Below, piece after piece: positions 1 to 49,683 of a stretch of 49,683 bases of DNA. A program made the translations under genes and the position numbers. Origin of the DNA: Bdellovibrionota bacterium (GTDB taxonomy: Bacteria > Bdellovibrionota_C > UBA2361 > JBGSMV01); assembly GCA_044356455.1 (NCBI GenBank), contig JBIKWF010000021.1, positions 1 to 49,683 on the forward strand, written 5' to 3'. Below the pieces are notes generated by a model. That model ran no database searches. It was given only the letters and a program-made list of their open reading frames with translations, and had not been told where the DNA came from. How positions within the stretch are numbered: the stretch's first letter is position 1; each line of letters opens with the position of its first letter.

Positions 1-1212
1 TCACTCCTTTGGTTCTTCTCTCAAACCCCTCGATGTCTAGACATATCTATAAGCGGCTTGCTACCGGCTGCAATAAGTGGCTCGCTACTGCTGCTGCTTG
101 GCATTCTCTTGCTGGTACCGCTCTATGGAGAGTTCATGCTCTATGGCGCCTTCGTTCATGTCTTTTGCAGTACCATCATTGTTCTTTGGGCTCTGCTCTA
201 TTCGAAGTCTGAAACATATTGGATAAGAGTGGGATTGCTCGTAGCAAGCTGCATCATAATGCGCTTCTCTTACGGGCTAAATTTGGGGGATATGCTTCTT
301 GCCTCTGGGCTTCTCTGCCTGCGTGAAAGCATCCAGGTTCGTCACCTGCATAGACGCTCGGTTCGCTGGATCATAATTGGCGCATTAGGCGCAGGATTAA
401 TGGTAGGCGCATTGATTTGCTTCATGCGCCTACTCCCAATCCTAGGGCAAGGTGGCGGGGCAACCGCGATATCCCTTGAGTTCGTTCATCTTGGTTTCTT
501 GCTTGGTCTTGTGGGTTATGCACTTGGTGCGCGAACTTTTAATTACTCATCAAAGACGCAGCGCCTTCTTGAATTGGGCGCGCTCTTTGTTGCATCAGCC
601 CTGATCGTCCAGACTGTCCTGCGCGAAGCGGGGGTGCCTATTGGGTACTATACGTTCAAGTATACCCTTTACCCAGCACTTATCAGCATTCTTCTCTCTT
701 CTGCTTTAGTAATGCTCGCCTTGGGCAAGTGGTTGCGTCGGGAGGGGGTGAGAGGAGCTATCCCCTCTGCCTTCTTTGGCATCGCGAGCCTTTTAACGCT
801 TACCTATGCGTATGCTCCCTATCGTGACGACGTATATCAGAAGGCTTCGATCACGATTCTAGAACGCGATCAGTGGAAATTTTTGCGGACAGAGCTTGAG
901 GTACGGAATAAACAATTTGGTGGTTATATCTCAGGAAATTGGCCACGCTTTAGCTTTGTAAATGGCCTGCTTCATCGAAAGAACGATATCTTTGCATTTT
1001 CCGATGGCCGATTTCGAGCCGAACCTGGTTACTGCATTTTCTGGGAAAGCTCAGAGGAAAGCTGGAGTTGGCTCATAAAAAACACAGCCAGGTTTAAAGG
1101 GAAGGTGACACACAAGCTAACTGACTTAGTTGAGGTCGTTTCTCAAACTAACCCCTCGGCGCTCTCAAGGGTCCAACTGCCTTCGGGAGAATTCTCAATT
1201 TTATGTCTGTAA
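1..1212 (+). CDS. Polytopic membrane protein, 5'-truncated by the window edge (possibly glycosyltransferase/ArnT-like architecture)
   Basis: Frame is open from base 1 to TAA at 1212; many hydrophobic segments followed by a soluble C-terminal region. Confidence 0.6.
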   Translation, partial: SLLWFFSQTPRCLDISISGLLPAAISGSLLLLLGILLLVPLYGEFMLYGAFVHVFCSTIIVLWALLYSKSETYWIRVGLLVASCIIMRFSYGLNLGDMLLASGLLCLRESIQVRHLHRRSVRWIIIGALGAGLMVGALICFMRLLPILGQGGGATAISLEFVHLGFLLGLVGYALGARTFNYSSKTQRLLELGALFVASALIVQTVLREAGVPIGYYTFKYTLYPALISILLSSALVMLALGKWLRREGVRGAIPSAFFGIASLLTLTYAYAPYRDDVYQKASITILERDQWKFLRTELEVRNKQFGGYISGNWPRFSFVNGLLHRKNDIFAFSDGRFRAEPGYCIFWESSEESWSWLIKNTARFKGKVTHKLTDLVEVVSQTNPSALSRVQLPSGEFSILCL

Positions 1213-1372
1213 TCTGGCCCATAATAGAGACAGTTCTTTTCTGAGGAACCTTTTCAATCAATTGCACCAAGCGCGCAGCGAGAACGCGGTTGGCAATTTC
1301 TCTTTTGACCTCTAATAATTGAGGCTTTACGGATGCTCTTGAGATAATGATGTCTGAGCCCAAGGAAATACC

Positions 1373-1735
1373 ATGCGCAACCCTTACCTCTCTTACGGCA
1401 CTGCCGCAGCACTTCTCACCACCGCCGGTTGCGCAGCCCTTCTTAGTTCCACGAGCGACTCACTCTCAATTCTTGGTGCCCTGATTATTTCCCTAAACTT
1501 GAGTACCTGGCTCTTAGTTGCCTGGGATAAGGCAATTGCGGGACGGGACTACACGCGTGTTCCGGAGAAAGTCCTTCTGTTTCTCGCATTCATCGGTGGC
1601 GCGGCTGGTTTGCTTCTTGGGATGAAGCTCTTCCGTCACAAGACAAGGAAGGGTAGCTTTCGATATGCGCTGATAGCCATCTTTGGCATTCAAGCCCTAC
1701 TAGTACTTATAGTGCGGCGATATCTCGCCCAATGA
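1373..1735 (+). CDS. DUF1294 (YsdA-like) membrane protein
   Basis: Motif WDKxxA...RVPEKVL...GGAAG...FRHKTRK typical of DUF1294; AAGGA RBS upstream. Confidence 0.85.
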   Translation: MRNPYLSYGTAAALLTTAGCAALLSSTSDSLSILGALIISLNLSTWLLVAWDKAIAGRDYTRVPEKVLLFLAFIGGAAGLLLGMKLFRHKTRKGSFRYALIAIFGIQALLVLIVRRYLAQ

Positions 1736-1748
1736 AGGAGCTCTGCCC

Positions 1749-2792
1749 ATGAACCTGAGTGCGCCAAGCCCAGCCGCGCAGAACTCACCTCAGGCGCGAG
1801 AACCCGTCTTCTCGCAGCCCAGGCCCGTCCGCATGGGGGGCATTGCCTCGTTCATTATAGGGATTGCTGCGCTTGGACTTAAGTTCTGGGCCTACGAACT
1901 TACCAATTCCCAAGCAGTGCTTTCCGATGCCCTCGAAAGCATTGTGAACGTGGTCGCTGCCGGCTTTGCGCTTGTAGTAATTCACTACGCCGCGCGCCCG
2001 CCCGACGATGAGCATCCTTACGGTCACGGAAAAACCGAGTTCTTCTCCGCCGCCTTTGAAGGCGGACTAGTAGTCTTTGCGGCGGTCCTGATTTTGATTG
2101 ATTCAGCCCTCGCACTCACGACCGGTCATGTCGTGCGAGAAGCCGATTCTGGCCTTATGGTACTTGGTGCCGCGGGGCTACTGAATTTAATTTTGGGAGT
2201 TATTCTTCTTCGCGTTGGAAAGAAGCAGAATTCTCCGACGCTTGAGGCAAGCGGCCAGCACGTGCTTAGTGATGTATGGACGACAGGCGCCGCACTTGTG
2301 GGGCTCATGCTCGTGCATTTCACCGGGGCCCAATGGATTGATCCTCTGCTTGGGCTTCTCGCCGGCGCCTATCTTGCCTTCGTTGGACTTCGCATCTTAA
2401 GAGCGTCGGTAGGCGGCCTACTCGACGAGCAAAATCGCGATGTACTTTCGCACCTTGCGACTGCGATTGATGAAGTACGGCGAATGGGCATCATTGGGGT
2501 TCACGGAGCACGCATCATGCGCTCAGGCACGTATCACTATATAGATGCGCACGTGATTGTTCCCGAATTCTGGGATGTGAAGCACTCCCATGATGAAGTC
2601 AACCGCTTTGAGCGCGAGGCGATGGAACGCTACAAGTATCAAGGCGAGATTCACTTCCATATCGATCCTTGCCGAAGGAACTACTGCAAAAAGTGTAATG
2701 TTTCAGACTGTCAGATTCGGCGCGAGGATTTCAAAGAGAAAATAGTGCATTCGCTGCATGAGATTGTCTCTGAAACTTCCACGAGAGATTGA
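1749..2792 (+). CDS. Cation diffusion facilitator (FieF-like) transporter with Cys-rich C-terminal tail
   Basis: SQAVLSDALES, PPDDEHPYGHGKTE and HVLSDVWT CDF signatures; C-terminal dimerisation domain ending HFHIDPC; AAGGAG RBS. Confidence 0.92.
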   Translation: MNLSAPSPAAQNSPQAREPVFSQPRPVRMGGIASFIIGIAALGLKFWAYELTNSQAVLSDALESIVNVVAAGFALVVIHYAARPPDDEHPYGHGKTEFFSAAFEGGLVVFAAVLILIDSALALTTGHVVREADSGLMVLGAAGLLNLILGVILLRVGKKQNSPTLEASGQHVLSDVWTTGAALVGLMLVHFTGAQWIDPLLGLLAGAYLAFVGLRILRASVGGLLDEQNRDVLSHLATAIDEVRRMGIIGVHGARIMRSGTYHYIDAHVIVPEFWDVKHSHDEVNRFEREAMERYKYQGEIHFHIDPCRRNYCKKCNVSDCQIRREDFKEKIVHSLHEIVSETSTRD

Positions 2793-2860
2793 ACATTGTG
2801 GTTGCGGTGTTGGCTATTAGATGCAGAAATCTAGATCTCAACTCCCAGGCGATGCAGGGG

Positions 2861-2915
2861 CGTTTCGCGAGCGAAAATTATACCGCGAAGGACGCGATGG
2901 ACACAGAGGTGAGTT
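2861..2915. repeat. Degenerate 9-nt-period REP-like palindrome between convergent genes
   Basis: ttcgcg ... cgcgaaggacgcgatggacacagag resembles the internal arms of the element at 25577-25715. Confidence 0.45.
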
Positions 2916-2935
2916 ATTAACAAACTCCCTTTGGC

Positions 2936-3574
2936 CTATCGAAAGCTGGGATGTACGTCTTCGCTAGGGATCTGAATTTCGTCAAGAGCAAGGCCGGACT
3001 GCTTTATTTTCTGAGCTGCCTGTATAAGAAGTGCCCTGCGACCTGGTCCACCTATAGAAAAGTCTTTTTGAGGATCTATTCGATAGAAATAAACTGTGAC
3101 GTCAGAGACAGAACGAATTCCCCCAACTGTCGTAATCTTGTATTCTGCGCCCACACCGATATTCGTTGCGTCCTTGGGGCTAGGAATGAGCACTGAAGTC
3201 CTTCCATTACTAACTGCCCTTTCTGGGATCTGAAGCCCACCTGACTCGGCGCGACCCCGACTAGTAGAAAAATCCTCCAAGCTGTATACCTTTGATTCAT
3301 CGCGCCGATAAGCCGGAGCACCCTGTGCGGGTTTGAACAGTGACGCCGCTATATCCAGCACTCTCTTTCTCACATCTGGGCCACAGTGAGCTTTCCCAAT
3401 CGTGTCGATAGGATCCAACCACACTAACCGAAGAGTGGGGGCCCCAGAAACATCATTTGCGGGGCAAAGCATTACACCAACTTTATCCTGTAGGCCTTTT
3501 AGGTCCTTAGGTAGCTGTGGGGCAATGGTTTTGCCTAGAGAAAGAGAAGTGCTGGAAGCGGTTAACATGAACAC
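2936..3574 (-). CDS. Hypothetical protein, probably co-transcribed with the collagen-like gene
   Basis: 212-aa ORF starting 3 nt after the stop of 3578..4543, with an AGGAG RBS overlapping that stop. Confidence 0.65.
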   Translation of the reverse strand: MFMLTASSTSLSLGKTIAPQLPKDLKGLQDKVGVMLCPANDVSGAPTLRLVWLDPIDTIGKAHCGPDVRKRVLDIAASLFKPAQGAPAYRRDESKVYSLEDFSTSRGRAESGGLQIPERAVSNGRTSVLIPSPKDATNIGVGAEYKITTVGGIRSVSDVTVYFYRIDPQKDFSIGGPGRRALLIQAAQKIKQSGLALDEIQIPSEDVHPSFR

Positions 3575-3577
3575 TCC

Positions 3578-4543
3578 TTAGTTTCTTTCGACTCTGAGCT
3601 TTGCGGAGAATCCAGTCGCCGCTCTTAGGGTCAAGGTAAAGGGATCAATATAACGACTAGTCGCAACAGCACTGTTGATCTGAGCAGGTGCGACGTAGCC
3701 AGCTTGGCAGCCGCTTCGATTGTTCTGCAGCGCGAAGATGCCCCACGGTGCCCAAAGAGTTATATTGTCAAAGCCCGCTTGACCAATGGTTCGTTCAATC
3801 CCGTCGTATTGAGCGTACACCGCAGCTTGTGCCGTATTCGCTGCACTAGCGGATTCGCGAAAGCGCATTTCGGCACTTACCCCAAGTACGCGGCCCAAGG
3901 CCGGCTCTATCAAAGTCGTTTTTAAGGTACACCCGAAATCTCCTGCGCACATTTCGCGCAGGTCCACCGTGACACACTGATTCACACCGGCAGCAACCGC
4001 CACCGCATCAACGCGGCCAGCAGGACCCTGAGCGCCCACAGGCCCCACTGGTCCTTGAGGACCTACTGCTCCCTGCGGTCCAACTTCCCCACGCGGCCCC
4101 TGAGGTCCCACGGGACCTGACTCACCAGGGATCCCGCGTTCGCCAACCGCACCTCTCTCGCCTGCTGGTCCGCGCTCACCCGTAGCTCCCCGCGCCCCCG
4201 TTGGCCCCGCGGCTCCGGCTGGCCCAACCTGACCTGGCAACCCTTGCATACCTTGAGCCCCCGTATCTCCGCGCTCGCCCTTAGGGCCCGCGGGAAGACC
4301 AGAGATGCGCTCGGCTACGGCTTGCTGTGAGGCTGCAAGCGCAAGAGACGCCACATCGCCTTTAGATACTAGCCCGGTAACGAGGGAGAAACCTTTGGGA
4401 CAAGCTACGCCTTCTACTACTTTAAACTGAGCCTTAGGGCTCTTCTTGTTTTGACAAAGTAACGTCTCCGCCGAAGCTGGAGCGCCTGAAGCGAGCACAG
4501 AAAATGTAACCAGTACCAAGAGTGATGTGTTTCTTGAGCGCAT
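3578..4543 (-). CDS. Secreted collagen-like (Gly-X-Y) protein
   Basis: Signal peptide ending ASA-E; about 30 consecutive G-X-Y triplets (GPKGERGDTGAQG...GPAG); globular C-terminus. Confidence 0.9.
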   Translation of the reverse strand: MRSRNTSLLVLVTFSVLASGAPASAETLLCQNKKSPKAQFKVVEGVACPKGFSLVTGLVSKGDVASLALAASQQAVAERISGLPAGPKGERGDTGAQGMQGLPGQVGPAGAAGPTGARGATGERGPAGERGAVGERGIPGESGPVGPQGPRGEVGPQGAVGPQGPVGPVGAQGPAGRVDAVAVAAGVNQCVTVDLREMCAGDFGCTLKTTLIEPALGRVLGVSAEMRFRESASAANTAQAAVYAQYDGIERTIGQAGFDNITLWAPWGIFALQNNRSGCQAGYVAPAQINSAVATSRYIDPFTLTLRAATGFSAKLRVERN

Positions 4544-4803
4544 AAATATACTTCCTGAAATAAAAACCTGGAGTTCGTCTAGCCGCAGAGCCCCTGCGCA
4601 ACCTCGAACTCACAGATGGAGTTATGTAGATGGGAAAGAGGAATTGGCCTAAATCGCGGCTTTTAAGCGAGTTTTGGCGAAGTTATTGGAAGTAGAAAAT
4701 TACGCTGCCTGTAAGTTGCACTGCTGACCACCTACGTGCGCCGTGGCAATGTGCCTGACTCCGAAATCCAAATCCATGCTCGCCGTCCAACTACCACAAG
4801 CGA

Positions 4804-6684
4804 CTACGCCTTCGATGATAGTGGCTCGTGCTCATGACTCCACACTTGAAATTGAGCCATCATTTCCCCAGGCGCTGGGATGGGAGCGCTGCTTGGCTTC
4901 TGTTTGTCCTTGTACAAAGCGTGGATAGCTTTGTTGAACACACTGAGAATCCTGCTGTAAGTACCTTTGCGTCGCAAGTGTTCTCCATCCCTTTCCACAT
5001 ACACTTTGTGACCTTCAATAATCACCTGTAACGCCGGCCGATGATCCGGATTGCATTCCTGCGCAAGCTCGATGAGTAATGCTCCTTCAATTCCCGAACC
5101 ATCCATGCGAACACTATTAGCCCAACTATTGGCGACCGAACCTACTGCCGATTCACTGAGTTTACTGACCAGATCAACGTCGAGTTCTGAAGTATCAATG
5201 ACTCCTTTTCGTTCCAGAGCTCCAATTTGATCGCCAATCTGCACACCACGCATTATTGCAATAGTGCAGAATTGTGTATTGGGAATGACAAAATGTGAGC
5301 CGTAGCCAGTACCCCCAAGCCGCAACTCTGCGGTTGTGAGAATCTGCTTGAGCTGCTCATTCGTGAGCCCACCACATATCCATGGATGGGCGGAAGCAAG
5401 CCTTGCGTACATACAATACAAGGCTTCTCTGCCGCTGGGTCTAGATTTTTCTTCCTTAATTTGATGTGCTTCGCCTAAGATGGCGTCTATCACCGCACGT
5501 CGAAAGCCCGCCTGCATTGGGGGAATAAGCTTGCGATATTCCTCAAGCACACTCCCACGGTTCCCAAAAAATGGCTGCTTCTTATTGCTCGTCGCCTCGT
5601 CATCAACGTATTGGGCACCTTTTTCGAGGACATGCATAAATGCAGACATCAGCAGTTCAGCCGGGAACTTCCGTCCTACATCACGGGCGAACTCGCAATG
5701 ATACAAGAACTTTTGGCGTAAGAAGTCAGGCACGTATTCCTCGCATGACGAAACAGAGGAAAGCGCCCCGGCTATCTGCTTCCAATCACGGCCTCCTCTC
5801 GAGGCGAGGTGGCTGTGCGAATTTCCTACCAACGCCGAAACAATCTCTGCGGAGATGTATGTCTCGCTTTGACTCGCTGCTAATACGACAGCTCCGATGG
5901 CCTGGTTTACTTTCGGTGACGGCGGATGTGTAGCTAGGTCTGGGTGAAAAGTCACGTTATCAAGCAGTCCCCAGCGCTTAGAGACCATGGCGAGGAGCGC
6001 TACGTTAGTAATGGCTCGAGGTAAAGTTGGAAGTTCCTGAAGACTTATCGGGCTATCGAAAGGGCATCGCACAGTCTCGAGTTTAACGAGGCATCCAAGA
6101 AATCCTTCGCGAGAGACCCAAGGCTCGCCAATCTCCCTTTTCGGCCCTGATAACGTGGAGGTAGACCATTCAGCGTAAACATTGCGGAAAAGGTCATTCT
6201 GTAGGCCGGCATCGAGGCAGTTAGCAAAAAACTGACTCAGTGCTGCCATGGTGAGTGGTTTATCTGAGCCGGTACGACCAAAAATGCTTTTCAAGAGTGG
6301 TTTGGGCAGACTGTCCAATACCTGGGGGAGAATTGCTCCTTGCACAGGATTCCGAGCGCCGAATACCGCACAGAGAGCTTCGGACCTTTCCCTATAGTCG
6401 TCTATTCCATAGGCTTCCATGAGAACTGAGAGATAAGATGTTTTTTGTTTTGAAGAGAGTTCCCCAGAATCAACCTTTAGCTGGATCTGACCCTGCAACT
6501 GCATCTCACTCATTTCCTTTGGAGCTTGCTTCCATTTTTTCAGATCCTCGTTTTCTAACCTATGCCGCTCGAGTATGTCGTGGCGAAGCCCTTCGATATC
6601 ACTCGTTAGAAATGATTGAAGACGCTCATCGAGACTAGTAGCCTTGGGTGACTGCTTTTTCGAAAACTCAAATTGTGAATCCAT
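4804..6684 (-). CDS. Hypothetical protein (largely helical)
   Basis: 626-aa ORF; no family recognised. Confidence 0.7.
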   Translation of the reverse strand: MDSQFEFSKKQSPKATSLDERLQSFLTSDIEGLRHDILERHRLENEDLKKWKQAPKEMSEMQLQGQIQLKVDSGELSSKQKTSYLSVLMEAYGIDDYRERSEALCAVFGARNPVQGAILPQVLDSLPKPLLKSIFGRTGSDKPLTMAALSQFFANCLDAGLQNDLFRNVYAEWSTSTLSGPKREIGEPWVSREGFLGCLVKLETVRCPFDSPISLQELPTLPRAITNVALLAMVSKRWGLLDNVTFHPDLATHPPSPKVNQAIGAVVLAASQSETYISAEIVSALVGNSHSHLASRGGRDWKQIAGALSSVSSCEEYVPDFLRQKFLYHCEFARDVGRKFPAELLMSAFMHVLEKGAQYVDDEATSNKKQPFFGNRGSVLEEYRKLIPPMQAGFRRAVIDAILGEAHQIKEEKSRPSGREALYCMYARLASAHPWICGGLTNEQLKQILTTAELRLGGTGYGSHFVIPNTQFCTIAIMRGVQIGDQIGALERKGVIDTSELDVDLVSKLSESAVGSVANSWANSVRMDGSGIEGALLIELAQECNPDHRPALQVIIEGHKVYVERDGEHLRRKGTYSRILSVFNKAIHALYKDKQKPSSAPIPAPGEMMAQFQVWSHEHEPLSSKA

Positions 6685-7009
6685 ACTTCTTCCGATAAGG
6701 CCGCTACATTCTCTTGTCTGCGGCTCATTACTTAGATTTGCCTTGGAGTTATACGGAAGCGGAAGAGAGGCAGGCTTAATTTGGCTACTTCTATGACTTA
6801 CGCAGCGAAGTTCTTACTCTGTGCAATTTTCGCCAAAGCTCGCACTTCCCTGCAACACGACTAACAGCCGGGAATACCTATGAAGAGGACCAACAAGATA
6901 GCAAATAAAGACGAAGCTTAGCGCAACACAAGCAAGCACTCTTGGTGCGATACTCGTTGTCACCAATGGCTGCTAGGAAACACGCGGCGGGTGGAAAGTG
7001 AGCTCCTCT

Positions 7010-9202
7010 CTATTGAGCCAGGATTGGTCCTACTATCCAAACCCCGAGCGGGGCAGGAGAATTCGCAGGCTCGTAGATGACAGCGCCAGCGAAATCTCTT
7101 CTCTCACCCGCTACAGAAACGGTTACGCCAGCTGCCGTTTGACTTACTAGCTCACGGACAGAGCCACGTGCAGGATTCGTCGACACGCGGCAGACTTCTC
7201 TTCCTGCTGCAGTAGCGCAGGATATAATCGCATCATCACCCCACCCCGTAAGTCCCATTACCTTCGAACGTAGGTCGGCAAACCCCACAAGCCGCGCTAC
7301 CTCTTGAGTTGTCGCACTAAAAATTCGGTCGTCTTCATCGAGCGCTGGCGTCACGTACCCAAACTTTGGGTTCCAATATAAAAGAGAGTCCACTCCAAGC
7401 AGACGTAGATGTATAAGGAGCTCTTGTTGCATATCATTGTCTCTAAAGAGGTGCCGTGGGTTCAGCCCAAAGCTTCTAAAGGCTACCCAGGGTGATACGC
7501 CCGCACCGAGCCCTGACAGAATACTAGCCTTGGCACTGTTTAACTCGTACCGAAGCGCGTTGAATGGAGTTGCTTCATACGGATTGATTCCATCAAGCCT
7601 TAGATTCTCTATGCCATTAAGGTATCCATAGAGAGATGGCGCGTGGTGTGTCCCAACCACTTCCCCTCTCGAGTAGAGATAGGTGCGATTTCCAAATCGG
7701 TCAGGGATGCCTAGCTCCTGAGGCCGAGCCGCCCACTCATAATTCGAAATCTTGGCGTTCGGAAACACCGCGAGAGTTGGCTCAACCACTGCTTGCCGAT
7801 AGTAATCGGCAATGCGCTCCTCCATTACGGAGTCCCAGATGAAAGTGGGATCCCCAATAGTATTCCTCGGAGTCCTCGCGGAAAGAATCTGTCCAAGTCC
7901 CCCCTGCCCCGGAAACCCTCGAGCCCTGAGGCGCGGCAGAATGTCCGCTTGATAACGAGCATCCTGCTCAATCGCGCGAAAACGGTCGGAAAGATCACTG
8001 CACGCAACTCGAAAGAGAGGCGGGCTATCGCATTGCTGAAGGCCATACGAGAACATGTAGAACTCTTCAATATCAAAAACATGATAGTCGAGTTTTCCCC
8101 CGGCAGCTCGAAAGGCTTCGAGAAACGCACGCACTCGGCGGGCAAGGCTTTCAACTCCATGGTCCCACCACAGCCCAGCGAAGCGCTTTCCGGTCACCGG
8201 ATCCAACGTGCTATCTGCAGGATTGCTATGAAAGACTGGATCCGCTTCGGTAGCGTAGTTAAAGTCCCAGAATCCTAGAACTCTATGACCCTCGGGAGAG
8301 CGACTCACTCTCTCGACTACCTCGCGCATCAGATCCGGGCGGCGCAAACTCGCCCATTCGATTTGTACGAGACCGTCTGACGGCTCTCTCACCTCCCCCC
8401 ACGCATACGTATACAGTGAGACTCTCTCGACGCGCTCGTCGCCCTCGTTTGTGTCATTGACGGCGCTGCAGCCTGGGTCAACTGGGTAATCTGCAAGACC
8501 ATCGCTATCGTCATCAAGGCCATTACTGCAGAGCGCAGGAGCTGCGGCCTGGGGAGTAGGTGTTAGGGTGGGAGATGGCGAAGGTGTTACGGTTGGAGTT
8601 TGAGTCGCTGTCGCAGTTCGAGTCGCGGTTGCGGTTGCGGTTGGGCTCGCAGTGCGGGTGTTAGTTGGCGAGGATGTCGGCGTAAAGGTCTGAGAGGGTG
8701 CAGCGGGAGGAGCGGTAGTCGCTGTAGGGTTCGGAGTCTGGCTAGAAACAGGTGGAGCCGTCGGTGTCACCTGGCTTTCTGGAGAGCGGCACTCGCCGCT
8801 ACAGACGGTGAGCATCTTTTGCGCTGCACTCTTAGCTCCGCACGAGCTCCGCACCACCACGCGGGCCTTAAAAGTTCCAGGTCTCGCGTATCTAAAATAA
8901 ACTGAGGATTTTCTCGTAACACGCGACTGCCTGTCTCCGGAGAAGAAATGAAAACGTAGATTCTCGCCAAGACTCTGAGCTGCGTTAAAGCGCACACGCG
9001 ACGAGGAGGTTTCCTCTGGAACAAGCAGGATAGCTTTTGGTTTTCTGCAGTGGCTGCGGCTCGCAGGAGAGGCGTTACTGTCCCTCTCTCGATAGGACTC
9101 CGCGCCTACTACGCGCGGGCAGAAGACGGCGAGCCAGAACAATATCAGCGCAAAGCTACTGAAAGAGGTGAACCCAATTGAAGTGAGAACCTTATTCTGC
9201 AT
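7010..9202 (-). CDS. Secreted modular protein: PKD-like domain, Pro/Thr linker, Ca-binding Cys repeat, large C-terminal domain (possibly glycoside-hydrolase-like)
   Basis: Start moved to ATG 9202 (AGGAG 6 nt upstream). Signal peptide; VRFNAAQS...FFSGD...YARPGTFKARVVV PKD-like pattern; TPT repeats; CSNGLDDDSDGLADYPVDPGC. Confidence 0.8.
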   Translation of the reverse strand: MQNKVLTSIGFTSFSSFALILFWLAVFCPRVVGAESYRERDSNASPASRSHCRKPKAILLVPEETSSSRVRFNAAQSLGENLRFHFFSGDRQSRVTRKSSVYFRYARPGTFKARVVVRSSCGAKSAAQKMLTVCSGECRSPESQVTPTAPPVSSQTPNPTATTAPPAAPSQTFTPTSSPTNTRTASPTATATATRTATATQTPTVTPSPSPTLTPTPQAAAPALCSNGLDDDSDGLADYPVDPGCSAVNDTNEGDERVERVSLYTYAWGEVREPSDGLVQIEWASLRRPDLMREVVERVSRSPEGHRVLGFWDFNYATEADPVFHSNPADSTLDPVTGKRFAGLWWDHGVESLARRVRAFLEAFRAAGGKLDYHVFDIEEFYMFSYGLQQCDSPPLFRVACSDLSDRFRAIEQDARYQADILPRLRARGFPGQGGLGQILSARTPRNTIGDPTFIWDSVMEERIADYYRQAVVEPTLAVFPNAKISNYEWAARPQELGIPDRFGNRTYLYSRGEVVGTHHAPSLYGYLNGIENLRLDGINPYEATPFNALRYELNSAKASILSGLGAGVSPWVAFRSFGLNPRHLFRDNDMQQELLIHLRLLGVDSLLYWNPKFGYVTPALDEDDRIFSATTQEVARLVGFADLRSKVMGLTGWGDDAIISCATAAGREVCRVSTNPARGSVRELVSQTAAGVTVSVAGERRDFAGAVIYEPANSPAPLGVWIVGPILAQ

Positions 9203-9259
9203 ACCAGTCTCCTGGCTGCACGAACACCAACCCACGAATCATTTCGATAAATTCTTAGG

Positions 9260-9275
9260 AGCAAACTTTGTGCCG
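9260..9275 (-). promoter_or_regulatory. Sigma-54 (-24/-12) promoter
   Basis: Minus strand CGGC-ACAAAGT-TTGCT, exact 7-nt spacing, upstream of 7010..9202. Confidence 0.65.
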
Positions 9276-9446
9276 ATTCATTAGGCAGTCGGCAGGAAGG
9301 GCGGTACCTGCAAGAGCAATCCCGCGAAATTCTCATTTTGAAATAATCCGTCAGTCCGGTAGAACGCGGGTAGAGTTCCTGCTCATATCCTGAGTATAGA
9401 GTGTCTCTCATGAGATTCTTCTTCCGAAAGCAGCAGGAGAAAAGTT

Positions 9447-9728
9447 ATGGCTAGTCAGAATCAAGATACCAAAAGGGGAAATGGAACACCTCAGGGCTCC
9501 CCCAAGCAAGAGGAGGCATTAAAACCATCTTTCTCAGAACTTCAGCCACAGGGTGAGAATATTTGGGGGAGCCTATCCAGTTCAATTGACCTGACCAAGA
9601 CACGCCCTGCGCTTCCTGAAAGAATTTGCACGCGCGGAGCCCCTGACCCTGAGATGATCAAGAGGTTGGAAGAGGCGCTTGAAATCATTCGCAAGCAAAG
9701 GTGGCCTCGTCCGCCTAAGACTCCTTAA
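9447..9728 (+). CDS. Small hypothetical protein
   Basis: 93-aa ORF with AGGAG RBS. Confidence 0.6.
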   Translation: MASQNQDTKRGNGTPQGSPKQEEALKPSFSELQPQGENIWGSLSSSIDLTKTRPALPERICTRGAPDPEMIKRLEEALEIIRKQRWPRPPKTP

Positions 9729-9759
9729 GTCAGCAACGAACTTGGACTTATAATTACGG

Positions 9760-9894
9760 TTAAGAGCCTGACGACACACCACAGCATTGGATATTTCATT
9801 TTTTCTCTCTGTGCCCTCTGTGGCTTTTTAAAACTTTAAGTCAACCACAGAGGGCACAGAGTTCACAGAGCGGACTTTCTCAGAGCCTCCCTAA
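9760..9894. mobile_element. MITE family A, diverged copy with 9-nt-period internal hairpin
   Basis: ttaa-gagcctg left end; ctctgtgccctctgtgg/ccacagagggcacagag 17-bp stem; right end tttctcagagcctcc-ctaa resembles tttttcagaggctcc-ctag/ctaa of the other copies. Confidence 0.65.
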
Positions 9895-9913
9895 CAGTAC
9901 GAATGGTTCCAAG

Positions 9914-10606
9914 ATGCACACTCGCCATAATATTCATCGAGGTCTCGTTGCCCTACATGCTGCAATTGCACCATGCGCTGCTGAACTTGAGAGAACTTTA
10001 CTTTCTCTTTTGGGGACGGACGAGGCGTCTGTTCATGGAACGCTCAGTTTTCCCTCCGTGGATGACCGTAGCCCTCCAATAGTCGATCAAGCGAAAGCTG
10101 CAATATCAAACCGTGCAGAAGGAATTCATCTGAGATATCGGTGCGACGCCATAGTGGTAAAGGGCGCCGCCGCATTGGCTGCCAGTGTCACCGATCGTCC
10201 ATTCGACGCCACCTTTGATGAGATTATCGTAACGCTAGAAGGAGTCCCCAACTGGGCTCGTCATATTCTAAGTCATAAGGACGATGGTTCGATGCTACCA
10301 TCCCCATTTGGGCCTTTGCTGTCCCGGCTACGTGCTGCAGCTTCCCGACAAGCAGCCCTCAATGAGGCGAGGCGAAGAGGAGTCTCCCTGGAGATGTTAG
10401 GCGATGGTACGCCTCCCATTCCACTTCCTGGGCCAGGATTTGAAGGAGGGATCAAAACATTAGAACTCATGCGAGAGTTGGCCGATTCAGTCATCTCTGC
10501 CGATCGTAAGCACATTGATGAATATGAAAAGGGATATCAATTGGCTCGAGCTATTTTTGGTTCTGACTCGCGACTCACTCGGTTGTTATTCGGACTGACT
10601 AGGTGA
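9914..10606 (+). CDS. Hypothetical protein
   Basis: 230-aa ORF; no family recognised. Confidence 0.6.
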   Translation: MHTRHNIHRGLVALHAAIAPCAAELERTLLSLLGTDEASVHGTLSFPSVDDRSPPIVDQAKAAISNRAEGIHLRYRCDAIVVKGAAALAASVTDRPFDATFDEIIVTLEGVPNWARHILSHKDDGSMLPSPFGPLLSRLRAAASRQAALNEARRRGVSLEMLGDGTPPIPLPGPGFEGGIKTLELMRELADSVISADRKHIDEYEKGYQLARAIFGSDSRLTRLLFGLTR

Positions 10607-11051
10607 CGACGAAACGTTACCGTAGCTTACGAGTGGGACAATTGGCGAGCCTTCGCGATTGACGAAGCAGCGTAGCTCATTCGCGGAAGAAAGAATACTC
10701 AACCGCCCAAGGCTTCCTAAGACGGAGGCGAACAAGGTTCCCTAAATGTGCGGGTATCTCGCTCCGCAATAATTACGCCCAGAGGTGCTTCTTTCCATGG
10801 AGGAGTCACCATAAGCGTACTCATAGTGATTGTCGTTCATTCAATGATTCCCACTGTGGGTAGATGCATCCATGACTGTTCTCCTTTAAGCGTTGAGGGC
10901 GTTTAAATGAGAAACAACAGTCATAGGTTTTTTGGTCTTGATGCGGGAATAAACACGGTTGAGGGGAGTACCTTCAGCCGTGTTCGTTCAATAAGTAAGC
11001 AGCCGCCAGCCCGGCACTGCTTACAGTCGCATCTGGGCTTAGGGCAGGTGG

Positions 11052-11240
11052 ATGAAAGATTCAGATCGTCGGCTGTATAGAGGCGTCATTTTTGTCACGG
11101 TCTTTTATGGGGGCTTTCTTCCTCCCATGGTCATCACGGGGGAGAGAATTGAGGCGAAGGGTCTCTGTATCCTTCTTTGCATCATTGCCTCGCTGTTCCC
11201 GGCGTTCTGGCTGGCAGGAAGGGTGGTGGCAAAAAAATAG
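11052..11240 (+). CDS. Small two-TM membrane protein
   Basis: 62 aa, two hydrophobic segments, basic C-terminus; purine-rich RBS-like stretch; strong hairpin directly downstream. Confidence 0.5.
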   Translation: MKDSDRRLYRGVIFVTVFYGGFLPPMVITGERIEAKGLCILLCIIASLFPAFWLAGRVVAKK

Positions 11241-11250
11241 CAACAGGTTT

Positions 11251-11290
11251 GGGGATGGAAGGCTCGAGACGAAAGTCGCCTTCCATCCCC
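11251..11290 (+). terminator. Strong stem-loop (13-bp stem plus GAC-GAAA-GTC cap)
   Basis: ggggatggaaggc / gccttccatcccc; no U-tract, so terminator function is uncertain. Confidence 0.4.
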
Positions 11291-11561
11291 GATAGGAGGT
11301 AGAGACTGTTGTTTCTCAATTTTTACTTTCCCCCGCTGTGCAAAGTGGCGCTATTGTTTAGTGGATGGATGTTTAAGGGTATCGAACGGTAACTTTACCA
11401 GGAGAGCTTACAGGTGGAGGTGTAAAAATCTATTCTACGAGACATACCCCCTAGTAGATTCTCGTATAACCCTTTCAGCTCTATCTATTAGTGAGACTCC
11501 GCAGTAACCAAATAGTCCCACAGATATTTTAGAATCTGGCCCGATACCTCAAGATGAACCT

Positions 11562-11577
11562 TGGCCTTTGTCTTGCA
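11562..11577 (+). promoter_or_regulatory. Sigma-54 promoter of Flp-like pilin 1
   Basis: TGGC-CTTTGTC-TTGCA; conserved at the same offset upstream of the paralog. Confidence 0.75.
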
Positions 11578-11588
11578 TAGTAGCAAGT

Positions 11589-11936
11589 ATGGCAAGAGCT
11601 ATTGCTAAACATAATCGTCGAAGAGCAGGGTCCGCAGGCGCCTCTACTACCGAGTATATCCTGCTCCTGGCCGGCAGCATGTTGTTCGTTACAGCTGGCC
11701 TCTCTCTTTTTCAGCAAACTATAGTCGAGAAAACTGTTGAAGCCTCAATTCAACTTGAGCTAGCGGAGGTTGAAGACGGAGGAGGCACTTACGGAGTACG
11801 CAGATGTACTGCCATTCTTGCTGGCCTAATAAATCCTAGAAATGAGGAAGAGCTTACCTTCTGTTTGGGAGGAACTCGCGCCCCTGCCGGCACCGGGAAT
11901 GAATTGAACCCAAATATCCGCAATCCGACTCGATAA
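11589..11936 (+). CDS. Flp/type IVb-like pilin with C-terminal extension (copy 1)
   Basis: Basic leader then G|ASTTEYILLL (Gly-1, Glu+5, Tyr+6 Flp motif) and hydrophobic helix; start set at ATG 11589 by alignment with the paralog. Confidence 0.8.
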   Translation: MARAIAKHNRRRAGSAGASTTEYILLLAGSMLFVTAGLSLFQQTIVEKTVEASIQLELAEVEDGGGTYGVRRCTAILAGLINPRNEEELTFCLGGTRAPAGTGNELNPNIRNPTR

Positions 11937-11941
11937 TAGAT

Positions 11942-12056
11942 CTAGCCGTCATATCTCACGGGATCCCTTCGGGTCCGAGAGATTTCCGTTTAAAATCGGC
12001 CATCCGTGCCGATTTTAAACATCGGCCCCTCGGGACCCGCGAGATATGAATACTAG
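11942..12056. mobile_element. MITE family C flanked by CTAG duplications
   Basis: ctag-ccgtcatatctcacggg ... cccgcgagatatgaata-ctag; internal perfect 13-bp stem gtttaaaatcggc/gccgattttaaac; related sequence at 32041-32100 and 39776-39789. Confidence 0.7.
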
Positions 12057-12163
12057 CAAATTCTCCTATAGCCCTTCCCGTTAGATCCATTAGCGAAACC
12101 CCGCAGTTACTAATTGGCCCCCGACATGCTTTCAAATATGCGCCGATACCAAGAAAACAATCT

Positions 12164-12179
12164 TGGCCCTGGATTTGCA
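12164..12179 (+). promoter_or_regulatory. Sigma-54 promoter of Flp-like pilin 2
   Basis: TGGC-CCTGGAT-TTGCA. Confidence 0.75.
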
Positions 12180-12190
12180 TACTAGCGGGT

Positions 12191-12538
12191 ATGGCAAGAG
12201 TGATTTCGAAACTTAATCGTCAAAGAGCAGGGTCCGCAGGCGCCTCGACTACCGAGTATATCCTGCTCCTGGCAGGCTGCATGCTGCTCGTCACGACTGG
12301 CCTCTCACTTTTTCAACAGACCTTAGCTCAGAAAACTGTTGAAGCCGCTTATCAACTTGAGTTAGCGGGAGTCGAAGACGGAGGAGGCACTTACAGCATC
12401 GTAAGGTGTGAAGCTATCGCGCGCGGCATTATTACTCCGAGAAATGAGGAGGAACGAGTTGCGTGCATAAATGGCGCGCGCCGAGCTGTCGGTTCTGGCA
12501 ACGAGCAGAACCACAGTATTCGCAATCAGATTCCGTAG
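12191..12538 (+). CDS. Flp/type IVb-like pilin with C-terminal extension (copy 2)
   Basis: Same G|ASTTEYILLLAG motif; close paralog of 11589..11936. Confidence 0.8.
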   Translation: MARVISKLNRQRAGSAGASTTEYILLLAGCMLLVTTGLSLFQQTLAQKTVEAAYQLELAGVEDGGGTYSIVRCEAIARGIITPRNEEERVACINGARRAVGSGNEQNHSIRNQIP

Positions 12539-12612
12539 GCTCAGAGTATCTGAATTCTCGTAGCTCCAACCTGTAATCCGAACACCTTACTTATCCTAGA
12601 GAACCTCTGGCC

Positions 12613-13167
12613 CTACTCTCTTACTAGTTGCTCTTTCATTAGGCTAAGATCCGATTCCTCAAACCATGCCTCCGGGCCTGCGGCGCTTCTAACCAATGCC
12701 CATCCTGGGGCACGCGCAACAATGAACCCGGTTTCTCCAGGAGACCTGATTATGATCGGTGAAGCGCTCTGGTTTGCACTAGTTCTGCCAAGCGCTCTGC
12801 GTGTTATTGTCACCTGTTCACGAGGCCCCCGCGTTTCTAGCGGAGGTGAGGCAGGGCAATTCTGGACTATAGCAGACTCGGGTTGCTCCTTGAGGGTAGC
12901 TTGCTTGACCCACGCCGGCCGGCCGGAAACCAACCTGACAAGCGCCCAGTCCCGGGTTCTGGTCAATACAACCGTGGTCGCTCCGGATTCCACCATTTCG
13001 ACCACCGGTGCATTCTCTAAAGGCGCCTTGTGAGCAGCCGTATCTTTTATGACCGTCGCACTAACAAGACCCGGTCTGCAGCGCAGAGCCTGACCCTGGA
13101 GAGGACTCCCCAAGAAGCACGTCAGAATTACCAGTCCGACTAAAGTTCTAGCTCTACGTTTACTCAT
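12613..13167 (-). CDS. Secreted protein with two bacterial SH3-like domains
   Basis: Signal peptide; two repeats of the type G..VVL.R..DWALVR...G..AWV and GFIVARAPGWALVRS..G.EAWF. Confidence 0.7.
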   Translation of the reverse strand: MSKRRARTLVGLVILTCFLGSPLQGQALRCRPGLVSATVIKDTAAHKAPLENAPVVEMVESGATTVVLTRTRDWALVRLVSGRPAWVKQATLKEQPESAIVQNCPASPPLETRGPREQVTITRRALGRTSANQSASPIIIRSPGETGFIVARAPGWALVRSAAGPEAWFEESDLSLMKEQLVRE

Positions 13168-13214
13168 ACTTGGTAATATCAAAAGAAGCACTTTTCAAAC
13201 AATCAATGTGCGAA

Positions 13215-13982
13215 CTAATGCACAGATTCGCCGGCGACACTACGCGGGCCTAGAGAGTTCCGGCAACTGAGCTCGGCAGCCAACCAACATTCTTCTGAAA
13301 CGGTCTCCCACAATGATTCCGCCTCCACGCAAAAAGGTGTTGGGGGCTGAGCCCTACAGGTACTCAGCGCCTCTCTTTCACAATCTATCGCCGCATGCCG
13401 GGCTTCTCGCATTCTGGTTCGAGCCTCTTCATAGCGCTGGTACTCAATCTCGCAGTCACCATTCACCTTGGCACCATTTTCCTGCGCTTTTACACAATTT
13501 TCATACTCCTCTCCCCTTCTTAACTCTTCTTCTTCGCGCGCCGCCAACTCGTCGTTCTCTTGCCTGCAAGTTTCCTCACAACACCTCTGCACCGCGTTCT
13601 CGCAATAACGAGCTTGCTCCCACAACATTTTGCATCCAGGGGGGAGATGGCGCTCGATAAACCGTTCGTCTCTGCAGTACCAGTCCTCCACTATGTCAGT
13701 TGCCAGCAATGCAACAATTTCAGACGACAGAGCGCGGGTACCTCCGTTACCTGCGATGACTGGAGAGAGTGTTCCCTCCGCCTGCCTAAGTTTTTTCCCT
13801 CCGGAGTTATCTTTATCTTGATCAGGATTTACCGGATCGATGGTGGTTGGCTCAACATCAGAATCGGATGCGAATCCATTGGTGCTGATTCGGGCGGTAG
13901 TAATATCTTCATTCACCGCACTTGCGGTAGCTGCAAAGGACAAGGTGAAGAGAGCGACTGCGACGCCGAAGCATTTTTTCAT
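13215..13982 (-). CDS. Secreted Cys-rich helical protein
   Basis: Signal peptide MKKCFG...ASA; many Cys in an acidic helical region; GAGG RBS. Confidence 0.75.
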   Translation of the reverse strand: MKKCFGVAVALFTLSFAATASAVNEDITTARISTNGFASDSDVEPTTIDPVNPDQDKDNSGGKKLRQAEGTLSPVIAGNGGTRALSSEIVALLATDIVEDWYCRDERFIERHLPPGCKMLWEQARYCENAVQRCCEETCRQENDELAAREEEELRRGEEYENCVKAQENGAKVNGDCEIEYQRYEEARTRMREARHAAIDCEREALSTCRAQPPTPFCVEAESLWETVSEECWLAAELSCRNSLGPRSVAGESVH

Positions 13983-14279
13983 ACGGAAACCTCAATCTAA
14001 CAACCTATGATGAAAACCAGCCCCTGGTACGGCCCGTCAGACGTTCCGTCTGCATGACCTTGCTATCCACTTATCAACCGCTACCCGCCGCATGCTTCAG
14101 AAAATGATCGAATTTTGACATTTTATTTTTGAGGCTGCCAACTCATTGTTAATACATGATTTTTCGTCCGCTGACGCGGCCTACACAGTTCCACATGGCG
14201 CAGGCAATCGGATGAAAGATGGGGGAACTGCAACTTTTTAGAATTAGTTCCCATACTCGAAACTAGTTCTAGTCTCAGC

Positions 14280-14295
14280 TGGCATATCTATTGCT
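14280..14295 (+). promoter_or_regulatory. Sigma-54 promoter candidate
   Basis: TGGC-ATATCTA-TTGCT upstream of 14426. Confidence 0.55.
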
Positions 14296-14425
14296 GACCA
14301 CCACGCTGGGTTGTGTGTGAAGCGCCTTAAAAGCGGGCAAGTATAGAGCTGCGAAGTCTTTGGAGGACTTCCCTCATGGGTTTCTTTCTGAAATCCCTGT
14401 ACTGCCGCGCGATGAGGAGTAACCC

Positions 14426-15094
14426 ATGGCTTGTCCTGTTTGTAACGCTCACACTCGTTCGTATCTTCAGCTCTGCGATCCGTGCATTGAGCGGAAACAA
14501 CTGCAGCGTCATTCCCATCTTCACCAGACTAAAGAGCAACTAAGGCGCGCTTCAGGGGCTGACTACGTCCATAGTCCCATGCGAACTGCTAGTATCTATA
14601 TTCTGGGCACCACGGTCGTGCTTTGTCTTCTTACAGCTTTCTTTCTTGCAACTGGACCGGTGCGCTCAGAGGGCCCCGCTGCTGCGGGGGCCTTTGCCCT
14701 TACTGCCGCCTTGACCCTGATCTACTTTTGTACCTATGGCCTTTTCTGGACCAGGTTGATTGTACTCGAACCACTATGGGCGATGGGGTGCTTCATAATG
14801 CCATGCCTTGTCTGGAAATATGTGAAGCTACAGTGGCACGAGTCACAAGTAAGGATTCTTAGTATAATCCACTTTGGATCGATGCCTCTTATTCTTTTAA
14901 GTTTTGCGGTGCTCGCGAAGGCGACTGACCTTTCGTACCTTGAGACCGCAGCATTGTTCTCCTCTTATGTGCATGGAGAAGAAATAAACATTACCGAATA
15001 CAAGAATCACTCCGGAGACTACTTTGTTGAGGGAAAAGAACAATATCAGTATTCGGAGCTTGAAACCTCGGTCGACGAGGAGCTGGCGTATTAA
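14426..15094 (+). CDS. Membrane protein with N-terminal zinc-ribbon-like motif
   Basis: CPVC...CDPC at the N-terminus, about 4 TM segments; GAGGAG RBS. Confidence 0.7.
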   Translation: MACPVCNAHTRSYLQLCDPCIERKQLQRHSHLHQTKEQLRRASGADYVHSPMRTASIYILGTTVVLCLLTAFFLATGPVRSEGPAAAGAFALTAALTLIYFCTYGLFWTRLIVLEPLWAMGCFIMPCLVWKYVKLQWHESQVRILSIIHFGSMPLILLSFAVLAKATDLSYLETAALFSSYVHGEEINITEYKNHSGDYFVEGKEQYQYSELETSVDEELAY

Positions 15095-15224
15095 GGTAAT
15101 TCTTTCCATTTTTGCAGGATGCGATTTGGAATGGATGAAATGATCTGAGGCAGTTTTGGTCATGCAGCAGATAGTGTTTTAGGTGTGGTGGTAAGTTCCG
15201 CGCAATTCCTTAGGGAACTTGCGT

Positions 15225-18119
15225 ATGAAGATTCGAGAAGGTTTTGCTCTCTGTTCTCTTTTGGTTTTTGGGCTCGCGTTCGCTAGAGTTGATTTTGCGA
15301 AGGCCCAAACTCAGTCAACGACTCCTGTGCGCGCCGCCGCACTTGGAGCGCCTCGTCTTCCTATGGGAGGGCAGGAGATGGCCCAGCAACCGACGCTGTC
15401 CGAATCTACTACGCCCCTCCCTACTTCGGAGGCCCCAATCTTTGAACGCTCCCTGCTCGCACTCGCCCAGTCTCTGCAGCGCTCTCGTCACTTACAGGGG
15501 ATGACGCTTCGAACTACTCAAGACTTCTGGGAGCACGTCGGAGCCGCCAGACTTGCGGACGCTCTTCGGCGCGCCTCTGGTGAGACTGAGACAGGCGGCG
15601 CCTTAATTGCAGCGGGGCACTTTATCTCCACGGCGCAGAAGCTTGAGCCAAAGGCTGTGGGCACCGCTGTGCATCTTGCGGTCCCGGCACTTGGCGTGAG
15701 CATTCCCGTAGCCAACTTTCTAGCAGCCGAGCCGTGCCGGTCACCATCTTTAAGCACCGACGCCGTTCGTGATGGCGAACTCGCTAGTCAGTATATCACA
15801 TGCCTATTCGAGAACGGCGTACGTCGCTTAGTCGCCGGTCAGTCGATTCATCAGAAGATGGCGCTCACTCATCTTTCCATTCCTCACGACACCATACAGC
15901 GGGAGCTTGAAGTAGTAGCTGCTGAGCTCGCTGCACGGCGCATCATCGACCGGTTTGCTCTTGCTCTCGTAGAGGGGAGCGGGAAAGTGTGGGCACGCGG
16001 CGCATCACGCGACGCTCCTTTCAACTTGCGTTTAGATTCCGCCTCTGTTGAGACCGCACAATCCGCCGACGAGCTTGCAGGCGAGCGCGTGCTTCAAACT
16101 AGCAGCCTCTTGGCCACAGGGTACATTCTCTATAATAAGTCACTTGGGCTCGAAGGTCATTTTGTTAGTCGCGGGTTCCTCGAGCATGCTCTTGCAGCCG
16201 GAACGGGCGCCGCCTCAGGTGCAGAGCGGGAGGAGGTTCTAGCCGCCGCCTTCAGTCTTCCGTCGTCCAGGGATAGCGCCTCGGAGTGTGAAGTTGATAA
16301 TCGTCGGTATGACACCCCGGGGCTCATTACGCCACGCAATAACCATATTGCGGTGTTAAGGGGGCCGGACACGCAGAGATTCTTTAGTAAAAGGACCAGC
16401 CTCTCCGACTATCAGCTTAGCTTGGCCCAGGAACTCGAGTCGACAGGATACCGAGTCTCCTACCTTGATCTGGACCGGGAGAATGGAGACGTTGGGACCA
16501 CAAATCTATCCGAAGCATACTGTGCATTAAAGAACGCCCACTCACTAATGATTATAAACCACGGTTCCCCTGACGGCTCATCAGTGATTGACCTCTCTTT
16601 TGGAGAGAGCAGACGCCTCTGCTGTGAGCGGCTTAAACAACATGCTAAAGAGTTAGGAATTGAGCTTCCTTCAAACTTCTGCTTGCGTCCAGGAGTGCCT
16701 CCTACAGAGGTTAATGAGCCAAGTGACGAGCCCTTTGTTTGGGATAGTCCTCCGCGGCGACGCCTTCTTTCATCCTTCGGTGACGGCGTGCGATGTGGGA
16801 TTCAGCTCGATGGTGAGGCTCTCTTTCGATACTTGGGAAATAAGGCGGTAGTATTCAGCGAGCAGTGCTTTGGAGGTCGGCTTTCGCAGGGACGGTTAGG
16901 ACACTTAGCTGAGCAAGCGGTTGCTGATCTATTTGTTCGAAGCAACGATAGCAACTCTACCTATGCGGGATCTTGTGCATATCAAACCTTAGCAAAAGAC
17001 CTCTCCGGCTCATCTCACTACTGTGAAGATGGGGAGGGAAAGATTATCGAGCAGTTTGACGGAACTAATTGCACCCCAATGTCATCGCTAATGAGAATGT
17101 CTCCATCTGTGCAGGGTAGCGTTCTCATACGAGGAGCCTTCGGGACCGATGTGATAACATATGCCGACCGTGAGGAGCAGAATGATGGCTCGATGCAACT
17201 CAATTGTGACCGGTACTACTCCATGGATCCAGATAATCCAGTCGAATCTCGTAGGGAGATTTCAAATCTTGATAATAACGGCTGGCGCAAACTCGCCTCA
17301 GCCCAGCTCGGTGGTAACCCCGAAGTAGAGGTCACCTTTAATCCGCGGGTTGCCGATGTGCGCTTTGATGAGATGAATCGAAAGATGCAGGTGGTCTTCG
17401 ACACTGCGGTAGACCCAGAGTCTATCGGAGTCTCTTTCGAGGCGGTGCAGTGTCCGACCTTGACGAGTGCGTCTCCCGAAGTGCTTAGTGGCGGAGGGGA
17501 TGCGGTACTGAGATTCGCTGAAAGGGTAGAGTTCTCCCTGTCCCAAGGACTGCCGCTTGCCGGTAAGGACTTCTGGGTCGATGAGCGCGGAGAGCTCACT
17601 AACTTAGCCGCCGATGGCTGGCCGAATACGCAGCACAATTGGCCCTCTTTTGTACGCATAAGAATCGCCGCCCGTGCACCTAATGGAGTTGCATTAGTTG
17701 GCAACTCCCAGCAGGACAAGCCATGGCTGTTTCCTGGGCTCCCTCTCAGCAACGCGCCTGCCTGGTCGGTTTTCAACGGTGCTATCAAGAAAGGCGATGA
17801 CCTCTATTTCGAGGTGAGAATCCCCTGTAAACCGCCCGTCGTGTGTAACGCTGTGAACTACGATGGCTCAACCTGCCAGCAGCCTAACGGCGTCACCTGT
17901 AGCGGAGTCAATGCTCCACGCCTTTGCACCAACGGAGAGTCGATTATCTGGGCAACCTGTGAGACTCCTCTGGACCAGGACCTTGCGCCCCCAGAGCAGT
18001 GCCTTATAGGGACACCCACGTTTGAGTCTCAGCATCGATTTAAGAGCTGGATAACCCAGATGACCTCATACAGCGGAAGCCCAGTTCAGCAATGCATTGC
18101 GGACTGCGCTATTGGATGA
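15225..18119 (+). CDS. Large secreted protein with putative clan CD (caspase/gingipain-fold) peptidase domain
   Basis: Signal peptide (AKA-Q); LMIINHG and VVFSEQCFGG motifs about 100 aa apart; Cys-rich C-terminus. Confidence 0.65.
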   Translation: MKIREGFALCSLLVFGLAFARVDFAKAQTQSTTPVRAAALGAPRLPMGGQEMAQQPTLSESTTPLPTSEAPIFERSLLALAQSLQRSRHLQGMTLRTTQDFWEHVGAARLADALRRASGETETGGALIAAGHFISTAQKLEPKAVGTAVHLAVPALGVSIPVANFLAAEPCRSPSLSTDAVRDGELASQYITCLFENGVRRLVAGQSIHQKMALTHLSIPHDTIQRELEVVAAELAARRIIDRFALALVEGSGKVWARGASRDAPFNLRLDSASVETAQSADELAGERVLQTSSLLATGYILYNKSLGLEGHFVSRGFLEHALAAGTGAASGAEREEVLAAAFSLPSSRDSASECEVDNRRYDTPGLITPRNNHIAVLRGPDTQRFFSKRTSLSDYQLSLAQELESTGYRVSYLDLDRENGDVGTTNLSEAYCALKNAHSLMIINHGSPDGSSVIDLSFGESRRLCCERLKQHAKELGIELPSNFCLRPGVPPTEVNEPSDEPFVWDSPPRRRLLSSFGDGVRCGIQLDGEALFRYLGNKAVVFSEQCFGGRLSQGRLGHLAEQAVADLFVRSNDSNSTYAGSCAYQTLAKDLSGSSHYCEDGEGKIIEQFDGTNCTPMSSLMRMSPSVQGSVLIRGAFGTDVITYADREEQNDGSMQLNCDRYYSMDPDNPVESRREISNLDNNGWRKLASAQLGGNPEVEVTFNPRVADVRFDEMNRKMQVVFDTAVDPESIGVSFEAVQCPTLTSASPEVLSGGGDAVLRFAERVEFSLSQGLPLAGKDFWVDERGELTNLAADGWPNTQHNWPSFVRIRIAARAPNGVALVGNSQQDKPWLFPGLPLSNAPAWSVFNGAIKKGDDLYFEVRIPCKPPVVCNAVNYDGSTCQQPNGVTCSGVNAPRLCTNGESIIWATCETPLDQDLAPPEQCLIGTPTFESQHRFKSWITQMTSYSGSPVQQCIADCAIG

Positions 18120-18129
18120 CACATGCGCT

Positions 18130-18162
18130 GCGCCGGCTTGCGATCGTCAAGCGAGCCGGCGC
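18130..18162 (+). terminator. Stem-loop after 15225..18119
   Basis: gcgccggcttgc / gcgagccggcgc 12-bp stem with one G-U pair. Confidence 0.45.
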
Positions 18163-18216
18163 GCTTGCGAGGCTTGGGGCACAAGACACTATCCATGCTC
18201 TGCGCCTCGTATCAAG

Positions 18217-18333
18217 CTAGGAGTGTGTCCCGTAGAAACATAAATCTTCATTTTGGACACAATCCGTAGGTAGGCTGTCCCGCTGCCACCACAACATGTA
18301 GTGGTAGAAATTTTCTACGGGACAGACTCCTAG
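18217..18333. mobile_element. MITE family B with CTAG target duplication
   Basis: ctaggagtgtgtcccgtagaaa / tttctacgggacagactcctag (21/22 inverted match); relatives at 23678-23780, 32025-32040 and 39805-39869. Confidence 0.8.
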
Positions 18334-18448
18334 GGAGCCTCTGAAAAAGCTTTGATTTCCCCTTCGCGTCATCTGCGGCCGCGGCGGAGCTTTGGCGGAG
18401 CCGGGGACGCGAAGAGCACGAGGGGGGACTTTTTCAGAGGCTCCCTAG
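18330..18448. mobile_element. MITE family A with CTAG target duplication
   Basis: Perfect 20-bp inverted repeat ctagggagcctctgaaaaag / ctttttcagaggctccctag; shares CTAG 18330-18333 with the family B copy. Confidence 0.85.
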
Positions 18449-18603
18449 TCGTTGCGGTAAGATTTATCTAATTTAGAGAATGGCGCGGACTTCTGCATTC
18501 TCCCACTCTCGCATCGCTCAGTACCCGTTACTCAAATCACTCACGAGCTTCTGCACACTGCTCAAGGGAACCAAACGAGCGGGCATAAGCGTTGTACACG
18601 ATC

Positions 18604-18619
18604 TGGCATCACACTTGCT
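18604..18619 (+). promoter_or_regulatory. Sigma-54 promoter
   Basis: TGGC-ATCACAC-TTGCT; ATG lies 14 nt after the -12 C. Confidence 0.7.
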
Positions 18620-18631
18620 TTCATTGATGGC

Positions 18632-21600
18632 ATGAGGAATCTGCTTACCATTATCTTTCTACTTTTTTGCGGGACCTTGGAGGCGCACGCACAACCAATC
18701 GGCGAAGTTATTCTGAAAGACGCGCAGCTTCTCTGCCGCTACGACAGTTCAGCGGAGGAGGCCAAGCTCTTCACGCTTAAGGGCAATTCTCTTGGGAACA
18801 GCGAGCTCGCCAAGCTCATCAAGAAAACCAAAACGAGAAAGGAGAATCTTAGTCGTCTCTTGAAAGCGGAACTTAAACTGCCACGCCCGGACCAAGCTAA
18901 GGTGCGGCGACTGAAGAGCCGCATCAAGAAACTCCGCGTCCGAGTGAAAGCCCTGAGCCACGCGCCAAGTGACTGTGCCGCAGAAATAGAGCGCATCCTC
19001 TCCGCGAGGACTCCGACTGCGACGCCCGCTCCCACAGAGTTTCCCGCGCCTCCGCCACCACTTCCCACAACCGCGACTCCTACGCCTTCGGTCGAGCCGA
19101 GCCCAACATTTACCTTTTCCCCGAGTCCTAGCCCTAGCCAAACGGGAACACCAACCCGAACCCCATCAGCAACCGTGACCGGCACGAGCACGCCGAGCGC
19201 CAGCCCAACTCGCACTTCAACACCGACAGCAACCTCCACCCCGACGGCTACTACTACTCACACCGCCACCCCCTCACCGAGCCCAACGGGAACACCGACT
19301 CGCACCCCCTCAGCGACAGTAACCTCCACTCCAACTGCCACTGCTACTCACACCCCTACCCCATCGCCAAGTCCAACAGCGACGGCTACCCCGATACCGC
19401 CAAACTGCAATGACGGAATCGACAATGACCGCGACGGGGCTACGGACAGCGAAGACTTCTCTTGTCGATCGGGGGCCACAAGAGAGCATGAGCTACTCAG
19501 CCAATGTCAAGATGGCCTAGACAATGACAACGACGGGTGGGTCGACGGTGCCGATAGTTCCTGCTCTTTGTACGGACCTCAGGAGAACGACGAAGCGCCT
19601 GATCCGTTTGTTACTTTTGGGTGTTCAAATGGCATCGATGATGACTTGGACGGTCTCTATGATGGGTTTGATCCCGGTTGCAGAAATGCATTCGAGGAGG
19701 AGATTGGCCCTGACTGCGCGGATGGTGTGGATAACGACGGCGATGGGGCCATCGATCAGGGGGACGTGGGATGCACTGACGCCGGGTTTGAACGAGGCGT
19801 GGTGACTGAATGTCAAGATGGCCAAGATAATGACAATAGCGGGAAGGCCGACTTCCCTGCTGATCCGAATTGCCTATCATCCCAAGACCGCTTCGAGTTT
19901 CCATTCCAATTCACCGTCGCAAACGGGGGGTATCCTGTGGACGCGGGCTCAATACTCAATGAGTCCACGACCCGCCCCTTATCGATAGTCCCGGGCCCTG
20001 CCGGGGAACTTCGTTACGCCTTCGTTGACGCCCAAGGTTCCGCCCGCCTTTCACGGCGCTCAGTGAGCGGCCAGTGGGAGTTCCTTGGCTTGGATTGGAC
20101 CTGGACAGCCGATCCGACCCGCTTCCCCGCGCAGTGGCTAGGGGTGGAACAATCAATGTCCTCGCTGCGCCTCGTCTCTTCTCCTTCGTATCCGAATACG
20201 ATCATAGGCGTTGCCGCGCTCGACTACCGGATTAACCAGCAGAGAATCGATACGCACTCGTCCCACTTTGGGATGAGAATTGACCCAGACATGCGACCTC
20301 GCCTGTGGAATGGTGGCACGACCTACAGCGCCTCGGGAGGAAGAGCTCTTAATTTTACTTGGACCGGAGTGCCTAACGTAGCCTTCGCCTTCGGGCAACA
20401 CTTTGGGCTCCGCCTAGGAGGAACGGGAACTAGGCCCGGGGTCATCGGTAGTCCCCGTCGCCTCACCGCGGCTCGCCTGAACGGCTTGACACTTCAGTGG
20501 CAAGAATGGGGCTCAAGCGGATGGAGCGAGACGGGCGAGACGGTTCCCCTAGCAATCTCGGCAGAAGGGTCCTTAAGCGATGCTGAGATTGTAGCCATCC
20601 CAGGCCAAGACGAATTCGTTTTCCTCTATAAAAGTGATGATAATCAAAGAAACGAGCTGCCCGAAGCAACGCTCAAAGCGGCTCGCCTCAGCGGCCCCAA
20701 TCTGGATCGCTGGGAAGTCTGGAATAATGGCTGGCGGCCAAACAATACTGCCGGCTCTGACTTTGAGTCGGACCATATCGCGAGCGTGTCTGGGCTCGCC
20801 TTTCAAGCAGGCGCCCTATTTGTGCTTGAAGTGGAGCGTGAGGCGCAACAAGCTCCTGAACTTGTAGAGCTACGCTATGACAGCAGCTCACAAATCTGGA
20901 ATCGTATAGTTATTGGACGCGGCGCGACTCCGCGTATTGCGAGGACCGAAGGCGACGTTCTCTTTCTCGCCTATAGCCGTGAGGGCAGCATTATTCTTCG
21001 AAAGCGTGCAGGTGCTGGCTGGGAGCCCGAGCAACTGGTCACGCACTCTGCTTCGTTAACCGGAATCTCCGTCATTGGCAGCGAGCCCGTGGTTTTCAGC
21101 ACGCGCAATGAGGCGGGCACGGGGCGCCTTTACGCCCATGCAACAAATGGGTCGACGCTCCTTGACGACGAGAGCTTCAGGCCGAGGTCCACACCTCCCC
21201 GGGTTGTCGCCCTTCCGGAGGAACAGGGCGTACTTGAGCTTCTGCATGCAACCTCGGTGCGGATGAAAGTTTGGGACGACGACCCGGCACCTGATGGAAT
21301 AGCCAACGTTTTTCGGACCTTTGAAAGCTCCTACGGAGCGAGATCCTGTGGTCTCATGACCTGGATTCCCTCAGGGCGCTACCTCTGTCCACATGCCTTT
21401 TATCAGACCGTCACCAATTTCCCGGAGAATTACGTACCGCCAGCCGGATATGACGACGAGACTGGGCGAGGATGGGGAGGAGGCTGGGAATACTTTATGT
21501 TCCCAACCGCGTCGGCCTTTGACGAGCTGAGTGGAACTGTCTACATCGGGCACGAGATAAATCAGGGCGGAGGGGGTAACCAGCTACCAAGCGGAAAGCT

Positions 21601-22279
21601 TCAACTATGGAATGAAGCAGAGCTCACTCAGCATCGTGCGAGGAACCTCGCTGGCTATCCATGGCCGCGCTTTTTGGGAGACTCGTTCGGATACACCCCG
21701 CGAATAATGAGCGATTTTGACCTTCGAGCTGGAACTCAGCCCCTCAACTATCCCGCTGGCATGGTCGTTGATTCTGCAAGGCGAAGACTCTACCTTGCTG
21801 AAGCACGCGCAGATAGGGTGCTGCAGTTTAATCTCGATGAGCGCGGCAGCCCTATCCTCGCTTCACGACAAGCGATTACCGTCAGTGAAACGCTTAAGTT
21901 TCCCCAGGGACTAGCACTTGACCAGGCTGGGAACCTCTTCATTCTCGACTCAGGGAACAGCCGTATCGTCGTCATCGCCCCGAACGGAGAAGTCCTGCGA
22001 AGCTTCGGTCAATTCGGGAACGGTATCGGAGAACTTCGCTACCCCTATTCAATCTCAGTAGACTCTTCACGAAATCGCGTCTATGTAGGGGACGGCGAGC
22101 ACCCAGAAATTGAAGTTTTTTCCACCGACGGAACTCCGCTCTTTCATTTCTCCTCGGTCTCCGATGCAGGCGGTGGGGCTCCTCTTGTCATTTCCCAACT
22201 TGGAGGACTTGTGGCGCACGATGGTAGGCTCTGGGTCTCTGTGAATTCGAGAAGTATCGCGCGCATTCGGATTCCGTAG
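18632..22279 (+). CDS. Large secreted protein: basic N-domain, Pro/Thr/Ser linker, five Ca-binding Cys repeats, beta-propeller regions, C-terminal NHL repeats
   Basis: Signal peptide AHA-Q; CxDGxDNDxDGxxD..D..C five times; [35 protein letters not shown] and [13 protein letters not shown] repeats. Confidence 0.88.
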
Positions 22280-22317
22280 AAAGAGCCGGTACGGTATTCG
22301 TTACTTCAGCGGCATTC

Positions 22318-23331
22318 CTAAATGCTTCCCCGAATTCTATTCGCAACCTTCGCCGGAAGTAGTGAAAGAATCCTAGAGAAAGTGTCCGGCGTAAACCCTA
22401 GTGCACTTTTTATTCGCGCATCTCTTTCCAATAAGTTTTTAGTTTCATGAGAGAATCTCCAATCCGCCCAAGATACCGAGCCCCTGATGAAATTCCAGAT
22501 AGATGAAATCGGAATCGGAAGATCGCTCCCATGGACCATCCGATCTTGGACAGCTGGTGAGAGAATTTCTCCAAAATGCGCCGAGCGAAGAGGCGTGTTC
22601 ATTCCGGAATTATCGCCATAAAGATTAGGATACCTTTCAATCATCTTGAGAAAGAGCGGCGTATAGTGGGCGTCCCACAAGAGCGCTCGAGTGCCGCAGT
22701 GGGCGGCGATTACCGTCACGCCACATTCAAGTGGCAAAGTCAGAACGCGTGGGTCTGCGTAACTTGCATTAGTCACTGGAACGCTAAGTTCTCCGCCCGT
22801 ATGAGAAAGAAACGGGATGTGCGCTTCCGCGAGACGCTCCCAAAATTTTGTAAAGCGCTTATCAGAGCAATTGACGTTCTGGCAGTTCGGCAGGAGCTTA
22901 AGCATTGCCGCCCCTGACTCGATACATCTCTCGAGTTCATCAAGCGCGTCAGGACGTGCGGGGTGAATGGCAACGGCGGGAATGAAACAATCTGGGTACT
23001 GCCTCGCCAGGGCGAGGACATAGTCATTGGGCGTGTAGAACGAGCCAAGATTTTCACATGGCCGTCCACTCTCATCGTAAACTTTCTCATGCGCGAGAAG
23101 TATTGCGGCATCTAAGGAAGAATCTCGCACCATCTCCACAAGCCGCTTCACGTATAGTTCGTCAAGTCCCGACTCCAGAGCTGAGGCAGGAAGCCCTAGG
23201 CTCGAAAGAATAATTCTTGAGAGAAGCTTGTGATAAGGCTTGCGTAGCCGCAGCCAACAGCCACTGCCCGAGGAGCCGTCGCCTAGGACGTGGACATGCG
23301 CGTCTATTCGTATGGTCTTTCCATTCTTCAT
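22318..23331 (-). CDS. Amidohydrolase_2 family metal-dependent hydrolase
   Basis: IDAHVH, HTGGE, AAHCG and HGSDLP motifs; start set at MKNGK (23331), an upstream start at 23403 is possible. Confidence 0.88.
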   Translation of the reverse strand: MKNGKTIRIDAHVHVLGDGSSGSGCWLRLRKPYHKLLSRIILSSLGLPASALESGLDELYVKRLVEMVRDSSLDAAILLAHEKVYDESGRPCENLGSFYTPNDYVLALARQYPDCFIPAVAIHPARPDALDELERCIESGAAMLKLLPNCQNVNCSDKRFTKFWERLAEAHIPFLSHTGGELSVPVTNASYADPRVLTLPLECGVTVIAAHCGTRALLWDAHYTPLFLKMIERYPNLYGDNSGMNTPLRSAHFGEILSPAVQDRMVHGSDLPIPISSIWNFIRGSVSWADWRFSHETKNLLERDARIKSALGFTPDTFSRILSLLPAKVANRIRGSI

Positions 23332-23677
23332 TCTTTTATAAGGCTGAGGCCCCTGAATGGTTTGGTTGCTAAACCAGAAAACAGCTTGGGAGAAGTATGC
23401 CAATCCTTCGGCGATGGCACCACTCCTCTCTTACCTAACAACTCTGCATCTATAACCACATGCTCTTCGCAGTCTCATCTCAGTTGCTCACGCTTTATTC
23501 AAGGCTTGAGTGTACTGATAAACTTCCTGCCCCGTCGCATTTAAGGTGTTCTCGCCTCAGTGCGTTTCATGAGTTACCGCTGCGAATTTCTTATTTTGAA
23601 ACACACCATTGGGACACCCATAACCTCCCCCTTGTCCAGGCAACCTTCCCTCGAATACTCCGAATATACGTGGATAA

Positions 23678-23780
23678 GAGTCTGTCCTCTAGAAAATCTC
23701 TACCACTACATCCCGCGATGGTAGGTAACGGGACAACCTAACTACGGAATGCATCCTAGGTTGTCTTGTTGCTAGACTCC
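23678..23780. mobile_element. Degenerate MITE family B copy (inverted relative to 18217-18333)
   Basis: gagtctgtcctctagaaaatctctaccactacat...cgggacaacctaactacgga aligns to the reverse complement of ~18262-18330. Confidence 0.65.
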
Positions 23781-24000
23781 GGAGTATCGCCTTGTGCACG
23801 GAGACGAGGCTGGGCGTCGCCGATAGGCGAAGGCGGTGAGGATATACGAAACCAGCTCCAGATAAAAAACTCACTCGAAGGAGAGCGCGAATGGCGAGCG
23901 GTGATACCGGCGAGAGCCACCAGTTGCCAGCCCTCGCCCCTAATTCAAATTACCACTTCCGGTAGCAAGAGTGGCAATCGGTGTGCGCTCATTTGTTATA

Positions 24001-24669
24001 TCACCCTTGTATGGTCGATCGTCTAATTAGTTCAACAGAAGGTGCTCCTCCGAACAAAAGTTGTCCATCATGATCTATGACTGCTGAAACATGTGATGGG
24101 CCAAGGCCAATGTGAAATCCTAATAATCCATCTATACCCACGAGCGAGTTGGGACTTACATGGTTGAGGCTAATGACTGCGCCTTCGCCTACTATTATCG
24201 CCTTACCTTCAATTTTCACACCCTGATAAGCAAGAAGTTCAGCTATTGGCATCGTACGTGCGGCTTCCACGACTTCGGAACAACCCGTAGGGTGATTGCG
24301 ATAATATGCTTCTAATTCAGGTTGTTTAGCTATGAGTGCTCTAAGGGCTGGACGGACCGTAAGATTTTGGCCCCCGTTATTACGTATCCGACTTGGCCGA
24401 CAACTTTCCAATTGAGAGCGAATTTCATCAATAACATCCTGAGAGGTCTCTACCCTTAATGGGCCTCCAATTGCTCTTCCTGCATGCAACGCAAGAACCT
24501 TAATAACATTTCTCGACAAAGTAGCTTGTAATGCAGGCGCCTCAGAAAATGCTCGAGCGACGCCTTCTTCACTAATAAGTTTATGATCGATTGCTGGCGC
24601 AAGTTGTTCTTGAACAACTCTAGGGCTTCCAATAAATCCTGTCTCTAATCGCGCGTTGGTTGTTAACAT
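24001..24669 (-). CDS. Hypothetical protein
   Basis: 222-aa ORF 29 nt downstream of 24699..25484; visibly AT-richer than neighbours. Confidence 0.6.
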   Translation of the reverse strand: MLTTNARLETGFIGSPRVVQEQLAPAIDHKLISEEGVARAFSEAPALQATLSRNVIKVLALHAGRAIGGPLRVETSQDVIDEIRSQLESCRPSRIRNNGGQNLTVRPALRALIAKQPELEAYYRNHPTGCSEVVEAARTMPIAELLAYQGVKIEGKAIIVGEGAVISLNHVSPNSLVGIDGLLGFHIGLGPSHVSAVIDHDGQLLFGGAPSVELIRRSTIQG

Positions 24670-24698
24670 GTTATATCCGTTATGCTGATAGTTTTTGT

Positions 24699-25484
24699 TT
24701 ATTGACGGACCACGTAAGCTTCTGGGCTCGAATAAAGTTGCTTCATCTGCGGCAAGCTAGTAACGACTACAGGGGTAAAGTTGGGCAAGCCGTCTACGAA
24801 CGAGTTGCTTCCGAGTTTCTGGATTATGAGGGGCTGACCATCACTCCCGACTCCGAGAACCATTCCAAAATGCGTGAGCGCCCGCTCTGATTTGCCAACA
24901 GCAACCACTTGGCCCACGCTTAGGGAACGGTCACTCTCACAAGGCGTGATACGCCACGTTGAGTAGTTGAATTTGCCGTAAGTGTAGCTAACCTCAGCTA
25001 GTCCCATAGCGAAGGAAATACAATCCGAATCGAAGGGTGTTCCCTCTCTCAAGAATCTGAGTAGCCCGCGCTCAAGTTTTTCGGGGAGCGGCAACAAGCG
25101 GCTCTCGCCCGTCGGCGAGATTTCAACAACGGAGACTCTCGTCTGCTCCGCGGAGGCGAAGGACCTCACTCCACTCAGAGGAAACGTATATGGGCGCCCC
25201 TGCTGATCGGTTTTTAACCCATTATAGCTTGTCTTCCATACCGTGGCGCCGGTGAATGAACCACTCGGCAACACCTCGTTCCCTTTGGTGCGCATTTCGA
25301 GGCCGGGATGTACCGAAACTACAAACGTCTCCGGATTGAGCTCCTGAGGAATCGGGGATTTCGACATGGCCTGTATCGGGCTCGCATTATCAGCCGAGCC
25401 TCGGTAATTCGCACATCCACCAAAAGTGGCTGATGCCAGAGTAAGAACTGCGGTTCCTATTGCTGCCTTGCAGTTGACCTGCAT
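24699..25484 (-). CDS. Putative lipoprotein with papain-like (NlpC/P60-type) Cys-His domain
   Basis: Lipobox-like FGG-C; FDSDCISFA, GQVVAV, LTHFGMVLG and IIQKLG pattern; AGGAG RBS. Confidence 0.6.
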   Translation of the reverse strand: MQVNCKAAIGTAVLTLASATFGGCANYRGSADNASPIQAMSKSPIPQELNPETFVVSVHPGLEMRTKGNEVLPSGSFTGATVWKTSYNGLKTDQQGRPYTFPLSGVRSFASAEQTRVSVVEISPTGESRLLPLPEKLERGLLRFLREGTPFDSDCISFAMGLAEVSYTYGKFNYSTWRITPCESDRSLSVGQVVAVGKSERALTHFGMVLGVGSDGQPLIIQKLGSNSFVDGLPNFTPVVVTSLPQMKQLYSSPEAYVVRQ

Positions 25485-25576
25485 ATCGCTACAACTCCTA
25501 TTGGTTAGTCTCTCTATAAGAACGCAATCTGAGCACTGCTATGCAGCTCAAATGGGTGCGCAGTAGCGGCGGATCG

Positions 25577-25715
25577 CTAAGAAGCCTCTGAAAAACCTCT
25601 TCTTCCCCTTCGCGTCCTTCGCGTTATTTCGCAATATATCGCGTACCTGCAATGTTTGGGTTTAACGCGAAGGACACGAAGAGCACGAAGGATGACTTTT
25701 TCAGAGGCTCCCTAA
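25577..25715. mobile_element. MITE family A with CTAA target duplication
   Basis: ctaa-gaagcctctgaaaaa ... tttttcagaggctcc-ctaa; internal stem cttcgcgtccttcgcgtta / taacgcgaaggacacgaag. Confidence 0.8.
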
Positions 25716-26190
25716 CTTCAACGATTCTCACCGCGACTGAGGTCTCCCTACTACTCAGTAATGAGCAACCGTGCGCGCTAGTGATGTAATTGATGAAATT
25801 ATCAGCTGGGGAGAATTGCGCCGCAGTCTCGATGCATGCGGCGGTGAATGGTCTCCCAGGGTGGCCGCTCGCCCTTCTGAACGAGAATTCTTAGATGCCA
25901 ATTCCTCCGATGACTTCGGCGCATGGCTACGCTCGAGGGACTTGAGAGTCTATCTCACCTCAATCAACCTTCGGCTCAGCACTTCACGGCTCGAGTCCAT
26001 GCTTGAGCGAACTTAAGCCCTTTAAGATCTCACTCTTCGCCTCAACCCACCGGCCATTCCAACGCTACAAAGCCCGCACGCTCACCAGCAATTCAACCAA
26101 CTTAAAAATAGCCCAGAGCTAGAAGCAGATTAATCAATTAGCTCATAGGGTTAGACCGTTTCTCCAATGCCCTATGCTCCATTGTTTCTG

Positions 26191-26291
26191 GCGGCAATCC
26201 AAGCGGCAAAATAACCGGCATATTTTTAGAAGTTGAACCATCTAACATATTGATATAAATTGTTAATGTAGCATCTACTGAGCGGCAAAAT
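26191..26291. promoter_or_regulatory. Direct-repeat operator array plus IHF site upstream of fic
   Basis: gcggcaa/gcggcaa/ccggcat at 12-bp period (26191, 26203, 26215); agcggcaaaat repeated exactly at 26202 and 26281; WATCAANNNNTTR match on the minus strand at 26243-26255. Confidence 0.5.
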
Positions 26292-27489
26292 GGAACGCAT
26301 TTTACTACCTGATTTGATGGAGCCTTTGCTTCCGCCGCCTGGCTCTCGGCGGCTAGAAGATCTCGCTGTTGAGCTTATTGCTCGCAACGCAAGCCTTGCC
26401 GGAAAGATTTCAAAAGAAACCGTCGGTGCCGTTTCGAAGCTAGTTCGCTCGATGAATTGTTACTACAGCAATCTAATAGAGGGGCATAACACTCACCCAG
26501 TCGACATCGAGCGCGCGCTTAACGGTGAATACTCTAAGGAACCCGCTAAGCGAAATCTGCAACTCGAGGCATTTGCTCATATCGAGGTTCAGGCGCTCAT
26601 AGATAGCGGGGATGTCGAGCTCTCAAGAATAACATCGTGGAACTATATCTCGTGGCTCCACAAAGAGTTTTGCAAACGACTTCCGGAGGAGCTTCTTACT
26701 AGTCGCGATCCGGAAGCCAAGAAAGAAGTGCAGGTCTTACCCGGAGCCCTCCGCAGCGACGAGGTAATTGTCGGTAATCATTTGGCTCCAGTTGCATGCG
26801 AGCTGCCGAAATTTCTGGCGCTTTTTGAGAGGCGCTACAACGCAGTTGAGCTTTCCGCATTAATGCGTGTGATTGCAGTACCTGCTGCCCATCATCGACT
26901 TCTCTGGATCCATCCTTTTGTCGATGGAAACGGTCGAGTTGCAAGACTATTCAGTCACGCCTTTCTAAAGACGATCGGAGCTGGTAGCGGACTGTGGTCG
27001 ACCTCTCGTGGACTTGCGCGGAATGTATCGGAATATAAAGAGCGCCTGGCTGGTGCGGATCGCTGGAGAGAACACGATACTGATGGTCGAGGAAGCTTAA
27101 GCCTTGCTGGACTTATTGAGTTCTGCGAATTTTTTCTTACGACTTGCATCGATCAAGTAAAATTCATGGAAACGCTTCTCGAGCCGGGGATGCTAACTGA
27201 GCGGGTACGCGAGTATTGCGCTAAACAGGTGCAGATCAAGGCACTACCACGCGGATCCTTTGAGCTCCTGCGCGAACTAATTCTTTCCGGCTCGGTCGCG
27301 CGCGCGAGGGTGCCCTCAATTACGAACTACCAAGAACGCCAAAGCCGTACCATCGTATCAGAACTAATCAAGCGTGGATTACTACAGTCGGAATCCACTC
27401 GCGCGGAATTAAGGCTTCACATTCCCTATAATGTGGTTGAAAGTTGGTTTCCACGCCTATATCCACCCCTTCAGCCCGGTGCCCTCTAA
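26290..27489 (+). CDS. fic: Fic family protein with N-terminal inhibitory motif and C-terminal HTH-like region
   Basis: Canonical HPFVDGNGRVAR; SNLIEG matches the (S/T)xxxE(G/N) auto-inhibitory helix. Confidence 0.92.
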   Translation: MERILLPDLMEPLLPPPGSRRLEDLAVELIARNASLAGKISKETVGAVSKLVRSMNCYYSNLIEGHNTHPVDIERALNGEYSKEPAKRNLQLEAFAHIEVQALIDSGDVELSRITSWNYISWLHKEFCKRLPEELLTSRDPEAKKEVQVLPGALRSDEVIVGNHLAPVACELPKFLALFERRYNAVELSALMRVIAVPAAHHRLLWIHPFVDGNGRVARLFSHAFLKTIGAGSGLWSTSRGLARNVSEYKERLAGADRWREHDTDGRGSLSLAGLIEFCEFFLTTCIDQVKFMETLLEPGMLTERVREYCAKQVQIKALPRGSFELLRELILSGSVARARVPSITNYQERQSRTIVSELIKRGLLQSESTRAELRLHIPYNVVESWFPRLYPPLQPGAL

Positions 27490-27535
27490 CTTTTTAGGCC
27501 GCCTAACTTTGGGGGATCTCCGAAGGGGCCACTGA

Positions 27536-27579
27536 GGACACCCACACTCCAAATCCATGGGAGTAAAGAGTGGGTGTCC
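27536..27579. terminator. Stem-loop/REP between convergent genes
   Basis: ggacacccac / gtgggtgtcc perfect 10-bp stem with inner actcc/ggagt. Confidence 0.5.
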
Positions 27580-27601
27580 CATAATGATGGATGGCTAGCC
27601 T

Positions 27602-28633
27602 TCAGTCACCCATCGCCGGATACCCATTCTTGACCTGCCGCTCCCGGCGCATCTTGAAACATACTGAATATGCCGTTTTGCCATCAGTCAAATCAAACGT
27701 AGCTACTCCTCCTTCCGCAAGTAGTTCGCCTACGAGGCTGCAAGCCAAGGAAAGGTGTCGATAAGGGGCGTATTTGAAAATGGGAAGCGAAATATTGCGT
27801 GCGAGGACGCCGTTTTTCGTCCAACGCGTCTGGAATATGCCTTCGCTGCGAGGGGCAATCGTGGACATAAGAAGTAAGGGTTGACCGCGGTACATGCCAT
27901 CGGCGCTCGGCTTAATCGAAGATGCTTTACTTCCTCGAAAGGGGATTTCTCTGAACGAAACGCCAAGCGAACTCCCCTGAGAAAGCTGACTTGAAGCAAC
28001 TTTTGAAAGATCCACTTTCATTCTTACCAGGTACTTATCAGTGGCCTTGCCGCAGGTGTTCTTTTGCAAAAGACCAAGCACGGTGTCGGAAACAAGACCA
28101 TCGGGGGAAGGGGGAGGCGTAGGGGTATTTTCATCTCCGCCTCCTGCTCTTTCGCAATATTGTTCAGGGGTAATACCCGCAAGCTCGGGGGTTCCCTCAA
28201 TCAGCCGCCGATATGCCTCAAGCTGCTCCGGTGTACATTCCCCTTGCGCAGATACGAGAGCTGCACTTGCTGAGGGCGATACAAGCCTAAGCGCCTTCCT
28301 TGCGCCTTCGCTATCACGGAGCTGCATGGCATAGGAACCGCTCAATGCGATAACTGCCTGTGCGGGAGCCCCGCGTAGCCTCGCTACTTCAAGGGTGGCA
28401 GCCGCTCCACCTGGTCCCTTGAGTGTCATCTCTACGGTGCGAGTCTCATTGCCTTTCGAGATATAATAGAAATAAATGGGTGCATTGAGGTCCGTGTTCG
28501 GTTGAAGGGCATGGGCTACTTCTAGCCCTTTCCCCTTGGCCTCAATCGCAGTCTGAGCCATGCATGGGAGTGCAGGTGCTGCCATCACCACGCAAGCGAT
28601 CATCAGCGCATTCAGATAATTAAATGTTTTCAT
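27602..28633 (-). CDS. Secreted hypothetical protein
   Basis: Signal peptide from MKTFNY (start moved to 28633); short Pro/Thr hinge between two domains. Confidence 0.7.
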   Translation of the reverse strand: MKTFNYLNALMIACVVMAAPALPCMAQTAIEAKGKGLEVAHALQPNTDLNAPIYFYYISKGNETRTVEMTLKGPGGAAATLEVARLRGAPAQAVIALSGSYAMQLRDSEGARKALRLVSPSASAALVSAQGECTPEQLEAYRRLIEGTPELAGITPEQYCERAGGGDENTPTPPPSPDGLVSDTVLGLLQKNTCGKATDKYLVRMKVDLSKVASSQLSQGSSLGVSFREIPFRGSKASSIKPSADGMYRGQPLLLMSTIAPRSEGIFQTRWTKNGVLARNISLPIFKYAPYRHLSLACSLVGELLAEGGVATFDLTDGKTAYSVCFKMRRERQVKNGYPAMGD

Positions 28634-28742
28634 ATGACAACCTATTCGCTTATGCAGCGCGAACCACCACACCTTGATTACTATTTGGGTTATTAGGCTT
28701 GATCGAGAAAAAGTGGCCTAAAGAGGGCCCGAGACAGAAGAA

Positions 28743-31064
28743 TTAATTCCCAAACACCTGCCGCCACACCTCTCGCGCGAAAGGCGTCGTGCTTGAGCCC
28801 TGGTCACGAGCATCACCGTCAATGAGCGGCAGCCGGCCTATTCCGTCACTTGCATCACGGTCCTGTATGCACCCGCCCGAGCCATTGGGACCATAGGCAA
28901 CGCCGTAAGGTTCTTCTCCCGTTTGGTTTACGTCGCACACATGGACTTTTGCCCCAGTGACACCACAAGGTTCGCTAGGATCTCCGGTGGGGCCTACGTC
29001 CGCCATGCAACGTTGTCCTGCGTACGGCCCGTCCTTACATGCGCCCATACCACAAATTGCCGCGCGACCTTCACCGCATGCGGTGTTGTAGAAAAAATAC
29101 CGATCGCCCTCCACTCCCATGCGCTGCTGCGCAGAAGTGCAGCGAGCACCGGCCTGCGCTCCTCCAACACAGCGACCAACTGCGGGCGCGCAGGTGTCAG
29201 GCTGCGTGATAGTTCCATGATCAACCCAGCGATGCACATAGGGCAGTAACGAAGGCACATTCGCAATAGTTGCAACTTCAGGAATGAGACTGAGAATTAT
29301 TGCTGGGGCCTTATAGGAGGTAGCATTGGCACTTCTCTGATAACCGCCTGCTCCTGCACTATAGCCACCATCTATTTGGCGATAGGGATCGGCAGTGGTC
29401 TTGTTAGACTGGTCATGAAGTGTGAGTCCACGCCAATAACTAATCTCTGAATTTTCATCACCAAAAAGCCACGTCGTGCCATCAGCTGAAAGCTGAAAAA
29501 AGTCACGTTCTTGGAAAGCTTCCACGGGGCTTTCTCGGATCACGCGCTTAAGGTCCTCATCATTGATCAGGTATGCACCCAAGGATGCCGCCGCCAGGCG
29601 ACCTGCATTGTGACCTCCATCGGCGGCAAAACGCCCCCCATGCTTGAGGTAATGAATGAGGTCCAAAGCGTATTGCGAGAGATACAATGCAAGCATGCTG
29701 CGCTTATCTTCCTCGTCTCCCGGAGCACGCACGAGTAGTCGAAGCAGTGCGTCATGATTTTGCATAGCAAGATTGCCGCCATATCCTTGCATATGCTCAA
29801 TGGGGCGAAGCTTCTCGCCAGTCCATCCTTGCTTGGTGTCGTAACGAAGCCGAGAAACGCTATCCAATGTTGCGCTTAAAGAAGGCATGGACTCGGTAGG
29901 CTCAAGGGATGGCAAGGCTCCGACGCGGGAAAGAATGCTGTCAATTTCATACAACGGACGGTCTGTCCTTGGGCCATAGTAAGGAGGACGAAGCACTGCG
30001 GCGCCTGCTTCAGGGGGGATTTCGCTGAGCACGGTTAAGACACTCATTCGAGATAGAGCTACGCGCGGGCCGCTCGATGACAGCTCGTAACTAATCCCTT
30101 TGAGCAACATGTCTCCCGCCGTAAGAGTGATCGGGAGCGCGGGCATCAACTGGGGCGTCCAGTTCTGTACGCGCTCATCAAAGGATTGATTCTTGGGGTC
30201 CTCGGCATTTAACTGGTGGCCATTTATGAGTCGCTGCACGACCGAGCCGTCACTCTTGGTGAAACTGCGAACTTCACTTGGAGGATCCATCGAGTCGACA
30301 ACGACGGGACCCTGTACCCATAAATCACCATTCGCGAATCTTCCTACCAGGGCAGGACTCGCAAAGTGAAACACCACTGAGTTCTGAGTTATCGATGAAA
30401 CGACCGCCGTCTGACCAGGCGCAAGTGGGGGCTGAACGTCGCCGGGATCGAGTGTGGGGCGCGCGGGAGGAGTTGAGGTAGGAGTCGGAGTAAGCGTCGG
30501 GGTCTCTGTCGATCGGGGTGTAGGCGTTGCGGAGGGAGTCTCAGTCGGGAAAGAGGGCGCCGAAGGTGTCGCCGTTGGAGTTATGGCTGGAGGCTCAGTA
30601 CTACTTGGGGGCGGCGGCAAGGTAGGTTCAGGAGTTCCACGCGCGTCGGGACATGCACCCGAACAGAGTACAATCGATACTGCCGCTGCACTCATCTTGC
30701 TTCGGGAATCTCTGACCTGAAGAGATACTCGGTATTCCCCGGAAACTGAATAAGAAACAGTCCGGCGCGCTTTCGCTGAACGAATCCGGCGACCATCGCC
30801 GAGAAAAAAAGTATAGCGAAGTTTTCTGCCCCGAGATGAAGAGGCGTCAAGAATTACTGGGCGCGAGCTATCACCCATTTCAGTGCACACTTTAAGGTTT
30901 GCAAAAGGACTTGGGCGGGAGGAGGAGGAGGCGGTAGCGGATTTGCAAATGAGCGTGGGCTCTTCGGCCAAGAGTGAGGTAGCGGCCCCAAGCATAGTGA
31001 AAGCCCCGAGGCTAAGGAGAATTGCTACTTGAGCCCTATACGGGATTCTACTATTCGTCTTCAC
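28743..31064 (-). CDS. Secreted modular protein: PKD-like domain, Pro/Thr linker, large uncharacterised domain with Cys-rich repeats
   Basis: Signal peptide; VILDASSS...YTFFLGDG...SYSVSGEYRVSLQVRD PKD pattern; TPT linker; CVGGAQAGARC/CKDGPYAGQRC repeats; GTG start with AAGGA RBS. Confidence 0.82.
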   Translation of the reverse strand: MKTNSRIPYRAQVAILLSLGAFTMLGAATSLLAEEPTLICKSATASSSSRPSPFANLKVCTEMGDSSRPVILDASSSRGRKLRYTFFLGDGRRIRSAKARRTVSYSVSGEYRVSLQVRDSRSKMSAAAVSIVLCSGACPDARGTPEPTLPPPPSSTEPPAITPTATPSAPSFPTETPSATPTPRSTETPTLTPTPTSTPPARPTLDPGDVQPPLAPGQTAVVSSITQNSVVFHFASPALVGRFANGDLWVQGPVVVDSMDPPSEVRSFTKSDGSVVQRLINGHQLNAEDPKNQSFDERVQNWTPQLMPALPITLTAGDMLLKGISYELSSSGPRVALSRMSVLTVLSEIPPEAGAAVLRPPYYGPRTDRPLYEIDSILSRVGALPSLEPTESMPSLSATLDSVSRLRYDTKQGWTGEKLRPIEHMQGYGGNLAMQNHDALLRLLVRAPGDEEDKRSMLALYLSQYALDLIHYLKHGGRFAADGGHNAGRLAAASLGAYLINDEDLKRVIRESPVEAFQERDFFQLSADGTTWLFGDENSEISYWRGLTLHDQSNKTTADPYRQIDGGYSAGAGGYQRSANATSYKAPAIILSLIPEVATIANVPSLLPYVHRWVDHGTITQPDTCAPAVGRCVGGAQAGARCTSAQQRMGVEGDRYFFYNTACGEGRAAICGMGACKDGPYAGQRCMADVGPTGDPSEPCGVTGAKVHVCDVNQTGEEPYGVAYGPNGSGGCIQDRDASDGIGRLPLIDGDARDQGSSTTPFAREVWRQVFGN

Positions 31065-31108
31065 GCCTTTCCTTTACTCGTAAGGCACGGACACCCAGAT
31101 CGATTGAG

Positions 31109-31124
31109 AGCAACCTTTGTGCCA
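31109..31124 (-). promoter_or_regulatory. Sigma-54 promoter
   Basis: Minus strand TGGC-ACAAAGG-TTGCT, near consensus and nearly identical to the promoter at 9260-9275. Confidence 0.75.
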
Positions 31125-31555
31125 GAGCGATTCAGGTGAGCGGGTCGCGGAGGAAACGGCCCTTAAGGTTCAAATGAATACTGTATTCGCTCCGGGATTC
31201 TCGACTTTAGAGAACTCCGCTTAGATTCAATTTGGAGCTGAGCAAAAGATGGCTCGGGCCTCTGGAAACAGGCTGCTCACTTGGCTTACGAATCGTGCGA
31301 GGTAACCACTTCTTTAGGGATATCGGTTTGAAGAAGAATGGAATCTTCGCTCTGAAGAAAGTCTGTAGTTACGGCGCTGCAATATACGACGACAAATACC
31401 TTCTCCTAGAAAGCGCTCTTAGCGCTTCTTTCTCGGGAATCAATAATTAGGACAAATGTGAGTCGCCGCCCCTCGCAATTACAATAATCGATGGTATCAG
31501 TTCCATGAGACGTAAGAGTGAACTCTTGAAAATGGAACAAGTAATAGGAGTACCT

Positions 31556-31924
31556 ATGATAAATCGAAAGAATATAATCGCGACTCTCACTGTCTTCATT
31601 TTCGCCTGCCTACTGGGAACGCCCTCCCAAGTTCTCGCAAACTCGGATCCTGTGCGGCAATGTGCGCTCGCCAAGAAGAAGGTGGCTCGAGTTTGCTCGC
31701 AGAATCCACGCAGTGACTCGAAAGAATCAGAAATATGCATAAAGGCCTCCCGGGCGAAAGCGAAGGCGTGCCGGGATAGCAGGCTTCATCCCATTGAGCC
31801 GTGTTTGCAGGCCATACTGTGCGGCGAGCGCAGAGGAGAATATCGCACATTCTCCAACAGCTGCGTGATGAAGCAGCTTGGATTCCGGCGCGTCGGCCAA
31901 GCTTTTTGTAACAGTCGCTTCTAA
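31556..31924 (+). CDS. Small secreted basic Cys-rich protein with Kazal-like C-terminal motif
   Basis: AGGAG RBS before ATG 31556; signal peptide; C....LCG......TFSNSC resembles the Kazal CG...TY.N.C pattern. Confidence 0.6.
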   Translation: MINRKNIIATLTVFIFACLLGTPSQVLANSDPVRQCALAKKKVARVCSQNPRSDSKESEICIKASRAKAKACRDSRLHPIEPCLQAILCGERRGEYRTFSNSCVMKQLGFRRVGQAFCNSRF

Positions 31925-32024
31925 TGGGAACCGGTGCTTGAGAAATTGAAAGAGCTATTGCACCGGCACCCCTTTCGAAATGCGAAGAACTGAACCGCCC
32001 TGATTCGAAGGTTGCTTGCAGCAG

Positions 32025-32100
32025 CGGGACACACTCCTAGCCTATAATCTCACGGAGTCCCTTCGGGTCCGTGAGATTACCGCTCAAAAATTGGCCATCT
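32025..32100. mobile_element. Family B end joined through CTAG to a family C start
   Basis: cgggacacactc-ctag (exact reverse complement of 18217-18232) followed by cctataatctcacggagtcccttcgggtccgtgagatta, homologous to ~11946-12005. Confidence 0.65.
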
Positions 32101-32304
32101 CATCTCCGAGCCTAAGGCGCTACACCGCAGGAGCAACACCTCTGCTCCGTCAAAGTCAGCTACCAGATTTACCTAACAAAAATTCCTATTATCCCTCTAT
32201 TCTCACGCTCCTTACCTAAAAGAACGTGGAGATTGAAGATGCTTTATGCAGGTGTTCTTAGTCCTTTACGATAAAGGAGTTGAGTACTTTCGCCAGGGAA
32301 TGGT

Positions 32305-33576
32305 GTGATTCGGATCGGTGCAAATATCTCTGCGTTACAGGCCCAGCGGCGCCTGGGAGACGCCACGTCTACAGTGGCGACATCGTATGAGCGGCTCTCG
32401 AGTGGCCAGCGAATTAACCGCGCCTCCGATGATGCCGCCGGGCTTGCGGTAGCGGACCGCTTACGATCGGATCGAAGGCTCTATGGCGTAGCGAGCAGGA
32501 ATATAAACGACGGCATATCAGCGCTCAATATCGTCGACGGAACGCTCGACATTCAATCTGGAATTCTTCAGCGCCTGCAAGAGCTCGCTGAGCAGTCGGC
32601 CAACGGATCCTTCTCAAGTACCCAGCGAGAGACGCTCGATGCCGAGTACCAGCAACTCGTCGCCGAGTTTGGCCGACTTGGAGACAGCGCGAGCTTCAAC
32701 GGGTTACGATTATTACGAGGGAATCGGTCGGACGGCGTAAGTCGAATCTCGATTCAAGCAGACATATCGGGAAGTGCTAATTCGATAATCTCGGTGTCCG
32801 CCGGGGATACCGCACGAATGAGCGGTACGATCGACCTCTCTCGGGTTCGAGATCAAGATATCAATGGGGACGGATTCGTCGACAACTTTGATACTGACGA
32901 CATTCAAGGCTCATTTACGCTGGAAGAACTGTCTTCAATGTTTGGCGGCCAGATAGCGATTGTCGACGCCTCAAATTCAGCCGGCTCCTCAAATTTAGTT
33001 GCGGTTGGGGTGCTCCGCGACCAGAATGGTTCAGGACGGTTTGAACTCATCGCTTTTGAGCGAAACTCGAATGGAGAGTACACGATCACTGCAGGATCTT
33101 ATACTACCTACGACAATCTTTGGAACGGTGTACCCGGAACCTATTCTTACGATGCCGCTGGGGTGTCATCTGTATCCTCGTTCTCGGCGACACTCTCAGA
33201 TGGCGGGAGCATACAGCTTGATCTCTCTGGCCTCAGATTTAGAACGGACCAAACGGCAAGCTCGATAGATTTTACGGGCGTCGGCACCGTCTCGCAGTCA
33301 CGCTTTGCTTTAGACACCATTGAGCAGCGCTTAAGCGAGCTCGGTGCACTGCGAGGCATCATCGGGGCTGCGCAAAGCAGGCTCGCTTCCGCTCTTTCAC
33401 TCTCCTCTATCGGAGCCGAGGCGCGTGCTACTGCTGAATCGCGAGTGCGCGATGTGGATGTCGCCTCCGAAACGGCTAAGCTCGCGCAATCAAAAATATT
33501 GCAACAAGCGGCAGTGGCAGTCCTTGCTCAAGCTAATAGCCAACCTAGAATCGCACTCCAGCTCCTTGGGCTTTAG
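32305..33576 (+). CDS. fliC: Flagellin (orphan)
   Basis: N-terminal ERLSSGQRINRASDDAAGLA and C-terminal ESRVRDVDVASETAKLAQSKILQQAAVAVLAQAN flagellin domains. Confidence 0.93.
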   Translation: MIRIGANISALQAQRRLGDATSTVATSYERLSSGQRINRASDDAAGLAVADRLRSDRRLYGVASRNINDGISALNIVDGTLDIQSGILQRLQELAEQSANGSFSSTQRETLDAEYQQLVAEFGRLGDSASFNGLRLLRGNRSDGVSRISIQADISGSANSIISVSAGDTARMSGTIDLSRVRDQDINGDGFVDNFDTDDIQGSFTLEELSSMFGGQIAIVDASNSAGSSNLVAVGVLRDQNGSGRFELIAFERNSNGEYTITAGSYTTYDNLWNGVPGTYSYDAAGVSSVSSFSATLSDGGSIQLDLSGLRFRTDQTASSIDFTGVGTVSQSRFALDTIEQRLSELGALRGIIGAAQSRLASALSLSSIGAEARATAESRVRDVDVASETAKLAQSKILQQAAVAVLAQANSQPRIALQLLGL

Positions 33577-33671
33577 CATACACACTGCCCCCCTCAGAAG
33601 CTGCACCGCGAAGCCATCAGGGCGCAAGAATGTTCGGCGTATTACGCTAACACTACTTAAGATTTTATTGG

Positions 33672-33863
33672 ACCACAAAGGACGCTAAGGACGCAAAGAA
33701 AGCTCAATCAAAACTAGCAATTTCAACGTATTCCTTTGTGTCCCTTGCGTCCCCGTCTTCGCCAAGCATGCTCAGCCAAAGCTCGAAGAGCGACGGCTAG
33801 GCTTCACCGGGGCCCCGCTGAAGTCAGGCCCGCCGCAGCCTTGGGCGTAGGCGGCTTTGTGGT
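33672..33863. repeat. Composite REP: 9-nt-period palindrome whose right arm is interrupted by a ~100-bp GC-rich hairpin module
   Basis: Left arm accacaaaggacgctaaggacgcaaag; right arm ctttgtgtcccttgcgtcc [33753-33854] ctttgtggt; insert contains ccgccgcagccttgggcgtaggcgg. Confidence 0.6.
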
Positions 33864-33894
33864 GAAAATATTCTGACGCCCTACGAAGCCATTG

Positions 33895-35415
33895 TCACTC
33901 GCCACGCGGCACGAACTGCTTTGAGGATTCAGGCGCTGCCTCATAAATGTTTGTAAGCAGCCCACGCGTGAAGGTAGTAATCCGTCCTGCAATCGAAGGA
34001 AGAGAGCCACTTTCACCATGCGGCCCAGCGCCATCATTTGAGCCAGTGTCGGTCGGCTCTTTAACCCTAAAAGCCTCAAGTGTTCCACGCGCCGACACCG
34101 GGTCGAGCCGCAGGAGAGGTACCAGGACCTGCAGTGTCTCTACATTTTGAGCGTCTGCGCTTGGTAGCAACTGAATTTCCGCTAGCTTCTTTTCGCAGTC
34201 AGCAAGAAACTGTAGTGGCTCAAATGCCCCCGGTCCTTCCGGAAATATCTCAAGCAGCTGTTCGGCTACCTGTAGCACCACTTCCTTAAGCCCTGCTTCG
34301 GGCAAGTCTTTCGTTGGGTCAATTGCGGTCAGTACCTGCGCATGTGCACGCATCTTCGCAAGAATTCGGTCGCGTTCTGGGGGTTTCATGCCTTTACAGG
34401 CGAGCTCATGAAGTTCGTCATATAACTTTTCACGTGTGTTGCGGTAAGTCACAATGATAGCCTGCAGCTCTCCTTCCTTTCCCAACATCGGCTCAGCATC
34501 GAGAAGATCGGCCTTGACGGCGCTCAGTACACGCACATACTTCAAAGTTTGTGGCTGAAGTTTATCCCGAGGGCCATTTGCCCCTCGATGATGAACGTCG
34601 TTTTTCCAGTTCTTTAGGTAGGTGCGCTCCGCGTTTGTTTGCTCCAGCATCTCCCGCGCGAGCGTGTGCAGTTCGTTTAGCGCCACGCCGTCACCCTTCG
34701 CAGGGTGCGGCACCAGCAGTCTTCCCGCAGGGGATAAGCACGCAGCTTTTCTGAACTCAGCAGCGGCACGAAGCGGGTCAACGATAGCCCCACCCGGCTT
34801 TGAAAGGCGAACGGCATCTGAAAGTCTTGCCTCTCTTAACGCAGGCAAATAATTAGAATCTGGTGGGCGAGGTAGGTCGCCAAGAAGTTTTGCAAGGTAG
34901 GCAAGTACGACTGCGCCCTCTGGCTGCCCGGATGCCTCCTCCCAAACAATATTCCGGTAAATGGAGTGTACTGAGAGTTCCTCTACCTTGCGCAGCTGAC
35001 AGATGTCTCTCAACAATTCTTGCAATCGTGAATCGAATTGGTCCGATTGCAGAAAATTGAAGCGCTGCAATTCAAGCCCATCGAGCGCTGAATCGATGTT
35101 TCTTAGAACTTGCGCAACTTGGTCTAATTGTTTTGCAATAACATCTGCGGGCTCGCGCAGGGCTCCTTGCGTGCGAGTGACTGGAAGAGCTGCTGCCCAG
35201 CGCGAAATGACTTCACGCTCTTCCTTTGAAAATCCTGAAAGCCATGCCAAGGATGGGTCTGCGGGGAGCGCTGGTATACAGCGGGGCGGCACATGCGGAG
35301 CCAACGTGGTAGTTGCGGATGCCTCAAGCTGGTCGGCTCGCGCAGGCGAGGTGGGAGCGGTAAGCAACGCCAGGCCGGCGGCAAAGGTTTGTACTCGTCT
35401 AGAAAAAGTAAGCAT
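33895..35415 (-). CDS. Secreted, predominantly helical hypothetical protein
   Basis: 506-aa ORF with signal peptide (ARA-D), 16 nt downstream of the hydrolase gene. Confidence 0.7.
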   Translation of the reverse strand: MLTFSRRVQTFAAGLALLTAPTSPARADQLEASATTTLAPHVPPRCIPALPADPSLAWLSGFSKEEREVISRWAAALPVTRTQGALREPADVIAKQLDQVAQVLRNIDSALDGLELQRFNFLQSDQFDSRLQELLRDICQLRKVEELSVHSIYRNIVWEEASGQPEGAVVLAYLAKLLGDLPRPPDSNYLPALREARLSDAVRLSKPGGAIVDPLRAAAEFRKAACLSPAGRLLVPHPAKGDGVALNELHTLAREMLEQTNAERTYLKNWKNDVHHRGANGPRDKLQPQTLKYVRVLSAVKADLLDAEPMLGKEGELQAIIVTYRNTREKLYDELHELACKGMKPPERDRILAKMRAHAQVLTAIDPTKDLPEAGLKEVVLQVAEQLLEIFPEGPGAFEPLQFLADCEKKLAEIQLLPSADAQNVETLQVLVPLLRLDPVSARGTLEAFRVKEPTDTGSNDGAGPHGESGSLPSIAGRITTFTRGLLTNIYEAAPESSKQFVPRGE

Positions 35416-35431
35416 CGCTACACCTAAGAAG

Positions 35432-38400
35432 CTAATCGCCCCGCATACTTTGGCTGCTGCTCAGAAATCCTGGCAGCTCAATTGTTTGTTGATACTCAGT
35501 CGGTGGCTTCGCCACAAAAGGGTCTCGCCCCTCAAGAGACGCCAGTAGCTCTAATACCACAGCTGACATTGGTATGTCTTCTAATGTGCGAAAAGCGATC
35601 TCCGAGCCCAGCGTAGCTAATTGATTGGTGTCAGGGGATCCCCCGCTCTGAGAGCGTACGGAAGTTTCATTTATTGATAAATTCGCCACCATGGCACGGA
35701 ATGAGCTGTGTGCGAGGTGATAGAGATTCACCCCAAGCGCATTATTTTGCAGATTACTTACGCCCTGAATCCAGTCTTCATCCCTGGGTGGCTCCATGCC
35801 AGTGGATCGGCGGAAAGGAAGTTCTATCGTAAAAGGCCATACCCCTCCCCCACCGTGGGGCATGTAAAGGGTAAAGGGGCGCTTGTGAATTCCAGCGTTG
35901 CGCTGGGAATAGGCAGGTACAACAAGATCATCTCGGTGACCATTGAGGAACCAATCGCCTGGAATCATATTTAGCGTGTAGCTCTCGCTTGAGGAGCCAG
36001 ACGACGGTCGACTTGGGGGGAGGACGTTCCAGGACCAGCCGCCTTGAAGTAAAGAAAAGTTTCCCAGTATAGACGTGTGGGTCTGGCGCGTTCCAAGCCA
36101 GTTCTCCATAGACGTGGGCAAGCCAATGGTGTCCCAAGCTAAACGACCTGCGACAACACCATTAATCTGACCCATATGGAATGCCAGCGGGTCGTTGATG
36201 GTAGGAATCCCCGTCAAATTTCCATTCTCATTAGCAACGTTCAATTCCGATCGGTTCAGCGCCACACCGACTATGGGAATCCAGGGCACCGCTTGTGCAC
36301 CATCTGGGTAGCGTGCCCGTTGCAGAGAGCGCAGAGCTACACTATCGGGAGCTAGGTCGACATTGCCTGTTTGATCGAGCGTCGACCAAATAAAGGAACC
36401 ATCGCCCCGTGCAGTGGGCAGCGCGAGCCCCTCGTCAGTGACATAAGTTGCCAGTCGTTGGTATGTCGAGCGGTCTTCTTGGCTCCACTGTCGTCGCCGT
36501 TCTTCATAGGCTTGCAATTCAGCTAACGCTGAGTCCAAGAGACTTGGATTAACGCGCTGAAACGGACTTGGCAAACTTGGGCGATACACGAACTCAGACA
36601 CCCACGCCAAGGGCGACCCCTGCCATGGCGTGCCAATGGTTACTACCCGGCGTATATCTCCCGCGCCTAAATTATCTGATCGCAGGTACCTCGGATAAGG
36701 GTTGCGCACGGGAAGCCACGCCAAATTCACTCCTGCCATTACATCTGCTCTAAAGGGGCTCGGACTGCGGGCAGGAATGAAAAAATCATACGCCGGCTGC
36801 TGGTAAACATGGACATAGTGGGTAAGAGACGCTGTCCGCGGCTGATAGGCAGCGTCAAGAGGATGGGGCCAGTTGCGATAGGCATCGCCATAATTGAGGA
36901 TGCCACCAGAAAATGAGGGAGATTCCTGGGAGCTATTCGTGCCCATCGCTCGGCTCAGTCTAAACTCACTGTCGTCGGCAAGGTCAGATAGATACGTGCG
37001 CACCAAGAGCCCTCCCATACTATGCACGACGACATCCGCCTGCTGCGCTGCGTAACGAATGCCGTTAAATGCGCGCAGTTCGCTGCTACAAGAAAATGTA
37101 CTGAAGAAGCCAGCTCCCGGAGCATAGGCGGGCTCCGGGCTGAAAGGTTGGTTCGGATTATCTGTTGGACTATCTATAGGAGGGTTCGGCGGCCCTGACA
37201 CTCGTGCGAGTGGAAAGACGTTGAAGTGATTACGTCCATTCTCACCGACGCATTGCTCCTCTAGAGCAACATTATCGAGAGCATTTCGATATTCGTTCAA
37301 AGCGATAGTTATTGTCGCAGGCACCACGCCAAAGTTTTCTGCGAGTCCCTTACTACGAGTGGGATAGTAGTCGGCGCGATAAATTCGAGTCGGGTACAGA
37401 ATTCTCTTCCCCTCCCAGCTTTGTATGGGAAAGTACTTATGTCCATTTCCAAGTATACCATGCACCAGCACTAGAGGAGGCCGGCGGAGATTGAAGGGGC
37501 GCTCCATGATAGGCCGTGGCTCACCTCCGCGTATCCCTTTACGCAATATCACGAGACGCATGGGTGCCGTTTCGATATTGGAAAGGTCACCGCCCCCTTG
37601 CACCATGTGGATGCGCCGAATTTGTTGGTTTTCATCTTGGAACCAGCGCGGATTCTCTTCCTGCGCTTCGAGGGGCGGATGCGCAGGCTCCTTATTGATA
37701 ATTTGATTCACAAAATTTCGCGGGGGCACGTAAACTGCCTTAAATTCATCCTCGGCAGAAAGCGCAATAGAACTCCGAAAGCCCCGCGCGGAAGCTGTTT
37801 CAGGGCTCATCGGTAGCGGCGGCAAAGTGAGGAACCCACCCGCATTCTCGGTAAGCTCACTAAAAGGAAAGAACCCGCCGTATACCCCTGGAAACGAGTC
37901 CTCAGGAGATCGGTCTGCTCTTATTGGTAACCACCCGCTCGTGAGCTCACGTAGTCCTACTTTGCCTCCCACGCTAAGATAGAGGTCAGTGATGCGCGCT
38001 TGGCCTTCCGCGGAGTTTCCTAGATCGGGTAGCTTGGGGTGAATCCGAACAAGTACCGCCGCCGCCCCGTCGGTTATCATACCTCCTACCGAGTAGTCAC
38101 GTAGCACGGTACGGGAGTCGAGCTCAGCAGCAGCAATCGTAACTGGGCCCGATTGGTAACCAGAGTCTCTCGTAGCGTCGATGCCGTCTGGTGCATTTTC
38201 AATTCCGGTAAGGGTTGGAGAAAAGGCACGCATGTCGATAAACTCAATGGCAACGGAAGTAACGTGCACTTCGTCGGTCAATGTATTCTGCCCGGGAGGC
38301 CCGCCCTCCGCTGGCAAAACAAGCTCCACTCCCACAACCGAATATCTGGCATTCTGGATGTCTCTTAAATCAGGCGTAACTGCTTCTAGAAAGAGCACGT

Positions 38401-39631
38401 AGGAGTGCCCTGGACCATCATTCATTAACACTGGGGTGAGTTCTGATAGTGGTATCGCGACATGAGGAGGAATGAAATCACCGCGCTGGTCTGCGACAGT
38501 TCCCTCGCTCCATACCGGCCTCACATCGCGCACGCGATCCCCGTTTTTTAGCCAAAGCCTGAACCGAGCCTCTGTGGGCGCGATGCCATCGTACCCGCGT
38601 AGTGCATAGCGAAAAACTCCTGGCTGGCCCGGGACGCCTTGCAGAATAAGATCGGAGTTTTCGTTCGCTGCATCCGGTATCGACGCCCGGTAGTTAAACC
38701 GCACCGTCGCATGTGCGAGCTGCTGCGCGCTAAGGTCCGAGGGAATTGACAGCCCTATGCGCGTAAAACTTGCCATCGAGGAACCAAACCTGTTGATACC
38801 AGGCCCCTCAGGAGGCGCGCTTCCATTCTCATCGAAGCGCCAAAGCATACCGTCTGCAAAATCCGGGATGCCATCAGAATCTGTGTCGAATTGTCCAGCC
38901 ACTACAATCTTTCCGTAGCCGCTATCCTCCAAGCGGTCTTCGGTAGTGCTGCCCTGGAAGCCGCACTCGGGCCCCGCGGGGCTTACGGGGTTGCAAAGGC
39001 AGGCCGCGGAATTGCTGTTGGCCCCGCACTCATCCCAAGGAGGAGGTTGTGTTCCTCCGGATGAATCATGCGGTTCCCCGCTTGTGCGCGGATCACTTAC
39101 GCCGTCATTATCGGCGTCAATCATAAGAAGCTTAGCCCCAGGGCGAGGCGTCGGAGTTCTCTTCACTGATTCGTCGCTTGGGGGAATCCAAGGATAGTCA
39201 TCCCTCGGTGTAGGTTGAGGAGTTCTAATCAGGGAAGGAGAGATTCTCGGCCTAGGAGTTGGAGTCGGCGCAATTTCACGAGTGCAGGAGGCCCAGCAAA
39301 AGTAGGTTCCATCTTGCATGGGAACAGGAAAGCCGCAGAAGCTTTCTGCCTCGCACTCGGGAGCTTGATAGTCAGAGGGCGTAAAGTACTTATAGTTACA
39401 AAATTCATCTTCTGGGTGGGCGCGGCAATTCTGACAAAGCCTCTCCAGGTTCGCTCGCCACAAATCAGGAGTATAGGGTGTACCGCAGGCGGGGCTCCAC
39501 CAATCGGGGGAATCGCCCTCTGGGGGCGCAGGCGGCGAAGTAGGTAGCGGAGTTTGCGCAGTAGCTTTTGAGAGAGACAAGAGAAGCGCAAATATGCACA
39601 GGAGCAGATTGCGTAGAGCCAAATTTTTCAT
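35432..39631 (-). CDS. Very large secreted protein with alpha/beta-hydrolase (lipase/PGAP1-like) domain
   Basis: Signal peptide from MKNLAL; PLVLVHGILG, ADVVVHSMGGLLVR nucleophile elbow, VVTIGTPWQGS, DLVVP; N-terminal Cys-rich and DxDxDG segments. Confidence 0.85.
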   Translation of the reverse strand: MKNLALRNLLLCIFALLLSLSKATAQTPLPTSPPAPPEGDSPDWWSPACGTPYTPDLWRANLERLCQNCRAHPEDEFCNYKYFTPSDYQAPECEAESFCGFPVPMQDGTYFCWASCTREIAPTPTPRPRISPSLIRTPQPTPRDDYPWIPPSDESVKRTPTPRPGAKLLMIDADNDGVSDPRTSGEPHDSSGGTQPPPWDECGANSNSAACLCNPVSPAGPECGFQGSTTEDRLEDSGYGKIVVAGQFDTDSDGIPDFADGMLWRFDENGSAPPEGPGINRFGSSMASFTRIGLSIPSDLSAQQLAHATVRFNYRASIPDAANENSDLILQGVPGQPGVFRYALRGYDGIAPTEARFRLWLKNGDRVRDVRPVWSEGTVADQRGDFIPPHVAIPLSELTPVLMNDGPGHSYVLFLEAVTPDLRDIQNARYSVVGVELVLPAEGGPPGQNTLTDEVHVTSVAIEFIDMRAFSPTLTGIENAPDGIDATRDSGYQSGPVTIAAAELDSRTVLRDYSVGGMITDGAAAVLVRIHPKLPDLGNSAEGQARITDLYLSVGGKVGLRELTSGWLPIRADRSPEDSFPGVYGGFFPFSELTENAGGFLTLPPLPMSPETASARGFRSSIALSAEDEFKAVYVPPRNFVNQIINKEPAHPPLEAQEENPRWFQDENQQIRRIHMVQGGGDLSNIETAPMRLVILRKGIRGGEPRPIMERPFNLRRPPLVLVHGILGNGHKYFPIQSWEGKRILYPTRIYRADYYPTRSKGLAENFGVVPATITIALNEYRNALDNVALEEQCVGENGRNHFNVFPLARVSGPPNPPIDSPTDNPNQPFSPEPAYAPGAGFFSTFSCSSELRAFNGIRYAAQQADVVVHSMGGLLVRTYLSDLADDSEFRLSRAMGTNSSQESPSFSGGILNYGDAYRNWPHPLDAAYQPRTASLTHYVHVYQQPAYDFFIPARSPSPFRADVMAGVNLAWLPVRNPYPRYLRSDNLGAGDIRRVVTIGTPWQGSPLAWVSEFVYRPSLPSPFQRVNPSLLDSALAELQAYEERRRQWSQEDRSTYQRLATYVTDEGLALPTARGDGSFIWSTLDQTGNVDLAPDSVALRSLQRARYPDGAQAVPWIPIVGVALNRSELNVANENGNLTGIPTINDPLAFHMGQINGVVAGRLAWDTIGLPTSMENWLGTRQTHTSILGNFSLLQGGWSWNVLPPSRPSSGSSSESYTLNMIPGDWFLNGHRDDLVVPAYSQRNAGIHKRPFTLYMPHGGGGVWPFTIELPFRRSTGMEPPRDEDWIQGVSNLQNNALGVNLYHLAHSSFRAMVANLSINETSVRSQSGGSPDTNQLATLGSEIAFRTLEDIPMSAVVLELLASLEGRDPFVAKPPTEYQQTIELPGFLSSSQSMRGD

Positions 39632-39775
39632 ACTTTTTCGTCCCACATCTTGCGGGACGGTCTAGCACAGCGTTGCGGCTAAGCAAGCGTGTTGCGAGAT
39701 TCTCACTTCTTGAAACTTGCGCGCGTGGGGCACGAGCTCTAACTTTGGCGATGAAGTTTTTTATCAGGCAACAGA

Positions 39776-39946
39776 CCGTCATATCTCACTTAGAGCACTA
39801 TCAATAGCTAGGTTTCCTCGCTGCCATCAGGGCGTGTAGCGGAAGAAATCTTTTGCGAGACAGGCTCCTCGCCGCAGCCTCCGGCGGAGGCAGGCCTGGC
39901 GGATTTGCAGCTCAGTTTCACGGGTCCGTCCAGGTTCCCGTGAGAC
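39776..39946. repeat. Mosaic of MITE/REP remnants (family C start, family B end, GC-rich hairpin)
   Basis: ccgtcatatctcac identical to 11946-11959; 39805-39869 aligns to ~18267-18331; cgccgcagcctccggcggaggc resembles 33831-33854. Confidence 0.55.
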
Positions 39947-40195
39947 AACAGGGCCAGCAGACTTGCCATGGATTGAAGTAAGCCACACGCACTCGCTGCT
40001 AAAAACGTCGTATTTCTAGCTCGTTAGGGGCGCAATTAATAAATGTCAAAATTAAAGCATTTTCTTGGAAGCATGTAGGTGTCCTGCACAGATACGGGAG
40101 TGTGACGTTAGCTTTGAGGTATTGGCGCTCTTGAACAAACGCCAGAACACAAAGTGATTTGGTTCGTTCGTAATCGTTTATAGGAGTACTTTTTT

Positions 40196-40612
40196 ATGAC
40201 AAAGAATTATTTCGCAGTGGAAGGTTCAAAACGAAAGCGCTTGCTTTCGCTCTCTCCCCTAGGGGCCTCGTCCCTTCTCTTAGCCCTCTTTGCCTTTACC
40301 GTATGTACCGCTTCTTCTGGAATGGCGGCCGCCACAGATTGCACTACTACGTCCTCCGAATATGAAATCGACGATTGGGCGAAATGCACAGTGATGGAGA
40401 CTTATTGCCCGTCTATCGATAAGGATCACGTAGAGCGATGTGAAACATGCTACATCCGTATGTTCGATTTGTATTTCAATCCCTACGATAATCGATGTCT
40501 GTCACTTCCACTCACTCCTCCTCGTACGATTCTGATTCCAGGTAAATATGAAAGGGCCAGACGACATTATGAGCGGAACAGACAACGAACTAATCCATCA
40601 AGAATGCGTTGA
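40196..40612 (+). CDS. Small secreted Cys-rich protein
   Basis: AGGAG RBS; hydrophobic signal segment; six Cys in the mature part. Confidence 0.65.
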   Translation: MTKNYFAVEGSKRKRLLSLSPLGASSLLLALFAFTVCTASSGMAAATDCTTTSSEYEIDDWAKCTVMETYCPSIDKDHVERCETCYIRMFDLYFNPYDNRCLSLPLTPPRTILIPGKYERARRHYERNRQRTNPSRMR

Positions 40613-40663
40613 TCAAGCCGTCGAGAGCCAAGTTTAAGAATCCTATTTAATGGAAAATTCTCT

Positions 40664-41038
40664 ATGGGCACTATGGCAATGCAGAAAAGGGAAACAAGAT
40701 CAGAACCAGACAATTGCAAGCTCATTCATGATTGCGTAGTAAATGCCGAAGGCCACCAGATTAGATTCCAACCTGCCACTAGCAGTGATGGTTCAAACTG
40801 GGGATTCACCATAGACATTTCGAAGTCCCCTATTAGTAGTGTTGAAAGAACGGGAATTTCTATCTCTGTTGGCTGTGAACCCGCGGCGAATGGTTTTGAA
40901 CTTTGCATCGCACTGAAGGATGACGATGGTCACACCCTGGAAACTATGGAAGATCCAGTCCAGCAGAAAAATCCGGGGGACTTTGCAATTATGAAACAGC
41001 TGCTTTTGGTTGCCTCATACCTAAAACAGAATGATTAA
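40664..41038 (+). CDS. Hypothetical protein
   Basis: 124-aa ORF, AT-richer than neighbours. Confidence 0.55.
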   Translation: MGTMAMQKRETRSEPDNCKLIHDCVVNAEGHQIRFQPATSSDGSNWGFTIDISKSPISSVERTGISISVGCEPAANGFELCIALKDDDGHTLETMEDPVQQKNPGDFAIMKQLLLVASYLKQND

Positions 41039-41064
41039 CTCAGAGAAACTCCGCCTGGAGTCCG

Positions 41065-41099
41065 TCCCCTAGGTTTCTGCGGAGCAGGAACCTAGGGGA
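41065..41099. terminator. Stem-loop between convergent genes
   Basis: tcccctaggtttctgc / gcaggaacctagggga 16-bp stem with one G-U pair. Confidence 0.55.
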
Positions 41100-41104
41100 G
41101 AAAT

Positions 41105-41998
41105 CTAGGGGCGCGGGGGAGTCCCAAGCTTCTTAGGCCGCCCCTTGCGAGCTCGCTGGGCAACCTCGGAAATAGAAACATTTGCCGCAGGCAACACTGG
41201 GCTCGTAAGAGAGAACGCAGAGAGTACCACACGGGCACGAGCGGATTCTTGCTGCTCGCGCGCGACATCGGGGCTGATGTCGGCATCACACGTCGCAATA
41301 AACTCGCGCGCGCGCCTATGAAACTCGCGACCTTCACGTAAAAGCCACTCCCGTAAACGAGGAACTTCAGAGGCAAAAATATTGTCAAATTCCGTGTGTA
41401 AGTGAAGATTCTTTATGGAAGCCGGCGCTTCTATGTTCTCCAAGAATCCCGAAAGATGATCGCTCAGCCCCCGATTAAGAATTTCAAAAGCTTTGGTGGA
41501 GTCCTTTTGCACGTCACTCACTTCGCTCAGTAACACGACAAGATCTCCGTCCCTGCGTGCGAATCCGAGCTGCTCGAGCTGAAAAAGCGCCGCTTGAGGC
41601 GTGAGAGTGGGGTCGACCTCAGCCACCAAATTCCGAAATTCACTCGGCTCACCGCTCACCTTGAGCGGACGTGGCTTCCCATGAGAATCTCGGAACTCAC
41701 TTCGATGTTGCCACATGCCAACGATACTTCCGACGGCGCTAATAGGCCGATCTCCAACTTCGATAGAATGAGCGGCGGCAGACTTTGCAATCTCAGTTCG
41801 GTGAATTCCAGTAAGCGCGGCGAGGCGACTAAGATTTACGGTCTCCCCTCGTCTTGCGATCTCATCGGCAGCGGTCTGAATGAAGATCTCCTTACCAAAG
41901 GCCACATAGGCCTGGAAGTTAAGCCCGCGCCGCACGAGTACCCTTATAACGGGGCGTAACACGGCTCTTACAAGTTGTTGGAATTGTCCGCTAACCAT
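41105..41998 (-). CDS. DUF6502 family protein (putative DNA-binding) with C-terminal AT-hook-like tail
   Basis: LRPVIRVLVRRG...K..FI..A...NLSRLAALTGIHRTEI...W...FRD..GKPRPL...F..LV pattern; C-terminal RKGRPKK. Confidence 0.8.
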   Translation of the reverse strand: MVSGQFQQLVRAVLRPVIRVLVRRGLNFQAYVAFGKEIFIQTAADEIARRGETVNLSRLAALTGIHRTEIAKSAAAHSIEVGDRPISAVGSIVGMWQHRSEFRDSHGKPRPLKVSGEPSEFRNLVAEVDPTLTPQAALFQLEQLGFARRDGDLVVLLSEVSDVQKDSTKAFEILNRGLSDHLSGFLENIEAPASIKNLHLHTEFDNIFASEVPRLREWLLREGREFHRRAREFIATCDADISPDVAREQQESARARVVLSAFSLTSPVLPAANVSISEVAQRARKGRPKKLGTPPRP

Positions 41999-42157
41999 CT
42001 ATAGTTACAAGGGGAATCATTGAATTGTTGTAACATAGGCAAATTCGACAGACGACGGACATTCCTTTATGAAATTCGCCCCTATTTTCTTATCATCTGC
42101 CTAAATAATAGTCTTATAGATTACATTTTTACGGCACTATCTGAATTAAATGAATAA

Positions 42158-42207
42158 TATCAAGCTATTAATTTTCGCAAATAAATGATATAAAAATGAC
42201 ATTTTTA
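42158..42207. promoter_or_regulatory. IHF site and adjacent AT-rich palindrome
   Basis: tatcaagctatta matches WATCAANNNNTTR (42158-42170); taaaaatg-a-cattttta palindrome (42191-42207). Confidence 0.45.
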
Positions 42208-42356
42208 TGAAGCATTCTTCGGCAAGGGAGCGATAAGAGAGTATACGTACTTCGCACTGCTTGTCGAAAGTCCTAAGGGACATAGAACACGCAGGGCAGA
42301 GAGTATCCCGCTGGTGAATATACGGAACATCAGCCGGTGCCAAGGAAGGAGCATCC

Positions 42357-42642
42357 CTCATGAGGTGTCATGGAGTGGGGACGTGCACAAATAAACATGA
42401 ACTGCGCGGACACACCCACCCCAATTTTGGTGAACGGATTTCACCGAGTTTCTAGTGCACCCTCCTCTCCTTGAGACTTCATGAGCGTTCCGAACCCAAG
42501 CGCCTCGCTATGAGGTGTCAAGGTGTGGAGGCGTGCACGAAAGAACAAGAACTGCGCGAACACACCCACCCCAATATTGGTGAACAAACTTCACCAAGTT
42601 TTGAGTGCAACCTCCACACCTTGAGACTTCAGCGCGAGGTGC
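42357..42642 (+). ncRNA. Candidate structured ncRNA made of two tandem ~122-nt hairpin units
   Basis: Ungapped direct repeat 42360-42481 / 42510-42631 (103/122 identical by hand count, 150-nt period); long closing stems, a compensatory change, and G-U pairs valid on the + strand only. Confidence 0.55.
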
Positions 42643-42687
42643 ATCCTCTTTTCATTTTCATCTTTCTAGCCATCTGCGCGTAGACAA

Positions 42688-42705
42688 AATTTACACGTGT
42701 AAATT
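42688..42705. promoter_or_regulatory. Perfect 18-bp palindrome (operator/enhancer candidate)
   Basis: aatttacacgtgtaaatt, about 70-90 bp upstream of a sigma-54 promoter. Confidence 0.55.
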
Positions 42706-42775
42706 GAGATCATATTTCATGCTTCACGATACGATGCGCAGTAGTTCCCAAATGATTTTTTCGCCGAAATTTTTG

Positions 42776-42791
42776 TGGCACAGGCTTTGCT
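42776..42791 (+). promoter_or_regulatory. Sigma-54 promoter
   Basis: TGGC-ACAGGCT-TTGCT, near consensus. Confidence 0.75.
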
Positions 42792-42898
42792 TAAATTCTT
42801 GCTTATCGGAGTGGGTATCCGCGCAGAGACTACGGAGTGACGTATGATTCTCTGCATTACATTTTCGCTGGTTGGCATTTTTCAGGCAGGAGGCGCCC

Positions 42899-43657
42899 AT
42901 GCTTCTCTCCTTTAAGCCACCGGTTGATAGTCAAATTATTGCGCTTCTCGGAACCTCGCCCGGCTTGTCTGTTCCTGAGTTGCAATCTCGACTGACGGCA
43001 AATCAAACTTCAGTCTCAATCCCAGGATTGTATCGCACCTTGCGGGAACTGAGAGAACAAGGCGTGGTCATACGCTCGAGCGGCACCTTCTCGCTCTCCC
43101 AAAGCTGGCTTCGGGAAGTCGCTTCGTGGACGCGCATCGCAGCTCAGCGGCAACGGAAACAAGACCTTTCAGCGCTTCCCGTACTGCGCTCAATTGAGGC
43201 CCTTAAAGATGAGTTTTTTGAAGGCATTGTTTCACTCGTTGAAACGGGAGGGGCAAGGCAGGTTCGCATAATAGAGCGGCTCCCTATTCTTTCCTTGTGC
43301 GAGCAGGGGCCCCTCGAGCGCCTGCAGCGGGTTCTCACAGGTATGGGCTGCGTGCTTAATCACCACGCGCTTACGAGCGAGACTGAGCGCATTTGCCGAA
43401 TGTTCAAGAAAAGCGGTGTCACTCCCGCATGCGTAGTAATCATCGGAGAGCGCGCACTCATTCTTTCGTGTAATCACGAAACAGAACAAGAGCTCGCCCT
43501 TGGAACTCCCACGCCTCAGACCGTTCGCAGAATTCGTAATCGTGATGCTCGCTTCACTCTGCGCCTTGCGCACTCGAAGAAGGAGACGCACTCCGTAACT
43601 ATGGCTATCGCCTCTACGGCGACCGGAGTGGGTTGCAAGCCCGATTCTATTGATTGA
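42899..43657 (+). CDS. Winged-helix DNA-binding protein with uncharacterised C-terminal domain
   Basis: CAGGAGG RBS; LSVPELQSRL...VSIPGLYRTLRELREQGVV...GTFSLS winged-helix pattern. Confidence 0.75.
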   Translation: MLLSFKPPVDSQIIALLGTSPGLSVPELQSRLTANQTSVSIPGLYRTLRELREQGVVIRSSGTFSLSQSWLREVASWTRIAAQRQRKQDLSALPVLRSIEALKDEFFEGIVSLVETGGARQVRIIERLPILSLCEQGPLERLQRVLTGMGCVLNHHALTSETERICRMFKKSGVTPACVVIIGERALILSCNHETEQELALGTPTPQTVRRIRNRDARFTLRLAHSKKETHSVTMAIASTATGVGCKPDSID

Positions 43658-43712
43658 GAGGCACGAATTTGAACCGACGTGGGAGCTTAAACTTTTGTTG
43701 CGGTGTATGGTT

Positions 43713-44186
43713 ATGAAAGAACCATTCTTTGTGTTCGTTTTACTGCTTGCTGCCGGGATGGAGGCAACTGCCTCGCCGCGAAGTTCAATCAACGAGAGCA
43801 GCGGCGCATCGTCGTGTTCCTCGCAGCCTCCGCCTTATCAACTCCTAGGGGAGTTCAACATCGAGACCCAATTGTTCTCTGTCTATCTCTTGGATGACTA
43901 CTGCCCGGGGGACCTCTTTCTCTATCTCTCCTTTCGCCGTGCGGGATGGCCTACCGCGTCAGAGGATGAGCAATACTTCGAGGCGAGAGTAATCTGTAAG
44001 AACCGAACGATTGCTCCCTATTCTTCCTCGCCTGGCAATAAAGGTTACTACTCGATTGGTAATAGCTTCGGAAGCCTCAACACTAAAATATTCACCTTCA
44101 GAAAAGAGGGCCTGCTGCTCTCTGACTGCTCCCAATTCGAGATTCGCGTCGCAGGAAAGCTCCATCTTTTTCCAATAGATCATTAA
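43713..44186 (+). CDS. Secreted hypothetical protein
   Basis: Signal peptide MKEPFFVFVLLLAAGMEATA; four Cys. Confidence 0.6.
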   Translation: MKEPFFVFVLLLAAGMEATASPRSSINESSGASSCSSQPPPYQLLGEFNIETQLFSVYLLDDYCPGDLFLYLSFRRAGWPTASEDEQYFEARVICKNRTIAPYSSSPGNKGYYSIGNSFGSLNTKIFTFRKEGLLLSDCSQFEIRVAGKLHLFPIDH

Positions 44187-44256
44187 GTCGATAGAATACT
44201 CAAACCCTCCATACCAAGAGAAGAGCTACTGCTAATCTTATGAAAACTTTGAAAGA

Positions 44257-44315
44257 CTTCCCCTTTGTGGTCTCTGTGGTCTTAGTGGTTGTTTTCATGA
44301 ACCACAAAGGGGAAG
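44257..44315. repeat. 9-nt-period REP-like palindrome
   Basis: Perfect 15-bp stem cttcccctttgtggt / accacaaaggggaag; three units ctttgtggt-ctctgtggt-cttagtggt. Confidence 0.6.
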
Positions 44316-44368
44316 GTAAAATTTGCAAATCTTTGGTTTCTTCAGAGTCTCTCTTTTAAGGCCTATCT

Positions 44369-45643
44369 ATGAGTCTTTCTTCTCAGCCCTGTCCCCATAG
44401 ACCTTTGTCCGAATTTGTCGCAAAGCTGCGTGCCCTTGTTGGTCCGGACCACGGAGCGAAGAGCGCCAATGCGTGGTTTAGCTTTGGTGACCCTGAGACG
44501 ATTCTTGAGATTCGTTCCCCTATGGCTGCTTCGCCCACATGGCGAGTTCAGGTTGCGGGGCCCGAAGGAAAGACGTTCCTTAGCATTAACGACCAAGGCG
44601 AGATTCGGTGCTTGGGTGCGCCACTTGCGCCCATCACCGAAGAAATCCCCTCCGCAGTCCACCGCGCCATCGATGCCGGAAACAAAGCTCCGCTTACGTA
44701 CCCGGCATTTCTGATGAAGCTTGCAGCGATGGATAAAACAGGAGCGGTTGCCAAAAGTGTAAAATCATTGGTGGCGGAAGCTCAAAGCGCATCTGAATCT
44801 GGCGCGACATTCTCCGATAAGGTTCTAAGCCAGACACTGCTTCACAAACTCGCAGCGACCCTTGAGTCCAGTAAAGTTGCAACCATCATCTCCAAAGACG
44901 GCAAGACAACTGTGGCTGCGGTTAGGGTAAGTAAAGCCCCATTCGCGATGCAGATACTCGGGTTTGGGGACAATATAGATACTGCCGGTGTTCTTCTTGT
45001 TACTTCATCGGAAGAACAATTCTCGCTAAGCCGGCCTAATGCTGAAGGGGTTCTCGCCAAGCTGCAAAGGTCGATTGGAAGAGCGGCGCCTATCGCTTTC
45101 TCAGAACGCAGCAAAACAGCCTTAGGGATTCAAGCAACACTGCGACGAGGAATGAATTTGGAAGCGAGTTTAGAAGACCCGGAAGCATCGGCGAACGCTA
45201 AGCTCGAGATTGGAGAATATGTCGCCGCCACCTCGTCCGGGATAACACCCCCTGAACTCGCACGAGCTTTGCAGGAAAGCCCCGCACTTGCTCCTACGCA
45301 CGAAATGAAAGCGGAGTTAGAGGCCCTTCTATCGGACCCTCTTATCGCTACTCCGGGGGAGACGTGCGTTCGCGAAAGCGAGAATCTGCTTGTTACGCTT
45401 ACCATCGTTGCTGAAAAGGGCGGCAAGAACGGGACCGAGGAACTCAGGCTGGTTATAGACGCCAAGGTAAAGCTTGGTGACCGCACGGCATGGCTTGATC
45501 TCGATGCGCTTGGGATTGATGTATATGAAAGTGAGGCCAATGCGGCCACCATACTAACGAATTCTACTGACGAGCTTGGGCAACTAGCATCCGACCCCTT
45601 AGTCCCTGGCAAGAAGTACTCTGCGAGAGTCTTGGCATTTTAG
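44369..45643 (+). CDS. Hypothetical protein
   Basis: 424-aa ORF; no family recognised. Confidence 0.7.
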   Translation: MSLSSQPCPHRPLSEFVAKLRALVGPDHGAKSANAWFSFGDPETILEIRSPMAASPTWRVQVAGPEGKTFLSINDQGEIRCLGAPLAPITEEIPSAVHRAIDAGNKAPLTYPAFLMKLAAMDKTGAVAKSVKSLVAEAQSASESGATFSDKVLSQTLLHKLAATLESSKVATIISKDGKTTVAAVRVSKAPFAMQILGFGDNIDTAGVLLVTSSEEQFSLSRPNAEGVLAKLQRSIGRAAPIAFSERSKTALGIQATLRRGMNLEASLEDPEASANAKLEIGEYVAATSSGITPPELARALQESPALAPTHEMKAELEALLSDPLIATPGETCVRESENLLVTLTIVAEKGGKNGTEELRLVIDAKVKLGDRTAWLDLDALGIDVYESEANAATILTNSTDELGQLASDPLVPGKKYSARVLAF

Positions 45644-46152
45644 CCATTAGCGACTTTCTTCTCTTCAAGAGCAGTAGGAGTGACCTGTGGTGCGGATACC
45701 TTCGGAAGTTTAAACCAGGTCTTCCTCTCGCCGTAGGCACGCACATAAGGATTCTTGTTAACGGCAATCTGCCAGAAAGAGGCTCCTACGAGCGCTGAGT
45801 ATACCAAGGCGGGAATGGCCATGACGTATACAAAATAGAACATTCTAAAATCAGTGAGTGCGGCGCCAAGGTTAATATGCGGAGCATAGGTGACGACAAG
45901 ATCCGTCGTCGCTGCGATAAGGAGCAGAGATGCTCCTCCGCACAATACCGAAGTCTTGAAGAACTGTTTTCGTGTAAGCAAATCATCTCGGCGCGCAACT
46001 TCAAGCACGAGCCACAGAAACGCAAAGGTCGTCACGGCAAGCGGGAGCGTCAGCAAGGCAGTAACAAAGAGGTCTCCACCCGAATAGGCCAGAAGCGCCA
46101 GAATCGGAGCAATGAAGCTTACGCCCAAATATCCAATACCTAAACGGACCAT
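45640..46152 (-). CDS. Four-TM membrane protein
   Basis: Four hydrophobic segments; GAGG RBS; stop overlaps the convergent gene's stop. Confidence 0.7.
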   Translation of the reverse strand: MVRLGIGYLGVSFIAPILALLAYSGGDLFVTALLTLPLAVTTFAFLWLVLEVARRDDLLTRKQFFKTSVLCGGASLLLIAATTDLVVTYAPHINLGAALTDFRMFYFVYVMAIPALVYSALVGASFWQIAVNKNPYVRAYGERKTWFKLPKVSAPQVTPTALEEKKVANG

Positions 46153-46384
46153 GGCGGGACACCTCTCAAGCTAAAGACCACAAGAAGCAAATACCTAGTA
46201 AAAACCTGCGAGTAAGGGGGCAATTCTTGCCAAGTAAACTCGGAGAGAGCTTCTCGGCAACCCTTCTACCACCCAATACTCAGCGGGGGGGAGGGGTTTG
46301 CTTCAGTGATATTCAGTGATGACAGCAGCAAGGCAGGGCTGCTATACCACTTTCTGAGTATTTTCTTATAGTTGCGCGGTTTAT

Positions 46385-47047
46385 ATGCCGAGAGCCGTTC
46401 TTCAATTGCATGCCCAAAGAAGGCACCTTAAGAACCTGGGGAGCCGTGGGGCAAGCACAGTTGAACTTGCAATCTTCTTTACCCTCGTGGCGGCAATTCT
46501 TGGTTCTGTCACCCTGTTTCTCACAGGCACGCTCCCTCAGATATTTGCGGCCGCCAGGTTAATTAACGCTCTTGAGGGGGCGACTCTCGTAAAGCCAAGA
46601 TTGGGAGGTCTTTTCATAACGCATCCTGCTTCTAATCATCCTGACCTGGGAATCGCTGGTAGTTCGGCTCAAGAATACTTCGCCCTCAGGAAGGAGGTAG
46701 ATGCGCTCCAAAGTCTCATGGAGTTGGCATTTCCTGGTGTTCATGCCGAACCTTTATCTTGTGTAGCAGTTTACGAAATAAAGGATCATTGCGTTCTATC
46801 CTCCGCTGATAGCCTTTACCGAACGGGTGGCAGCCTCTGTCCAGATGCAAGAATGAATCCGTGCATTATTGCCCAAGCTGAGGCGATTCTTGAAGCGAAA
46901 GGCTGTAGCCATAATGATGTAGGGTCTGTCATTCTCGCTGCACTATTCCCGCGTGAGAGCGGGCTTCTAAAGAGTCCCTGTGCGGTCAGCGAAATTGGGT
47001 ATCCGCGCTCACCCATTGTCAGGTCTTTTGCGGCGCCAAATCCCTAA
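46385..47047 (+). CDS. TadE/TadF-like pseudopilin
   Basis: Basic leader then RG|ASTVELAIFF (Glu+5) and hydrophobic helix. Confidence 0.7.
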   Translation: MPRAVLQLHAQRRHLKNLGSRGASTVELAIFFTLVAAILGSVTLFLTGTLPQIFAAARLINALEGATLVKPRLGGLFITHPASNHPDLGIAGSSAQEYFALRKEVDALQSLMELAFPGVHAEPLSCVAVYEIKDHCVLSSADSLYRTGGSLCPDARMNPCIIAQAEAILEAKGCSHNDVGSVILAALFPRESGLLKSPCAVSEIGYPRSPIVRSFAAPNP

Positions 47048-47057
47048 GTACTCAGTC

Positions 47058-47798
47058 ATGCAACACTACCACGCAAAACAGTCTGGCTCCGTGTTTGTAG
47101 AGTTACTCTGGACTATTCCCCTTTTTATTGCGGGAATTGTGCTGATAATTTTGGTGGGAGTGCACCTTAACGCCAAATCTGCTCTGCAAGATGCCGTTAC
47201 GCACGCACTCTCTCTTGCAACGACCAGGGGTTATTCCGCCCAGCTTCTTTATGCTCCTTTTGCTCGTGTTACGGACTATGCAAACGGCGACAAGCCCTTC
47301 GAGCATATTAAAGACCTCTTGGTCTCCTCTCAAAAATTAGATTCCCCTGAGGACTTGCTCCTTGCCTCCTACCGATCCGCGCTCGGCGGGGTTCAGCTAA
47401 ATGATCTAGGTACCTCTGAGCTTCTAGCCCTCGTCTACGTGAACCAAGCTGTCTCGCTTGCCTCACTCGGAGAGGCCGTGTTCCCCTGCAGCGCTGATGA
47501 CCAATCGATGGGATGCCTGCGCTGCTTTTTTGTGCCTACCGCGACAGGAGTTCTGCCCCTGGCAATCGACGTTAATATTTTGGACGATCTCTCGACTGCA
47601 GCTCCGCAAAGCCAGATGTCAATGGAAGTTCGATATAGGGAATCGAAACAGCGCCTCGAGATGTGGTGTTCGTATCGGCCGAAAAATGTTTTCTTAAGCA
47701 TCGCGATGGGATTCGCACAGGCCTCAGGTTTTACGCTAGACCCCGAAATTGGAAGAATACAAGTAAAGGGTGCAGCGGACGCATTTGCTGGATTCTAA
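47058..47798 (+). CDS. TadE-like pseudopilin
   Basis: KQSG|SVFVELLWTIPLF...LQDAV..A TadE pattern; start moved to ATG 47058. Confidence 0.78.
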   Translation: MQHYHAKQSGSVFVELLWTIPLFIAGIVLIILVGVHLNAKSALQDAVTHALSLATTRGYSAQLLYAPFARVTDYANGDKPFEHIKDLLVSSQKLDSPEDLLLASYRSALGGVQLNDLGTSELLALVYVNQAVSLASLGEAVFPCSADDQSMGCLRCFFVPTATGVLPLAIDVNILDDLSTAAPQSQMSMEVRYRESKQRLEMWCSYRPKNVFLSIAMGFAQASGFTLDPEIGRIQVKGAADAFAGF

Positions 47799-47811
47799 GG
47801 GTGCTTTCACT

Positions 47812-49683
47812 ATGAATATTCCCCGCTCAAGCGAACAAGGGGTCTTTGTTCCTCTCGCCGCCGTTGTCTTGGCAGGGGCCATTACCTTGCTCTTTGCTAC
47901 AGGTGTTGACTCCCTTCTCGTTCGGCTTACTCGATCTGAGCTGCAGCGCACCACTAACCAGATCTGTCTTTCCCTTTCCGGAGAGGTTTTTGCGCCTGAT
48001 CTTGCTGCTCCAGCTTTTAGGGACTCTGTAATGACCCTAAAAGATAGCCTTTCTTTTGCGACCCTTGATAGCGCTACTCTCGTGCTCCCCGCCCAGAAAG
48101 AGAGCTTACTGGGACCTATCTCTCCTTCGAATGCTTGCACGGGAACTCTCCCAAGCGTTGACGAAGTAGGCGCCTCTCCGGCTTTGGGAGTTCCGGCATG
48201 GACCTCGTTTGGATCCATTTCGGATTCGTTTCCTACCTGTTCTCTAGACGCGGAGAACCCCGCCGATAGGGACTGTAAACTTTGGTCCTACCCAAACCAT
48301 ACTCTGCCTCCTGGGTTCCCGGAATCAGCGAAGTCAGCGCTCCTTCCGGGGAGATCCATAGGCTGCATTATGTCAGCAAGGGTGAAGCGCTACGCAGGGG
48401 GGCCTCCTGTAAAGATTTGGGGCAGAGCGCTTTACTCGGCACGCTCAAGGAACCCTGGCAACTCAAGTGATGGGTCGGACCCATCGGCACTTAGAATTGC
48501 TATCGGCACAGAAATGGCAACTCCTGATTTTAAACGACTCTCTATTCCTAGTCCGGGCGTAGAGTTGATTTTTGATCGCAGTTCGCCGCTTACTTTTGCG
48601 GCCGTGGAGAATGCTGGACCTGGCTGGGGACAACGGGACTTTTACGATCCTATATTTTGGGACCACGATCCATTCTGCGCCCCTCCTAACCCGCCCAACC
48701 CAAATGATCCCTGGTGCCCTAGATACCGCGATGGAAATCGCAGCGATTTTTTGCTTAACTCGTCTCCCGGTGATTTTCTTTCGGCATTCTCGGCCCCTCG
48801 CCCTATTACGCCGCGAATCCCGATTACTGCGCCTGGCTACCCGCTTCCGAATGAGAATGATCCAGGGTTCCTGCGTGGAGGGTGGCAGCTTAGCGATTCT
48901 CAGATTAAGGAAATGCTCGTAGCGTGCAGCAATCCTCCCGTGCTCATTCGCAACATTCTCGCGCAAACGTTTATCGAACTTGCTGCGCGCGACCCAGCGC
49001 TACGCAATCGGACCGAGGTACTGCATATTAATCCAAGAAATGTTGGCGCCTCTCCCAAGCTAAATCCGCCTACCCAGATGGTGCCTCTAGGAGTTGATAT
49101 TACCACTCGCGCCTTCCAGATTCCTTTTGTGCCTTACGCGCAAGAAGACGTTGTCATAGAAGGCAAAATGATGGTGGGTCTTGGCGGAGCAGATTCTGAA
49201 ATCGCTCCCTTTAGCGGAACCAGCAGCCTAGACGATGATGAAGAGAGAATTCACGCTACTTTGACGACGCAGCTAAGAGTTTGCTACCATCTCTACACCG
49301 GCAGGTTCAATGGCGACTCAAGCCAAAGAGAAACCAAGGGCCTATCAAGAAATTACTTAGCAAGGCTTTTTGACTCGCCCTACGGGCTCTTAAGTAGCGG
49401 AGCAGGGCCGGCCTTCGAGTTCAACCGCCGGCCCTATCCTCCTGAAATCCGTCCTCCTGCCTTCAATCCCCCTCGTCTCTACCCTGGACTTGGAAGTGAA
49501 CCCGTCGCCTACGGCTACGAGACACTAGAACCTCCCACCTCGCCTCGGCTCCCAAGCGACATTTACAAGGCCCCTCCAAACAATGCGGAACCTAGGCACT
49601 TTTATCCTCAAGAGCAGGAATCCCCTTGGGTTAGACCATTCGCTGGGGCGTTCACTAATTTGCTAAGTGCTGGTGAACTTGTC
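47812..49683 (+). CDS. TadG-like pilus-associated protein, 3'-truncated by the window edge
   Basis: Absent from the ORF track because no stop is reached. Translates MNIPRSSEQG|VFVPLAAVVLAGAITLLFATGVDSLLVRLTRSELQRTTNQIC, a Tad N-terminal pattern, and follows two TadE-like genes. Confidence 0.72.
   Translation, partial: MNIPRSSEQGVFVPLAAVVLAGAITLLFATGVDSLLVRLTRSELQRTTNQICLSLSGEVFAPDLAAPAFRDSVMTLKDSLSFATLDSATLVLPAQKESLLGPISPSNACTGTLPSVDEVGASPALGVPAWTSFGSISDSFPTCSLDAENPADRDCKLWSYPNHTLPPGFPESAKSALLPGRSIGCIMSARVKRYAGGPPVKIWGRALYSARSRNPGNSSDGSDPSALRIAIGTEMATPDFKRLSIPSPGVELIFDRSSPLTFAAVENAGPGWGQRDFYDPIFWDHDPFCAPPNPPNPNDPWCPRYRDGNRSDFLLNSSPGDFLSAFSAPRPITPRIPITAPGYPLPNENDPGFLRGGWQLSDSQIKEMLVACSNPPVLIRNILAQTFIELAARDPALRNRTEVLHINPRNVGASPKLNPPTQMVPLGVDITTRAFQIPFVPYAQEDVVIEGKMMVGLGGADSEIAPFSGTSSLDDDEERIHATLTTQLRVCYHLYTGRFNGDSSQRETKGLSRNYLARLFDSPYGLLSSGAGPAFEFNRRPYPPEIRPPAFNPPRLYPGLGSEPVAYGYETLEPPTSPRLPSDIYKAPPNNAEPRHFYPQEQESPWVRPFAGAFTNLLSAGELV

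Follow-up and report, generated by a model that had tools for sequence, protein, structure and literature searches.

The window analyzed here is the whole stretch of 49,683 nt, a single contig of a lake-derived genome of 4.7 Mb (52.5% GC, 93% complete), and by its tetranucleotides it is somewhat atypical, ranking 40 of the 47 large contigs. It carries a tandem pair of similar units, located between a DUF6502 gene and the gene of a winged-helix protein. The features of this locus are the following:

41105-41998, minus strand: DUF6502 gene, divergent neighbor of the tandem units and one of 14 DUF6502 family members in the genome
42348-42491, plus strand: unit 1, a predicted structured RNA (core 42360-42481 with stem-extending flanks)
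42402-42426, plus strand: C/A-rich loop of unit 1, a pairing seed predicted from the fold and from leader complementarity
42426-42448, plus strand: apical hairpin of unit 1, flagged as terminator-like, with a weak U tract
42500-42642, plus strand: unit 2, a predicted structured RNA (core 42510-42631 with stem-extending flanks)
42552-42576, plus strand: C/A-rich loop of unit 2, a predicted pairing seed with one G/A difference from that of unit 1
42577-42597, plus strand: apical hairpin of unit 2, flagged as terminator-like, with a weak U tract
42636-42668, plus strand: possible 3′ end of the transcript, a 4-bp hairpin with a U-rich tail (−5.1 kcal/mol)
42776-42791, plus strand: sigma54-type −24/−12 box of the downstream transcript, with the full consensus; rpoN is present in the genome
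42808-42826, plus strand: predicted target site in the leader next to the units, at −36 to −18 relative to the 23-codon ORF, found with an inverted-repeat finder and by duplex energy
42844-42915, plus strand: candidate 23-aa hydrophobic leader ORF (GRAVY 1.66), a prediction that overlaps the start of the winged-helix gene
42899-43657, plus strand: winged-helix protein gene, TrmB-like by Atlas structure look-alikes, with weak HTH Pfam matches below the cut-off

The product of the 23-codon ORF would be uncharged and hydrophobic, and the ORF is preceded by a ribosome site; its exact sequence was absent from the protein collection and it matched no Pfam family. For the winged-helix protein one homolog at 51% identity (P0002) was found; for the gene that follows at 43686, a search of 30 relatives gave no match. 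Several smaller features surround the units. A sigma70-like promoter match (10/12) at 42240-42267 on the minus strand is directed at the DUF6502 gene. A perfect 18-bp palindrome (42688-42705) precedes the sigma54-type box at 42776 by about 70 nt and is a candidate site for an enhancer protein or for autoregulation; palindromes of 15-18 bp occur upstream of several winged-helix homologs in relatives as well. Near-identical, near-palindromic sequences of 10-13 nt stand on both sides of the pair (42347-42359 and 42636-42648), and might be the scar of a duplication or a pair of regulatory sites.

The ungapped alignment of the two units was confirmed as reported in the preliminary description of this DNA (42360-42481 with 42510-42631, 122 nt, 19 differences, 84% identity, period 150). 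The long closing stem, the tgcac/gtgca helix and the 8-bp apical hairpin are all present as described there, and flanks that differ between the units do prolong each stem, to about 42348-42491 and 42500-42642. The one-sided bulge of about 24 nt is obtained if a marginal 4-bp helix is allowed; otherwise the fold has a bubble of about 38 nt against 7 nt. In the predicted fold of unit 2, part of the loop is able to pair with the 5′ arm. Both units are much more stable than expected on the plus strand (folding z of −4.83 for unit 1 and −9.41 for unit 2) and on the minus strand (−3.30 and −7.64), and in each of these four folds none of 200 shuffles was as stable as the real sequence. The units had also been called covarying, which was not confirmed: the 37 pairs include one compensatory, two one-sided and three broken changes, and 234 of 500 shuffles did equally well. 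The wobble pairs, said to be G-U on the plus strand, do favor that strand, although not cleanly, with about six G-U against two A-C positions in a hand count.

In two other lake runs (X2 and X4), one contig each spans the whole pair with zero differences, so it is not an assembly artefact. When the substitutions between the units were classified, they fell on 7 of 74 paired positions, 2 of 24 positions of the loop motif and 10 of 24 other unpaired positions. Fisher tests with these classes, which were drawn after the data were seen, gave p 0.017 for the motif and p 0.0009 for the paired positions, each against the other unpaired positions. Since the substitutions spare the stems and the loop, this pattern suggests that selection acts on the stems and on the loop sequence. 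Coding of small peptides by the units was rejected: their short ORFs differ between the copies in start or stop, and in a hand reading the codon changes were mostly non-synonymous. A promoter scan found no plus-strand promoter upstream of or near unit 1, and the terminator-like hairpins (2 found, 0.9 expected) are not a significant excess. Judged by its sequence, the tandem element is real and apparently under selection.

We then compared the units with known families and searched for homologs. The earlier description had not recognized them as a tRNA, 6S, SRP, riboswitch or CRISPR repeat, and no covariance model of Rfam 15 reached its gathering threshold in the window, the best E-value within 41500-43500 being 3.4. 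Neither blastn, nhmmer nor the covariance model detected a third copy in the genome; the many dispersed copies with target-site duplications expected of a MITE are thus not seen, as there are two copies and no clear duplication. Among specific candidates, SRP RNA was rejected, as RF00169 had no match in the units and the SRP RNA of the genome lies on contig C121; the tmRNA is also located elsewhere. Y RNAs usually adjoin a Ro60/TROVE gene, and no TROVE (Ro60) match was found in this genome (93% complete), so this candidate was rejected too. An RNA-rich gap after ahcY in the same genome is unlike the units (scores of 32-45 against a background of 38 ± 4). Among 100 relatives blastn recovered no true homolog (one 30-nt match, E 0.005), and the covariance model of the units gave no match in 140 relatives, the same genus included. 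Applied to fetched loci (in one round 29 loci, from a list with more matches than loci), the model gave only plain-hairpin matches. A search for the loop pattern returned nothing in viral contigs or GTDB genomes and four matches in metagenomes, none of them with the structure; in 123 other genomes of the phylum the loop patterns occurred at about control level. Phage and plasmid collections had no blastn match, no homologous winged-helix locus carrying the units was confirmed in GTDB or viral contigs, and low-share sequencing runs yielded the same species or unrelated short matches and nothing else. In the literature, within the scope of titles and abstract openings, we found no description of these RNAs; a search directed at this uncultured lineage found no sRNA regulon.

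The loop of both units is complementary to the leader of the adjacent winged-helix transcript. The site, 42808-42826, would start about 6 nt and end about 24 nt behind the inferred transcription start of the sigma54-type box at 42776. The predicted duplex with unit 1 (−32.4 kcal/mol) was equaled by 12 of 12,000 random 255-nt windows and that with unit 2 (−26.2 kcal/mol) by 167 of 12,000, while shuffled loops matched them in 0 and 2 of 2,000 cases, respectively. Among seeded genomic sites, its rank was 50 of 10,924 with unit 1 and 479 of 10,800 with unit 2; taken alone, the complementarity to this site is modest evidence. Cofolding of the full RNAs returned no stable duplex, by a method unable to model pairing between loop and leader. 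It had been proposed that the units form a module with the proteins encoded on both sides. For the winged-helix protein, the link that stood is one between RNAs, the loop being complementary to its leader. The link to DUF6502 was not supported: the leader of that gene ranked 521 of 3,488 (the start used lay downstream of the probable one), 14 members of the family occur in the genome, and none of eight DUF6502 genes of relatives had a direct repeat upstream.

Further predicted sites were found in leaders of other genes of the window:

9216-9235, minus strand: predicted target site of a PKD-domain gene (start 9202), −33 to −14, with a sigma54-type box upstream at 9260-9275
31085-31097, minus strand: predicted target site of a second PKD-domain gene (start 31064), −33 to −21, with a sigma54-type box upstream at 31109-31124
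28657-28673, minus strand: predicted target site of a gene of 343 aa (start 28633), −40 to −24, to which the 3′ arm of unit 2 is also complementary
15182-15204, plus strand: predicted target site of a gene of 964 aa (start 15225), −43 to −21
46996-47008, plus strand: weaker motif match before a TadE-like gene (start 47058), −62 to −50, a doubtful target

The loop is complementary to these G/U-rich sites over 12-18 bp. Five of the sites, the adjacent one included, lie between −43 and −14 of a start codon, and all six, counting that of the TadE-like gene, are in the sense orientation. Where the sites vary between C and T, the loop has a G opposite, in keeping with G-U pairing. The products of the predicted targets are diverse: the two PKD-domain proteins (9202 and 31064) are alike in their N-terminal region only, that of the 9202 gene being signal-peptide-like, and the other two (28633 and 15225) have no Pfam or NCBIfam match. 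Also within the target cluster, at 26290-27489 on the plus strand, we noted a Fic/DOC-like protein, identified by a motif read from the translation, which may be a marker of a mobile origin of the region.

To place these sites in the genome, we ranked leaders by their predicted pairing with the loop. In a first ranking of all 3,488 leaders, three of the top 15 came from this contig. With a 19-nt core of the loop and 100-nt leaders, contig genes ranked 2, 4 and 5 of 3,585, and the best antisense rank was 546; the top-six statistic of this ranking was reached by none of 344 shuffled cores, and with a looser count statistic 16 and 58 of 344 shuffles equaled the real result. We also applied a uniform start rule with a window from −50 to −10, which thereby omits the adjacent site and which 23 of the 34 contig genes passed. 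Under this rule (best antisense rank 242) the contig leaders ranked 1, 3, 4 and 39 of 2,572 with the full loop and 1, 3, 4 and 12 of 2,572 with the core. The enrichment of the own contig had p values of 2.5e-6 and 2.1e-5, to be read knowing that the windows, the 19-nt core and the motif were picked after the sites had been seen and that gene starts came from a crude caller of our own. Controls made with random intergenic 25-mers, which were not composition-matched, reached p ≤1e-3 in 0 of 77 and 1e-2 in 3 of 77 cases. Moreover, two motif patterns occur in the window six times (two of these being the loops themselves) and three times, against about 0.8 expected for each; shuffles did as well in 0 and 5 of 100 cases, figures that are descriptive since the patterns were derived from the sites.

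The best predicted target outside the contig, rank 2 of 2,572, belongs to contig C112 and is a type IV pilin-like gene. In its leader (C112:31336-31380, plus strand) 11 continuous bases pair with the loop of unit 2, and a long hairpin covers the ribosome site. The strongest pairing with the core (−35.4) was seen at C197:14080-14100 (plus strand), about 70 nt before the start of a gene that, from reading its sequence, we take to be FabZ-like.

The 3′ arm of the units behaves in a similar way. That of unit 2 pairs with the 28633 leader at −34.7, but costs 21.8 to open, and under the uniform start rule the 3′ arm likewise ranks contig leaders 1 and 5, a result that could be explained by shared ancestry. 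The motif was absent from all 10 homologous 28633 leaders inspected (nine from relatives, one of them truncated, and one from a paralog of 60% identity in the same genome), which indicates that the pairing is recent and regional. Such tight clustering of targets near the RNA gene is unusual for a diffusible RNA.

Three of the five leader sites (adjacent, 9202 and 31064) sit just behind sigma54-type boxes, defined by the −24/−12 consensus. The contig carries five of the 45 strict boxes of the genome (p 1.4e-4), and four of these five have TGGGT within 30 nt downstream. In the whole genome KGGGT, a pattern chosen after the fact, follows the box in 7 of 45 cases, against 67 of 1,616 in 60 relatives. 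Across 51 other sigma54 leaders, pairing with the loop is stronger than in ordinary leaders; as shuffled loops equaled this shift in 33 of 231 and 15 of 347 cases, a genome-wide sigma54 regulon was mostly rejected as compositional, and our claim is limited to the local set of targets. Upstream of 29 winged-helix homologs in relatives we found no sigma54 box, and a fold z below −4 in one (L013, z −6.2, in an AT-rich window). In the sigma54-type promoters, positions 14-19 nt past the −12 box are enriched in G, which reaches 48% among 52 sites, possibly a promoter or leader feature of this organism. Many sigma54-type promoters of the genome precede large, secreted-looking orphan proteins.

Taken together, we consider it probable that the units are Hfq-independent sibling sRNAs, read from the plus strand, which pair with these leaders. 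The earlier description had a plus-strand RNA displaying a conserved loop for pairing or for protein binding: of this, the plus-strand RNA with a loop for pairing is supported by computation, and candidate targets were identified. The RNA would be transcribed as one molecule of 300 nt or as two of 140 nt. Processing into units by RNase III, whose gene is present in the genome, is possible. Neither hfq nor zapA was found in any of five family genomes (Hfq, 0/5); Helicobacter pylori is not known to have Hfq. In an apparently Hfq-free cell, the long closing stem would both hold the seed open and protect the RNA. Pairing, over 12-18 bp, would begin where the G/U stretch of the leader is unpaired, close before the ribosome-binding site, and would set translation; the net interaction energy at the five main sites, after opening both partners, is predicted at about −8 to −17 kcal/mol. 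The loops differ by one G/A position, which may split the targets between the units, since unit 1 pairs better with the adjacent and 31064 leaders and unit 2 with those of 9202 and 28633.

As for the direction of the effect, in the folds predicted for the three sigma54 leaders a hairpin covers the ribosome site and has the 3′ end of the target site at its base. By pairing there, the loop would invade this hairpin at its 5′ base; as the hairpin conceals the Shine-Dalgarno sequence and the start codon, we lean to activation. Occupancy of the site lowers the cost of opening the ribosome site by 3.9-11.6 kcal/mol in these three leaders, by 1.7 in the pilin leader, and not at all in those of 28633 and 15225; the combined p of the activation test was 0.04, or 0.086 when GC-matched. 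On these models, activation is favored by a slight margin over repression, in which pairing would block the stretch ahead of the ribosome site. In the adjacent leader, pairing would act directly on the 23-codon ORF, and translation of that ORF might in turn unfold the ribosome site of the winged-helix gene.

The arms of the units suggest a further step. The 5′ arms resemble the target motif and leaders, and the loop and the 3′ arm also resemble each other. Predicted pairing energies of the 5′ arm are −21.5 and −24.5 with the loop of its own unit and −35.5 and −44.5 with the 3′ arm, and opening the seed is predicted to cost 4.2 and 2.0 kcal/mol in the full units against 9.7 and 11.4 in RNAs cut at the apical hairpin. 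Thus, the 5′ arm might mask the seed until the 3′ arm has been transcribed. Given the weak U tracts and the number of terminator-like hairpins, not significantly above expectation, such an attenuation switch is speculative. The fullest version of the model, in which the units are Hfq-independent activators acting in their own neighborhood by a toehold-like opening of sigma54-driven genes for secreted proteins and of the pilin gene, with the seed masked unless transcription reads through the internal terminator-like hairpin, strikes us as rather doubtful.

A different reading of the same matches is that a protein recognizes the shared motif, either as a DNA operator present in leaders and units and possibly bound by the winged-helix or DUF6502 protein, or on a minus-strand sponge of the CsrB type. 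The minus strands of the loops and the plus-strand 5′ arms carry the leader motif, the minus strand folds well too (z −3.3 and −7.6), local clustering fits a locally encoded regulator, and there are palindromes upstream of some winged-helix homologs. We nevertheless consider this reading unlikely: none of the six leader sites is antisense, five keep their distance to the start codon, not to the promoter, and matches of 12-18 nt whose variation is compatible with G-U pairs speak for RNA. DNA operators do not need stems of 30-40 bp with a G-U bias, and part of the loop's reverse complement pairs with itself.

It is less probable still that the units and the leader motifs are relics of one short, locally copied sequence, REP- or MITE-like or produced by inverted duplications of a leader, the tandem pair being a by-product with no regulatory role. 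Such an origin would fit a genome rich in dispersed hairpin families (536 candidate long hairpins) and close tandem repeats, the confinement of the element to one species, and the resemblance of the 5′ arms to two leaders and of the loop to the 3′ arm. It would leave unexplained that there are just two copies and no clear target-site duplication, that substitutions avoid the stems and the loop and strike other unpaired positions, that both stems are extended by different flanks, and that the matches keep their distance to the start codons of unrelated genes.

We also weighed a locus resembling type I toxin-antitoxin systems, in which both RNAs would be antitoxins that block the 23-aa peptide, as AgrA and AgrB do for dinQ. 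Tandem RNAs do adjoin a transcript with a matching leader, followed by a short hydrophobic ORF with a ribosome site, and the layouts of dinQ-agrAB and timP-timR are similar. This explanation is very improbable, as the genes here are co-directional and not divergent, and the pairing is of 15-17 interrupted bp, against 25-30 of 31 nt (Agr) and 18 continuous (TimR). Besides, other leaders match too, and the ORF overlaps the start of the regulator in the manner of a leader peptide; searches for a family or a database copy of it found none.

Finally, the units might be shortened, divergent 6S RNAs, that is, promoter mimics that bind RNA polymerase. A 6S RNA is about 180 nt long and has a two-sided bubble that is followed by a long apical helix; the units share with it a long closing stem and a central bubble. 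Rfam 6S was found in none of 41 lineage genomes and not upstream of ygfA in the five checked, so that the 6S role is vacant or hidden; as far as these models can tell, the 6S RNA of the lineage is absent or unrecognized. The units make an extremely poor candidate for it, at 130-145 nt, with an apical helix of 8 bp, a strongly one-sided bubble, no RF00013 score even at E 10, and no counterpart in the same genus, where a housekeeping RNA would be expected.

Among known systems, sibling sRNAs offer the nearest parallels to the pairing RNAs that we propose. OmrA/OmrB of E. coli, AbcR1/AbcR2 and PrrF1/PrrF2 are tandem related RNA genes with a common seed, as are, by our prediction, the units here, which are about 84% alike (PMC4211561). 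AbcR of rhizobia sits between regulator genes, and PrrF1/PrrF2 of P. aeruginosa have a read-through form, PrrH; a read-through form is possible at our locus too (PMC4211561). In contrast to the siblings described there, the units have no sequence or Rfam similarity to them, their seed lies in an internal bubble closed by a stem of 30-40 bp, Hfq was not found, and the predicted targets cluster on the same contig (PMC4211561).

A C-rich loop that pairs with a G-rich leader site, as predicted here, has its counterpart in RepG of Helicobacter pylori, which acts on a G-rich element upstream of the ribosome site and leads to repression or activation (PMC8295292). RepG itself is one RNA and acts through its terminator loop on a homopolymeric G repeat, whereas here there are two copies, an internal loop, a mixed G/U motif and several leaders (PMC8295292). 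GlmZ of E. coli pairs in two parts with glmS at about −42 to −20 of the start codon and opens a hairpin that hides the Shine-Dalgarno sequence (PMC2267818). The likeness to GlmZ/GlmY lies in a similar position of the site, two look-alike RNAs and the opening of a hairpin, which here is a prediction; GlmZ needs Hfq, the GlmZ and GlmY genes are far apart and one of the RNAs pairs, whereas here both carry the seed and activation is weakly predicted (PMC2267818). With dinQ-agrAB and timP-timR the locus shares one or more adjacent RNA genes, duplicated in agr, which are complementary to the leader of a transcript for a small hydrophobic peptide; in contrast to them, it is co-directional and its pairing is shorter and interrupted, with several further predicted targets (PMC3567139, PMC7667032).

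An RNA and its likely targets can here be read from one genome, and the predictions are made at the level of single bases and are directly testable. If the proposed pairing is true, the surprises would be that the targets lie within 40 kb of the RNA genes, and that a target-like arm masks the seed of its own RNA during synthesis. Should the clustering reflect local action and not shared history, it would bear on whether position on the chromosome limits targeting by sRNAs in cells without Hfq.

Two observations concern repeats elsewhere in the genome. Several abundant families of REP/MITE-like hairpins of 110-180 nt occur genome-wide, for example at 9810-9890 of the window, alongside the 536 long-hairpin candidates. 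Most of the non-coding close tandem repeats adjoin tRNA or tmRNA genes (contigs C74, C79, C107, C134, C146, C150, C160, C168, C177 and C200).
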